Of a stretch of 64,000 bases of DNA, positions 1-64,000 are shown one piece after another. The translations under genes were made by a program, and so were the position numbers. This stretch comes from Octopus bimaculoides (lineage: Eukaryota). Under the pieces are notes generated by a model, which did not search any database, was not told the DNA's origin, and saw nothing but the letters and a program-made list of their open reading frames with translations. Position 1 is the first letter of the stretch; each line of letters starts with the position of its first letter. The DNA lies in the NCBI RefSeq assembly GCF_001194135.2, contig NC_068995.1, forward strand, positions 39,361,098-39,425,097. Reading direction: 5' to 3'.

Positions 1-175
1 GAAGGAGGAGGAGGAGGAGGAGAAGAAGGAGGAGGAGAAGAAGAAGAAGAAGGAGGAGGAGAAGAAGAAGAAGAAGAAGGAGGAGAAGAAGAAGAAGAAG
101 GAGGAGGAGGAGGAGGAGGAGAAGAAGAAGAAGAAGAAGAAGGAGGAGGAGGAGAAGAAGAAGAAGAAGAAGAAG

Positions 176-206
<31 letters not shown>

Positions 207-427
207 CGTTATGCATCGTGCTAAGTAACCATGTTGACATTCCGGTTGTATTTTGATCTTTGCAACGTGTTATGGCACGTGATCGGAATCCTAAATATCA
301 ATGTTGACAACCGAAGGAAGTAACATTTCGTGGCAATGAATGATAGATATTGAATGAATGTATGAATGAATGAATGAATGAATGAATGAATGAAGGAAGG
401 AAGGAAGGAAGGAAGGAAGGAAGGAAG

Positions 428-461
<34 letters not shown>

Positions 462-519
462 AAAGGAAGGAAGGAAAGAGGGAAGGATGGATGGATGGAT
501 GGATGGATGGAAAGAAATA

Positions 520-551
<32 letters not shown>

Positions 552-837
552 CGGAACCAAAGAAAATTCAGAGGAAAGTAGCGGAAGGAAGAAAGAATGA
601 AGAAAGGGAAGGAAGGAAGGAAGGAAGGAAGGAAGGAAAGAAGGAAGGAAGGAAATAGAAAGAAAGAAAGAAAGAAAGAAAAAATGAAAGAAAGAAAAAG
701 AAAGAAAGAAAGAAAAAAAGAAAGACGAACCGAAGAAAAATCAGAGGAAATTAGCGGAAGGAAGAAAGAATGAAGAAAGGGAAGGAAGGAAGGAAGGAAG
801 GAATGAAGGAAGGTAGGAAAGAAGGAAGGAAGGAAAT

Positions 838-868
<31 letters not shown>

Positions 869-940
869 CAGAAGGAAAGAAAGAAAGAAGGAAAGAAAGA
901 AAGAAGGAAAGAAAGAAAGAAGGAAAGAAAGAAAGAAATA
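1..940. repeat. Polypurine microsatellites (GAA/GGA)n, (GAAT)n, (GGAA)n, (GAAA)n
   Basis: Directly visible at 1-205 and ~345-938; the ORFs here are artefacts. Confidence 0.95.
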
Positions 941-2959
941 TCTTTTTGAAAACTACATGATTAGGCACAGACTGTGGTTAAGGAATTCCCTTTCCAACCA
1001 CATGGTTCCCGGCTTCAGCCGCTACTGTCCCCCGGCACCTTGGACAAAGGAAGAAGACCTTCAACTAGCTCCCGAACCTTGTTTTATTTACCTCGAAAGG
1101 AGAGAAGGCATCTTGACCTCGTCGTGGTTTAAACTTATACAGAAAGCCGAAACGAATAACACAAGTCCATTATACATGACATTCTAGTGACTGGACAAAT
1201 TTGTTAATTTTAAACTAAGTACTAGTGTTTTAATACAGTTCGATATAATCGACTTTATCGAGTTCATTCACTGAAACCGTGTGCTCTTTTGCCTAAAATC
1301 AAGTTTTATTTTATATTTTTAATTATTTGTTTTTAAATTAGAAAAAAATGAATTACATCGTCACACAGGTATACAAATATTCCCTTTATTTAAATCATCA
1401 TGGTGGAGTAAAATGGCAAGTTCTAATTTCTGAAATCTTGACATGTATTTTATTTGATCTTGTTTTCTTGCCAACTGATTCTAGCAGAGCATACTGAAAT
1501 GGTTATATTTGGATTGGACTGATCTGGCTAATTTCAGAACATTTTCAGGTAGTATACAAAGCTATTTTATCTGTTGATTTCACTCCCAGCATGTAAACTC
1601 GCCGTATATTGTGACCCCGTTTTCTATGATTGTCAGAGAACATTTGAACGTTTACAGAGGTTCTTAATACGACCAATGATGCCGGACCTCACCCTTATGT
1701 ACAAAAGCATGGCCAGAGATGTAACCGGGGTGTCTGCTATGATGCTTGCAGCCTAAAAACGAGGATATGGAATGGGTCTATGATTAAGAGATGATAAGTG
1801 ATGCATTGTATTATGTTTACCAGCTGAGGATAAAGCATACAGGTGAGGCCATTTGAACAGATAGGCAGTAGTTATAACACATGTGAACATCCCTAATGGG
1901 TTAGCAAGTGAGGTAGCTTTGAATGCATGTCCATACACGATCATGTTCGTCTGTTTGTGGTAGGCAGGGTGATGTATCAGGTCAAACCAACTAAATGACA
2001 GGCGGATAGAATCCTAATACTGGCAAAGATATAATTCAATACTCGCCAACTAAAGCAAACTCTGCTGGGCTAGTTTAGTCACCGAGGAGAGAGAGAAGTG
2101 AAGCCATATCCTGGGGAGGAAAATAAGTGCAACTAAGATTTCCGAGCCCAATCAAACTATCGCAGAGAATTTACACCAACATTGAAATGTATTGCGAACT
2201 AATTTTATAGCGAATATAAAGACCCCAGAAACAGAAAGGTTGTAAAGATCGGTAACTATTTAATCCACAGCAATGACAAAAAGGCTGTGGAAACAAACTT
2301 AATTTGAAATTAAGATAGTACTTAATGTCCAACATAAGATATATAGACACAAAGTTTAATATATCATAGGACTTACAACACACGCTACGAACAGTAGCAT
2401 AGATATTTACGCATTGACATGTGTTTCTTCGCATTACGAATTACAGCCGTAAATAGTCAAACTTAATGTATGCTTTTGTTATTGTTTTTTTTTGTTTATC
2501 TTTTCTACGTCAAACTGTAATTCTCAAGATATGTTCGGATTTAGAATATCTCTGTAACAGTAGAGCTGATGGTTTGACACATAACGGATAGTCTTTAAGG
2601 AAGTTTCTGTCCTGAAGTTGCAATTTGAATGACAAGTCAATATAAGACGCGGGGGATTAAAGTCTATAAAAGAAAGCGTGTAAAAACGGTAATGGAAGCT
2701 AAATACATATGTATACATACACACATGTCCATACATATACACAGATACAGACATATATATAAAATGAAGTCCCGAATACTAAGTATGAAAAAAAATGTTA
2801 AAGAAGGAACGAGAAGACGGAAGAAAGTAGTAGAGGGATATTAAAATAGACAGGAAAAAATGTAAAAAGGGAAATTAATTAAGATTCGAACTCTAAATGC
2901 ATAATGGATGAAGTGAATGAATTAAAGCAAGCAAAGTAAAACACTGTATACTTACAGCA

Positions 2960-3151
2960 ATGTCGGGGGAGGGGAGGGGGGAAAAGCCGATTACATCGAA
3001 CCTAGTGCTTGACTGGTATTCATTTTATCGACCCAGAGATTATGGAATGAAAGTCGACTTCGGCGGAATTCGAACTCAGAATGTAAAAATGAACGAAATA
3101 CCGATAAGCATTTTGCTAGACGTGCTAACGGCTCCGCCAACTCGCCGCCTT
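2960..3151 (-). mobile_element. SINE family B (tRNA-derived, head AAGGCGGCGAGCTGGCAGAATCG)
   Basis: B-box-like GAGTTCGAATTCC and conserved body GTCGATAAAATGAATACCAGT. Confidence 0.8.
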
Positions 3152-3424
3152 CTTACGTATAATTAAGTATTACAAACAGTTTTTATTTTTTTTATTTTTT
3201 TTTAGAAATTCTAGTAGAATTTTGGAACATATAGTAAAATTCAAAACAAATCTTTTTCTTTTACCCCTGACAACGATGTAGATATTCAAATGTTCCTTTT
3301 CCAACTTTTTTTCTTAAAGTAATCTTGGAACAAAATATTTTTAACATGAAGTCTGTAAAATGTCACCATTCACAGTGAATAACAACAATATTAATAAGTG
3401 TAGCAATAAGTGTCAAATGATTAC

Positions 3425-3535
3425 CTGATATAGCAAATCCACTGAAGCCAACTGCTAATGTGAGACATACAATTGCAGTGACTCTGTCAGCAGTGTAGCC
3501 AACACCTAATAGGAATACGGCTTCCATTCCGAAAC
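3425..3535 (-). CDS. VGLUT: VGLUT internal coding exon: (G)[36 protein letters not shown](G)
   Basis: Manual translation (absent from ORF track); acceptor ttgcAG at 3537-3536, donor GTAATC at 3424; 111 nt, phase 1 to 1; joins the previous exon to give NCGGFGMEA. Confidence 0.96.
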
Positions 3536-3668
3536 CTGCAACGTGTAAAAAGTAATGAAGTTAGAAAAACAAGTCTCTCATATAATTAAACGCAAAACCT
3601 AAAATAGTTTAATCTGTTTAGCATCATATTATTGCAGTGTATCCTTATAGGACATTTATACACACCTA

Positions 3669-3718
<50 letters not shown>

Positions 3719-3799
3719 TGCATACACACACATACACACACACATATCAACTTTAATAATAATAAGGACTATTACGAAGTGGCATATCATTATATTTAA

Positions 3800-4465
3800 T
3801 TCTTTTTATATATACTGCTTCACATAGACCTACACGTTTCAACTGCACTAGTGAGTAACCGTTGTAATTGGAGCCCTACTATAATACTGGTGCAGTTTCT
3901 TCAGGGCTTTCACTTTAATATCCTTCGATTCAATTGTTTAAAGTATTTCGTTCTTCTACTCTGCGTTGAATGATGTTGAGTTGTTTCATGAAGTTAGACG
4001 CGAACTATCTTCAATTCAAGTTTTGTTTGGATAATGACTTATACTTCGTCATTTCAAAACATGCTGTTGTTTTAATGTGTATTATTAATTTATACTGGGC
4101 AAATGTGAATTTCTTCATGCGCAAGCATATCAAAGCTTGCTCCTGTCTAGAATTTATCAAATTACATTTAGATGCAAAAATTTGGGAAAATTCTTCTAAA
4201 TATAGATCACATTTTTTAGTTCCAGGTCTGTATGGTTTTGCAGTAGAAATTAATTCCCAATTGATAGTATAGTCTTTCATTTTTGTCTCTAAATGAACTC
4301 ATATGATTTGTCAGTCTCTTCTTGAAAATTAGTGATGTCGCACCGATGTAAAAGTAGCCATTACCCTCAGATGTAACATTACATCTATATATTACATTCT
4401 TAGTCTAACACTTAATTTACACATAACAGCATTCCTGTTTAGAATAATTGCAAAGATAATTTTTT
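3800..4465 (-). mobile_element. Penelope-like retroelement 3' remnant (GIY-YIG endonuclease, Naiad-like) with terminal hammerhead motif
   Basis: Minus-strand translation with stops and a deletion: CNYSKQECC..KC*TKNVIYRCNV..GYFYIGATSLIFKKRLTNHMSSF..DYTINWELISTAKPYRPGTKKCDLYLEE..LINSRQE..CLRMKKF. VIY/YIG and Cys motifs fit PLE GIY-YIG; clade assignment is from recall. Confidence 0.8.
3826..3909 (-). ncRNA. Type I hammerhead ribozyme motif
   Basis: CUGAAGA (3904-3898), 8-bp stem II AACUGCAC/GUGCAGUU, GAAA (3840-3837), quasi-palindromic ACGUGU stem III, GUA triplet, imperfect stem I AAGCC/GGUCU. Activity unknown. Confidence 0.7.
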
Positions 4466-4565
4466 ATATTTCTCTCAAATTTAGATTTAATATGAACGTT
4501 CATGGTAAAATCAAATTCTTTTACACCAAGTTCTTTATTACTATTCATACACACACACACACACA

Positions 4566-4627
<62 letters not shown>

Positions 4628-5364
4628 GATCGCCATGATAGATCGCTGACAAGGACATTCAAATTTTTTTTCTCCGTGTTTTTCTCCTTGTTTTTCTCCT
4701 TATTCTTTCTGTTGANNNNNNNNNNNNNNNNNNNNNNNNNNNNNNNNNNNNNNNNNNNNNNNNNNNNNNNNNNNNNNNNNNNNNNNNNNNNNNNNNNNNN
4801 NNNNNNNNNNNNNNNNNNNNNNNNNNNNNNNNNNNNNNNNNNNNNNNNNNNNNNNNNNNNNNNNNNNNNNNNNNNNNNNNNNNNNNNNNNNNNNNNNNNN
4901 NNNNNNNNNNNNNNNNNNNNNNNNNNNNNNNNNNNNNNNNNNNNTATATATATATATATATTCAACTAACCGGAAACCAGCTTCTATTTACCATGAGGCA
5001 ACCATATATTTTAGTGATCAAGAGAAACTTGGATATCGGAGTTTACAATATTTTCTCCTTCAAAACATGCAAAGATATTTATGTCAGCACTGATTTTCCG
5101 GAGAGTAGAGCGATATCAGACCGGTAGTTTGTTTTTTACATTATTTTATGGGATACGATTTATAATGATCAAAGTTCACTTCGAAAGGATTTGAACTCGT
5201 AATTACGGAGATATTGAAGACTATTTAAATGGGCTTCGACATGTTTCTGACAAAGCACCTTTCTTTTCAAATAACTAGTGACATTAGATATGTATCAAAA
5301 TTGAGTTGAATTCATTTAAAGCATAATACTATCATAGATTATATAACAAGTAATAGTACTACTT

Positions 5365-5625
5365 TGGAGACGCGTGGTTTACTGGTTAGGGTGTCCGCAC
5401 CATGATCGTAAGATTGTGGTTTCGCATTCTGGACCTGGCGACGCGTTGTGTTCTTGAGCAAATCACTTCATATCACGTTGCTCCAGTCCACTCAGCTAGC
5501 AAAAATGAGTAACGTTGCGATGGACTGGCGTCCCGTCAAACTGGGAAATACATACGCCATTGAAACCGAGAAACCGGGCCCATGCGCCTGGTTAGGCTTT
5601 AAAAGGGCGCATTTATTTTTTTTAT
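5365..5625 (+). mobile_element. SINE family C-like head with a different tail
   Basis: CATGATCGTAAGATTGTGG..GTGTTCTTGAGCAAATCACTTCATATCACGTTGC. Confidence 0.65.
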
Positions 5626-6100
5626 TTTATTTAATAGTACTAATGTTATACATATATAAGGGCTCCCTTGTGCAACGAAGCAGTGATGTATTGCACGGAT
5701 ATTTACATTCAAATATCCAACGTCACTTACCTTTGTTCACATATTCATGACACGAACATGTAATATTTACAAATATACATAACAGATTCTGTTGCATCAA
5801 ATTATATTTATTATAAATTTTTGGGTGCTATACATTATATTACAATAAATGTACAAGTAAACGCAAGGTATGTACATTTAAAGTGTCACTATATGTTCGT
5901 AATTTACTTCCTTATGTAACACCAATCAAAGTTAAACGATTATTGAAAGAAGTGTGAAATTATGCGTTAGATTCATACTTGAATAAGATGTCAAAAACTT
6001 TCTGTCTCCAAATTGAAAGTAGCATTGAATCTTCTATAATACATGTTATCGTCGGCTAGACATGGCTAAAACATACAGTAGCACACACGCACACGAGCGG

Positions 6101-6226
<126 letters not shown>

Positions 6227-6699
6227 GTACTCACAAACTCTACCTCTCCCTCACTTCTCAGTGACTCTCTGAAGAATCAAGAGTTCTCTGGAATTGACAA
6301 GCTATTACAGAAAAGACACTGTGATCTTTTTTTCTGAAGACAACAGGACAGCGGTGGACACTTGCTTCTACCTCAATAAACACGTATGCTTTTATACGTG
6401 TCTGAGATGTTTTAGCGCCGTGTATTTGACATCGCTGATTCGACGCTGACTTATTTGACAGAAGACATTTTAATGTTTCCTTTTAATGCTTCTCTCGATC
6501 TCTACCTCACCTCACTTTCTTCCCCCTCTTTCACCGCCATACTCCTTCTCTTTTTGTGTTTATGTATATGAGCATACTTTTCTGTGTAAGAGGAGGGGAA
6601 GACTATTTATTCAATCGTGTTTAACCAATAAATTGTAATGTCTCTTCCTCCCCCCTCTTTCATTCTCACTCTTCCTGTTGTATTTTTTTATTCTTTTAA

Positions 6700-6990
6700 T
6701 TGTTTCAGTCATTTCACTACGGCCATGCTGGAGCACCGCCTTTAGTCGAACAAATCGACCTCAGAACTTATTCTTTGTAAGCATAGTGCTTATTTTATCG
6801 GCCTCTTTCGCCGAAACACTAAGTTACGGGGACGTAAACACACCAACATCGGCTGTCAAGCGATGGTTGGGGGACAAACACAGACACACAAACACACACA
6901 CACTCGTATATATATATATACGACAGGCGTCTTTCAATTTACTTTTACCAAATTTATAGTAGAAGACACTTGGCCAACTACTCACAGCCT
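6700..6990 (-). mobile_element. SINE family A copy
   Basis: Reverse complement of the 3' half and middle of the 53074 element. Confidence 0.8.
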
Positions 6991-7268
6991 TGTCTTTGTT
7001 TTCTCATTTCGCCTAATATGTGTATATATATATATATATATNNNNNNNNNNCAGCAAAAGTGGACCTCTATATGCTAGAAGGAGTCCACTTTTGCTGGTC
7101 ATTCCTCTTATTTTAGTATGTAATATAATTTTAATCGTTTTTTTTAAAATATGCTAGACCACTGGTTTTAATTGATTAATATCAATTTCTACCCTTATTA
7201 ATGAATTATCTATATATGCATGTATATACACATACGCACATGCATACATACATACATACCTCTGTCAG

Positions 7269-7751
7269 TCATTAAATATAGTGTTTTAGAGGCTCTGGAG
7301 TTAATTTAACTCTTATTTTAGTATAAGCGGTGTTAGTCAGCATCCTCCGTGAAATTTGTGACCTCAATTAATCTTGCGTTTAGTTTCTACTCGCTAATCA
7401 GCCACCCTTTTCATCTATCGTTTACACCTTTAACATTTTGAAAATCAGCACCTGTTCCCAATATTTTTTTTCGTATAAGATTGACAAAGGAAGTTGAGTT
7501 TAACGCAAAGCGTTAAGAGACAGTGAGGCGAATTCAGGTCTTCTACACCAAAATTCGAAATCGCAATACGGCTATATACGCTGGAGACTTACCACACTTT
7601 TTCAATCATTAAGTATAGCGCTTTAGTAACTTTGGAGTTAAGTTAACACACATTTTAGCGTAAGTAATGCTAGGCAGTACCCTTCGTCATTTCGTAACCT
7701 CAATCAATTTTGCCTTTAAGTTCTAATTGCTAATAAGCCTCACTTTCAACT
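7269..7751 (+). repeat. Old ~147-bp direct repeat pair (7269-7416, 7606-7751)
   Basis: Roughly 70% identity by eye; spacing 337. Confidence 0.65.
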
Positions 7752-7874
7752 TGTTGTTCAATTTATTACACATATATACGTGTGTGTGTGTGTGCGTGTG
7801 TGTGTCTATATATATATATATATACATCAATATATTTACATGTATGTATATAGATATGATTTATCACTTATTTT

Positions 7875-8645
7875 TTAGTTGTTTTAGTCATTAGGCTGCC
7901 GCCATGCTGGAGCACTTCATTGAAAAATTTGTAGCCAAATACATTGACCCACGAATCGTATTTGATTGAGGGGTTGACTTATGCGATCAGGTTCTTTTGC
8001 CGAACCGCGAAGTTACGCTAGCTCAATCAAACAAACGTCGGTTGTCGAGCGGTAGTAGAGGAGAAACAGAGACACAAACACACACACACACATATACACA
8101 CGTGTGTGCACCCACACACATGCACACGCAAACACAAACACACACACACACATAAACACACACACACACACACACATACGCACACACTGAATTTGGAAAC
8201 TTGTCGTTGAGATGGAAGCTTCTTACCACGCACACACGCCTCAGTCTCTTTCTCTTTTTTCCTCTCTCTCTGTCTATATATTTCTTTATTCATTTATTCT
8301 TTTACTTGATTCAGTTACTTGACTGCGACCATGCTGGAGTATCACCTTTAGTCGAACAAATTGAGCCCAGGACTTATTGTTTGTAAGCCAAGTACTTATT
8401 CAAACGGTCATTTTTGCCGAACCACTTTTGCTGAACGACGGGTACGTAATCCCACCAAAATCGGTTGTCAAGCGATGGTAAGGGGACAAACACAGACACA
8501 CAAATACACGCACACCCACCCACACATACAAACACACACACCAACACACATATGTATTTATATATGATAGCCTTGTTTCAGTTTCCGTCTACCAAATCTA
8601 CTCACAAATCTTTGGTCGATTCACGTTGTTGGGAAGAAAGCTTCT
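7875..8645 (-). mobile_element. Two adjacent SINE family A copies (~7875-8240 and ~8300-8645)
   Basis: Both match the 53074 element; heads carry internal deletions. Confidence 0.75.
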
Positions 8646-8878
8646 TTATTTCATTGAAATTGGCCATAAGGCCTTACATAGAAGGAAAGAAAAAGAAAAG
8701 AAGCTGCGGGCTGGACAAACAAATAATGGTATGTGTAATGAAGGTGAAAATAATGAATAAATTGGGGGAAACAGCAGCGCCCGCTGATTGCTGATCACCG
8801 AAAACATTGTTCTTTTTTTTTGAGGCAAGAACAATATTTTCGGGGATCAGCAATCTTACCACACAGCCTCTCCTCTGT

Positions 8879-8920
<42 letters not shown>

Positions 8921-9489
8921 NNNNNNNNNNNNNNNNNNNNNNNNNNNNNNNNNNNNNNNNNNNNNNNNNNNNNNNNNNNNNNNNNNNNNNNNNNNNNNNN
9001 NNNNNNNNNNNNNNNNNNNNNNNNNNNNNNNNNNNNNNNNNNNNNNNNNNNNNNNNNNNNNNNNNNNNNNNNNNNNNNNNNNNNNNNNNNNNNNNNNNNN
9101 NNNNNNNNNNNNNNNNNNNNNNNNNNNNNNNNNNNNNNNNNNNNNNNNNNNNNNNNNNNNNNNNNNNNNNNNNNNNNNNNNNNNNNNNNNNNNNNNNNNN
9201 NNNNNNNNNNNNNNNNNNNNNNNNNNNNNNNNNNNNNNNNNNNNNNNNNNNNNNNNNNNNNNNNNNNNNNNNNNNNNNNNNNNNNNNNNNNNNNNNNNNN
9301 NNNNNNNNNNNNNNNNNNNNNNNNNNNNNNNNNNNNNNNNNNNNNNNNNNNNNNNNNNNNNNNNNNNNNNNNNNNNNNNNNNNNNNNNNNNNNNNNNNNN
9401 NNNNNNNNNNNNNNNNNNNNNNNNNNNNNNNNNNNNNNNNNNNNNNNNNNNNNNNNNNNNNNNNNNNNNNNNNNNNNNNNNNNNNNNNN

Positions 9490-9531
<42 letters not shown>

Positions 9532-9845
9532 CGATAGATAGATGATGTATTGCACATATACATTCACACATTTAGAGATAACAACCGTACATAGATTTAG
9601 GTACACATATCCTACAAATGTATACACTCAAGTAATCCCACCTACGCACGTGTTATAATAACCACGTGTTATAATAACCACGTGTTATTAATGGAATGCC
9701 ATGCATGCAAAACACACATATATGCTTGTATGTATGCATGCATATGTATATATATACATATACATATATATATGTGCGTGTGTATAATACACACGCACGC
9801 GAACAACCGATCAACTGAACAACCAGCTCGTGAGATGTATATGAT

Positions 9846-10030
9846 TGTGTGTCTGTTTTTGTCCCCACCATTGCTTGACAACCGATGTTGGTATGTTTAC
9901 GTTCCTATTACTTAACGGATCGCAAATACAAAACGATATAATAAGAATAAGTCCTGGGGACGGTTTCTTCGATTAAAGGTGGTGCTCCAACAGGGCCGCA
10001 GTCAAATGACTGAAACAAGTAAAAAGAATA
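9846..10030 (+). mobile_element. SINE family A 3' half
   Basis: GCTTGACAACCGATG..GCCGCAGTCAAATGACTGAAACAAGTAAAA. Confidence 0.8.
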
Positions 10031-10988
10031 AATATACATATTATGTATACATATCGTTGCTATTATGTTCAACTGGTGTATGTTCAAATTTGGGCAAATG
10101 CGTTTTTTCTTTTTTTTTTTATATTTATTCTTGTTTGCCATAGCCGGTCCTTTTGGTCAAACCATCGCATCTCCAGCAGCTTCAGATGCCAGGAAATCAA
10201 AAATTGTCAGTGTAGTGCAATGGAATGGTGAAACAAATTTTCGTTTGCTGATAAAGCAACGTTTTGGACTTTTGGACACTTTTGCATAATAGCAACGATA
10301 TATATATATCATATATATATATGATATATGCACCAGCATGACCGCAGCCACTTGGCTGAAACACATAAATAAATAAAAAAATAAATATANNNNNNNNNNN
10401 NNNNNNNNNNNNNNNNNNNNNNNNNNNNNNNNNNNNNNNNNNNNNNNNNNNNNNNNNNNNNNNNNNNNNNNNNNNNNNNNNNNNNNNNNNNNNNNNNNNN
10501 NNNNNNNNNNNNNNNNNNNNNNNNNNNNNNNNNNNNNNNNNNNNNNNNNNNNNNNNNNNNNNNATATATATTTATAAATATATATATATATACATTTATA
10601 AATGTGTGTATCTGAATGTATGTATCTATTATGCTTGTATGCATGCATGTATATAATTATGGAAGTATGTATATATGTATGTATGAGAGTGTGTATGTCT
10701 ATATGCACCCTGCACATATGCATGAGCAGGGTGCATATAGACATACACACACACATACATACGTAATACAGGAGCGGAAGATATGAAACGAAGCATAAAT
10801 AAATACACTACAGTGATCAAATACAAAATTAATCAATGCTAATATTGCTGGAGCTGAAACACGAATAAATCAATAAATCGAACTATCGATCTTGCAAAAT
10901 ATTGTGAGACCTATGTGTTTAATGAGCGGTTGATGATATGAATATTCTGCGAAAAGTTATAAACGCTCGTTCACGCATAAGATTTATA

Positions 10989-11058
<70 letters not shown>

Positions 11059-11755
11059 CACTGGTTTTCACAGAGAATCTGTACATAATACATACCCTCT
11101 CAGAACCAGGCTCTGACACACATACACACTCACTCAGACACACGCACTTATATATAATTATAAACACACTTAGATACGCTATTTTCCATTCATGAATATA
11201 TATATATATATATATATACACCACCCAGAGCATACTCACACACTTACGTATAGACGCAGTCACATACGCTGGTACACCTAACACCTTACATTCACACACA
11301 AATGTTTTGTTTTTTTCTACATCGTGTAGTGTTTTGCGTGTTATCAACAGACTGCACAGTTCATTAATTATGATTGTTTTGAATAGGCTTTAGCAGTGAC
11401 TAGTCGATTCATGATGTACGATGCACTTGTTATGTCTGTCGAGTACAGAATAGCATAAAGGAATCTTAAATCACGAGTTGTGACGATGAGGGAAAGACTA
11501 TATACATACCTACGTACATATTTACATGCATATACAATACATACAAACATACATGCAAACATACATATCCACATATATATATATATATATATANNNNNNN
11601 NNNNNNNNNNNNNNNNNNNNNNNNNNNNNNNNNNNNNNNNNNNNNNNNNNNNNNNNNNNNNNNNNNNNNNNNNNNNNNNNNNNNNNNNNNNNNNNNNNNN
11701 NNNNNNNNNNNNNNNNNNNNNNNNNNNNNNNNNNNNNNNNNNNNNNNNNNNNNNN

Positions 11756-11800
<45 letters not shown>

Positions 11801-11858
11801 TAGATAGATAGATAGATATATAGATAGATAGATAGAGATAGATAGATAGATAGATAGG

Positions 11859-11912
<54 letters not shown>

Positions 11913-11927
11913 TAGATAGATAGATAG

Positions 11928-12004
<77 letters not shown>
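11756..12004. repeat. (GATA)n microsatellite
   Basis: Directly visible; similar tracts at ~30700-30830 and ~45830-45870. Confidence 0.95.
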
Positions 12005-12007
<3 letters not shown>

Positions 12008-12760
12008 TAATTACTGATACTAATCATTAATCTGCAATTATACTGATAAACCTCATTCAAGGATCGTTCATAGTCGATGACAACGACAGAAATATCTATT
12101 TCAGTCTGATATTTATTATCTGTTAATTTTATATATGTTACATTCTTTGCAAGTGAGTGATTTTGAGGTTAGACATCTAGGCCCTCGATCGTAAGATAAT
12201 GCTGTCCATCCCCCAGACTGAGAGGTGTGCTGTGCCATTGGGCATAACTTATTTCGTGTTGCTTCCTTTCTCTCGGCAAGCAAAAATGAAGCTTAAGAGC
12301 GACGCCCAACATTAAGTTCGTAAGTCAACGTTTAGAAGCAGTTATAAGCCAATAAACGGTCAATAATATAGGAGGTTACATCTACAAGGTGAGTGTTATA
12401 TCCTGCCTTTATTCTTTTAAGTTAATATCTAACAAATTGGCACATGAATTCATGACTCTTTTACAAGAACTCAAAGACTGCTGGAGGATTAAGAGAATGT
12501 TATTTTGGCCTGAGACTTGTGCAGAAGGCTTACATCTGGATGTACTCCGCCAAGTAGCAGTGCTAATACAGGCAAAGTATTAAGGCTCCCGACCTAAAAC
12601 TAGAACGGTTTCCACACTGTGATTTTCAAGCATGCCTCCTCTCTCATATTGCGCCCACAACTTCTTGGTCAAGAGACATTTTTAAAATGCGGGGACTAGT
12701 GATATTGAAATTGGAATCATGTAAATTCAAAAGTGATATGCTCCAACCATACAGCTATGC

Positions 12761-12863
<103 letters not shown>

Positions 12864-13887
12864 TGTATTTATATAATTCATGTATGTTAATTACGTGACT
12901 ATATTTACATATTATCTGGATATGTATACACACACTCACACAAACCCACACATATATACACATATGCATATATACATGTTTATATATATATATATATATA
13001 TCCTATTCTGTTGATAAATCTACGTGTCCATAGCGATATATATATGTATATACACGCGCACACACTAAAACGTCACATACAAATACAACCACATATGCAT
13101 TATGCCTATAATAAAAGAAAATGGAAGAAAGAAAGAAAATCTAACTCTGAAGGAAAGCGAAAGGAAGGAGCGAAAGATAAGGAAGAGAGCTTTGCTAATG
13201 TTCAGATACAATACATACAAAAGCATACATTATTGATTAGAACCTTATCTTTCGGATGGATGCTTACAGAAGTATGCAGCATAATGACCTACAGAGAATC
13301 AAGCTATTCTAATAAGAATACCAACAACATCAGTAGCATCAACAATAATATCAAGCACAACAACAACACCAAACACAATTACAACAACACGGAAGACAAC
13401 AAGGATGCGAACATCAACCTAAATAGTAATGAAATCAAACGGATGTCGAGCTGTAACGGAAGGAATGGTGAGAATAACTTGTAGAACTGTTTGCAAAATA
13501 GGATGTTGGTGCTCCAAAAAGAACACAACATACATTTGTACAGAAATGCACATATACACGTACATTCATTAACTTATGTATACACAAACCAATCGCACAA
13601 GACACACACACACACACAAATACATTCACATACCAAGACTGAAAAACCTGCACTCACACGAAACCGGATGATGATCTTCACTACTTTGGGTTTGCATGTA
13701 TACTCAAATATTCACAAGAACGTAACATACACGAATTCAAAAAGGAAAATAGTACAGAAACAAAGAACTAATAACAAACTGTTTATACGGTCGTTCGAGC
13801 AGACAGAAGTAGCAGCCGACACTTTTGTTTAATCACATCCTACCGTCATGAAGAAATAAAAAAATTAAGGGATGAAGGAAGGATAAA

Positions 13888-14205
13888 GACGCCCTTCGGC
13901 TACGAATGTCCAGAGGATTGCACCTAGAAAGTTCCCCTCCAATGCACAAGTGCGAGCAAGGTTGTTTGTGGAAGATAAGCAGTCGCCCAAGCATAGCGGT
14001 CTCTCGTCTCCACTTCACTGATGCAATCCAAGAAAAAAAAATCAAAAGTTGATACACCTTGGCAGCTCATTTCTATAGCTGTTTGAAAAGGAACGACGTG
14101 GAATAAAGTGCCTTGCTCAAGAACGCAACACTCAACTCAGTCCGGGATGGAAATCACAACCTCAAAATTATAAGACTGACGCTCTAGCCACTTAACGATG
14201 CGTTT
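13888..14205 (-). mobile_element. SINE family C copy
   Basis: Reverse complement of 17953-18272 (TTGCACCTAGAAAG..GCAAGGTTGTTT..GCCTTGCTCAAGAACGCAAC). Confidence 0.75.
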
Positions 14206-15275
14206 TCATATGTGGTAATGAATACTAAAGAATCTAACTGGTTAAAAGACGGCATTTTCGTGACTGAGATGTCTGGAATGTACCTGTTCAACAAGAGTTG
14301 ACTTGAGACTAAACAACTACACAGACACATAGAAATACAAACGTACATTTATGCACATACATACATACATACATACATAACATACGAGCAAGCGAAGAAC
14401 TACTGACAACAGTTTCGAAATCTCCAGATTCAATATCCAAACTAGAAATTCTAATTTACACCAATAATAGTTGCTACATTTGTGTTTATGAGTACATGCC
14501 AAAGTTAGAGTCTGGAAATCTAAGGTTTCCGAAAAAGAAATCAATCGACCCTACAAATACAGTCTGTAGGTGAAACATTACTATTATGCAAGACTTCTCT
14601 TAAGTTCAACAAGCGAATTTGATCTTGTTGTCTACAACTCCCGATGACGCTTATCTCCTTCCTTACAAGAAAAACTTCATATAATTAAAAGTAAAACTAC
14701 TGGGCTTGTGCTAAATTTACTAAAAAATGTCTACATGTATAGAAGTAATTAGAATATTGGTCTAACATAACTAGACTGACAAGGTCTATAGAACTGCATA
14801 AAATACATTAGAAAGTTATATCGCTTTTAATGGTTTACGATTAATTAAATTTGTAAATAAAGGCAAAGTAAAACTTTGAATCGATATTAGTTTATAATCA
14901 TATGTATTCCAATACGTGTTCCCCGTTTGTTGTTATTGGAAAATATAAATATATTAAAATGAAGCATAAGTTGGAATCAAATGTTGTTACACAAGACAGC
15001 GTTAATAAAATAGAAACCCCTACAATGACGTGAAGTAAATATCAAATTATTGCTCGAGAAAGGTCTTGTTATGGATTTCTTTATTTTGCTTCCTTTTATA
15101 GCGATCTAACATTCTTAAGATACAGGCAATAAAATGTCAAGATAAGAAGAGGATGGAAATCAGCTGAAATTTTAAAAACCTTTATACTATACGGATGAAA
15201 TTTTGTTTTAATCTGGGTTTTAAATATGACTGATCAATGCGATTGAACGACCAACTATTAATTAGTAACATTTGT

Positions 15276-15480
15276 AAGGTGGCGAGCTAGCAAAATTGTT
15301 AGCATGCCAGACATAATACCGTTAAGTATTTTATGTTCTGTGCTCAAATTCGGTCGAGGTCAACTTTGCCTTACAACCCTTCAGTTTCAATAAAATAAGT
15401 ACCAGTTAAACTGTAGGGTCCATGTAACCAACTAGTCCCCTCGCCCAAAATTTCAGGTTTTATGCCAAGGGTAGAAAGAA
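15276..15480 (+). mobile_element. SINE family B copy
   Basis: AAGGTGGCGAGCTAGC..TAAGTACCAG..TGCCAAGGGTAGAAAG. Confidence 0.75.
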
Positions 15481-15496
15481 GTGATTAGTATCATCA

Positions 15497-16267
15497 GCAA
15501 ATAGAAACTACAGTATAGAATAGCGCTCGACCTGCTGTCATTTTCAGCTAGATCCCGTTCGAATCAGAAATAACTGACTTAAATGGGGAAAGATATTTGA
15601 TGATGTACTCCTAAATGATACTAAGTAAATTCAGACTAACATACAGAGAAAACAAAAAAAAAACTGCAACAATTTATAGCATGCTTGATTTAAAACAAAT
15701 GTTCAGTCCGTAAATATTTAGAAATTAATGAAATAAGAAAATAACAATCTTTTCTGAACGATAAAGTATTATGAACACATCTCAATAATACTTAAAACAG
15801 GACTAAAACTTCAGATTTTAAGTTTCAATATTCTACGTGTGTCAATAGAATTCTCCCATTGTTAAAATGAACACAACTAGAAGTTAAGTGATCTATTAAT
15901 AGCTTCAGTGGATTATCAAAGTAAAGGAAACAATCAGTATATGCCCTCAGCAATCAGACATTGAGTGATTCAGCAATTAGAAATTATAATTAACTACTTG
16001 TTTTCTGATGACGAAAATATTGAATAAGCTTTGGAAGCAAGTTAATACAAAATAACAAAAAACTATGATCAAAATACATTCGATTATAGAAATTCTAAAT
16101 TACGGATAGAAATGATAAGAAACCGGAATCTATAGAGATATAAGTCGGCAAATGGAAACTGCAGTATAGAATTGTGCTCGACCCGCTGTGATTTTCAGTT
16201 AGATCCCGTTCGAATCGCAGATAACTGACTTAAATGGGGAAAGATATTTGATGATGTACTCCTAAAT
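15497..16267 (+). repeat. 120-bp direct repeat pair (15497-15616, 16148-16267)
   Basis: 10 mismatches in 120 nt by manual alignment; the last ~47 nt are identical. Confidence 0.9.
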
Positions 16268-17952
16268 ACATGGTTTCTATCTGAAAACAAAAAGTCAACA
16301 TGGCCAATGGGCAAAAGCCAGAAACAATTAAAACGCTAAATATTTCATTTCCATTTAATTGCTCCAAAGCTTGAGCGACCAAAATTGTAGAGAACTGAAT
16401 AAATTAGTTGCAGTTTTAATTGCATCCTTTGACAGTCTAAGTTCAAATCCTGTCCAAATGGACTTTCCTACACTCTTTCGTTTATCCCTTCGTTATTTAC
16501 ATACAGCATTAATTCAATAAAATAGCACCCGTTCCTGTTAATTTGCCCAAAAGTTTTAAATTAACATTCTCTTAAGTTACAGCTAATAATGATTACGCTG
16601 TTAATTTCTACGACTAATGTTTAAAAGTTCATGTTAAGACTATTCAATTCATACGTGTGTGCCAGTATTCAAACAGTGTACCCTCATCAAATAGCCTATT
16701 GAACGCTTAAGAAGCGCAGTTTGTTGCTACAACAATATTCAGTCACCAGGTTCTGACACTAATGTAAAACAAATCACTCCCATCTACTCACAGACTCATA
16801 TCTACCATAACCTAGAATACTTACGAAATATATCTTAAATATATCTCCGACTCTGCCATTGCAGACGCTATAACATACATGCATTCAGAAATAGGTGCAA
16901 TAATAACAGCCTCACCAGCCTGGAATAGTATGTTGTGTTGCACACCAGCAGCAATAAGTGCAAACAAACAGTAATCTGCCACTGATTTTCTTTGAAAGCT
17001 GTAACCACCATCAGGTGAGGGGTACCTGAAGTTTATTGTTTTGTAAGTGCTATTTTAAGTGGTGGAGTTTAGTAAGAAGCTTTTCTACGTCATTTATATA
17101 GTAGAAGTGTAGTAGTTGTTCAGCAATATTGGTAGAATAGTTAAAAATATAAGTATAATGCCATATGTATATAATGATTACATATGCATAATGCAGATGC
17201 ATATAATTCTCACATTTTTATTGATGCAAAATTAGCCGAGGTATAATGTGATATACGTAACTAAATAATTCAAACATTTCATCCAACTTCCTAATCTCTG
17301 CTATTTCTTTTACTGATACAAAACACGGGAAATATATATTGACTAGTCGCAAGTATATGTCTGGTTGCCTTTTGTAAAGTGCGCAAATTTGAGCTAAGTA
17401 GAATCTGAAAACAGAGCGTTGTCTGAGGAGTAGTACAGAATTTGGTACAACCTTCCTAACGTGTCTTCCATGACTTCTAATTCACTATCGACAGGGAATT
17501 ATATAAATATAAACCATGACAAACCAAATGAACTAGAACTTTTGAGGACACATAAATAGTGTTACGTAGGTAGACACAGACCAACCACAAACATTCAAAC
17601 AAATAAAAGTAGAAGCTTGTCCAGTAAATATCTGAATAGGTATATACTTGTGGAATGTAGTCTAATAGACCCAACTCGACAAATACTACAGAGAAGAAAA
17701 AATAACAGGAAATGATCGCAAATAAATTATTCATATAGGATAGAATCATCGATACATCGAATTGATTGCAAACACATTATAGCGTAATGGATTTATACTC
17801 ATTCATAAATGAAAAAAATATATTTAAATGCATATAGTCACAAATACACACACAAATGTATGTACATGTGTGTGTGTGTGTGAGTGCGTGTGTAAGATAA
17901 AACAAATATGTAGGGACAGTGCATATATATGTTAATGTATTTTCTGTATGTG

Positions 17953-18272
17953 AAGTCGCATGGTTCTGTGGTTAGAGCGTCGAGCTTACGATCGTGAAGT
18001 TGTGAGTTCGAATCCCGGTCCGGGCTGCGTATTGTGTTCTTGAGCAAGACACTTTATTTCACGTTGCTGTAGAAATGAGTTGCGACGTCACAGGTGCCAA
18101 GATGTATCGGCCCCTTTGCCTTTCCCTTGGATAACACTGGTGGCGTGGAGAGGGGATGCCGTTATGCATGGGTGACTGCTGGTCTTCCATAAACAACCTT
18201 GCCCGGACTTGTGCCTGGGAGGGTCACTTTCTAGGTGCAAACCCATGGTCATTCATGATCGAAGGGAGTCTC
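17953..18272 (+). mobile_element. SINE family C (tRNA-derived)
   Basis: TGGTTCTGTGG A-box-like, GAGTTCGAATCCC B-box, TGTTCTTGAGCAAGACACTT body. An inverted copy lies at ~13888-14205 and a different-tailed copy at ~5365-5625. Confidence 0.8.
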
Positions 18273-18533
18273 AGCATTTTCTGTATTTATTTGAATGAGC
18301 ATGTAGCTTGATTATATTTTCTAGATTTCACTGAATTTTTTATGTATTATTATTGCTGGATTTCTTTTTGTATTCTTTGTGTTTTATTGTTGATCGCTTT
18401 ATACAAAAGAAATATTTTAGTTAATTGAAAATAATTTCGTGCTACTCACGCAAACACACACACACACATGCAACACAATTTCTTTCTCTCTCACACACAC
18501 GCACATTCTCTCCCTCTCTCTGTCTCTCTCTCA

Positions 18534-18573
<40 letters not shown>

Positions 18574-18900
18574 TATGTCTATAGTTAAGAAAAAGATGAA
18601 AACAACTACGCTCTGCCAAAATCTAGTAACAGTCATCCACCCACCCCCCACATTTTCTGGGTATGTATGTGCCACAGATGCGATAACGTCGGAAGAGACG
18701 AGATCAGGATTCTGCTTTGTGCGCTAACTCATCGAAAGGGAAGATTATCATCAATGAGTGACTAGTAAGATACGCACGAATTTACATCTACATTTCTCTG
18801 TGAATACGTGTAAATATTATACTCAGGTACCATTTAGACAATTTATTTTGCGAAAAGCAATTAAAGATATATTTAAAAAGTGGTAAAACAATATACAAAC

Positions 18901-19033
18901 CTCCGCAGTTAAATATTTTCCTTACATTTGTGGTTGATAAGTAGCCATTTCGCCTCAAAAAATCGGCCAACTGACCACCAAATGGTACAATAATAGCCAT
19001 AACAAGATGAGGAAGAGCAGATATGATGCCACT
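18901..19033 (-). CDS. VGLUT: VGLUT internal coding exon: [44 protein letters not shown](G)
   Basis: Within ORF 18788-19060; acceptor ttctttcAG at 19035-19034, donor GTTTGT at 18900; 133 nt, phase 0 to 1; [20 protein letters not shown] motif. Confidence 0.97.
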
Positions 19034-19466
19034 CTGAAAGAAGAAAAAGTATAAAAACAATAAGTTTCAAAGCTGAAAATATTAGTTGACAACAATAATT
19101 TCCTTTACTTCAATAGTTTTGTATGTATTGTGTATTTTCTGTTTTGTGTACATTTTGTAGCGATTTTTCTTGCTTTTGTTTTTGTTGAATCATTGAAAGT
19201 GCTCTACGTTGGATGAGTACAGTGTATTGTAGTGTTATTTTTGTATGCTATGTACATGTGTGTGTGTGTTCATGTGTTGTTCTATGGGGTTCTAGTTAAA
19301 TATTGGTTTCATTTTTTTTTGTGAAGTCTCTATTACATGTCCCAAATAATGGAAACTGTGTAACAATATGCTGTGTACTTGCCTAAGTTCATTTCATTCT
19401 TCATAAAGGCAACGTAATTTTTAGAGTATGCACCAACTATTTATATTTATTATTGTCATTATATTT

Positions 19467-19675
19467 AAGACAGCAAGCGAGCAGAATCGTTAGAGCATCG
19501 GAGAAAATACTTTAACGCCATTTCTTCCAGTTCTTTGTTTTGAGCTCAATTTTTCTTTTCGTCATTTCGGGGTCGATAAAATAAGTACCAGTCAAAAAAA
19601 AAAAAAAATATCGATGTAAGCGACTTAACCATTTCCAAAAGATTTTCTGTCATTGTACCAAAATGTGAAAGAATT
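19467..19675 (+). mobile_element. SINE family B copy
   Basis: GCAGAATCGTTAG..TTTCGGGGTCGATAAAATAAGTACCAG. Confidence 0.7.
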
Positions 19676-20184
19676 TTTATCATTCTATTTGGTGCTTGTC
19701 GCTTCAGAAATACGTGAGAAGCTTTCTTTGCAACCAATCCTCAAAAATAAAACAGATGTTTATAGGGAACAAATACTGTCGGTGTAATCCCTAAAATATT
19801 TACAGAGCTAAGACACAATTTTTATCTTTAAACATTAATATTTTTCCACAAATAATTTTGAGCTATGGTCGGTTTACTTTTTTTCTTGTATAATATTGGC
19901 CATGGAGTGATTTTTCAATGCTGTTCTTATAAATATTTTTGAACATATATATTTCTTATAGATATTTTGGTTTTATCTTTTAATTTCTTTCGATAAATTT
20001 CTAGTTGATTTGCCCCTAGATAAATTTTATCATCTGGGATAGTAAGTTTGCTGTTTCTTCATTGAGAAAAGTTTTTTTTTTCTTTAAACACTGTTTCATT
20101 AAGACAATAGTCAGTTTCCCTTTGGTTACTTCAATAGATTTTTATAATCCTACTTTTAATATTCTAAAGTTCATTCTTTTATTC

Positions 20185-20400
20185 TTTTACTTGTTTCAGT
20201 CATTTGACTGCGGCCATACCGGAGCACCAACTCTAGGGGCTTTTCAGTTAAAGAAATCGACCTCAGAACTTATTCTTTGTAAGCCTAGTGCTTATTTTAT
20301 CGGTTTAATTCGACGAGCCGCTAGGATTGGGGGCGTAAGCAGATCAACATCGGTTATCAAGCGATGGGGAGGGGCAAACGCAGACACAAAGACACACACA
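20185..20400 (-). mobile_element. SINE family A 3' half
   Basis: TTACTTGTTTCAGTCATTTGACTGCGGCC..ACACAAAGACAC. Confidence 0.8.
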
Positions 20401-20763
20401 AAAATATGTATGAACTTTTCTAGTCTATTTATGTGTATTGTATCGCAGTACTTTAGGGATATTCTCTCATATTTCTCCGATTTTCTTCTTTTAAAGTTAA
20501 CGTTAATTTGTGATATTTAATGATGATAGTTTAAATTCTTAACTGAAATCCAAAAGTAAGATTTAAGATATATATATATATATATATATAAAATACAAAA
20601 ATGGGACAAGAACACAAAACATCCAGACAGTTAGGTGATACAAAAAAGGGACGACAAAACATCCAGACAGACAATACAAGGAAAACAAAGATGGGTCATT
20701 CAGAGTTTTCTATCCTCAGTCAAGTTCCAGAGAGAGAGAGAGAGAGTAAGATTTCAGATATAC

Positions 20764-20802
<39 letters not shown>

Positions 20803-20941
20803 CTTATATGTATATATATATATATAGGTAGACTCATATGTATTGCAGTGAACTCTTGCGACTATGATGGCTCTTAATACATTTAAATCTTTATGGTTAC
20901 ATAAGAAATCATTAATTTTAATGCTACACAATTGATAGAAT

Positions 20942-21039
20942 AACTCCCTCGTAAATTATATAGATGATATTTCGTCATTTGCACGTTGAAAACTCCCTCG
21001 TAAATGATATAGATGATATTTCGTCATTTGCACGGTGAA
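20942..21039 (+). repeat. 49-bp tandem duplication
   Basis: Two units differing at 2 positions. Confidence 0.95.
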
Positions 21040-21207
21040 CAATGAAAATGGAAATGATGACATGAATATTTATTCTTCATAAGTTCAAACAGGAATATGC
21101 TAATTGCTGTTTGGGACTGCGCATGGGACTCGTATCAGCACGCAGTTTGTTCGCTGGAATAATAAGCAAGAGCATGGAATGAAGTTAAATTCATTCGTCT
21201 CGGCTGC

Positions 21208-21255
21208 CTCTGGCTGACGACATACAGTGATGTGGAAATACCGGCAGTCCCACAG
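21208..21255 (+). ncRNA. Candidate type I hammerhead ribozyme motif (antisense to VGLUT)
   Basis: CUCUGG-CUGACGA-CAUA(cagtga)UGUG-GAAAU-accggca-GUC-CCACAG: intact core, 4-bp stem II, 5 of 6 pairs in stem I, weak stem III. Confidence 0.4.
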
Positions 21256-21975
21256 TCTCTTGTGCTAATGAATTGAGTGCGTTAACGAACAAGCATTTGT
21301 CGTAAAAGAGATGGTCTCTGCTGACGAAACACAACAGCTATTAGCATGTTCACCTCTGAATCTGCCGGGGCGTATTAAAAATAAATATGTAAATAATTGT
21401 AACGAGGTTGCTTTAATCTATTACGCACCAAAATTTCCTTTCTAATGTTTTTGCCCTGCTGTATTGATATTGATTTGAAATTTTGGCAGGAGACGGCATT
21501 TTAACCCAAAATGTAAAGATGGTCGAAATGCCGCGAAGCATCTTCCCCAGCGTGCTACCGAATCTGCCAGCCGGAATCTACTGAATCTACCATACAGCCC
21601 AGTGGACTGAATTTCTCCGGGATTTTAGAATACTGTTCACACGGCCTTGGTTGAGGGCTTAGAAAAGCAAGCGACTGAATTCCCCAAACAATCCTGTCAT
21701 ATGTTGGGGTCCAAATATTTTCGAACTCAATTTAACACTTTAATCAATGCCTAGAAACTATTTGACATTAACCCCGCTTTAACAAGGATAACACTCTGGG
21801 TTAGCGGAGTAATGAGCCCACATACTGTTATAATATAACAATATAGCGCTTTATGTCGTTGAATTTATGCAATTTTCTTGGCCACTGAAACAAATAAGCT
21901 TCTTGATCTAAGGGTGTCTTATTCCCCAAAAGTAGATATCGGATTTGTTTAGCGGTCAAATAACTTAAATACGTT

Positions 21976-22081
21976 AGCAGCAGCAGCAGCAGTGGCAGTA
22001 GTGTTAGTAGTAGTAGTAGTAGTAGTAGTAGTAATGGTGGTGGTGGAGATGGCGGTGGTCGTGATAACAACATCAGCGTCG

Positions 22082-22124
<43 letters not shown>

Positions 22125-22144
22125 TAGTAGGAGTAGTAGTAGTG
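21976..22144. repeat. Compound (CAG)n/(TAG)n trinucleotide repeat
   Basis: Directly visible; related (CTA)n at ~23440-23582 and (TAG)n at ~55990-56037. Confidence 0.9.
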
Positions 22145-22774
22145 ACGCAACTAGCAATGTCTAAAATGAGGATGGACATCTTAAAGTTTCTAATATTTGA
22201 ATGACCTTCAACTAAGATACAAATGAGTCTATATATGTCTGTGTGCGCGTGTGTGTGCGCGCGCTTGTGTGTATCTGTTTGTACGTGCACATATATGTGT
22301 ATGTCTGTGTGTATGCATGTATGTGTGTGTGTGTGTGTGTGTGTGTCTGTGTGTGTGTGCGTAGGTCTGTGTATGTGGCGTTAAGGCAGTAATAATCAAT
22401 AATGGCTAACTATTTCAATCAGTAAGGTGAAAAATATAGTGTAGTTTGTTTATGTTCTCTTATCACTTTGTATTTTCCTATCATGAAGCAGCTCTAAGTT
22501 TTTTCAGCTCCTACTACTAAATGCTTTAGCATCACATACTATTATTGGCCAATGCGCAAACGTCACCCTTAACCACGTAGATAAATGCACACTCGCTCAC
22601 ATATATATAATTTAGACATATATGTATATATACATGTGTGCAGGTGGGGGTCTATGTATTCTGTATGCATGTGACTTTCTGCTGAATTTGGTCTTCCACT
22701 ATCACGTGACAGTCGGTCCTCGTCGCCTTAAAATATCAAATAATACTCCTTTGTACTATAGGTCTGAAGATTTG

Positions 22775-23137
22775 GGGGAGGGTCGAGTCGATTATATCGA
22801 CAACCCCCACAAGGATGAAAAAATCGACATCGACGGAATTTGAACTCCTAACATACAGACCGTAGGCATTTTGCTGCTAAGCATTTTTTTACTGGCAGGT
22901 TAAATGTTCTTCCAGATCTTCGCCTTAAAATACCAAACTATAATAGATTTAAATTTTGGCACATGGTTTGCAATTTAGGAGGGAGTACGTCGATTACATT
23001 GACTCCAGTTCTTGGCTCCGAAAGGATGAAAGACAAAGCCAAATTCGGCAGGATTTGAAACTCAGAACCTAAAGACGAACGAAATACTGCTATGCATTTT
23101 GCCCCACGCGCTAACAGTTCCAACAGCTCGCCACCTT
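22775..23137 (-). mobile_element. Two tandem SINE family B copies
   Basis: ~22775-22928 and ~22955-23137, both matching the family body. Confidence 0.7.
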
Positions 23138-23192
23138 AATATATCAAGTAATAAACGCTTCTTGAAATATATATGCATGAGAAAATGAATAA

Positions 23193-23232
<40 letters not shown>

Positions 23233-24788
23233 AATTCTCAGGTTGGATGGTCATGACTTGAAAGATTATGATCCTTTATAGGTCTGCAGGATAACGACTG
23301 ACTGGTTCGATAAGACACCGCCACCACTACTACAAACAACAGTAACAGCATTATCATCTTCATATAGCAACAAGTGTGTCGATAACAATAGAGAATTGTA
23401 CGGCAGCCATTGTAACACCCACTACTGACTAAAACTACTACTATTATATCCACTACCACCACCACCTCCACTACTACTACTACTACTACTACTACAACTA
23501 CTACTACTACTACTACTACTATGTCTCTACTGTTGCACTTGCTGTTCAAGCGTATTACTACTACCTCCTCTGCTACTATAGTATATGTTTCATATGTGTG
23601 CGTGTGTACAATCATATATACCTGTATACAAATAAATATACATCTGTATGTGTGCGTATGCATATATATATATATATATATATTCATCTATCTCTCTATC
23701 TATTTATTCATATGTATGTGTGTCTGCATTTATGCATGTGTATATGCGTGTGTCTGTGNNNNNNNNNNNNNNNNNNNNNNNNNNNNNNNNNNNNNNNNNN
23801 NNNNNNNNNNNNNNNNNNNNNNNNNNNNNNNNNNNNNNNNNNNNNNNNNNNNNNNNNNNNNNNNNNNNNNNNNNNNNNNNNNNNNNNNNNNNNNNNNNNN
23901 NNNNNNNNNNNNNNNNNNNNNNNNNNNNNNNNNNNNNNNNNNNNNNNNNNNNNNNNNNNNNNNNNNNNNNNNNNNNNNNNNNNNNNNNNNNNNNNNNNNN
24001 NNNNNNNNNNNNNNNTATATTTATATATATATATATATATATATAGATAGATAGATAGATATGTATAAATAAATTATTAAATATATGAAATTGTGTCTGT
24101 ATGCATTAGTATTCCATTCTTCAAACTACTGCTGAAACCCATCTGCCCCTCCTTCACTGCAGCTCCTGCCACTGTTTTTGCTTCGACTGTTTGCAACCGT
24201 CACTGTTACATTTCCCTTCTTTTCTTTTCATCCCCTGCACTTCCTCTTTTCCTCCGCTTCCTCCTCTAACTTGTTGTTACTGCAACTCATACCACTACTG
24301 CTACTTTATAGTCTTCCTACTTCACTCCCAACTTGTACTGTCACTTGTTGTGAAACGATGTTTTCATTATTAAAAGTACCACGGCCCAGCTCTATCGAAC
24401 TTTAAGCGTGACTAAGTTTCTAAATGCAACATTGAAACACACACACACAAGAATAAATACACATACACACGCGAATAAACACACATACACACACACACAC
24501 AAGAATAAATACACGCACACACGAATAAATACACACTCACGCACAGACATACACACAGACACACACACACACACACACACACACGCACGCATGAATATAA
24601 CGGTATCATGCTGGGGCCCAGCATTGAAAATATATACTTTGAATATAACAAGGATTGACTGGGTGTTTTTCAAATGCGAATCGAATGCTCTATCAGTGAG
24701 TTGGAACATACACACACACACACATACACACACAAACACACACACACATACACACACACACACACACGCACACATATATATACATTTA

Positions 24789-25046
24789 CAGTAATCTCTC
24801 GCAATATCGCGGTTCACCTATCGCGGTTTACCTATCGCGGTTTACCTATCGCGGTTTACCTATCGCGGTTTATTTTTTGAACATACGTCGATTCCTCCGT
24901 GTTGTTGTTTTGCATTTATAATAAAACAAATATATGCAAATTATAAAGATAATACAAAGAATATACATTACTGTTTCTACTTCGCGGATTTTCACCTATT
25001 GCTGAGGGTTTGGAACATAACACCCGCGATAGTTGCGGGATTACTG
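24789..25046. mobile_element. Tigger/pogo-like MITE (258 bp)
   Basis: Imperfect ~24-bp TIRs beginning CAGTAATC, TA flanks at 24787-24788 and 25047-25048, internal 14-bp tandem repeat x4. Confidence 0.8.
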
Positions 25047-25370
25047 TATTTATTTATTTATTTATGTGTTTCAGCCAAGTGGCTGCGGTCATGTTGGTGC
25101 ACCACCGTGTATATATATATAATACAAATAATATGTGAGCATATGCATATATACGTACATGAATCTACATACCTACATTTACATGTATATATAGATGCAT
25201 ATCTGGGAACAGGACGTCTCAAAAAACGTGGACAAAATGATAAACAGAGTACAGAAAACACACAGGCCACATAGAGAACATTTCCTTCATTAGCTGCCAC
25301 CATTCTAAAACTAAGCGTTTCGAAGAGTTAGGGCAGGACGCATTGTTCTCGCTCACACAGAATCTCTCTT

Positions 25371-25404
<34 letters not shown>

Positions 25405-25540
25405 GCACACACACACACACACATACACACACACACACATGCAAAGTCTCTCTGCCACTAAAACACAAAGTTTCTCTCTCTCTCTCTTACACTCATACTA
25501 ACAAACTCTCTCTCTCTCTCCATCTTTCTCTCTCCCTCCA

Positions 25541-25579
<39 letters not shown>

Positions 25580-26931
25580 CACACACGAACACACAAAACC
25601 TCTCCCTCTCTCTTTTACACACACACACGAACTCTCTCTTTCACACACACACACAAATTCTCTCTCTCTCTATCTCTTACACGCACACACTCTCTCTCGC
25701 TTTCTCTCGGCTGTCACGTGATAGAATTTGCACTGGTTTAAAGCTAAAAGGAAAGAATAAGCGAATTCATGGTCCATGCTGGCTTTCTATTCTCCTGTCA
25801 TATTTAAATTTCATATTTGTCCACGTGCAATCTAAAATTAGACCACATGATTTTTAGTTTCTAACACAAACTTTAAACGTATGCCAAGGCTATGTGTTCA
25901 TTAATCTGGAAATTAATTACAGATAAACTGTTGTAAGGTTAAATTATTTATTCTGTCTGCATTGGCATATCAATTGAATAGGTATATTGAATAATATTAA
26001 TTAAAAAATATTAACGACAAAAAAATTTGAAAGAAAAGTAAAAAATCAAAGAATGCGTGAACCAAGAATACATACATATTTGTATACATACATATATACA
26101 CACAAAGATATGTGTATGTGTGCATGTGATGTGTATGTAAAGAAAATTCAATAAGCTCGCGGCGCGAATACAAGAGAGATGTATAGCTTGGAAAATGGGT
26201 GATATGTTCCATGAAAATGCTCCAATGAGTTGAATTCGTTTTTGTCGTGGTAAATTGAAATGGAAGCCATGTTGAAAAAAATATGATGATGTATTTATCC
26301 GTGTGTATATATCCCCGTTTGTGTGTGTGTGTGTGTGTGCATGTGTGTGTGTGTGTGTATGTGCGTGTGTGTGTGTGTGTGTGTTTATATATATATATAT
26401 ATATANNNNNNNNNNNNNNNNNNNNNNNNNNNNNNNNNNNNNNNNNNNNNNNNNNNNNNNNNNNNNNNNNNNNNNNNNNNNNNNNNNNNNNNNNNNNNNN
26501 NNNNNNNNNNNNNNNNNNNNNNNNNNNNNNNNNNNNNNNNNNNNNNNNNNNNNNNNNNNNNNNNNNNNNNNNNNNNNNNNNNNNNNNNNNNNNNNNNNNN
26601 NNNNNNNNNNNNNNNNNNNNNNNNNNNNNNNNNNNNNNNNNNNNNNNNNNNNNNNNNNNNNNNNNNNNNNNNNNNNNNNNNNNNNNNNNNNNNNNNNNNN
26701 NNNNNNNNNNNNNNNNNNNNNNNNNNNNNNNNNNNNNNNNNNNNNNNNNNNNNNNNNNNNNNNNNNNNNNNNNNNNNNNNNNNNNNNNNNNNNNNNNNNN
26801 NNNNNNNNNNNNNNNNNNNNNNNNNNNNNNNNNNNNNNNNNNNNNNNNNNNNNNNNNNNNNNNNNNNNNNNNNNNNNNNNNNNNNNNNNNNNNNNNNNNN
26901 NNNNNNNNNNNNNNNNNNNNNNNNNNNNNNN

Positions 26932-26962
<31 letters not shown>

Positions 26963-27149
26963 CATGTATGTATATATTGTACTGATCCGTGATAGAAAAT
27001 TCAACAAAAAAATTCTCCAACTGGTGAGAGATATTATTTTAAGTTCACAATACATCTATTAAAGCGTTACTAATAGCATCATATCATAACGAACTAAAGA
27101 AATAGACGAAACGCGAAAAACTGAGAAGGCAGCATTTAGAAAATGCAGC

Positions 27150-27520
27150 TGCTTGTGTGGCATGTTCGCAAGCATATGGTCTTCCAGTAGTCACCCTCTT
27201 GACCCAGGTCAGCACTAACTACTCCAGGCACTTGATGTAGGTCACTGTGTTGAGTTTGGGGCAGTATGAGAAGATGAATAGAGGCCTAAATCCAAACATC
27301 ATAATGTTGACTGGATGTTTTATTTCTATCACTCTCGGTACACGTCCTCAGATTACACTGTCTTCAGATGGACACCCAAATAATCTTAAATGCTCGTATT
27401 GGAACATCGGGCGCGAAGGCCAAGCAGTACAGCACGTCGTTTGCAAATTGTGAATTGCGTCATGGTGCTGATTTTCTCACAGACGGTGCCCAAATTTCCC
27501 TGCTATACTGTGTAGTTGAC
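27150..27520 (-). mobile_element. Deleted Tc1/mariner-superfamily (maT/DD37D-like) transposase relic
   Basis: ATG at 27463: MTQFTICKRRAVLLGLRARCSNTSI*DYLGVHLKTV*, then a deletion to VPRVIEIKHPVNIMMFG..LNTVTYIKCLE*LVLTWVKRVTTGRPY. Subfamily call is from recall. Confidence 0.65.
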
Positions 27521-27592
27521 AAAATATAAAAAAAAGCAATGCGCATACGCGAAATTAAAAATATAAGATTGTGACAATTTACTCATCGCACG

Positions 27593-27683
<91 letters not shown>

Positions 27684-27780
27684 CTCTATTGCCCACAAGA
27701 GTCTACACAGAGAGGGAACAAACAAGGACAGACAAACGGATTAATTCGATTATATCGTCCCCAGTGCGTAACTGGTACTC

Positions 27781-27819
<39 letters not shown>

Positions 27820-29130
27820 GTGCGTTTGTAAGTGTGTGTGTAAGTGTGTGTGCGTGCGTGTTAGTGACAACTTCACAATGGAAAGGGATTTTTTAAACTG
27901 GCTCCTGAAAGTGTATTTGTCGTTTAGTCAACAGACCGAGAAACTAGATAATTTTGTCAGATTCATAAGCGCAGGTGTGGTTGTATGTTTAAGAAGCCGC
28001 TTTCCAAGCATGTTATATTGGGTTCTGCCTCATCGCATGGGATGACCAAAGTCTTGGGAAATGATTTCGTAGGCGAAAACAGAAAGTCATATTTCAAGGG
28101 AATATTGCGAAAATAACTTAATCTTTCATTCATATCGCTCTGGATATAACATTTCAGTAGACCATAAATATGATCGTGCGGCGATAATGCAATTTTACTG
28201 TACACCAATATATGCAATTAAGTAACAATTGTTTCGGTGTGCCCCAAATCCGTATATTTGATTGGCGTATGCTTGTATGTAACAAGTACATGTATATTTG
28301 TTTCTCTGACGTGATATTGAGATTGAGATAACAGCTAGTATAATTGTTTGAAGAACCGCAGAGGAATCTTTTCCGGAAGTAAGAACTGGAATGGTGTTTT
28401 TCATGTCATTATTAAACGCATATCTCTTAGGATTGCAAAGTAACGAAAGATTAGTTCTTAAATTACCATCACATTTACAGGAATGACGAAGCTGTGAATG
28501 GTCTACGATAGCTAGTTATAAGGAAACGTCTACGTCAATGGCCCTGAGGGGTCCGTATGATCCTTGGAGGTAATATAAGAGTTTGCTGTTAAAATTTATG
28601 CGCTATAAAGTGGTTCTATTTCTACGATACACATAATATCTCAACATATTTTTATACAGTTCCCAATAATGTTTAATCATAAAAATATCATAGGAGTTTT
28701 TAGACACCAAATGGCTGTGAGGTCCCCACCTCTGGGCAAAACAAGAATCAAAGGGGTCTATAGATAACAAAAAAAAAGTAGTTTGTACGTGGTAACTGCG
28801 CGTGCTAGAAATAGCAAACAAATTTCAGATTCTAACGTCTAACGCAATGTAGCCCTTGATAAACTGTGTCTGAGAACGACGGGTTAGGATGGTCACAACT
28901 GATAAGATTTTGATTATGGGTTGCTAAATCAAGAATGACCAGTGGCTAAACAACAACAACACTAACAGTAGCACAAATAAGAGAAAAAAATGTAACAGAT
29001 AAAAAAATGTATTTAGTGCACCCTTGAAATGATTCTCTCCCTTTAATGGTAAATTCATCAGAAGCAGATAGATAGATGTATTTCCCCTCTTTCTCTCTCC
29101 TGTTTTTTCTCTCTCTCTTACTCACTTTCC

Positions 29131-29219
<89 letters not shown>

Positions 29220-29881
29220 TCTTTCTCTCCCCTTTCCTCTCATTCTATGCATCTGTTACAATACCTTGTGGATTATTCTAAAAATATATTCGTTACTTAT
29301 CTTTGACGTAAGCTGACACCTGAAATCATTCATTTAAAAATTAATAAAAAAAAAAGCAAGAAAATAAGCCGGCATTGATTTTCTTTTTCTTTCACATGTT
29401 GATAAGAACGTTACATAGCAGGAATTCCGAGGTCGTCCACTTTTATATCATATTTTAATTAAATATCACACTGATTATTCAACGTGCGCCTTTTACATAT
29501 ATTTTCATTTTCTTTTCTCCAATTGAAATAACAGTGCATGCATTCATTCGAGTTTGCTTGTAGTTATCTATAAATTACACTATAGGAAAAATATACCCTG
29601 TTGACATTTCTAGTAGAGTGGATAAGATTAGTGGTATTGTTTCGATAAAATTACTGCATTCAGTATTGAATATTTGAGTTAAGGTTTAGCTACGCTAACC
29701 TACCGAATTCTAAGATATATATATGTTTGTGTGTGTATGTTTGTGTGTGTGTGTGTTTGTGCGTATGTGTGTGTATGTGTGTTTGTGTGTGTTAGTGTGT
29801 GTGTGTGTGTGTGTATAAACAAATTAACAGAATGAGATGAAAATCCAAGGTTGTGAAAGATTTCAGAACATTTATAAATAG

Positions 29882-29929
29882 GTCTTACAGCGGTTTCTGG
29901 GATATTTTATATATCCCTTCATCGGAGAC
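29882..29929 (-). ncRNA. Variant type I hammerhead ribozyme motif (U4C), probably from a Penelope-like terminal repeat
   Basis: GUCU-CCGAUGA-A-GGGAUAU(auaaa)AUAUCCC-A-GAAAC-cgcu-GUA-AGAC: 4-bp stem I and 7-bp stem II, but U4C and an A-A mismatch at 10.1/11.1. Confidence 0.5.
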
Positions 29930-30322
29930 GGTGTGAGAAAAAGGTTAAGCAATAGTTATTCTTGATAACATATGAAATAGAGAGTGAAGTGGAGGAATGA
30001 AAGTAGACGTGAGATATGCAGGGATATTGTATCTGTAATTCCATTTTTTAGGCAGAATGGTATATATAAAAGATTCCTGTACCTTGTGAGTAAGTTCCAA
30101 TAGTATTTAAAATTGATCATTCCAAGCATAGAGTTTGTAATCCCCGAACCTGGAGCTTAAATATAGTCTGACTATAGCACTTACTCAACATTACCTGACA
30201 CCTTTGAGTCTTATTGACACCATTGCATCTCATAACATATATATATGTATCTATGTATGCATATATATATATATATCGCTTGTAGAGATACATAAATCTA
30301 AGATGTAGACTAGTTAATATTA

Positions 30323-30550
30323 TAGTGGAGTAGATCGGTTTATGGGATTACTCTGGGTTTCTCGATCATAAAGGGTTTAGCCTTACAGCGTATCTTCAGG
30401 CACCAAACACTGCTGGTCTGTGACCTCTTTAAAAGATATTCTAAAGAGGTCTCAAGCCAGCAGTGTTAAGAGTCTGAAAATACGCCGTAAGGCTAAACCC
30501 CTTATGAGCGGGAAACTCAGGGTAACCCCATAAACTGGCCTACCCCACTG
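30323..30550. mobile_element. Palindromic fold-back MITE (228 bp)
   Basis: Arms 30318-30431 and 30442-30555 are reverse complements (about 20 mismatches in 114 nt), 10-nt loop; ends (C/T)AGTGG..CCACTG flanked by TA. Confidence 0.8.
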
Positions 30551-30601
30551 TAATACACACACACACACACATATATATATATTTATATTTAGACATATAT
30601 A

Positions 30602-30680
<79 letters not shown>

Positions 30681-30702
30681 GTATGTGTGTTTGTATAGAT
30701 AA

Positions 30703-30748
<46 letters not shown>

Positions 30749-30777
30749 CGATGGATGGATCGATGGATGGATCGATG

Positions 30778-30828
<51 letters not shown>

Positions 30829-30904
30829 GTAAACACACACACACACAAGGCTTACACCACTCACAAACACCACACACACATATAGAGAGATAATATTTTA
30901 TCTT

Positions 30905-31075
30905 TTCCGTTTGTCAGTCATTGGACTGCGTTCTTACAAATTGCTCCCAGGCCACTTTTTAAAGACTAGCAGTTATTCTGATCGTATTTCTGCTGGACTG
31001 ATATGTTATGGGGAGATAAGCAAACTAACACGCTGCAAAGCGGAGGTATGCTGCGGACAAATACAAAGACACATA
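30905..31075 (-). mobile_element. SINE family A 3' half, diverged
   Basis: GTCAGTCATTGGACTGCG..GGACAAATACAAAGACAC. Confidence 0.6.
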
Positions 31076-31274
31076 CATGCAACTTGCTGGTACGCGGCCG
31101 CGCTCTGTCAAATTCTTGCCCAACTTGCCTAAGGCGCTACGAATGATGATTGGACCCGGCCACTGGTTGCAAATCAAACTGCTTGACCACACAGCCATAT
31201 TCGCACCGCGAACACATGCATATATATGGATAGATAGATCCATACACCTACACACCGACACATGTATATTCTTT

Positions 31275-31460
31275 CAAGTATAGGCACAAGGACAGAGAAT
31301 TAGTCGATTGCATCTATCCCTTTCTTCAACTGGAATTTATTTTATCGACCACGTAAGAATGAAAGGCAAAGCCCGCCTAGATTTGATTTGAACTGAGAAT
31401 GTAATGACTCCAAATACAATCGCAAAGCCTTTTTTCCGACGATTCTGCCAGCTCACCTCT
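31275..31460 (-). mobile_element. SINE family B copy
   Basis: TAGGCACAAGG..ATGAAAGGCAAAG..GATTCTGCCAGCTCACC. Confidence 0.7.
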
Positions 31461-31699
31461 TTCACTACCTCAATGAAGAGATCACAAACTACTTTATCCC
31501 GCAAGATATTCTAACTTTCCGTAACGACACCGATTCTAAGCTCACTTTCACACACGCGCGCGCGCACGAACACAACCAAGGTGTCAACAGAAAGATAATC
31601 CGATTAAATTGCAAGTAATCGGTAATCGATAGGTTACAGTTACAAATGCATCAGCGTGTTATGGCCGCCTTCCCTCTTTTTCTCTCTCTCTTTGCTCTC

Positions 31700-31755
<56 letters not shown>

Positions 31756-33517
31756 ACTTAACTCTCCCCCTCTCTCTCCCTCTCCCTCACTTTCTCTCTC
31801 TGTGTCTCTCTTCTACTACTCCTACTGCAATGGTTCAGTGTCCTTTGCGTTTGCCACCATACTCTACCAGCTGAAACTTCTATGAGCACAACTATACAAG
31901 TGTTCATCCCTAATTATTTTTCATCATAACTTTCAGAAAAATGGATGTTTTATATAATTTTCTACAAGTAACTTTCAGATGCTGCAGTTTAAAATTACAT
32001 TGAGAATTAAAGTGGAAAAAATAATTGGTAGGCGTGCACACATACACACTTACACATATCTGTAAAATTTCAAATTTCATTTTGTATATATATATATACA
32101 TATACATACAAGGAGGGCGGTCATAGCTCAGAAACATATTCTTTTAGTCTTGAGATGCAATGCAATGAGATTGAACTAGAAACCCCGTGGTTGCAAAGCG
32201 AGCTCGTTAGCCCTAACCACAGTATCTGCTCCTTAGGGAAAATAGTCTAATATTTGGCCACAAATCTTTCAGAATAAGGTCAGAAAGTATTGCATGAGAT
32301 ATTCCTTCACTCAAGCCGATCGTTTTTGTGGTTTGGCCTACAACAAAATAATAATGACAGTGACCAAAGGCTTTCCTGCTATGATTCTCTTCCATTATTT
32401 ATTTCGAAGTATTATACACAAAATTATATTATTCAAGGTCACATTCACTTTCTGCACCGACAATAGATGATTGAAAGATGTAACAGTCATTTCTCACTGG
32501 CTGAATGATTGAATCTGTAAAGCCTCTTTCATTGGCTCTTCTGCAGAAACAGAATGAGGGTCACATCAATGCGCTATGCTTTCATATAATTGCAAGGTTA
32601 TTGTCAAATTTTTAAATAACAGGCTTTAACCTCAGAAATGTAGTTTTAGATTCCAGCGAACAGAAGGGTTACTGCTCACAGTTGTTAAAAAGCTATTAAA
32701 TACTTCTAACTCAAATTAATTCTGACAATGATTGCTCGGGGGATATATATTTTATGGCAATGAACGCATATGAAATTTGTTTATATAGTATTATTGCATT
32801 CTAATTTTGATTGGCTGTTACAATTTTAGCCAATAAGTATTTTATATTATTATTGCAAGAGAATTTCAGTTACACACTGTGTGTGTGTATGCACGCGTGC
32901 GTATATGTGTGCATGTGTATGTGCGCATATTTGTGTTATAGTACTGGTCATGAGTTCGGATACGTTGGTATGCGTGCGCGTGCATGTGCGCGTAAGTGTA
33001 TGCCTGTGTGCTTGTGTATGCTTCTGTGTTTGTGTGTGTGTGTTTGTGTGCGTGTGTATGCTTCTATGTGTGTGTGTGTGTGTGTGTGGGTGGGTGGGTA
33101 TGTGCATATATGGACATGTGTTGTGCGTATGTGCATGTGTGGATACGTGTGTGTGCACGTCATAAAGTCAATTGGTACAGGCGCTAGCATATCTGATTCA
33201 TTGAATTACGGTATGTATTTGCCCCGGTTCTCACCGCTCTAAACTCGAATACTATCGTAGTATAAACTTGGTTTTACGAATCTCGGTTTCTCTTCTTGTG
33301 GGTATTTGAATACAGCAAGAACCCAGTACTGGATCAACGTTTTCTCTCTTCCTGCCTAATTCTATCTATCACTTTCTCACCCCCTCCTCTCTATCTCTCT
33401 CTCTCTCTCTCACTCTCCCCTTGAGTCAAATATCAGCTTTGATCAGAGATAGAAACGAATTAGCCGCGCCAGATTCAGACGATTAAAACACCCCATATGT
33501 AATAGCAGCGTCCCTAC

Positions 33518-33548
<31 letters not shown>

Positions 33549-33703
33549 ACACTCTCTCTCACACACACACATACTCACATACACAAACACAAACACAAAC
33601 ACAAACACACACACATACACACACACAAACACACATACATACACACACACACAATCACACACACAAACACACACACACACACACACGCATATATCTATAT
33701 CTA

Positions 33704-33787
<84 letters not shown>

Positions 33788-34249
33788 GTATATATAATGT
33801 ATGAATGTCCGGAGTGTGTATGTAAATGTAAGCATGCATGTGTGTGTAAGTATGTAAAAGTCGCTAAAAGTTGTTTGTCGGAAGATTAAAATATATTTGG
33901 TTATCAGTATCAAACATCATCAAAATATCAGATATCGCTGATGGATATTATTCTGAGTGATAGAGTATTCTCAGATATTAACCGCAGTCGATAACTCTAC
34001 ATAAAATCTTGTCATCAATCATTAGGCTGAAACTGAATATCTTCGGTGATGGCTGTGTTTGTTAATGCACGCGCGTACAATGAGTACACTCTTACAAACT
34101 CTAACATCTAAAAACTCACATTGCCATACCTAAACACTCGCATAGACAAGCACAAAGAATGTATGCATTTGTGGATGCTTAGCTATGCGTACTTATAGTG
34201 TGTCTCTATCCGTGTACATTTCTGTTTGAATGCATATACACATTATACG

Positions 34250-34370
34250 CAGGTTTCACTGTGTGGTGAGAAGTTCGCTTTTAAACCATGAGTTTTGAGA
34301 CGAGAGTATTTAATATAGTCCGGGGCGAACCAAATGGATTTGGTAAACAGAAGCTGAAATACGCCCTTAG

Positions 34371-34433
<63 letters not shown>

Positions 34434-35558
34434 NNNNNNNNNNNNNNNNNNNNNNNNNNNNNNNNNNNNNNNNNNNNNNNNNNNNNNNNNNNNNNNNNNN
34501 NNNNNNNNNNNNNNNNNNNNNNNNNNNNNNNNNNNNNNNNNNNNNNNNNNNNNNNNNNNNNNNNNNNNNNNNNNNNNNNNNNNNNNNNNNNNNNNNNNNN
34601 NNNNNNNNNNNNNNNNNNNNNNNNNNNNNNNNNNNNNNNNNNNNNNNNNNNNNNNNNNNNNNNNNNNNNNNNNNNNNNNNNNNNNNNNNNNNNNNNNNNN
34701 NNNNNNNNNNNNNNNNNNNNNNNNNNNNNNNNNNNNNNNNNNNNNNNNNNNNNNNNNNNNNNNNNNNNNNNNNNNNNNNNNNNNNNNNNNNNNNNNNNNN
34801 NNNNNNNNNNNNNNNNNNNNNNNNNNNNNNNNNNNNNNNNNNNNNNNNNNNNNNNNNNNNNNNNNNNNNNNNNNNNNNNNNNNNNNNNNNNNNNNNNNNN
34901 NNNNNNNNNNNNNNNNNNNNNNNNNNNNNNNNNNNNNNNNNNNNNNNNNNNNNNNNNNNNNNNNNNNNNNNNNNNNNNNNNNNNNNNNNNNNNNNNNNNN
35001 NNNNNNNNNNNNNNNNNNNNNNNNNNNNNNNNNNNNNNNNNNNNNNNNNNNNNNNNNNNNNNNNNNNNNNNNNNNNNNNNNNNNNNNNNNNNNNNNNNNN
35101 NNNNNNNNNNNNNNNNNNNNNNNNNNNNNNNNNNNNNNNNNNNNNNNNNNNNNNNNNNNNNNNNNNNNNNNNNNNNNNNNNNNNNNNNNNNNNNNNNNNN
35201 NNNNNNNNNNNNNNNNNNNNNNNNNNNNNNNNNNNNNNNNNNNNNNNNNNNNNNNNNNNNNNNNNNNNNNNNNNNNNNNNNNNNNNNNNNNNNNNNNNNN
35301 NNNNNNNNNNNNNNNNNNNNNNNNNNNNNNNNNNNNNNNNNNNNNNNNNNNNNNNNNNNNNNNNNNNNNNNNNNNNNNNNNNNNNNNNNNNNNNNNNNNN
35401 NNNNNNNNNNNNNNNNNNNNNNNNNNNNNNNNTATATATATATATATATATATATTCGACGGTCTTCTTTAAGTTTCCGTCTACCAAATCCACTCACAAG
35501 AGTTTGGTTGGCCCATGTGGTTGGGAAGCAGACTTCTTACCACACAGCCACGCCTGTG
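34250..35558. mobile_element. Two inward-facing SINE family A 5' halves (34250-34372 +, 35456-35558 -) around a 1-kb gap
   Basis: GGATTTGGTAAACAGAAGCTGAAA on the left and TTTCCGTCTACCAAATCCACTCACAA on the right; N-run 34434-35431. Confidence 0.65.
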
Positions 35559-36285
35559 CCTATATATTGGTATATAAATATTACATATGATCCAGTTGTT
35601 TAGCTTGCACATCTGCAGTTGAGTAGCTTTCAGAGTATTGCTGAATCATCAATATGTTTTATACGCATTTTCTACTTTTAGCATTCCCTTGATAAAGAGA
35701 AACACGAAGATTGAAATACACACAAGACATAAAAAAATACTAAAATAAATAAATGAAAAAAAAAAAAAAAAATTGTAAATTATCAGCTAAATAGGCCAAA
35801 ATTAATAATTTATTTATGACTCGTTAAGTAACTCTGATGGGAACCAAAGGCAGCTATAATTATGAGTAGAACGGCAGACAAGTTATTATCCCACTAGGGC
35901 AATAAGTTGACCACGCATCCTAAGTCTATCACTTACAGACAAAAGAGAAGGAATCCTTCTAGTTTCCATTTTGGCTGTTATTTATGGTGTTATTCCATTT
36001 TTATGAACGGTAAGACATGTCTATGTTTAAAAAGGGACAAAATAAGGGTTTTTTTCTTAAATTAAGATTTTATATATTGATAAGTTTTGTCATTGATTGA
36101 TTTTGGTCTATTTATCTTCTAATTCACATTTTTGGTTTTTATTTCCTTTACTTTATAAATTACTTTTTATGACTTCTGTGTATTCTTATTCTACGTGTTG
36201 CTCTTTGTTTAGTGAATGGTAAAAATAGAAAACTCGTCCAAAACGATGGGAAACTATAGGTGATTCAGTAGCGTTCTGAAAGCCA

Positions 36286-36343
<58 letters not shown>

Positions 36344-36451
36344 GCTCTCTCTCTAGCTCTCTCTCTCTCTCACTCTCTCTCTCCCTCTCTGTTACTGTCT
36401 CTTTGTCTTTCTCTTTCTGCCCACCCTCTTCTTATGGGATGATCCAATATT

Positions 36452-36495
<44 letters not shown>

Positions 36496-36823
36496 ATTGA
36501 AATTTTTTATTTCGAAATGCATATACTACACAAAATAACACAGGTACAACAAGGATGTTTGGAATGATGATAGCACTGAGCTTCTCATAATCCGGAATAC
36601 TTTCCGAGCAAGATCTTGAAATTTCTACGGCCGTCACACTAGTTGAAAGGCACTTTCTCATTCATAAATTATATAATTTAATTATTTAAGTAAATTTGAA
36701 ATTTGTCTAATTCAGAATTTTGTTAACGAAGGTGACAACCTCTGATTAGTAAAAGTCAGTAATCTGGTAATTCTTTGGAACAAAAGATTCCGCAAAATCG
36801 ATTCTGTACTTATATAATAGCAT

Positions 36824-36858
36824 TAATAATAATGATAATAACAATAATAATAATAATG

Positions 36859-36919
<61 letters not shown>

Positions 36920-36935
36920 CAACAACAACAACAAC

Positions 36936-37003
<68 letters not shown>

Positions 37004-37005
37004 TA
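36824..37005. repeat. (AAT)n microsatellite with an (AAC)n interruption
   Basis: Directly visible; generates the poly-I and poly-L ORF artefacts. Confidence 0.95.
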
Positions 37006-37014
37006 ATGGTTTTA

Positions 37015-37445
37015 AATTTTGGCACATGCTCAACATTTTCATGTAAGGGGAAAAGTCGATTACATCGACCCCAGTGCTCAACTGGTACTAGATTATCGAC
37101 TCCAGTATTATTCAACTGGTATTTATTTTATCGACCCCGAAACAGATGAAAAGCAAAGTCGACCTTAGCTGAATGTGAAGGTAAAAACGGACTAAATGCT
37201 GCTAAGCATCTTGCCCAAGCGCATTAAGGATTCTGCCAGCTCACCGCCTTAAAAAACAAAAATAATAATGGATTCAAATCTTGCCACAAGGGCAGCCATT
37301 TTGGGTGAGGAGATGAGCCAATTACATTGTATCCAGTGTTTCACTGGTAATTAATTTATCGACCCCGAACTCAGAACATAGCGACAGGCGAAATACCGCT
37401 AAGCATTTCGTCCAGCGTGCTAGAGATTCTGCCAGCTCGCCGTTT
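37015..37445 (-). mobile_element. Two tandem SINE family B copies in an (AAT)n-rich context
   Basis: ~37015-37252 and ~37275-37445, each ending GATTCTGCCAGCTCRCCG. Confidence 0.8.
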
Positions 37446-37574
37446 TAATAATAATTATAATAATAATAATAATAATAAATGTGTTTACTGGTTGCACTCG
37501 CTTGTTATCTTCGATTCTTAGTTTTATAAAGGTTGGGAAAATTTAATTTGAAGACAAATACAAATTAAACTTAC

Positions 37575-37727
37575 CTGAGATACATTAAAACGGAATGCTT
37601 CTTTGAAGTATGTCGGTTGTTCAATAATTAATAAATAAAATGTCCAACTACGACAAAAGTTAGCAACCATGATAGCGTAGACTGGTTTAGAAGTAAAGAA
37701 TTTCTTCCATGGCGTATTATGCGTGGT
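37575..37727 (-). CDS. VGLUT: VGLUT internal coding exon: [51 protein letters not shown]
   Basis: Within ORF 37524-37850; acceptor atacAG at 37729-37728, donor GTAAGT at 37574; 153 nt, phase 0 to 0; [25 protein letters not shown] motif. Confidence 0.97.
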
Positions 37728-38019
37728 CTGTATAGAGGAAATGAAGAAAAGAGATGAATTATAATCATTTATAAAGATGATGAAATCAGCATTCACACTA
37801 TAGTTATGTGTGATATATGCATATACGTACATACACTGACAAACACGCATACTTCGAAGTCACTGTCACACCACTTGTAATTGTACATATAAGAAAACAC
37901 AATTTGTTTCATATGCCGGTTACTGTGGTAGAGAGAAACTAAACCAGCAACCGGAGTGGGGGTGGGTGATTGTCAGAGACGCTTGAATATAGATGAACTG
38001 TAGCCAGAGAATTTGCTCT

Positions 38020-38632
38020 GAGTATTCTGTTCTTTGCAAAGCAATCAAATGACATCTAAGAAACGATTTCGAGAATTATAAACTGAAGAAATTGATGCAA
38101 GCTGCAAAGGAAACGTAAAGTTTAAGAAGATGCAAGAGAAGGTTGACACTTCAGAGGTGAGACGTAACAGTGGTTAAGAATGAGGATGGGCTCTCGGGGT
38201 TAAAGAAAGGGAAGATGAAAGAAGAATGCAAAAACGTCTACACTAACCTTCTTAAATCTTTAGGGAAACTCAATCCCACACGTTCACAAATGCTGGAAGT
38301 AGTCCCACTATTATGATCAATGAAATTGAAAACGCCCCTAAACTGATGAAAGGAGGCAAAGCTCCGATGAACGATGACGTTACAACAGAGATATTCAAAT
38401 GTAGAGGTGAAGATGAGTGGCAAATCTTCGTACCCTCAATGTAGAGGGAGTCAGATAATATCCTGCTTCAGAAGAAGGATAATGAAGCAGATTTAAACAA
38501 CTATCGCCTCATATGTCTCTCGTCACAGCTCTATAAGCTTTTCACAAAGATCATAGTTACCAGACTATCCAAACAACTCGACCACCGACAGCCGAAAGAG
38601 AAAGCAGGTTTTCATAAGAACTAGAGTATCTG
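38020..38632 (+). mobile_element. RTE-clade LINE reverse transcriptase fragment (decayed)
   Basis: Frameshifted translation: ..INEIENAPKLMKGGKAP..D.VTTEIFK.. and ..KKDNEADLNNYRLICLSSQLYKLFTKIIVTRLSKQLDHRQPKEKAGF. Confidence 0.8.
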
Positions 38633-38989
38633 GGAACTCTATATAACTGCTGTCATTCATAGAAAATCTATTGTTTTACTGTGAGAAAATTGCTGTTGAA
38701 GTGTTAAGCGAAATTTGGCATTCGAGGATCAAATCCACGCTATGCCTGCATGAAGCCACAACAAATACGGTGTGGAATAAAAAAAATGTATCTACTGTCA
38801 AGGAAAAAGTGTAACTGTAAAAATGCAGAATTATCAGAGTAATGGACATTCAAAAAAGTATGTATGTATAGAAATGTATGAAAGAAGTATTTAAGGTTTA
38901 AGATTCAAATTACAGAAGTGCAATAATAATGTTTAGCAGTTCAAAACTGTGAGTAGTGAAATGCAGAATTAGGTCGGCTGATTGTGAGA

Positions 38990-39520
38990 ATCAAATATTG
39001 ATCGCATCAGTAAAATGTGCAGGTGGTATGGGTTTTTTCCCTTGGGTTGTTCAAATAAAATATTAGTAATATGTAGTATATAGAATGATTCATTGAAAGG
39101 CCTAATTATCGATTTTTGTCAACGATCTAAGTATGTCACAAGATTTCCAGACATGAGTACTTCTCACGTGTCAAATAAAGTATAAAAGTGATATTGTCTG
39201 CAAAATTAGAAATAGGACACAAAAAAATCAATATTCAAAGTAATCGAACATAAACAATGAAATGAGTTATTTCCCTTGAGTATTTAAAAGAAATATTGTA
39301 AAGGTGCTATAGGTTTTTTCCCTTGGGTGTTTAAAAAAAATTAGTTATATGAGGTAGGTATAAAGGTCCCTTCCAGGGGTCGGATTATGGATTTTTCAAC
39401 AATCTAAGTATGTCACGAGGTTTCCAGACATGCGTTCTACTCAAGTATCAAGTTTCATCAAAATCAATAAAACGATGTAGGAGGAATTAACTAACAACGC
39501 CACAAACAAACACACACCAA
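38990..39520 (+). mobile_element. Possible Helentron/DINE-1-like non-autonomous element with an internal ~150-bp duplication
   Basis: Blocks at ~39022-39180 and ~39304-39450 are similar (spacing 282); ends in AAGTTTCATCAAAATC..GGAGGAATT..ACAAACAAACAC, resembling HINE/DINE-1 3' motifs. Confidence 0.4.
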
Positions 39521-39631
39521 TTTTCCACATATGTAGTGGATGTATAAAGACAGACAAAATTGAGAGAAATAGAGAGAGTGAGAGAGAAAAAAGAGAGAAA
39601 GCTAAAACAGAAATTCTATGATTTTACTTAC

Positions 39632-39762
39632 AATAGCAACTGCAGGTTCCCCTATGCTGGATTCTATATAATGTCGCTCTTCTTTTGTTATATGAGGGTG
39701 TGTTGATGGCCTTTCATGAGATAGCAGGTACCAACATATACCCCAAATTATACCCATCATAC
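39632..39762 (-). CDS. VGLUT: VGLUT internal coding exon: (G)MMGIIWGICWYLLSHERPSTHPHITKEERHYIESSIGEPAVAI
   Basis: Within ORF 39602-39991; acceptor ttttgtAG at 39764-39763, donor GTAAGT at 39631; 131 nt, phase 1 to 0; HP.I..EE..YIE.SIG motif of SLC17. Confidence 0.93.
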
Positions 39763-39893
39763 CTACAAAAATGTAATTGAGAATCAAGTATATGAATGAA
39801 TAAATATAAAGTGAGATAATTAGATTAGTCTTCAGAAAAGCAAACTGGCAGACATATACTGAACAATGTTTATAGACAAACAGGCACGTAAAA

Positions 39894-39983
<90 letters not shown>

Positions 39984-40826
39984 ACACACACAGACTCTCA
40001 CACACACACACGCACACACACACACACACGCGCACGCACACACTCACACACACACACACGCACACTCATGTATATATAAACACTAAAGTAAGGATTCAGA
40101 TCGAATCAGGTACTTGAAAAGATATGCATCAGGTAGAATTGGACAATCTCCGTGGTTCCAGCCTATGGTTGGTGAGTATCAAATAGGATATGTCGGTTGT
40201 GTACACAGAGAAAAACCGACCCTATGAGTATTTGGCGCCTAGGAGTTGGTCCAACTCACGTGTTACTTTGAATAGTACGTTGTTGGTATACTCTAGGGTA
40301 TCCGAGAAGTAAATTCCCTTGTTGTATTAAAATGAAATGAATAATAACATACGATGGATAATCGGCAACACATTACAACTGTTTCTTACGTAACTTTTTA
40401 AATAGAAGATTGAGAACATTACAGAAAAGCCTGTAGTCATCAGATGACAAGTAATTTTACAAACAAGAATTTTCCAAGAAAACCGCAGGAGTGTACCTGA
40501 AGCCTGTCCAGGTCAACTATGAAATGGGAGAATGATCAACTAAGTTGGCCGTTGCGGTCAACAATATAGTTTCTCAGCTTGTAGAAAAAAGATTTCAGAT
40601 GGCATATTTATACTTATGTTAGATGCTCTATTTATGTTTAAAGGTGTATTAAATATAATTTTTGTAATTAGTATTGTATGTGATTTTTCCTGATTTTTCT
40701 TATTCTCTTGTTTTGTAATGTGTTCTAGTTTTTCCCCAGAACAGCTTTCATAGAGACTTAGATAACTATTCTGCAACTTGGTTATTTATTTTTCTCGGAA
40801 AATCTCCTACTACTATTTGTATTACT

Positions 40827-40990
40827 AAAGGCGGCGAGGTAGCAGAATCCTTAGCACGCTGGGCAAAATGTTTAGCGGCATTTCATCCATCTCTACGTTG
40901 AGTTCAAATTCTGAGAGTCGACTTCGCCTTTCATCATTCTTGGTTCGATAAAATAAGTACCAGTTAAATACTAGGGTCGATGTAATCTAA
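40827..40990 (+). mobile_element. SINE family B copy
   Basis: AAGGCGGCGAGGTAGCAGAATCC..TCGATAAAATAAGTACCAG. Confidence 0.8.
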
Positions 40991-41356
40991 TAATCTGTGA
41001 AAATGAAGTAGATTATCATACAAAACTAATGTGATAATTCATAATTAATAACTCTCGAAGATAATTTCAACAAAATAAACGTAAATTTGTCTCATTTGTA
41101 ATTTATTGTCTTATTTTCAGTGTACTTCATCATCTGAGTTTAGACTTTCGAATGTCTGTTCGCGTCCTGTTATATATTTAAGGAACAAAATTACTTAGTA
41201 CGCATGTCTAGAATGTGTATAAACACAAAATGACTATCGTTGCGACAAATGTTTAAACCGTTTGTGCATGTGTGCACGCGCGTGTGCATGCGTGTTGAGG
41301 AGTTTTAGCTGTGTATGCGTGTATGTGTTATCTAATATTTTAAAGCACATACTTAC

Positions 41357-41443
41357 CAAAACAATAGAAGCCAGAACGCCAACCTAAATATTGCGTGAGA
41401 AGGCCTGATAAAGGCATTCCCAATACTGCTCCTGCGTACGAAC
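41357..41443 (-). CDS. VGLUT: VGLUT internal coding exon: (G)[28 protein letters not shown](G)
   Basis: Manual translation; acceptor tattttAG at 41445-41444, donor GTAAGT at 41356; 87 nt, phase 1 to 1; joins the previous exon to give FCGSYAG. Confidence 0.95.
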
Positions 41444-42214
41444 CTAAAATATTAGAAGACGAGAAATGTAAAAGCAAATGGCAATGGAATTTCTGTTGTG
41501 ATGTCAGATGAATTCATGATAAATGTAACTCTGCAAAAATATCATTCTTCTCCGAATTAATAAGTGTACTAATAAATATTTATCGTTTTCAATTTGCCGC
41601 TGATGATTGTTTATATGCATATTTTATAACACTACCTCTACACGATAACCATGTACTTTTACCTGTTGAGTTTGTTGATGATAATTTGATTAAAAGTAAA
41701 GTAGAGTGCAAGTCGAAGTCTAAACACCATCAATTTACCGATGGCTAAGTTGATTGTGTTTTCTTCATTCGTTAAGTTGAAATAAATTCATTTAGCGAAA
41801 ACTGAAAGAATTCCCCTTTTGTCAACCATTCAGTGTCTTTCAAGCAACCTTATGTTTTCAAAAGTTATCAATTAGTGCATATATTTGCAAGCATGAGAAA
41901 TTGAATTTCAGTGCTTAAGATATTCACTTGAAGCTGATGAAGCGTACTGCATAAACGTTCCATGCTTAGCTATCGGCTAATAAGAATGTACACCTGTTTC
42001 ATTCTGTGATTGGAAAAATACTTCAGGTGATAACAGTGATATAATTAGCAATAACGCAACAAACATCAAACATGAAACCAGTGCAATCAGCAATGTGCTA
42101 ATTTTTTAGTTAGCTAAGGAAAACTCTGTCTATAGAAAAAATTGAACACTTATACTAGCAGCTTATTGAACAAAACAAGGAAATAATGCTCTTAATAATC
42201 CACGTACATTAGAT

Positions 42215-42650
42215 GGCGAATTGGTAGAATCGTTACCGTGTCGGTATAAAGGCTTAGCGGTAATTTGTTTGATCTAATGTTCTGAGTTCAAATGCCACCG
42301 ACGTCGACTATGCCTTTCATTCCTTTGGGATCGATAAAATAAGTACCAGTTAAGGACTATGCTCATCAAAATTGACTTATCCTTCCCTCAAAATAACTGG
42401 CATTATACCAAGATGTGAAACCAATATTTCACGTACTTAAGGCGGGGAGCTGGCAGAATGGTTAGGATGATTGACGAAATGCTTAGCGGCTTTTCGTCTG
42501 TCTTTACGCTCTGAGTTCAAATTCCGCTCAAGATTGGCTTTGCCTTTCATCCTTTGGAAGTTGATAAATTAAGTACCACTTCAGCACTGGGGTGATCTAA
42601 TCGACTTACCCAACTCCGCCAGAGTTCCTAGCCTTGTGCCAAACCGTAAA
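42215..42650 (+). mobile_element. Two tandem SINE family B copies
   Basis: ~42215-42425 and ~42438-42650. Confidence 0.8.
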
Positions 42651-44954
42651 AACCAATATTACACATACCTATCCAACTGATCAAAAACTAGACATCACTT
42701 TGTCGACCATGTATTGTAGAGGAACTCGAACATTTACAAAAACCTTTAACACATTTGTATTCACTCAGAAATGATAAGACCTTCTCTTCAATAATTGTTT
42801 CGGAGGAGAAATTATTTTAATAGATTATGTGTGAAAACACTGTAAGGTTGGTGTATATACATGGCTATGCATTAACAGTTATTGACACCGAAGAAGTCGT
42901 TCACAATTGACTAAAGAATCTTGTTGTTATATGTAAACAGCAAAAAGTATATTTGCTGACAAAAGCCTTTCTCCATCTGAATGTACACGGATGTGTTAAA
43001 TACATATGTGAAGAGGTTTATTTTACTCATTGCTACTTAGCGTGCTTTGAATTAATTAACTGCAGCTTGACAGAGATTTAAGAAACTTTTAATGATTTCA
43101 TTGAGTGGAAAACTGTGTTTTATACCAATTTTGAAAATATTTGAAGAAATGTAAAAACAATAGAATGTGTTTATCAACACAAATGCAAAATGAATTTACC
43201 AGTCGTAGTGCAGAAGAAATTCAGTCAATATTTGTAGCTAACCTGAAGTGAAATGACGACCAATAAAACACAGATGCATCTACTAAATCATAACTAGCTA
43301 TTTGCTTTCCTTTAAATCGACACGAAGAAAATAATCTTGTGGGAGTTGCTCAAACAAACATGAAAACAAGAACAAATGCAATAACTGAAATGTGAAAGAT
43401 TGGGACATACGAGCTGCCAAATTATGTAGATAGTGATATGAGTGTTGCTCTATCATCTGTGATGAAATAAATAGGTTTCTGAAAGCAATCTATGCTATAT
43501 ACCAAAAAGTAAAATGTTTTGTGCACTTCGGCTCCAATCAATTTTAACTAGAAATAGTTAAATGCAAGGGGATAGCCATCATCGAAGAATTTGGTTTCTT
43601 TTGGGTTGTATTAAACATAAAAATATCATGAAATAATAACAAGAACAGAAAATGAAGAATGTAGCATTCAATTTTGATCTGATATTGGAAAGTTAAAATT
43701 ATATATTTCAAAACAATGGTCAGCTATGGTCATTTACCAAAACTTGGTAGCCTAGAAAAGACAATATTTTTGGTGGTGGGATGGTATACTTAGTATACAT
43801 ATTTATACATATGTATACATATTTCTTGAAAATTGCTTCACAATGGAATGTATCTCTTCATACAGCCAAGTTACCTTATAAACACTTACATATTCCCTGA
43901 TGATATTTTATATGCCTTCTATCACAAGTTTACTTCGACTTAACAAACTTTGATAATTTCATTTATAGGACATCCTATAAAAGGGGCAGGATTTAGAACC
44001 AATTTATATTGACTAAATACTCCACTATGTGTTTCATACGCCAAAGACAATCGCAAAGAAAATAAGTTGGAACTCGCAATTGACCGAAGAAGCAATGACC
44101 GAAGTCACAGATCAAACTCATAAGTGTATCATTGAAACACTTATCATTTTTATCGATCACATTATAAATTAAATAAAATCAAGGTTTCCTACTGACAGTG
44201 TCTTACCCCCTGTAAATTTGGTCACCTGGCACTTCAAATTTTAATCACAATCAGGATTCAGTATGCGGTGGAAATGAAAAAAACGTTTACAACTGTTCCA
44301 TAATTTGTCCTTCCGCAAGCAAGATGTTATATGAAAAATAATATGTAATCATACAGATACATGAAAATATTCAAATTACAAAAACATTTGTATCTACAAT
44401 GTCTTGGATTTCGATTCTTTAGTCCCAAAATACCACGCGAAATATAAACTGGTCACTGTATCTTGATTAAACAAAAGTTAATGCGAAATATTTGGAAATT
44501 ATTAGCCTGAAAAACGGGGTTTTCACAGTTGCTCGTTTTGCAATAAACTTCGTAAAGTTAGTATGCAATTTCAAATACCTCGTATGATACAAAACAATGT
44601 GTACGTTCTTAGATTTTCATATATNNNNNNNNNNNNNNNNNNNNNNNNNNNNNNNNNNNNNNNNNNNNNNNNNNNNNNNNNNNNNNNNNNNNNNNNNNNN
44701 NNNNNNNNNNNNNNNNNNNNNNNNNNNNNNNNNNNNNNNNNNNNNNNNNNNNNNNNNNNNNNNNNNNNNNNNNNNNNNNNNNNNNNNNNNNNNNNNNNNN
44801 NNNNNNNNNNNNNNNNNNNNNNNNNNNNNNNNNNNNNNNNNNNNNNNNNNNNNNNNNNNNNNNNNNNNNNNNNNNNNNNNNNNNNNNNNNNNNNNNNNNN
44901 NNNNNNNNNNNNNNNNNNNNNNNNNNATATATATATATATATATATATACATAC

Positions 44955-45130
44955 ATATACATGTATACGACAGGCTTCTTTCGGTTTCTGTCTACCAAAT
45001 CCATTCACAATGCTTTGGTCGGCCGAGGCTATAGCAGAAGACACTTGCCCAAGGTGCCACGCAATGGGACTGAACCCGGAACTATGTGGTTGGTAAGCAA
45101 GTTACTTACCACACAGCCACTCCTGCGCCT
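44955..45130 (-). mobile_element. SINE family A 5' half
   Basis: GGACTGAACCCGGAACTATGTGG..CACACAGCCACTCCTGCGCC, abutting gap 44625-44926. Confidence 0.85.
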
Positions 45131-45828
45131 ATATATATATATATTAATGAAAATCCAGGAGAGGTGAGATGCAAAACAGATCTAGGTCCGTATTCTTTCA
45201 TGTATTACATAATTTATCTTAGTGACATCACCAAATCTGACCTGAAGGTATATATATGTATACATTCTACAGACTTCATATACGACAATCCATACATATG
45301 CACACGTACATCTGTATAGATATATAATGACGTACCTAAGAGAATTACACTTCAGAACGAATTCAGTACATGTATACACATACAGCTTGAACGTATTTTA
45401 ATGTAAATAAATTGAAGAGATGACGCAGTTAATGATGCAATATTTCCATATACATTTTATGTTGTGTATGGTGGCATTTTTCTGTGTGTTAACATTTTGT
45501 GCCACATTTTCCTGCAAACAACTGTTGCAACTAAAAACATCAGAATATGGAACTATTTATTGAGCACCATCCATGACTTTATCACTTAGATGCATTAGAA
45601 GGTGTTATATATATATATAGCAATTATATATCCGCTATATCTGAAATCTGCAATGTCTCCATAACTACCGTCTCGGTTATAACCATGGAGCCCTAGTAAT
45701 CCGTTACAGCACTTATCTAGCGTACCGAATCGTTTAGATCACCTGTGAATTAAACCCCCATATTTTCGAATATATATATATTTATATTATAGATAGATAA
45801 AGAGATAGAATGATGACGGATAGGTAGA

Positions 45829-45871
<43 letters not shown>

Positions 45872-45931
45872 CAGACATACTGCGTGAGTGTAAGGTGGAG
45901 AAGAGAGAAGGAAATAGGCAGGATAGCTTAC

Positions 45932-46019
45932 CACAGAAAGATATTGTTGCTAGCTGGGAGCGTTCTAACGGTGGTGCCCAATGTCTCCAGATACCGTGAC
46001 AAGCTGGATATGTGACACC
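45932..46019 (-). CDS. VGLUT: VGLUT internal coding exon: [29 protein letters not shown](G)
   Basis: Within ORF 45750-46055; acceptor ttcaatttcAG at 46021-46020, donor GTAAGC at 45931; 88 nt, phase 0 to 1. [19 protein letters not shown] is the diagnostic VGLUT/EAT-4 motif. Confidence 0.97.
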
Positions 46020-46191
46020 CTGAAATTGAAGAAAACAAATAGAGAAGAATAACAAACTGATATATATGTACGTAAATGCATACGCTCATTATATGTTCAC
46101 ACGAACACACACACACACACACGCACACACTCACGCGCGAGCAAACACGCACATACACATATAAATCAGTACAAACACATACTCATATCTC

Positions 46192-46225
<34 letters not shown>

Positions 46226-47528
46226 NNNNNNNNNNNNNNNNNNNNNNNNNNNNNNNNNNNNNNNNNNNNNNNNNNNNNNNNNNNNNNNNNNNNNNNNNNN
46301 NNNNNNNNNNNNNNNNNNNNNNNNNNNNNNNNNNNNNNNNNNNNNNNNNNNNNNNNNNNNNNNNNNNNNNNNNNNNNNNNNNNNNNNNNNNNNNNNNNNN
46401 NNNNNNNNNNNNNNNNNNNNNNNNNNNNNNNNNNNNNNNNNNNNNNNNNNNNNNNNNNNNNNNNNNNNNNNNNNNNNNNNNNNNNNNNNNNNNNNNNNNN
46501 NNNNNNNNNNNNNNNNNNNNNNNNNNNNNNNNNNNNNNNNNNNNNNNNNNNNNNNNNNNNNNNNNNNNNNNNNNNNNNNNNNNNNNNNNNNNNNNNNNNN
46601 NNNNNNNNNNNNNNNNNNNNNNNNNNNNNNNNNNNNNNNNNNNNNNNNNNNNNNNNNNNNNNNNNNNNNNNNNNNNNNNNNNNNNNNNNNNNTATATATA
46701 TATATATATATATATCGATTTACACACACATATGTGTATGTATATACCTCTATATGTGTGTGTTGATAGAACAGTTGGGTTATGCATGTAACATGTATGT
46801 GCGCATAGAGATTGAGAGATGACTGATAGATAGATAGATAAATAGAGATAGACAGAGAGAAAGAGAGAAGGCGAGAGAAATACAAAGTGTGTAGGAGGGG
46901 CTAAAAGTGAGATTGCGAACAAAATTATAAGAATAATGATAATGATAATAACAATAATGATTGTACAGACAATAATATATACAAGAGATTAAATGCGATC
47001 ATCTATCTCTATAATAGTCAAATCTTTATTCTTAATTCCCTTCTTTTTCCTTTCCGCTGTTTTCTCTTTGCTCTCTTTCAGCGCTCTCTCTAAAAACACA
47101 TCATACGCAAGCATACTCAAGCGAGCGCTTGAACTTTTATGAAAAGGAGACAATGTGCTTTGTATGTGCGTGTGTGCAATAATAGCAAATGCATTATGTT
47201 CCTCTTACTCCACACAATATACTTCTAAACCTAGGAGACGGCCGATGCTACTGCAGCGACACCAGCTATAAGCGAACAATGCTATTGTTTTCCGACTCGT
47301 TTTGATTGACTCAGTGAGATTGGAGAGTGTTGTGTGTGTGTGTGTGTGTGTGAGTGTGTGCGTGCGTGTGTATGTGTGTATGTGTTTGTGTGATGGGTGT
47401 TTGTGTCTTTCTGCATGTATAGGTGTATGTGTAATATGTGCGTATAGATGTGTGTTGATATTTTTTTAAAATAATCCCTGTTTAATTTATTTTACACGCA
47501 CATACTCATTGATATAACTCACTTTCTC

Positions 47529-47559
<31 letters not shown>

Positions 47560-47866
47560 TTCTCTCTCCATATATATATTATTTATATNNNNNNNNNNNN
47601 NNNNNNNNNNNNNNNNNNNNNNNNNNNNNNNNNNNNNNNNNNNNNNNNNNNNNNNNNNNNNNNNNNNNNNNNNNNNNNNNNNNNNNNNNNNNNNNNNNNN
47701 NNNNNNNNNNNNNNNNNNNNNNNNNNNNNNNNNNNNNNNNNNNNNNNNNNNNNNNNNNNNNNNNNNNNNNNNNNNNNNNNNNNNNNNNNNNNNNNNNNNN
47801 NNNNNNNNNNNNNNNNNNNNNNNNNNNNNNNNNNNNNNNNNNNNNNNNNNNNNNNNNNNNNNNNNN

Positions 47867-47899
<33 letters not shown>

Positions 47900-48794
47900 C
47901 TGCTATTTGATTCATTGCTATTCCGGACCTATTAAGCTTTCTACTGTTTGCTTTGCTTTTTTTTTTTTGTATTTCCTTTCGTATCATTTCAATTGGCTTT
48001 CGCTTTTCAAATACACACACACACACAGTCGTATCTATATGAATATACATATGCATACGTATGTATAAATATTTATACACATACACACACTTGCTGACAA
48101 TAAATAGTGCTACGATGATGTAAGCGTGTGTGCGATATCTATTATGCATGATTATTATTTTGGTTTGCTATTTATTAATATCTGTCTTTGTTGCTGATGA
48201 TGTGAAGGAGAAAAGGTTGAGACTTGCAGTGGGGAGTGCAAAAGAGAAAAATACCGGATCAAATATTTTGGTGATGCCGACGGTGATGTCGATGATCTCT
48301 TGAGCTGATCCTGTGCTTCCCTTGAACATGTGGTTTTCTGCTCACCGTCAATTCGTCCTTGAAATGAGAGCCATCCTTGCGGTTGCTTAAGCAAGCATTC
48401 GTGTGTTGGCTATTCCCTATAATGTGCTTGTTTTTCCTTTTTTATTTACACAGCTGATACAGAATTGTTGGGCTCTTCGCTGTGGATGTTTTCCATTCCA
48501 TCTTATTCTCACGATCAAACCAATGTTGGACTATTATCGCCACATAAAATGACACAGATATATCTAGGCAACACACAAATACATCCACGAGTGCTTTTTT
48601 AAAATTTCGTTTTCATCTGCAATGCTTAAGCTTTTCGTCTAAAACAGTGGTTCTAAAATGAGAGTCATATGAACCTTGCAGATTCATATAAGGTTTTCTT
48701 GATAAAATTTATGTGGAATAAATAGGTTTCACTTCTACAATACACAAAGTATTTTACTTACACAATACACAAAATATTTAATTCCTTTCCTACT

Positions 48795-49217
48795 CTAGGC
48801 ACAAGGCCCGAAATATTTTTTTGGGATGGGGCCAGTCGATTGGATCAACCCCAGTACGCAACTGGTACTTAATTTATCGACCCCGAAAGGGTGAGAGGCA
48901 AAGTCAAACGCGGAGATATTTGAACTCAGAACATAAAGACAGACGAAATGCCGCTAAGCATTTCGTCCAGCGTACTAACGTTTCTTATTTCTTTATTGCC
49001 CACAAGGGGCTAAACATAGAGGGGACAAACAAGGACAGACAAAGGGAGTATGTCGATTATATCGACCCCAGTGCGTAAATGGTACTTAATTTATCGACCT
49101 CGAAAGGATGAAAGGCAAAGTCGACCTCGGCGGGTTTTGAACTCATAACGTAGAGGCAGACGAGATACTGCTAAGCATTTCGCCCTGCGTGCTAACGCTT
49201 CTGCCAGCTCGCCGCTT
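48795..49217 (-). mobile_element. Fused SINE family B dimer with two different tails
   Basis: 48985-49217 is complete with a GTGGGCAATAAAG tail; 48795-48984 lacks its first ~14 nt and has a CCTTGTGCCTAGAG tail. Confidence 0.8.
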
Positions 49218-50439
49218 TACAAAATATTTAATTCCAATAATAGAATAGGATTTTTTAAGCATCGAATCTTTATGAACGTCTACTCAAGTAAAACTAGGAA
49301 TCAAAGTGATCGACAGGTAAAAAAAATAGCTGAATACCACTGGACTAAAACATCAGAATTGTACTACTAAGGAATTTCAAAACTTACATTTTGCTTTCTA
49401 AGTGAACTGTAATTATGTAACACCTCGAAAGGATGACTCACATTTCAAGCTGGGGGTATCTTCACTTGTTCAAACATTGTTATTATTATTGCTGTTTTGT
49501 TAACGTTATTATAACTGAAAGGCAAATTCAGAAGGAACTGATCTACGATCAAAGCCATACCAACCGTGGCCGTCTCATCTCTTTAGATGCATCTCGGTAC
49601 ATATTGTAGTATTTGTTCTTACATTATTGAAGATGGCAGTGTGTAGTTGGAAGGTGGTCAGTTTGCAATTTCTCTGAGATTTTTATTGTTGATTATGATG
49701 ACAGTGCTGTGGTTGTTATTTTTGTTGTTATTGTTTTTGTTGTTGCTAGTACTGTTAGGTTCTGATGTCTATCAGGGTGATATGATAACTCGTGTCAGCT
49801 TTTATAGAGTTTTCTCATCTTTTTCGTATGCTTTCCATACTCTATAAGAGTCCTTCACTAAGGTAGTAGGATGTGGATTGTTGAATATTTTGCTGTTACA
49901 GTTATCCGATCGAGTAACCACATAGGGGCTCCTTGTCGGTACGGTTGTATGAAAATGTGTTGACATGTGTGGTGTTGCTCTTTATTACTGATACAGGAAA
50001 TGGTTATAAACAGACCATTAACAGGCAAACAGAGGATAATCATTTGGTGAAAACCGTCCAAGCAGCAGATGAATTAGATAAACTTCGGAAGGATTGAAAG
50101 CAAAATCGACTGCAAAGATGAATGAACGCAGAAAACAATTTCAGGGAACAGTGTGTGCGTATGTTTCAACGTTGTGTGCGTGTATCTGTGTTTTCACGTG
50201 TGATTCTTTCAGTACGTGTATATTTCTGTAAAGATAGAGATGTAATTCACACGCGTGTGGGCCCCCTCCCCCACATACACACAAAGACACTCACACAAGC
50301 TCGCATGCACACATATCCACACACACACACACACACACACACACTCATACAAACACGCACATAAACACACACAGGCATGTGTGTGAGTATATGTGTTTGT
50401 GTGCGTGTATGTATGTGTGTGTGTGTGTGTGTGTATTTA

Positions 50440-50740
50440 TAATACTTTTACAAGTAGAGGTGTAATAGTGGCTTTGAAATTTAGTTTGCAAGTTTACAAC
50501 GGACTCCTTCGCACCATTGCAATCTTCAGGCGAAGAGAGTGGCGTGAAAATGTGTCACCCTTGCATCTTCCATTCATGTACACAAGTCTTTTTATTGTCT
50601 CTTTGTATATTTTCTCTTATTCGTTTCTGTTGAAGAGCGTAGACTCGAAACGTAAAAGACTAGCTCACTTCCCCGAGCGTCAATCGAATACACCTGCTTG
50701 TTGTTCATACACCTGCTTTCATCTTTTGTTTTTCTGTAAA
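50440..50740. mobile_element. Probable Penelope-derived terminal repeat
   Basis: TTGAAGAGCGTAGACTCGAAACGT hammerhead-like core; a related flank (..ttctttctgttga) precedes the gap at 4716. Confidence 0.35.
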
Positions 50741-50747
50741 TTTCAAC

Positions 50748-50782
<35 letters not shown>

Positions 50783-50862
50783 ATGTGCATATACATACTT
50801 GCATACATATTCCCAGTTCCATATTAATATGAGCAAAAAAGTATGACGTTCACTTTCCTTAC

Positions 50863-50977
50863 CTCGACCAACCCTTGAAGGATTCTCACTGCCATGACTA
50901 GTCCATAATGTACAGAGGCAGCTCCAGGAAGGAACAAGTTTAAGAATGAAGAAATGGTTATTGCTGTTCCAAATATC
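50863..50977 (-). CDS. VGLUT: VGLUT internal coding exon: (R)[38 protein letters not shown]
   Basis: Manual translation; acceptor ...atttcgcAG at 50979-50978, donor GTAAGG at 50862; 115 nt, phase 2 to 0. Not in the ORF track. RILQGLVE is a conserved VGLUT motif. Confidence 0.95.
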
Positions 50978-51664
50978 CTGCGAAATATAATATAACATTA
51001 TGTTAGTTATCAATTCTGTGCTTTATACAAAAAAAAAAAAAACTGGTTATTCCGTTTAGAAATGTTTTAATAAATGCAAAATGGGCAAGTAGTTCTGAAA
51101 CTTCAACATGTATATTACATTTATATCTGTAGCATTTAGTCTTTCATATATTTAGCTTTGTTAGAATATATTACTCTTGACGTATACAGCCATTCTTGTA
51201 AGTGTTGATGTTAACGAACCGTCTGCATACACTCTCCAAGGCACTTATATGCATGTGTAGTCAACTCGTGCTTTGCCGTTCAAATTTCATTTCGTTGGAC
51301 GAATACTATTATCTGCGAAAAACTTGTTGGCGACAGTTTGTTCAATTAGCGGATCGTTCGTATATGTTCTCCCAGTACTTATAAGCGTGTATAGCGTACT
51401 CGTGACTGTTGTTCAATTTCCACCTCGCCAAACGATTGGGCTGATCATATTTCAGCTCGTTTTATTATTATCATTTTTTTTTTCAGAAAAATCATTCGTT
51501 ATTCGATTAGTTCTTTAGAGGAATGTTCGTTATGAATGTATGCGCATGTCTACAACATATTAGGTTTTAATACGTTATATATTGCTAATTAGTAGCCCTC
51601 TGTGTTTGTGTGAGCATTCTTTATAAGTGAGTGTCGAACTGAGTCCATGTCTCTGAATATTATA

Positions 51665-52530
51665 CGAGGGGAACCCGAAAGTAACCGGAAACGTTCTCTG
51701 TAGGACAAGTCCACTGCTAGAACCCGTGTAATTCGACTCTCATATATCAGTCTGCCGACCAGTATTGCCTTGCTCTGTCATACTACTTCATGGTGCGTCT
51801 TTGTTTTGCAATGCTTCTCTCCTGCTCGTCAATTTTTGCGATGGCTGAACAGCGTGGTCCCGTGAAGGAACAGCGTGCTCCCGTGAAAGAACAGCGTGCT
51901 CCCGTGAACTTCCGTTTTCTGCCAGGGAAAACGACTGCCGAATCAGTTGTCATGCTTCAAACAGCTTACAAGGACACTGCCATGGGCAAAACACCTTACA
52001 AGGACACTGCCATGGGCAAAACATCTTACAAGGACGCTGCCATGAGCAAGACATAAGTTTACGAGTGGTTATCAAGTTTTATGAATAATCACTTGTTGCT
52101 TGAGGTCCAACCTCGTTCAGGGTGAGCGGTGACTTCCCGAACGAACGAAAGTATCATGAACATTTCTGAACCCATCTTGGAGGACTGTCACCTAAAAATT
52201 GAGGAACTTGTTGATATGACTGGTGTGTCCTGGAACTCTTGCCAACGAAGAGTGCCGAGGAATTGCAAATGAAATGAGTTGCTGCAAAATTTGTGCCTTG
52301 CACACGAACGATCAAAAGAAGTCGCGACCGAATATGTGTCGTGAGCTGAAATAACAGTTGAAAGTTCATGCGGATCTTCTTTGGAAGGTCATCACTGGTA
52401 ACGAAAGTCAGTGCTACGAAATTTGCAGATGTGGAAGTGACGAAGAAAAAGACGACTAAGGCTTCACTTCGCAAGAGCTCCAGGACTGCTTCTAACAGTG
52501 TAAAACGCGTCTGGAACGAATTCAATATAG
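51665..52530 (+). mobile_element. Internally deleted mariner relic
   Basis: TA followed by CGAGGGGAACCCGAAAGTAACCGG left end; MAEQR..VNFRFLPGKTTAESVVMLQTAYKD.AMGKT*VYEW HTH; AAKFVP and KVITGNES motifs, then a jump to C-terminal sequence (core deleted); no right TIR seen. Confidence 0.85.
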
Positions 52531-52739
52531 AATTCAAATGAATTCAATATAGATTCATACTATTTTTTTTATAAATCAAAGAAAACCTTAAATTGGAAAC
52601 CTTAAATTTAGTATAGGATGAATCTATATTGAATTCATTTGTTTTGTTTATTTTGTTCATTGCTTACCTAAGACCGTTATTTGAAACGACCAATGAAACA
52701 GATCCATGTTTTTTTTAATTTATAGTAGTTTTGATTGCA

Positions 52740-53060
52740 TCGTCATTTCTCTCCCATTTTTAACAAAACTGTCCGATAAACAGGAACGTGAAACTCTTAG
52801 TAACAGCTTTTTGTTATATTTCTGCTACTTTTAAATAAAGCATATTACTCTACCTCTGGTATTTGAGTACTCCTTTTTCCACCTTGTTGCACATTTATAT
52901 GCTTACTTCGGTATATATATAAAATCATATATCAATTTATTATACCTTTAGAGTACGAGAAGACAATAATTTCGTAGTTTCGGCTTGTTCATCTTCAAAG
53001 ATGAGCCTGATGAAATTGAGAATGCCGAAAATTCGAAGTAACTGTCACCTCTTCTGATAA
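52740..53060 (+). mobile_element. Probable Penelope-like terminal-repeat remnant with decayed hammerhead cores
   Basis: CTGT-CCGATAA-..-GAAAC-..GTA-ACAG at 52769-52806; CTGATGA..GAAA at ~53007-53030. Confidence 0.35.
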
Positions 53061-53073
53061 AACTTAAACTCCT

Positions 53074-53473
53074 AGGCGTAGGCGTGACTGTATGGTAAGT
53101 AGCTTACGCAGCAACCACATGGTTCCGAGTTCAGTCTCACTGCGTGGCAACTTGGGCAAGAGTCTTCTACTATAGCCTCGGGCCGACCAAAGCCTTGTGA
53201 TGGGATTTGGTAGACGGAAACTGAAAGAAGCCTGTCGTATATATGTATATATGTATATATATGTATATATGTGTGTGTCTGTGTTTGTTCCACCAACATC
53301 GCTTGACAACCGATGCTGGTGTGTTTACGTCCCCGTAACTTAGCGATTCGGCAAAAGACCCGATAGAATAAGTACTAGGCTTACAAAGAGTAAGTCCTGA
53401 GGTCGATTTGCTCGACTAAAGGCGGTGCTCCAGCGTGGCCACGGTCAAATGACTGAAACAAGTAAAAGAGTAA
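53074..53473 (+). mobile_element. SINE family A (tRNA-derived), full length with internal (TA/TG)n tract
   Basis: A-box-like TGACTGTATGG and B-box-like GAGTTCAGTCTC head, internal microsatellite ~53239-53277, tail GACTGAAACAAGTAAAAGAG; many homologous copies in the window. Confidence 0.85.
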
Positions 53474-53617
53474 ATACGTACTCTACGAAAATAGTTTTGA
53501 ATTATTCTTTAGCTTAATCTTAAATATTTTCATTAATGTGTGTGTGTGTCTATGCGTATCTGTGTATGTGTGTATGCTTGGTTACATAGTTGTGTGTATA
53601 TGTTTGTGTGTGTGTAA

Positions 53618-53648
<31 letters not shown>

Positions 53649-55429
53649 TGTGTGCATATGTGTGTGCATGTGCGTGTGTGTGTTGATATTGTAGGAGTTT
53701 GAGTTCTTATGTGAGCATGCATATTTTTTTATACATTCTTAAGAAATGGATGTAGTTAACATGTACATTTATACGTGAGTATATCATTGTATGTGTGTGT
53801 GTGTGTGTGTTTGCGTATGATTGCTTTATAGATGATTGCGTTTATAGATGTAGGTCGCACTGGGTGGTTAGACTTAGTTACGAGTTTCTCATGTATTTAC
53901 TGTACAAGTTCAATAGCTGCGAGGAATTAAACTGTTTAGCTTTCTTCTCTTCAGACATGGTAATGACAGCAAAGATAATTAATCAAATCCTCGAAAAGGC
54001 CACTAGGTATATATAAAACATTCAAGGAGTCAAGTAGAGTTAGATGATGTGTTTATTAAATGTTTTCTCAGATGCTATGCTTTTTTTTTAATTTACCTTT
54101 ATTTTTAATGTTTTGTCAGTCTCTATGCCTTTTTAATTAGATTTTTCTTTCCATGGGCATTTGTATTTGAAAATTATAAAGAAAACTTTCACTGTTTTTT
54201 AAGAGTGCAATTTTAGTATTATTATACTTAATGTTTGTATTTCCAGTAAAATAGTTATTTCCCGTTTATATTGTGTTGTTCTGGCGCTCCATCGACTAAA
54301 TTGCGCACATATATATTCGAACATATTTTAAAGAGTATAAATATTATGCACAACTCCTGTTTTATTTACGTCTCTTCACATATAGTTTTCTTGTTCGTTT
54401 GAGGTATGCAATACTGACGAATGTTGCAAGGAATTAGTTCTTTTAAAGGATTGCCCACCCGGAATTGTAATTAAATTCGGAGGAACTCCTAGGTTAATTT
54501 TTTTCTTTGCTTTTTTTGCTTTATTTTTTTTTTTGTATTTTGTTACAATTGAATTTTCCAAGTCTACGACAATGTCCCAGGGTCTCTATAAAAGTAACGT
54601 ACTAGTAATGATGATGAATATGACGGTGAATATGTTGATGATGTTGATGGTGATGATGATGTGAAGATTAACTATTAAAGGATTACAAGAAGAATGGGGA
54701 CTGTACAGGATGATACAATAGAATATTATATGATGTGCTATGATGTGGAGATACATAAGAGGCGTATAAATTGTAAAATAACAAAAAGGAAGGAAACATG
54801 TTCGAGCAATAAAGGCATACAATCTGGATCCGTTTCGATCAATTGTTCTATCCCTTCATCGAGCCAATTTTGTTCGGCATGCCCATCTGAAGAATAGCGA
54901 TGAAAAATGCTGCAGGCTGCACTAGGTGAGAAGGTGATCAATGACAATGATGGGACCCCCCACCCAGGAGTACAAAATTAGTACACCAGGAAACATCGGA
55001 TGAAGTTGTTGAAAAATACTGGAATTGGTTAAAACATGTTTTCTTTTCTTTGTGCAAAAAAGGTGTCAGAAGGACTAATTCCTGCTGCTCAAGAACAAAC
55101 TTAACGAACAAAATCAATCAGAAGTAGTACTGGTAAGACAGCAGTATCACATTTGTGTAGATTATGCCAAAAGTCATCTGAGACGTGTAATTAATTAATT
55201 AGTTGATGCTCAAAACTGACGCAATTGGAGTACAAAAACCACATGACAATGTGGCAGTGCGAATACGTTAGGTGTTGTGCAGGGGGTATGGGCTAGAATG
55301 GTCCAATAAGGGGTAGGAGCACCAACCATTTCTTGTAGCAGAGAAAGATTAGATGAAACTAATATGAGATATGCCAATCTACAGAGATAAGAATATATCA
55401 CTCTCCTATGGAAGTGCTCTTCAAAATAG

Positions 55430-55770
55430 ACCTTCACCGAGTAGCTATACCTGAGACGAATTTTCTGAAGACAGTGGATGAGAAAATTGGGAAATATCAA
55501 AACCTAGTTTTGGAAGGGAAACGTATCCTCAGGGCCTGAGATGTCAGTGTGGTACCTATTGTGATCGGTACATTTGGGATCATCTCAAAGAATGCAACAT
55601 TCAGGAACCAAAAGTTGCAAATACCAAACTTCATACGATGTATTCATTTGACAGGGATAACTGGAGCAGCGCATGTGTGAAGGAAAGTGTTGTCACTCCA
55701 ATCTGCGGGATACTGATGAATCGTGAGATAATAGCTCAGGAGACTATAAGAAAATAATGATAATAATAAT
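55430..55770 (+). mobile_element. Dong/R4-like non-LTR retrotransposon 3' end (RLE domain) ending in an (AAT)n tract
   Basis: VAIPETNFLKTVDEKIGKYQNLVLE..VSVVPIVIGTFGIISKN..TGAAHV*RKVLS matches the EK..KY..L, VPIVIGALG and GTAHILRK RLE motifs; followed by aataatgataataataat. Confidence 0.7.
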
Positions 55771-55984
55771 CCTTTCTGATATAGGCACAAGGCTTGAAAT
55801 TTTGAGGGAGGGAACTAGTCGATTACTTCGACCATAAAGTTTCACTGGTACTTAATTTATTGACCTGAAAAGATGAAAGGCAAAGCCGAAGTCGGCGGAA
55901 TTTGAACACAGAATGTAGCGGCATACGAAATACCGCTAAGCATTTCGCTCGACGTGCTAACGATTCTGCCAGCTCACTGCCTTC
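55770..55984 (-). mobile_element. SINE family B copy between (AAT)n and (TAG)n tracts
   Basis: TAGGCACAAGG..GATTCTGCCAGCTCACTGCCTT. Confidence 0.85.
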
Positions 55985-55989
55985 AATAA

Positions 55990-56037
<48 letters not shown>

Positions 56038-56795
56038 CTTCTGTTTCAGGCACAAGGCAAGTAGATTTGATAGGGGTAATTTAATGCCGTGCAGTCTAGT
56101 TCTTGGCCGCTTCTTTATGTTATTGACTACAAAATGAATAACAGCGAAGACAAAGATTTTAGTATGTAAGTCGTGGAAATAATATCACGAGGCTTGAAGC
56201 TCAACGCTCAATCGACACTTCGCTTCAGAAGTACTCATCTCAATACTTGATTGTTTATTAAATTTGTCAATGTCGGAGGGATGAAATCTCAAACCAAAAT
56301 TTGATATCGGCGTAAATTGAAATCAGAACGTTAAAAGCCGAAGAAAATCTTCCAAAGTACATATTTTTGTCCTAGGCTTAACGATTCTGCATGTACACCA
56401 CGATTGCTAACACCATTTTAACAGATAATATTTAGAGGGAAGATTTTCTTAAGCGATGTATTTACATTCTATGCTATTCCTTTCGAACCAGAATATTTTG
56501 GCATGGAAGACGTGAACTGAATATGTAATCCGTGTGTGTGAAGTGAACGTTACTGGAGAACGTGATTCATGTATAAATACATGAATGAATGACATGGATT
56601 TTCCTTTAAGGTAGTTATGAGTCATTTTAGCTTCCTTTGACATATCACAGAGGCTGTCGTATATGTATGTCTTCTTTTAAGTGTCGTGGACTTAATGGTT
56701 GTAATACTTCTTTTTCTAAATTTTTTCTTCGCATGTTGATCTTGCGTAAACTACGCGTAAACTACAACGGATATGCATGTTTCTGTCAGTCATTG

Positions 56796-56832
<37 letters not shown>

Positions 56833-57598
56833 NNNNNNNNNNNNNNNNNNNNNNNNNNNNNNNNNNNNNNNNNNNNNNNNNNNNNNNNNNNNNNNNNNNN
56901 NNNNNNNNNNNNNNNNNNNNNNNNNNNNNNNNNNNNNNNNNNNNNNNNNNNNNNNNNNNNNNNNNNNNNNNNNNNNNNNNNNNNNNNNNNNNNNNNNNNN
57001 NNNNNNNNNNNNNNNNNNNNNNNNNNNNNNNNNNNNNNNNNNNNNNNNNNNNNNNNNNNNNNNNNNNNNNNNNNNNNNNNNNNNNNNNNNNNNNNNNNNN
57101 NNNNNNNNNNNNNNNNNNNNNNNNNNNNNNNNNNNNNNNNNNNNNNNNNNNNNNNNNNNNNNNNNNNNNNNNNNNNNNNNNNNNNNNNNNNNNNNNNNNN
57201 NNNNNNNNNNNNNNNNNNNNNNNNNNNNNNNNNNNNNNNNNNNNNNNNNNNNNNNNNNNNNNNNNNNNNNNNNNNNNNNNNNNNNNNNNNNNNNNNNNNN
57301 NNNNNNNNNNNNNNNNNNNNNNNNNNNNNNNNNNNNNNNNNNNNNNNATATATACACACTTATGTTTGTATGTCTGCATATTCGTGTGTATGTGTGTCTG
57401 AACGTTCATGTGTGCGCGTGTGTACGTGTATATGGATGGTCTTCCTTACTTAAATGTATTTCTATGACATCAAATTATGCATGAACATCAGATGTCAACA
57501 GTCGAAGATTCACAACAAAAAAATAAATTTCTTTCACGTGAGAAAGATTGAACTCTTTTCAATACTATATATTAAAGAAAGAGAAATTGCTTTCAGTT

Positions 57599-57630
<32 letters not shown>

Positions 57631-58974
57631 TACGCATATATATATATATATATATGCGCATAGAATTTAAGAACACGCTTACGTGTATGTATGTGCATGA
57701 GTATATGATTTTCTGTGTGTGCTTATGTATAGCGATATACAATCATAAATGTAAAATGCCAAGCATTTCTGCATGCAGATGTATAGACAAAAGGCGCGTG
57801 AACTAAGTGGACCGTTTAAATGCATATCCGAATTACCTCAGCATAGATCAGTAGCTAACATTTTATTTATTTATGTTAAGCATAAGAGAAACCGTTTTTG
57901 CTCACCTTAGCGCAATCAAACGAAAATCACAGCCCCCACGTACTTTGTGCTGTTCACACTGGTTGCATAATGCGTTTTCACTACATTGATTTCACATTTT
58001 TACTCGTGGCTAACATTGATAACGATGCCACATTACCGATACCAACAATGCTATCAGCTCCAGTATTACAACCAAATCTACGAGCTAAGTCTGTAAACAT
58101 TTTTCTTCATTCTACTAAATCTGTTAATTTATATTAAGATCTATTCTGGCGTTTTTAAAAAATTCCTGTGACACTCTTCTTGGCTATATGAAGTGCTTTA
58201 AAAACTGCTGGTACGAAATTGTTGTCTTATGTAAAAAAAAAAAAAAATCATTATTCTGACTCAATTTTCTAAATTCATCTAGGGCCAAACAGAAGCTATC
58301 ATAAACGAGAGCAATAAAAATAAACACAGACCACCACCATCATTATCATTACCCGCATCTCATTTATCTCGAAATGAAATTGATTCAACAAAGAAGACAG
58401 CTTAAAACCATTTAAAATTTTTACACTATCAATAAATAACGAGCTATTTTCGTCAAGNNNNNNNNNNNNNNNNNNNNNNNNNNNNNNNNNNNNNNNNNNN
58501 NNNNNNNNNNNNNNNNNNNNNNNNNNNNNNNNNNNNNNNNNNNNNNNNNNNNNNNNNNNNNNNNNNNNNNNNNNNNNNNNNNNNNNNNNNNNNNNNNNNN
58601 NNNNNNNNNNNNNNNNNNNNNNNNNNNNNNNNNNNNNNNNNNNNNNNNNNNNNNNNNNNNNNNNNNNNNNNNNNNNNNNNNNNNNNNNNNNNNNNNNNNN
58701 NNNNNNNNNNNNNNNNNNNNNNNNNNNNNNNNNNNNNNNNNNNNNNNNNNNNNNNNNNNNNNNNNNNNNNNNNNNNNNNNNNNNNNNNNNNNNNNNNNNN
58801 NNNNNNNNNNNNNNNNNNNNNNNNNNNNNNNNNNNNNNNNNNNNNNNNNNNNNNNNNNNNNNNNNNNNNNNNNNNNNNNNNNNNNNNNNNNNNNNNNNNN
58901 NNNNNNNNNNNNNNNNNNNNNNNNNNNNNNNNNNNNNNNNNNNNNNNNNTATATATATATATATATATATATGT

Positions 58975-59196
58975 GGGGGGGAGTGTTTGTGTGTCTGTGT
59001 TTGTCCCCCCAACATCGCTTGACAAGCGATGGTGGCGTGTTTGCGTCCTCGTAACTTAGCTGTTCGGCAAAAGAACCGATCGAATAAGTACTAGGCTTAC
59101 AAAGAAGAAGTCCTGGGGTCGATTTGCTCGACTGACGGTGGTGCTCCAGCATGGCCGCAGTCAAATGACGGAAACAAGTAAAAGAGTAAAAGAGTG
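58975..59196 (+). mobile_element. SINE family A 3' half
   Basis: Near-identical to 53275-53473; follows gap 58458-58950. Confidence 0.85.
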
Positions 59197-62100
59197 AAAT
59201 AACATCAATTTTGAAATTTTATCCGAAGCATGAAGAAATCAAATATTGGGATACTTGTAAATGGAAACGTTCTGTGGGAAGTTTCAAATCATTATATTTA
59301 AAAGAATTATGGTATCACATGCTAACGTACCAAATTGCTCTGTCATAATATGGACAAATCTCTTCGATGCAAAAGAACCGATTCTATTAGATCAACACCG
59401 GATGAATAACATTTGCAAATTCGTTCATTTCATGTCTGCAAGCAACCAACATCATTCTTAATGCAATTAAAGAATTTAATTCATGCGGAGAAATATGGAC
59501 TGTGACCAGCATGAAACAAATAGGAATTCGCTGCCCCTTACCCTATTTTTAGTACTTTGACCTGAGTTGATTGCTGGGGCTACTGAACTATCAATAATGC
59601 ACCGAGAGCATTATTGACGTTGATATCAGCAGCTTATTAATACATAATGCCACTTGTCATATGCTGGATTATAGCAACAGTGTTGGCAAGTGTTCAACAT
59701 GCAAATGACATAGATGATCTGTTTCCTTTCCCAAGCTGCGAGTGCCTCTCAATTGAACAACTTTTATATGTTGAGGAATTTATCAAGTGAATTTTCTACA
59801 CTCACCTCATAGTTAGGTAGCAAATTGAGAAATGTGTTTGAACGTAGGAGAAAATAATTTACGGCATGTGTTCCTCAGTCACAAAGGAATAATCCAGGGC
59901 AGTAGACTGAAGAAATTGTTAAAATTTCGGATGAGATATCGTACGATATTTGATCCCGGTTTTTTAGCTCTGAGTCTTTGGCAGATAGACATAACACACT
60001 GCCTAATTGAACACCAGTACCTGAAGATTGAGAGCCTTCAACTTGAGAGCGTTCTTCAAGATTGAGAGCGTTCACACAATTGCAATGATTCGGCCCAAGT
60101 GTCCTGTTTGTGGATAATTTACTTTCTTCTTTCAACCAGTTACAGTAGACTTGAAAACTTAACAGGTCATATGATCTTCCATCCCTTCCTGGTGTAAAAA
60201 TGCAAGAATATGTAATACAGTGAACCAAGAAGTTTCGCTAATGCATTTACACATCTAATTGGTGAAAAAATATTACATTAATCAATTCTGATTAACAAAG
60301 TACCAATAGAGATAACCACCAACATTTTAATAGAAATTTATTGAAATTTGAATATAGGAGAAAGATGGATTTTGGCAAAATAGGTTATCTTATCCATTTT
60401 ATAAAGACAAGAAACATTCAAAAATATAATTTTTGCTACGCCGTTGTTAAAACAAAATGTGGAAATTTTATCATGGGTTCCTTCACTCAGATCTGACTCG
60501 GAGCTAAATATCAAGTAGAACAAAAGAAGAACACTATCAACTGCTATTAATATTGATTCTTTCAAGAATCGCAAGGAACCAGTTTTGAAAAGTTTACGTG
60601 GAATAAAACCGAATAAAATATATATACAATATATGGAAACAGCTCTACACAGGCGAATGTAAACTTCCTTCTTAGTCAGGTAATCATAAATGCATATTTC
60701 TAAATAAAATTGGAAAAGTCTTTCTTGGAAAAAATATGCAATGGCAAGGTAATGCTGAAAATAAGCCTGATTCGAGCAATATTCTTAATTTTTTCTCAGG
60801 TCATTATGCCCCCAGGCAAGATTCCCAAACCGGGTCAAGTGAGACTGTAGATATTATATAACCGTCTTTTTGTTGATCTGCCCCTAGTATTCTTAACTGT
60901 TGGCTTGGCTTGGTTTGAAGAATGTCTTGAGATTCAGTCCTGTGACTTTCTAATTGTATGTATCTAGTACCCCAACGGTTACCTCTCAATGCTGAGAAGT
61001 AGGATATTCTATTATAATTTTAGGAGGCACAAAATAAAAAAGGATTTATGTATATGTTAGAACAACGCATGAATTGTATACTACAATTGGTTTTGCGCAT
61101 ATATGACGTACATGAGAGACTGATAGAGAGAGAGGAAAACAAGATGAGAGACAGGGAGAGTGTATTACTATACTTACGTAAATAAATATTTAATTACCTT
61201 AATGGAGTAAAGGTAATTATATATTTATTTTCGTAGGCAAATTAAACTCGTTGACTTCATTCCTAAACCTTACTACACACATACACGTTCATTGTGTGTG
61301 TACAGTTATTGTATGTATGTATGTATATATGTATGTATATACGTATCCATATATATACACAAACACGCACACACACATGCACATGCACACACACACACAT
61401 ACACACACACAATACATATATATAGTGTTAAGACTTTTTAAGTAAGCATATATTGATTCTTTTTCTGAAGAACAAATTTAATGCATAAAATCTCTTGTTA
61501 TATTGTGAATGAAGCCTATCAAAGCGGTGAATTGAGGACATTGGGAGTCACATGCTTCATTTTGGTGCAATCGATTTCTTAACTTCCTGATCATTCCTGC
61601 ATTGAAAATGTTGACTCTAACTTAAAAATATATAACGCTTATATTCAGAGTAAATATAGTTTGGTGGATTTATTCCACCCTCTTCTTGGCGACAAATGGG
61701 TAAAGTGAAGTGAACACGATTTAACAAGCTAATGACATTGATTAGTGAAAAGAGCCTTATAAGGCACCTACATCTAACAGTTACAAAACGAACTATTGAG
61801 CCCTGTTCTACTTAAATCGTCCGACTTCATATATATATATCAACTAAATCTCCTTTAAATTAAACTTAATGTTAGCCTGTGGGGACGCCGTAGTAAAATG
61901 TACTTCACAAGATTGTTACTTCAAATTGAGGGTTTAAAAGGAGCCAATATGTTATCTTCTACATCGGTGTTCGATTTAGAAATAGCAAACAAATCACATT
62001 TAAATTATACCGAGTTTTAGCCTGTTAGGCCCTTTATTGTACGTTCGATTTCTGAACCGGATGGCACATTGTGTCCCTGTGTAAAGCACTTCACTTCATG

Positions 62101-62932
62101 TTGCATTAGCTTTTTAGCGGATGAAGAATTACATCTGCTGCAGAACGGTGCCCCGCAGACTCCAGCAGAAGCAAAATATCGACGGCCTTATGTGGTTATG
62201 AGCTCATTGAACGATGAATGTAATGCGTTCGTTGCCATAAGATATTTTAACGCCTACCAACCGACATTTCTTTTGTAAAAAATGATCTGACAGCCAAATG
62301 TTCTAGTCTCCCACTTAATGTCTATATACTTCATATCATTGCATGGAATTCAATGGTGAACTTGGACGTAATCCAAATATGCGTTGTCAATAATTGATCC
62401 ACATAGAAAATTTTTCAGTAACTTGTGTAAGATTATCAAAGTAGGTAAAATATGTCAGGATGCTCCGACTTAGGTTTGGTTTATATACATGCATACACGC
62501 AAAATCAAGCTCACACACATATACATACAAACACACACATTGGTATATGTATGNNNNNNNNNNNNNNNNNNNNNNNNNNNNNNNNNNNNNNNNNNNNNNN
62601 NNNNNNNNNNNNNNNNNNNNNNNNNNNNNNNNNNNNNNNNNNNNNNNNNNNNNNNNNNNNNNNNNNNNNNNNNNNNNNNNNNNNNNNNNNNNNNNNNNNN
62701 NNNNNNNNNNNNNNNNNNNNNNNNNNNNNNNNNNNNNNNNNNNNNNNNNNNNNNNNNNNNNNNNNNNNNNNNNNNNNNNNNNNNNNNNNNNNNNNNNNNN
62801 NNNNNNNNNNNNNNNNNNNNNNNNNNNNNNNNNNNNNNNNNNNNNNNNNNNNNNNNNNNNNNNNNNNNNNNNNNNNNNNNNNNNNNNNNNNNNNNNNNNN
62901 NNNNTATATACATGCACATATAGAATAAAATA

Positions 62933-64000
62933 TCAGGTCATCCCATAAGTTCTGTCCGATTTTACCTTTTTTTTTAATTGAATGGAATTTAATAGTATTT
63001 TAGAATGTCTAATGCAATTTAAAATTATTCTTATGCATTTGTGTACATTTAAACTAATTAAATATCACAGAATAATAGAATTAAAATTTCTTTGATTAAA
63101 ACCCTTTCTAACATTGAAGTATCCGAAGAGAATTTGAGGCACATAATATAGAAAAAGTGCATAAGTAGAAAAAAGGAAACTCTGCAGGCGAAGCGACTAG
63201 CAACATATATCCAGTTTATCGGAAAGAATGCTTGAATGAAAGAACTTGCAGGTTATGGTTTACAAAATTCAGAAATGGAGATTTCAGCTTTGAAGATGAA
63301 GATCGAACAGGACGTCCAGTTGAGTTTGATGATAAACTCCTTGAGACATTCCTTGAAGAAAATCCTGCGTTATCAGTTGAAGAATTGGCAATAAAGCTTA
63401 GTTCAAACCATACAACTATTTATCATCATCTTGAACAACTTGGAAAGGTTCCTAAACTTGGAAAATGGGTGCCTCATGAATTGTCCGAAAGCAACCGCAA
63501 ATCCCGAGTTGACATCTGCTCTTCTCTCCATTCTCGGGAAATCATTTCACCCCTTTTCGATAGACCTGTGACTGATTGCGGAAAATGGATTTTCTATCGA
63601 AATGTTAAACCTCGTAAACAGTGGCTTGGTAAAAGGGAAAAAGCTCAACCAAGCCCGAGAAGGGAACTTCATGGCAAAACGATTCTTTTCTCCATTTGGT
63701 GGGATTGCAAAGGAGTAATTCACTTTGAATTGTTACCACCTAATTCAACAATCAATGCTGAAGTCTACTGTCTGCAATTAAAGCTTTTGAACCAAGCTAT
63801 GAAGAAAAAAAGACTCGCTTTAGTGAATCGAAAAGGAGTGATGTTTCATCAGGACAATGCGCGACCCTATATTGCAAAGATCACATGACAAAAGATCGAA
63901 GAGCTTGGTTGGGAAAAAATTCCTCATTCACCATATTCTCCCGACCTTCCTCCTTCAGACTAGTTTACAGAATCATTTGGGAGACATAACTTTCGGAAGC
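62933..64000 (+). mobile_element. Mariner (DD34D) transposon with transposase pseudogene, truncated by the window end
   Basis: TA followed by probable TIR TCAGGTCATCCCATAAGTTC at 62933; ORF 63232-63888 has WVPHEL and HQDNA, then PYSPDL after a stop. First catalytic motif reads VTDCGKW (normally TGDEKW); N-terminus frameshifted; stops present. Confidence 0.93.

What the first reader, a model, noticed from the sequence alone, without database searches (positions are those of the whole stretch)
3826..3909. Hammerhead ribozyme motif on the sense strand of the VGLUT pre-mRNA, ~290 nt before a 3' splice site
Seen: on the minus strand, AAGCC-CUGAAGA-AACUGCAC[41 nt]GUGCAGUU-GAAAC-GU-GUA^GGUCU. The catalytic core is complete, stem II is a perfect 8 bp with an R-Y closing pair, and stem III is the quasi-palindrome ACGUGU. 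It lies directly 3' of a Penelope-like GIY-YIG remnant. Established: Penelope-like elements carry minimal type I hammerheads with palindromic stem III thought to act as dimers. Inference: cleavage between 3831 and 3830 would cut the 15.4-kb intron just upstream of the FGMEA exon and could affect splicing or RNA turnover of a neurotransmitter transporter. GGGCU in loop II (3876-3872) can pair with AGCCC (3908-3904), as a tertiary contact or an inhibitory fold. Caveat: stem I has a mismatch and a wobble, so it may be inactive.
Basis: partly seen in the sequence, partly recalled or inferred. Interest (0 to 1): 0.7.

Follow-up and report, generated by a model that had tools for sequence, protein, structure and literature searches.

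The report
Relic retrotransposon hammerhead motif in intron
The hammerhead ribozyme motif is really there, but it is the leftover 3' end of a dead, 5'-truncated Penelope-like retrotransposon sitting in an intron of a VGLUT-like gene, and nothing suggests that it cuts the host RNA.

Summary
On the minus strand, 3909-3826 reads AAGCC-CUGAAGA-AACUGCAC-[41 nt]-GUGCAGUU-GAAA-CGUGU-A^GGUCU. It is the only such motif in the 64 kb (expected 0.01 for stem II of at least 6 bp; 0 of 300 random sequences reached 8 bp). It lies in the sense strand of a VGLUT-like gene, 295 nt upstream of the 3' splice site of a 15.4-kb intron.

It belongs to a roughly 735-bp, 5'-truncated, decayed Penelope-like element of the 'Hydra' type (4548 to about 3815). 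The element has a GIY-YIG endonuclease remnant with two stops, a 54-nt deletion and a lost stop codon. It ends in TATATATA and lies among microsatellites. One paralogous copy (L001, 71% identical) carries the same 3' end with the hammerhead broken. A related element (L007) has a canonical hammerhead at the same position.

As a host ribozyme it is very probably inert:
- Stem III is 2 bp with a 2-nt loop.
- No second copy exists for dimer formation.
- Stem I is weak.
- A competing helix that buries C3-U4-G5 dominates the predicted ensemble.
- Its preservation fits neutral decay.

Rfam finds nothing, but it also misses the L007 control. Orthologous introns could not be obtained. This is a new member of a known kind, of low interest.

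The parts
3826..3909 (-). Minimal type I hammerhead motif, comprising stem I, the core, stem II with a 41-nt loop, and a rudimentary stem III. The predicted cleavage site lies between 3831 and 3830.
   Evidence: Direct reading. It is the sole descriptor hit in the window, with 0 of 300 simulations reaching an 8-bp stem II. It is homologous to the 3' end of the paralog L001.
3898..3904 (-). Core box CUGAAGA (C3 to A9).
   Evidence: In L001 the homologous C3 is G, a change reported to abolish cleavage (PMC11167929).
3841..3897 (-). Stem II (AACUGCAC 3897-3890 with GUGCAGUU 3848-3841, closing pair A10.1-U11.1) plus the 41-nt loop II (3889-3849).
   Evidence: The loop is also present in L001, so it is ancestral to this subfamily and not a later insertion. 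The pair probability of stem II is only 0.16 in a 91-nt context and about 0 in 271 and 561 nt.
3831..3840 (-). GAAA box and stem III, A-C-G-U-G-U, followed by A17. This gives 2 bp with a 2-nt loop. It is self-complementary with two G.U pairs.
   Evidence: The intermolecular duplex energy is only -3.9 kcal/mol.
3872..3878 (-). 3' arm (UAGGGCU, inside loop II) of the competing helix. It pairs with AGCCCUG at 3908-3902.
   Evidence: The helix is in the MFE and centroid structures. Pair probabilities are 0.74-0.84 in 91 nt and 0.89-1.0 in 271 and 561 nt. It is kept in L001 with two double changes.
3815..3825 (-). Short tail of the element after the cleavage site. The element ends at the TATATATA run (3814-3807).
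   Evidence: The alignment with L001 continues into (TA)n at the same point.
3910..4085 (-). 3' UTR of the element, between the former stop codon and the hammerhead.
   Evidence: 82% identical to L001. The former stop, TGA in L001, is TTA at 4088-4086.
4086..4548 (-). Decayed C-terminal part of the PLE ORF: linker (CxCX5C type) plus the GIY-YIG endonuclease. It carries two in-frame stops and a ~54-nt deletion at 4276/4275. The conserved Cys and His of the CxxC and CxH motifs are mutated.
   Evidence: Translation. Pfam GIY-YIG E=0.001, below the curated cutoff. 717 homologues at E<=1e-3. tblastn places family members only at 4548-4020. Alignments; deletion.
4549..4627 (-). 5' flank: compound microsatellite (TA)4(TG)n(GA)n(TG)n abutting the truncated 5' end of the element.
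3424..3535 (-). Downstream VGLUT-like exon ([37 protein letters not shown]), with its 3' splice site AG at 3537-3536.
18899..19030 (-). Upstream VGLUT-like exon (...[14 protein letters not shown]). It defines the 15.4-kb intron that holds the element.

Best explanation
The motif is the 3'-terminal hammerhead module of a dead, 5'-truncated Penelope-like retrotransposon of the 'Hydra' clade type. The copy is about 735 bp (4548 to about 3815, minus strand). It inserted in sense orientation into a TA/TG microsatellite within a 15.4-kb intron of a VGLUT-like SLC17 gene.

In a live element the hammerhead is thought to process tandem or read-through element transcripts, working as a dimer and/or with help from the element's protein. 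That role is inferred from the literature and was not shown here.

In this copy the catalytic core and stem II have survived, but the motif is very probably inert in the host pre-mRNA, for four reasons:
1. Stem III cannot form in a monomer.
2. There is no second copy on the transcript.
3. Stem I is reduced to about 3 contiguous pairs.
4. A 7-bp competing helix ties up the 5' strand of stem I and C3-U4-G5.

Shown here: the motif, its non-random nature, its homology to a repeat family, its position in the element and in the gene, and the thermodynamic preference for the competing fold. Inferred: the lack of cleavage and the lack of host function.
For: - **Motif and statistics:**
- **Element identity:** a GIY-YIG remnant with a decayed linker. 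It has 717 homologues. The long members (P0029, P0033, P0036, P0007) carry an RT-like YRDDG and a DKT motif, a CxCX5C linker, and CxxC and CxH motifs around the conserved E and N. These match the published description of the Hydra clade, which has readily detected hammerheads and inserts into (TA)n (PMC8557442).
- **Truncation:** only 4548-4020 matches family proteins, and there is no RT remnant anywhere in the window.
- **Paralog L001:** 71% identity over 691 nt including the hammerhead region. It ends in (TA)n at the same point. Its hammerhead is broken (C3 to G, three stem II pairs lost, GAAAC changed to UAAAAUAU).
- **Related copy L007:** it lies between two (TA)n runs and has a canonical type I hammerhead on the ORF strand, about 110 nt after the stop codon. 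It also has A10.1-U11.1 and a GUA cleavage triplet.
- **Inactivity:**
  - No other copy in the window.
  - Stem II probability 0.16 falling to 0, stem I at most 0.011, competing helix 0.74-1.0, and a cofold that keeps the competing helix.
  - The same method gives stem II P=0.97 for L007.
  - The literature reports no detectable monomer cleavage and low dimer cleavage (PMC4209133), and protein dependence with no RNA-seq ends at the site (PMC11167929).
- **Neutrality:**
  - Identity to L001 is 71% in the hammerhead region, against 73% in the coding part and 82% in the 3' UTR.
  - About 30% of the resolved changes fall on the window's lineage (plus a hand count of the C-terminal block).
  - That puts survival of about 30 critical positions at p of roughly 0.06-0.1.
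Against: - The core (11 of 11 positions) and the 8-bp stem II are intact although the ORF is broken. All six core and stem differences from L001 are on L001's side. This is mildly unexpected (p about 0.1) and could reflect constraint.
- Only one paralog could be retrieved, so the family consensus is unknown.
- No orthologous intron could be examined.
- Thermodynamic models ignore the non-canonical contacts of the hammerhead core and any protein chaperones.
- PLE proteins expressed from other copies could in principle assist folding.
- The Hydra-clade assignment rests on comparing motifs with a text description, not on a phylogeny.
Confidence: 0.85

Rival explanations
1. The hammerhead is active in the VGLUT pre-mRNA, either as a tolerated slow cleaver or as a domesticated regulator. 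In that case it lowers or modulates mRNA output by cutting the intron 295 nt upstream of the 3' splice site.
For: The core is complete, stem II is a perfect 8 bp, and GUA is a good cleavage triplet. The motif is in sense orientation, inside the transcript and close to a splice site. The core is intact while the paralog's is broken. Precedent exists in the conserved intronic type I hammerheads of amniote RECK, CTCL and DTNB (PMC6155905).
Against: - There is no stable stem III and no partner copy.
- Stem I is weak.
- The competing fold dominates, whereas the L007 control folds correctly.
- PLE minimal hammerheads showed no detectable monomer cleavage in vitro, and the one tested in detail was protein-dependent.
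- Slow intronic hammerheads do not block splicing.
- Preservation is within neutral expectation.
- There are no loop-loop tertiary elements of the kind seen in fast natural hammerheads.
Confidence: 0.04
2. The functional RNA element of this repeat subfamily is not the ribozyme fold but the competing hairpin (3908-3902 with 3878-3872). That hairpin could be a built-in off-switch for the hammerhead, or a 3'-UTR structure recognised by the element's reverse transcriptase. On this view the hammerhead stems were already dispensable in the master copies. This reading is compatible with the best explanation as far as the host gene is concerned.
For: The helix dominates the ensemble. In L001 it is kept in 6 of 7 pairs with two double (compensatory) changes. 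The hammerhead stems show no compensation and lose three pairs each in L001. The window's two stem I defects (A.C and G.U) are exactly the positions that co-vary in the competing helix.
Against: Only two sequences are available. The shuffle control is not significant (134 of 500). L001's own MFE uses a different fold. The related element L007 has an ordinary, well-folding hammerhead.
Confidence: 0.1
3. The motif is a chance match to the hammerhead consensus with no ribozyme ancestry.
For: Rfam reports no hammerhead family, even at E<=10 on 600 nt. The MFE fold is not a hammerhead and is no more stable than shuffles (z=+0.76).
Against: Expected frequency is at most 0.01 per window. The motif sits where the related element L007 and the published family description place a hammerhead, and it is part of a repeat shared with L001. 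Rfam also misses the clear hammerhead of L007, so its silence is uninformative.
Confidence: 0.01

Closest known systems
Minimal hammerhead ribozymes of Penelope-like elements (Cervera & De la Pena 2014, PMC4209133; Lunse, Weinberg & Breaker 2017, cited from PMC6765202)
   Same: Type I topology. Long helix II (8 bp) and short helix I (5 positions). Rudimentary self-complementary helix III, implying dimer action. No loop-loop tertiary motifs. Located 3' of the RT-EN ORF near the element's end. Occurs as an isolated motif from a truncated copy, which the paper says is the commonest situation.
   Different: [quoted passage not shown] The closing pair is A10.1-U11.1 instead of the highly conserved G10.1-C11.1. 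Loop II is very large (41 nt). Helix III is a quasi-palindrome with two G.U pairs.
'Hydra' clade of C-terminal-EN Penelope-like elements (Craig et al. 2021, PMC8557442)
   Same: The endonuclease family has a CxCX5C linker and CxxC and CxH motifs around the conserved E and N. Long homologues have DKT. Elements are short, insert into (TA)n, carry a hammerhead in the 3' region, and show inverted truncated copies (seen in L007).
   Different: The window copy has only the last ~150 codons, decayed. The published members are said to have canonical hammerheads (as L007 does), whereas this subfamily's motif is of the minimal type with a long loop II. Clade membership was judged from motifs, not from a tree.
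Conserved intronic type I hammerheads of amniotes (RECK, CTCL, DTNB; Rfam HH9 and HH10; De la Pena & Garcia-Robles 2010, via PMC6155905)
   Same: A type I hammerhead on the sense strand inside an intron of a protein-coding gene, probably of retroelement origin.
   Different: The amniote hammerheads have stable helices and loop I-loop II contacts, cleave efficiently, and are conserved across orthologues. Here helix III is missing, there are no tertiary elements, there is no Rfam HH9 or HH10 match, and conservation is untested.
Animal non-LTR retrozymes (tandem type I hammerhead repeats; PMC7229834; bioRxiv 10.64898/2026.07.22.740005)
   Same: Hammerheads related to PLE pLTRs, with dimer-dependent type I motifs.
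   Different: Retrozymes are short tandem non-coding repeats giving circular RNAs. They are reported to be depleted from introns. Here there is a single copy attached to an EN remnant, with no tandem array.

Membership tests
Hammerhead ribozyme (type I) | Conserved core: C3-U4-G5-A6-N7-G8-A9, G12-A13-A14, A15.1-U16.1, H17 | tested here: met
   CUGAAGA, then GAA-A15.1, then U16.1-A17, read directly. It is the only such site in 64 kb.
Hammerhead ribozyme (type I) | Three helices around the core, stable enough to form the junction | tested here: inconclusive
   Helix II is a perfect 8 bp. Helix I has 2 G-C pairs, 1 G.U, 1 mismatch and 1 A-U. Helix III is 2 bp with a 2-nt loop and cannot form in a monomer. 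Ensemble probability of helix I is at most 0.011, and of helix II 0.16 falling to 0.
Hammerhead ribozyme (type I) | Match to a curated covariance model (Rfam RF00163, RF00008, RF02275, RF02276, RF02277) | tested here: not met
   No hit at the gathering score, nor at E<=10 on 3600-4200. The unmistakable hammerhead of L007 is also missed at E<=10, so this test has little power for PLE-type motifs.
Hammerhead ribozyme (type I) | Site-specific self-cleavage | not testable with these tools
   Needs in vitro transcription and in vivo RNA end mapping.
PLE minimal hammerhead (Cervera & De la Pena 2014) | Helix II of 6-8 bp and helix I of 4-5 bp | tested here: met
   8 bp and 5 positions. Criteria are taken from PMC4209133.
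PLE minimal hammerhead (Cervera & De la Pena 2014) | [quoted passage not shown] | tested here: not met
   A9 is followed directly by A10.1, which pairs with U11.1.
PLE minimal hammerhead (Cervera & De la Pena 2014) | G10.1-C11.1 pair | tested here: not met
   The pair is A-U here. The related L007 hammerhead also has A-U.
PLE minimal hammerhead (Cervera & De la Pena 2014) | Palindromic 15.2-16.2 and loop 3, allowing a dimeric helix III | tested here: inconclusive
   ACGUGU self-pairs as A-U, C-G, G.U, U.G, G-C, U-A. The duplex energy is -3.9 kcal/mol. L009 has the same NNGUN'N' form.
PLE minimal hammerhead (Cervera & De la Pena 2014) | Located in the terminal repeat or 3' region of a PLE | tested here: met
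   It starts 176 nt after the former stop codon of the EN ORF and ends 11 nt before the end of the element.
PLE minimal hammerhead (Cervera & De la Pena 2014) | Second copy nearby (tandem or within 50 kb) to form the active dimer | tested here: not met
   There is no other copy of 3760-4480 and no second hammerhead descriptor hit in 64 kb.
Hydra-clade Penelope-like element (Craig et al. 2021) | C-terminal GIY-YIG EN with a CxCX5C linker and CxxC and CxH motifs flanking the conserved E and N | tested here: met
   The window remnant reads CNY-SKQEC-C ... YIGAT ... CDLY ... CLR, which is decayed. The paralogs keep CNCSKQDSC (P0031), and CDLC and CLH (L001). Pfam GIY-YIG E=0.001 is below the curated cutoff.
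Hydra-clade Penelope-like element (Craig et al. 2021) | RT domain with DKT and RWK motifs, without CxC or IFD | tested here: inconclusive
   The RT is absent from the window, which is 5'-truncated. Long homologues show ADKT, YRDDG and RLRWRAW, but Pfam RVT models do not hit them. No phylogeny was made.
Hydra-clade Penelope-like element (Craig et al. 2021) | Insertion into (TA)n and presence of a hammerhead | tested here: met
   TATATATA lies at the 3' end of the window copy, and TA/TG repeats at its 5' end. (TA)n is also present at L001, L007 and L009. L007 carries a hammerhead.
Domesticated intronic hammerhead (amniote HH9/HH10 type) | Conservation of the core and helices at the orthologous intron across species | not testable with these tools
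   No contig with the orthologous exon and intron was found. All retrieved exon ORFs differ from the window (ADTVTAITC against ADRVTAIVC) and have unrelated flanks.

The most novel reading that the evidence does not exclude
The isolated hammerhead has been kept by selection as an intronic ribozyme of a vesicular glutamate transporter gene in an invertebrate. It would be held off by the competing helix and switched on by a chaperone, a PLE protein or co-transcriptional folding. That would make it an invertebrate counterpart of the amniote RECK and CTCL intronic hammerheads.
Probability: 0.03. Interest if true: 0.6.

Novelty: new member of a known kind. Interest (0 to 1): 0.15.

Why it matters
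As it stands this is routine repeat annotation. Thousands of PLE-derived minimal hammerheads are scattered through many metazoan genomes, mostly as isolated motifs from truncated copies (PMC4209133).

Three things are useful:
- It is a documented example from the little-studied Hydra clade.
- It shows that Rfam models miss such motifs.
- It records a possible covarying 'off' helix in this subfamily's 3' end.

Only if the motif proved to be conserved and active in the VGLUT intron would it bear on the open question of what intronic hammerheads do.

Tried and rejected
- **Rfam.** Run at the gathering score on the whole window and at E<=10 on 3600-4200: no hammerhead. The only hits were (TG)n-driven mir-297 matches. 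I do not count this as evidence against the motif, because the L007 control is missed too.
- **Other copies in the window.** A self-BLAST of 3760-4480 found no other copy.
- **Protein searches.**
  - The search for homologous proteins with the remnant alone found nothing.
  - A search with a small family alignment gave 16 short-contig hits.
  - Only L001 is similar to the window at the DNA level.
  - L002-L006, L008 and L010 gave no convincing hammerhead.
- **Exact look-up.** A look-up of the 89-aa window ORF found nothing on record.
- **Orthologous intron.** The search via the exon peptide returned exon ORFs from other animals only.
- **Metagenome scans.**
  - A family alignment was too diverse to search with.
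  - A close alignment found no relatives.
  - A DNA pattern spanning the 5' half of the motif found no match.
- **Pfam.** Scans of long homologues detected no RVT domain, so the RT was identified by motifs only.
- **Literature.** The supplement of PMC8557442 with the Hydra hammerheads is not held. Lunse et al. 2017 is not held.
- **Selection on the hammerhead.** I considered this and rejected it as not demonstrated.

Full report
**Observation**

On the minus strand the window reads AAGCC (3909-3905), CUGAAGA (3904-3898), AACUGCAC (3897-3890), a 41-nt loop (3889-3849), GUGCAGUU (3848-3841), GAAA (3840-3837), CGUGU (3836-3832), A (3831) and GGUCU (3830-3826). This is a complete hammerhead core in type I order. 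Stem II is a perfect 8 bp, closed by A10.1-U11.1. Stem III is A-U and C-G around a 2-nt loop. Stem I has C-G, C-G, G.U, an A.C mismatch and A-U.

With a simple descriptor (CTGANGA, a Watson-Crick stem II, then GAAA, both strands) this is the only hit in the 64 kb. Markov-simulated windows gave 0.13 hits for stems of at least 4 bp, 0.01 for at least 6 bp, and none in 300 for 8 bp.

**Gene context**

The downstream exon ([37 protein letters not shown]) runs 3535-3424 on the minus strand, behind a ttgcag acceptor. It matches VGLUT2 and VGLUT3 structures (E=1.3e-6).

It places further exons at 45983-45930, 41468-41349, 39763-39641, 37718-37563 and 19030-18899, all on the minus strand.

The motif is therefore in the sense strand, in an intron of about 15.36 kb, with its cleavage site 295 nt upstream of the 3' splice site. 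The host species was not identified by any tool.

**What the motif belongs to**

Directly 5' of the motif on the minus strand lies a broken reading frame with GIY-YIG signatures (VIYRCNV...YIGATS..FKKRLTNH...INWELISTAKPYRPGTKKCDLY). The Pfam GIY-YIG match has E=0.001, below the curated cutoff.

An exhaustive HMMER search found 717 relatives. Most are short ORFs. The long ones (P0029, P0033, P0036, P0007) add several features:
- an RT-like region (FxQxDIxxFYPSI, GLYRDDGL, ADKT);
- a CxCX5C linker;

These are the features by which Craig et al. 2021 defined the 'Hydra' clade of PLEs with a C-terminal endonuclease. That clade comprises short elements that insert into (TA)n and in which hammerheads were 'readily detected' (PMC8557442).

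In the window, family proteins match only 4548-4020, and no RT remnant exists anywhere. The copy has the following damage:
- two in-frame stops;
- a ~54-nt deletion at 4276/4275;
- mutated Cys and His residues;
- a former stop codon turned into TTA (4088-4086).

Its 5' end abuts (TA)4(TG)n(GA)n(TG)n, and its 3' end runs into TATATATA at 3814-3807. It is thus a 5'-truncated, dead copy of about 735 bp.

**Relatives**

One paralogous copy was retrieved: L001, a 983-nt contig from a public sequencing run. It is 71% identical over 691 nt, including the whole 3' UTR and the hammerhead region, and it ends in (TA)n at the same point.

In L001 the motif is destroyed: C3 is G, three stem II pairs are lost, and GAAAC has become UAAAAUAU. 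The 41-nt loop II is shared, so it is an original part of this subfamily and not a later insertion.

A more distant family member, L007, is again a copy of roughly 800 bp lying between two (TA)n runs. It carries a textbook type I hammerhead on the ORF strand about 110 nt after the stop codon (CUGAUGA-AGG-GAAA-CCU-GAAAC-AGUC-UGUA^UACUUG, with a long helix I). It also has an inverted partial copy of the same hammerhead upstream. It shares A10.1-U11.1 and the GUA triplet with the window motif.

Rfam reports neither the window motif nor the L007 hammerhead. Its silence therefore says little.

**Is it likely to work in the host RNA?**

1. Stem III (2 bp, 2-nt loop) cannot form in a monomer. The self-duplex of the ACGUGU segment is worth only -3.9 kcal/mol. 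There is no second copy in 64 kb.

2. In ViennaRNA ensembles the hammerhead stems are minor. Stem II has probability 0.16 in 91 nt and about 0 in 271 and 561 nt, and stem I at most 0.011. A 7-bp helix between AGCCCUG (3908-3902) and UAGGGCU (3878-3872) has probability 0.74-1.0. This helix buries the 5' strand of stem I and C3-U4-G5, and it cannot nest with stem II. As a control, the same calculation gives stem II P=0.97 and the distal helix I in the MFE for L007.

3. Published tests of PLE minimal hammerheads found no detectable monomer cleavage and low dimer cleavage (PMC4209133). For an Anolis Poseidon element, cleavage occurred only with the element's protein, and no RNA-seq ends were found at the site (PMC11167929).

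4. Even an active slow hammerhead in an intron leaves splicing intact (Dye et al. 2006 and Fong et al. 2009, as summarised in PMC2995048).

**Is its preservation unusual?**

Identity to L001 is 71% in the hammerhead region, against 73% in the coding part and 82% in the 3' UTR. In the 32 core and stem positions it is 26 of 32. All six differences break the hammerhead on L001's side.

Using two other family proteins as outgroups, 3 resolved amino-acid changes fall on the window's lineage and 8 on L001's. A hand count of the C-terminal block adds 2 and 3. The window's lineage thus carries about 30% of a pairwise divergence of roughly 27-29%, or about 8-9%.

At that rate, survival of 28-32 critical positions has a probability of roughly 0.06-0.1. 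All six differences falling on L001's branch has a probability of about 0.1. Both are compatible with neutral decay of a somewhat younger copy. They do not exclude constraint.

**Side observation**

The competing helix is kept in L001 as GACGGUG/UAGCGUU, with 13 of 14 cells paired and two pairs changed on both sides. The hammerhead stems show no compensation. The window's two stem I defects are the very positions that co-vary in this helix. With two sequences this is anecdotal (shuffle control 134 of 500). It does suggest a testable idea: this subfamily's 3' end may contain a selected hairpin that competes with the ribozyme fold.

**Comparison with what is known, and verdict**

The motif works like, and is best filed with, the minimal dimer-type hammerheads of Penelope-like elements. 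It meets the criteria for helix lengths, rudimentary self-complementary helix III and location. It fails two consensus traits: the extra nucleotide after A9, and G10.1-C11.1. It also has an unusually long loop II.

It is not a demonstrated counterpart of the conserved amniote intronic hammerheads. The proposed effect on VGLUT RNA is unsupported and unlikely.

- Novelty: new member of a known kind.
- Interest: low (0.15).
- Most novel reading not excluded (a domesticated, switchable intronic ribozyme): about 3%.

Noticed in passing
window 3902-3908 with 3872-3878 (minus strand); L001 866-872 with 896-902 approx.: A 7-bp helix competes with the hammerhead fold and dominates the predicted ensemble. 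The paralog L001 keeps it, with two pairs changed on both sides (G-C to A-U, C-G to G-C). The hammerhead stems show no compensation. It may be an off-switch or an RT-recognition hairpin of this repeat subfamily.
   Followed up: partly
L007 3128-3185 (+) and about 2520-2600 (inverted): A related ~800-bp truncated Hydra-type copy lies between two (TA)n runs. It has a canonical type I hammerhead (stem II AGG/CCU with a GAAA loop, and a long helix I) and an adjacent inverted partial copy of the same hammerhead. Rfam does not report it even at E<=10.
   Followed up: partly
L009, minus strand next to (TA)n (about 810-870 in plus coordinates): A hammerhead-like motif (CUGAUGA-G-GUGGUU-CUU-GAUCAC-GAAA-GUGCUC^UAC) lies on the strand opposite to the endonuclease ORF, abutting (TA)n. 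Its stem III, AGUGCU, has the same NNGUN'N' form as the window's ACGUGU.
   Followed up: no
window 4275-4276 and 4086-4088: The endonuclease remnant has a ~54-nt deletion relative to L001, removing the '...LSK.IW.LKD..' segment. Its original stop codon (TGA in L001) is TTA.
   Followed up: yes
window 3590-3750, 4549-4627, and many other sites: The window is rich in (TG)n, (TA)n and (GA)n microsatellites and has 14 runs of N (5331 N in all), as in a draft assembly. The weak Rfam mir-297 matches at 3629-3747 are produced by (TG)n.
   Followed up: partly
proteins P0002-P0150: Most database relatives of the endonuclease are stand-alone ORFs of about 120-200 aa that begin just upstream of the CxCX5C linker. 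This suggests that 5'-truncated copies of similar length are the commonest form of this element family in many animals.
   Followed up: no
window 291-968: Long low-complexity repeats encode KEGRKE and SFFLSF-type ORFs on both strands. They are simple-sequence DNA unrelated to the finding.
   Followed up: no
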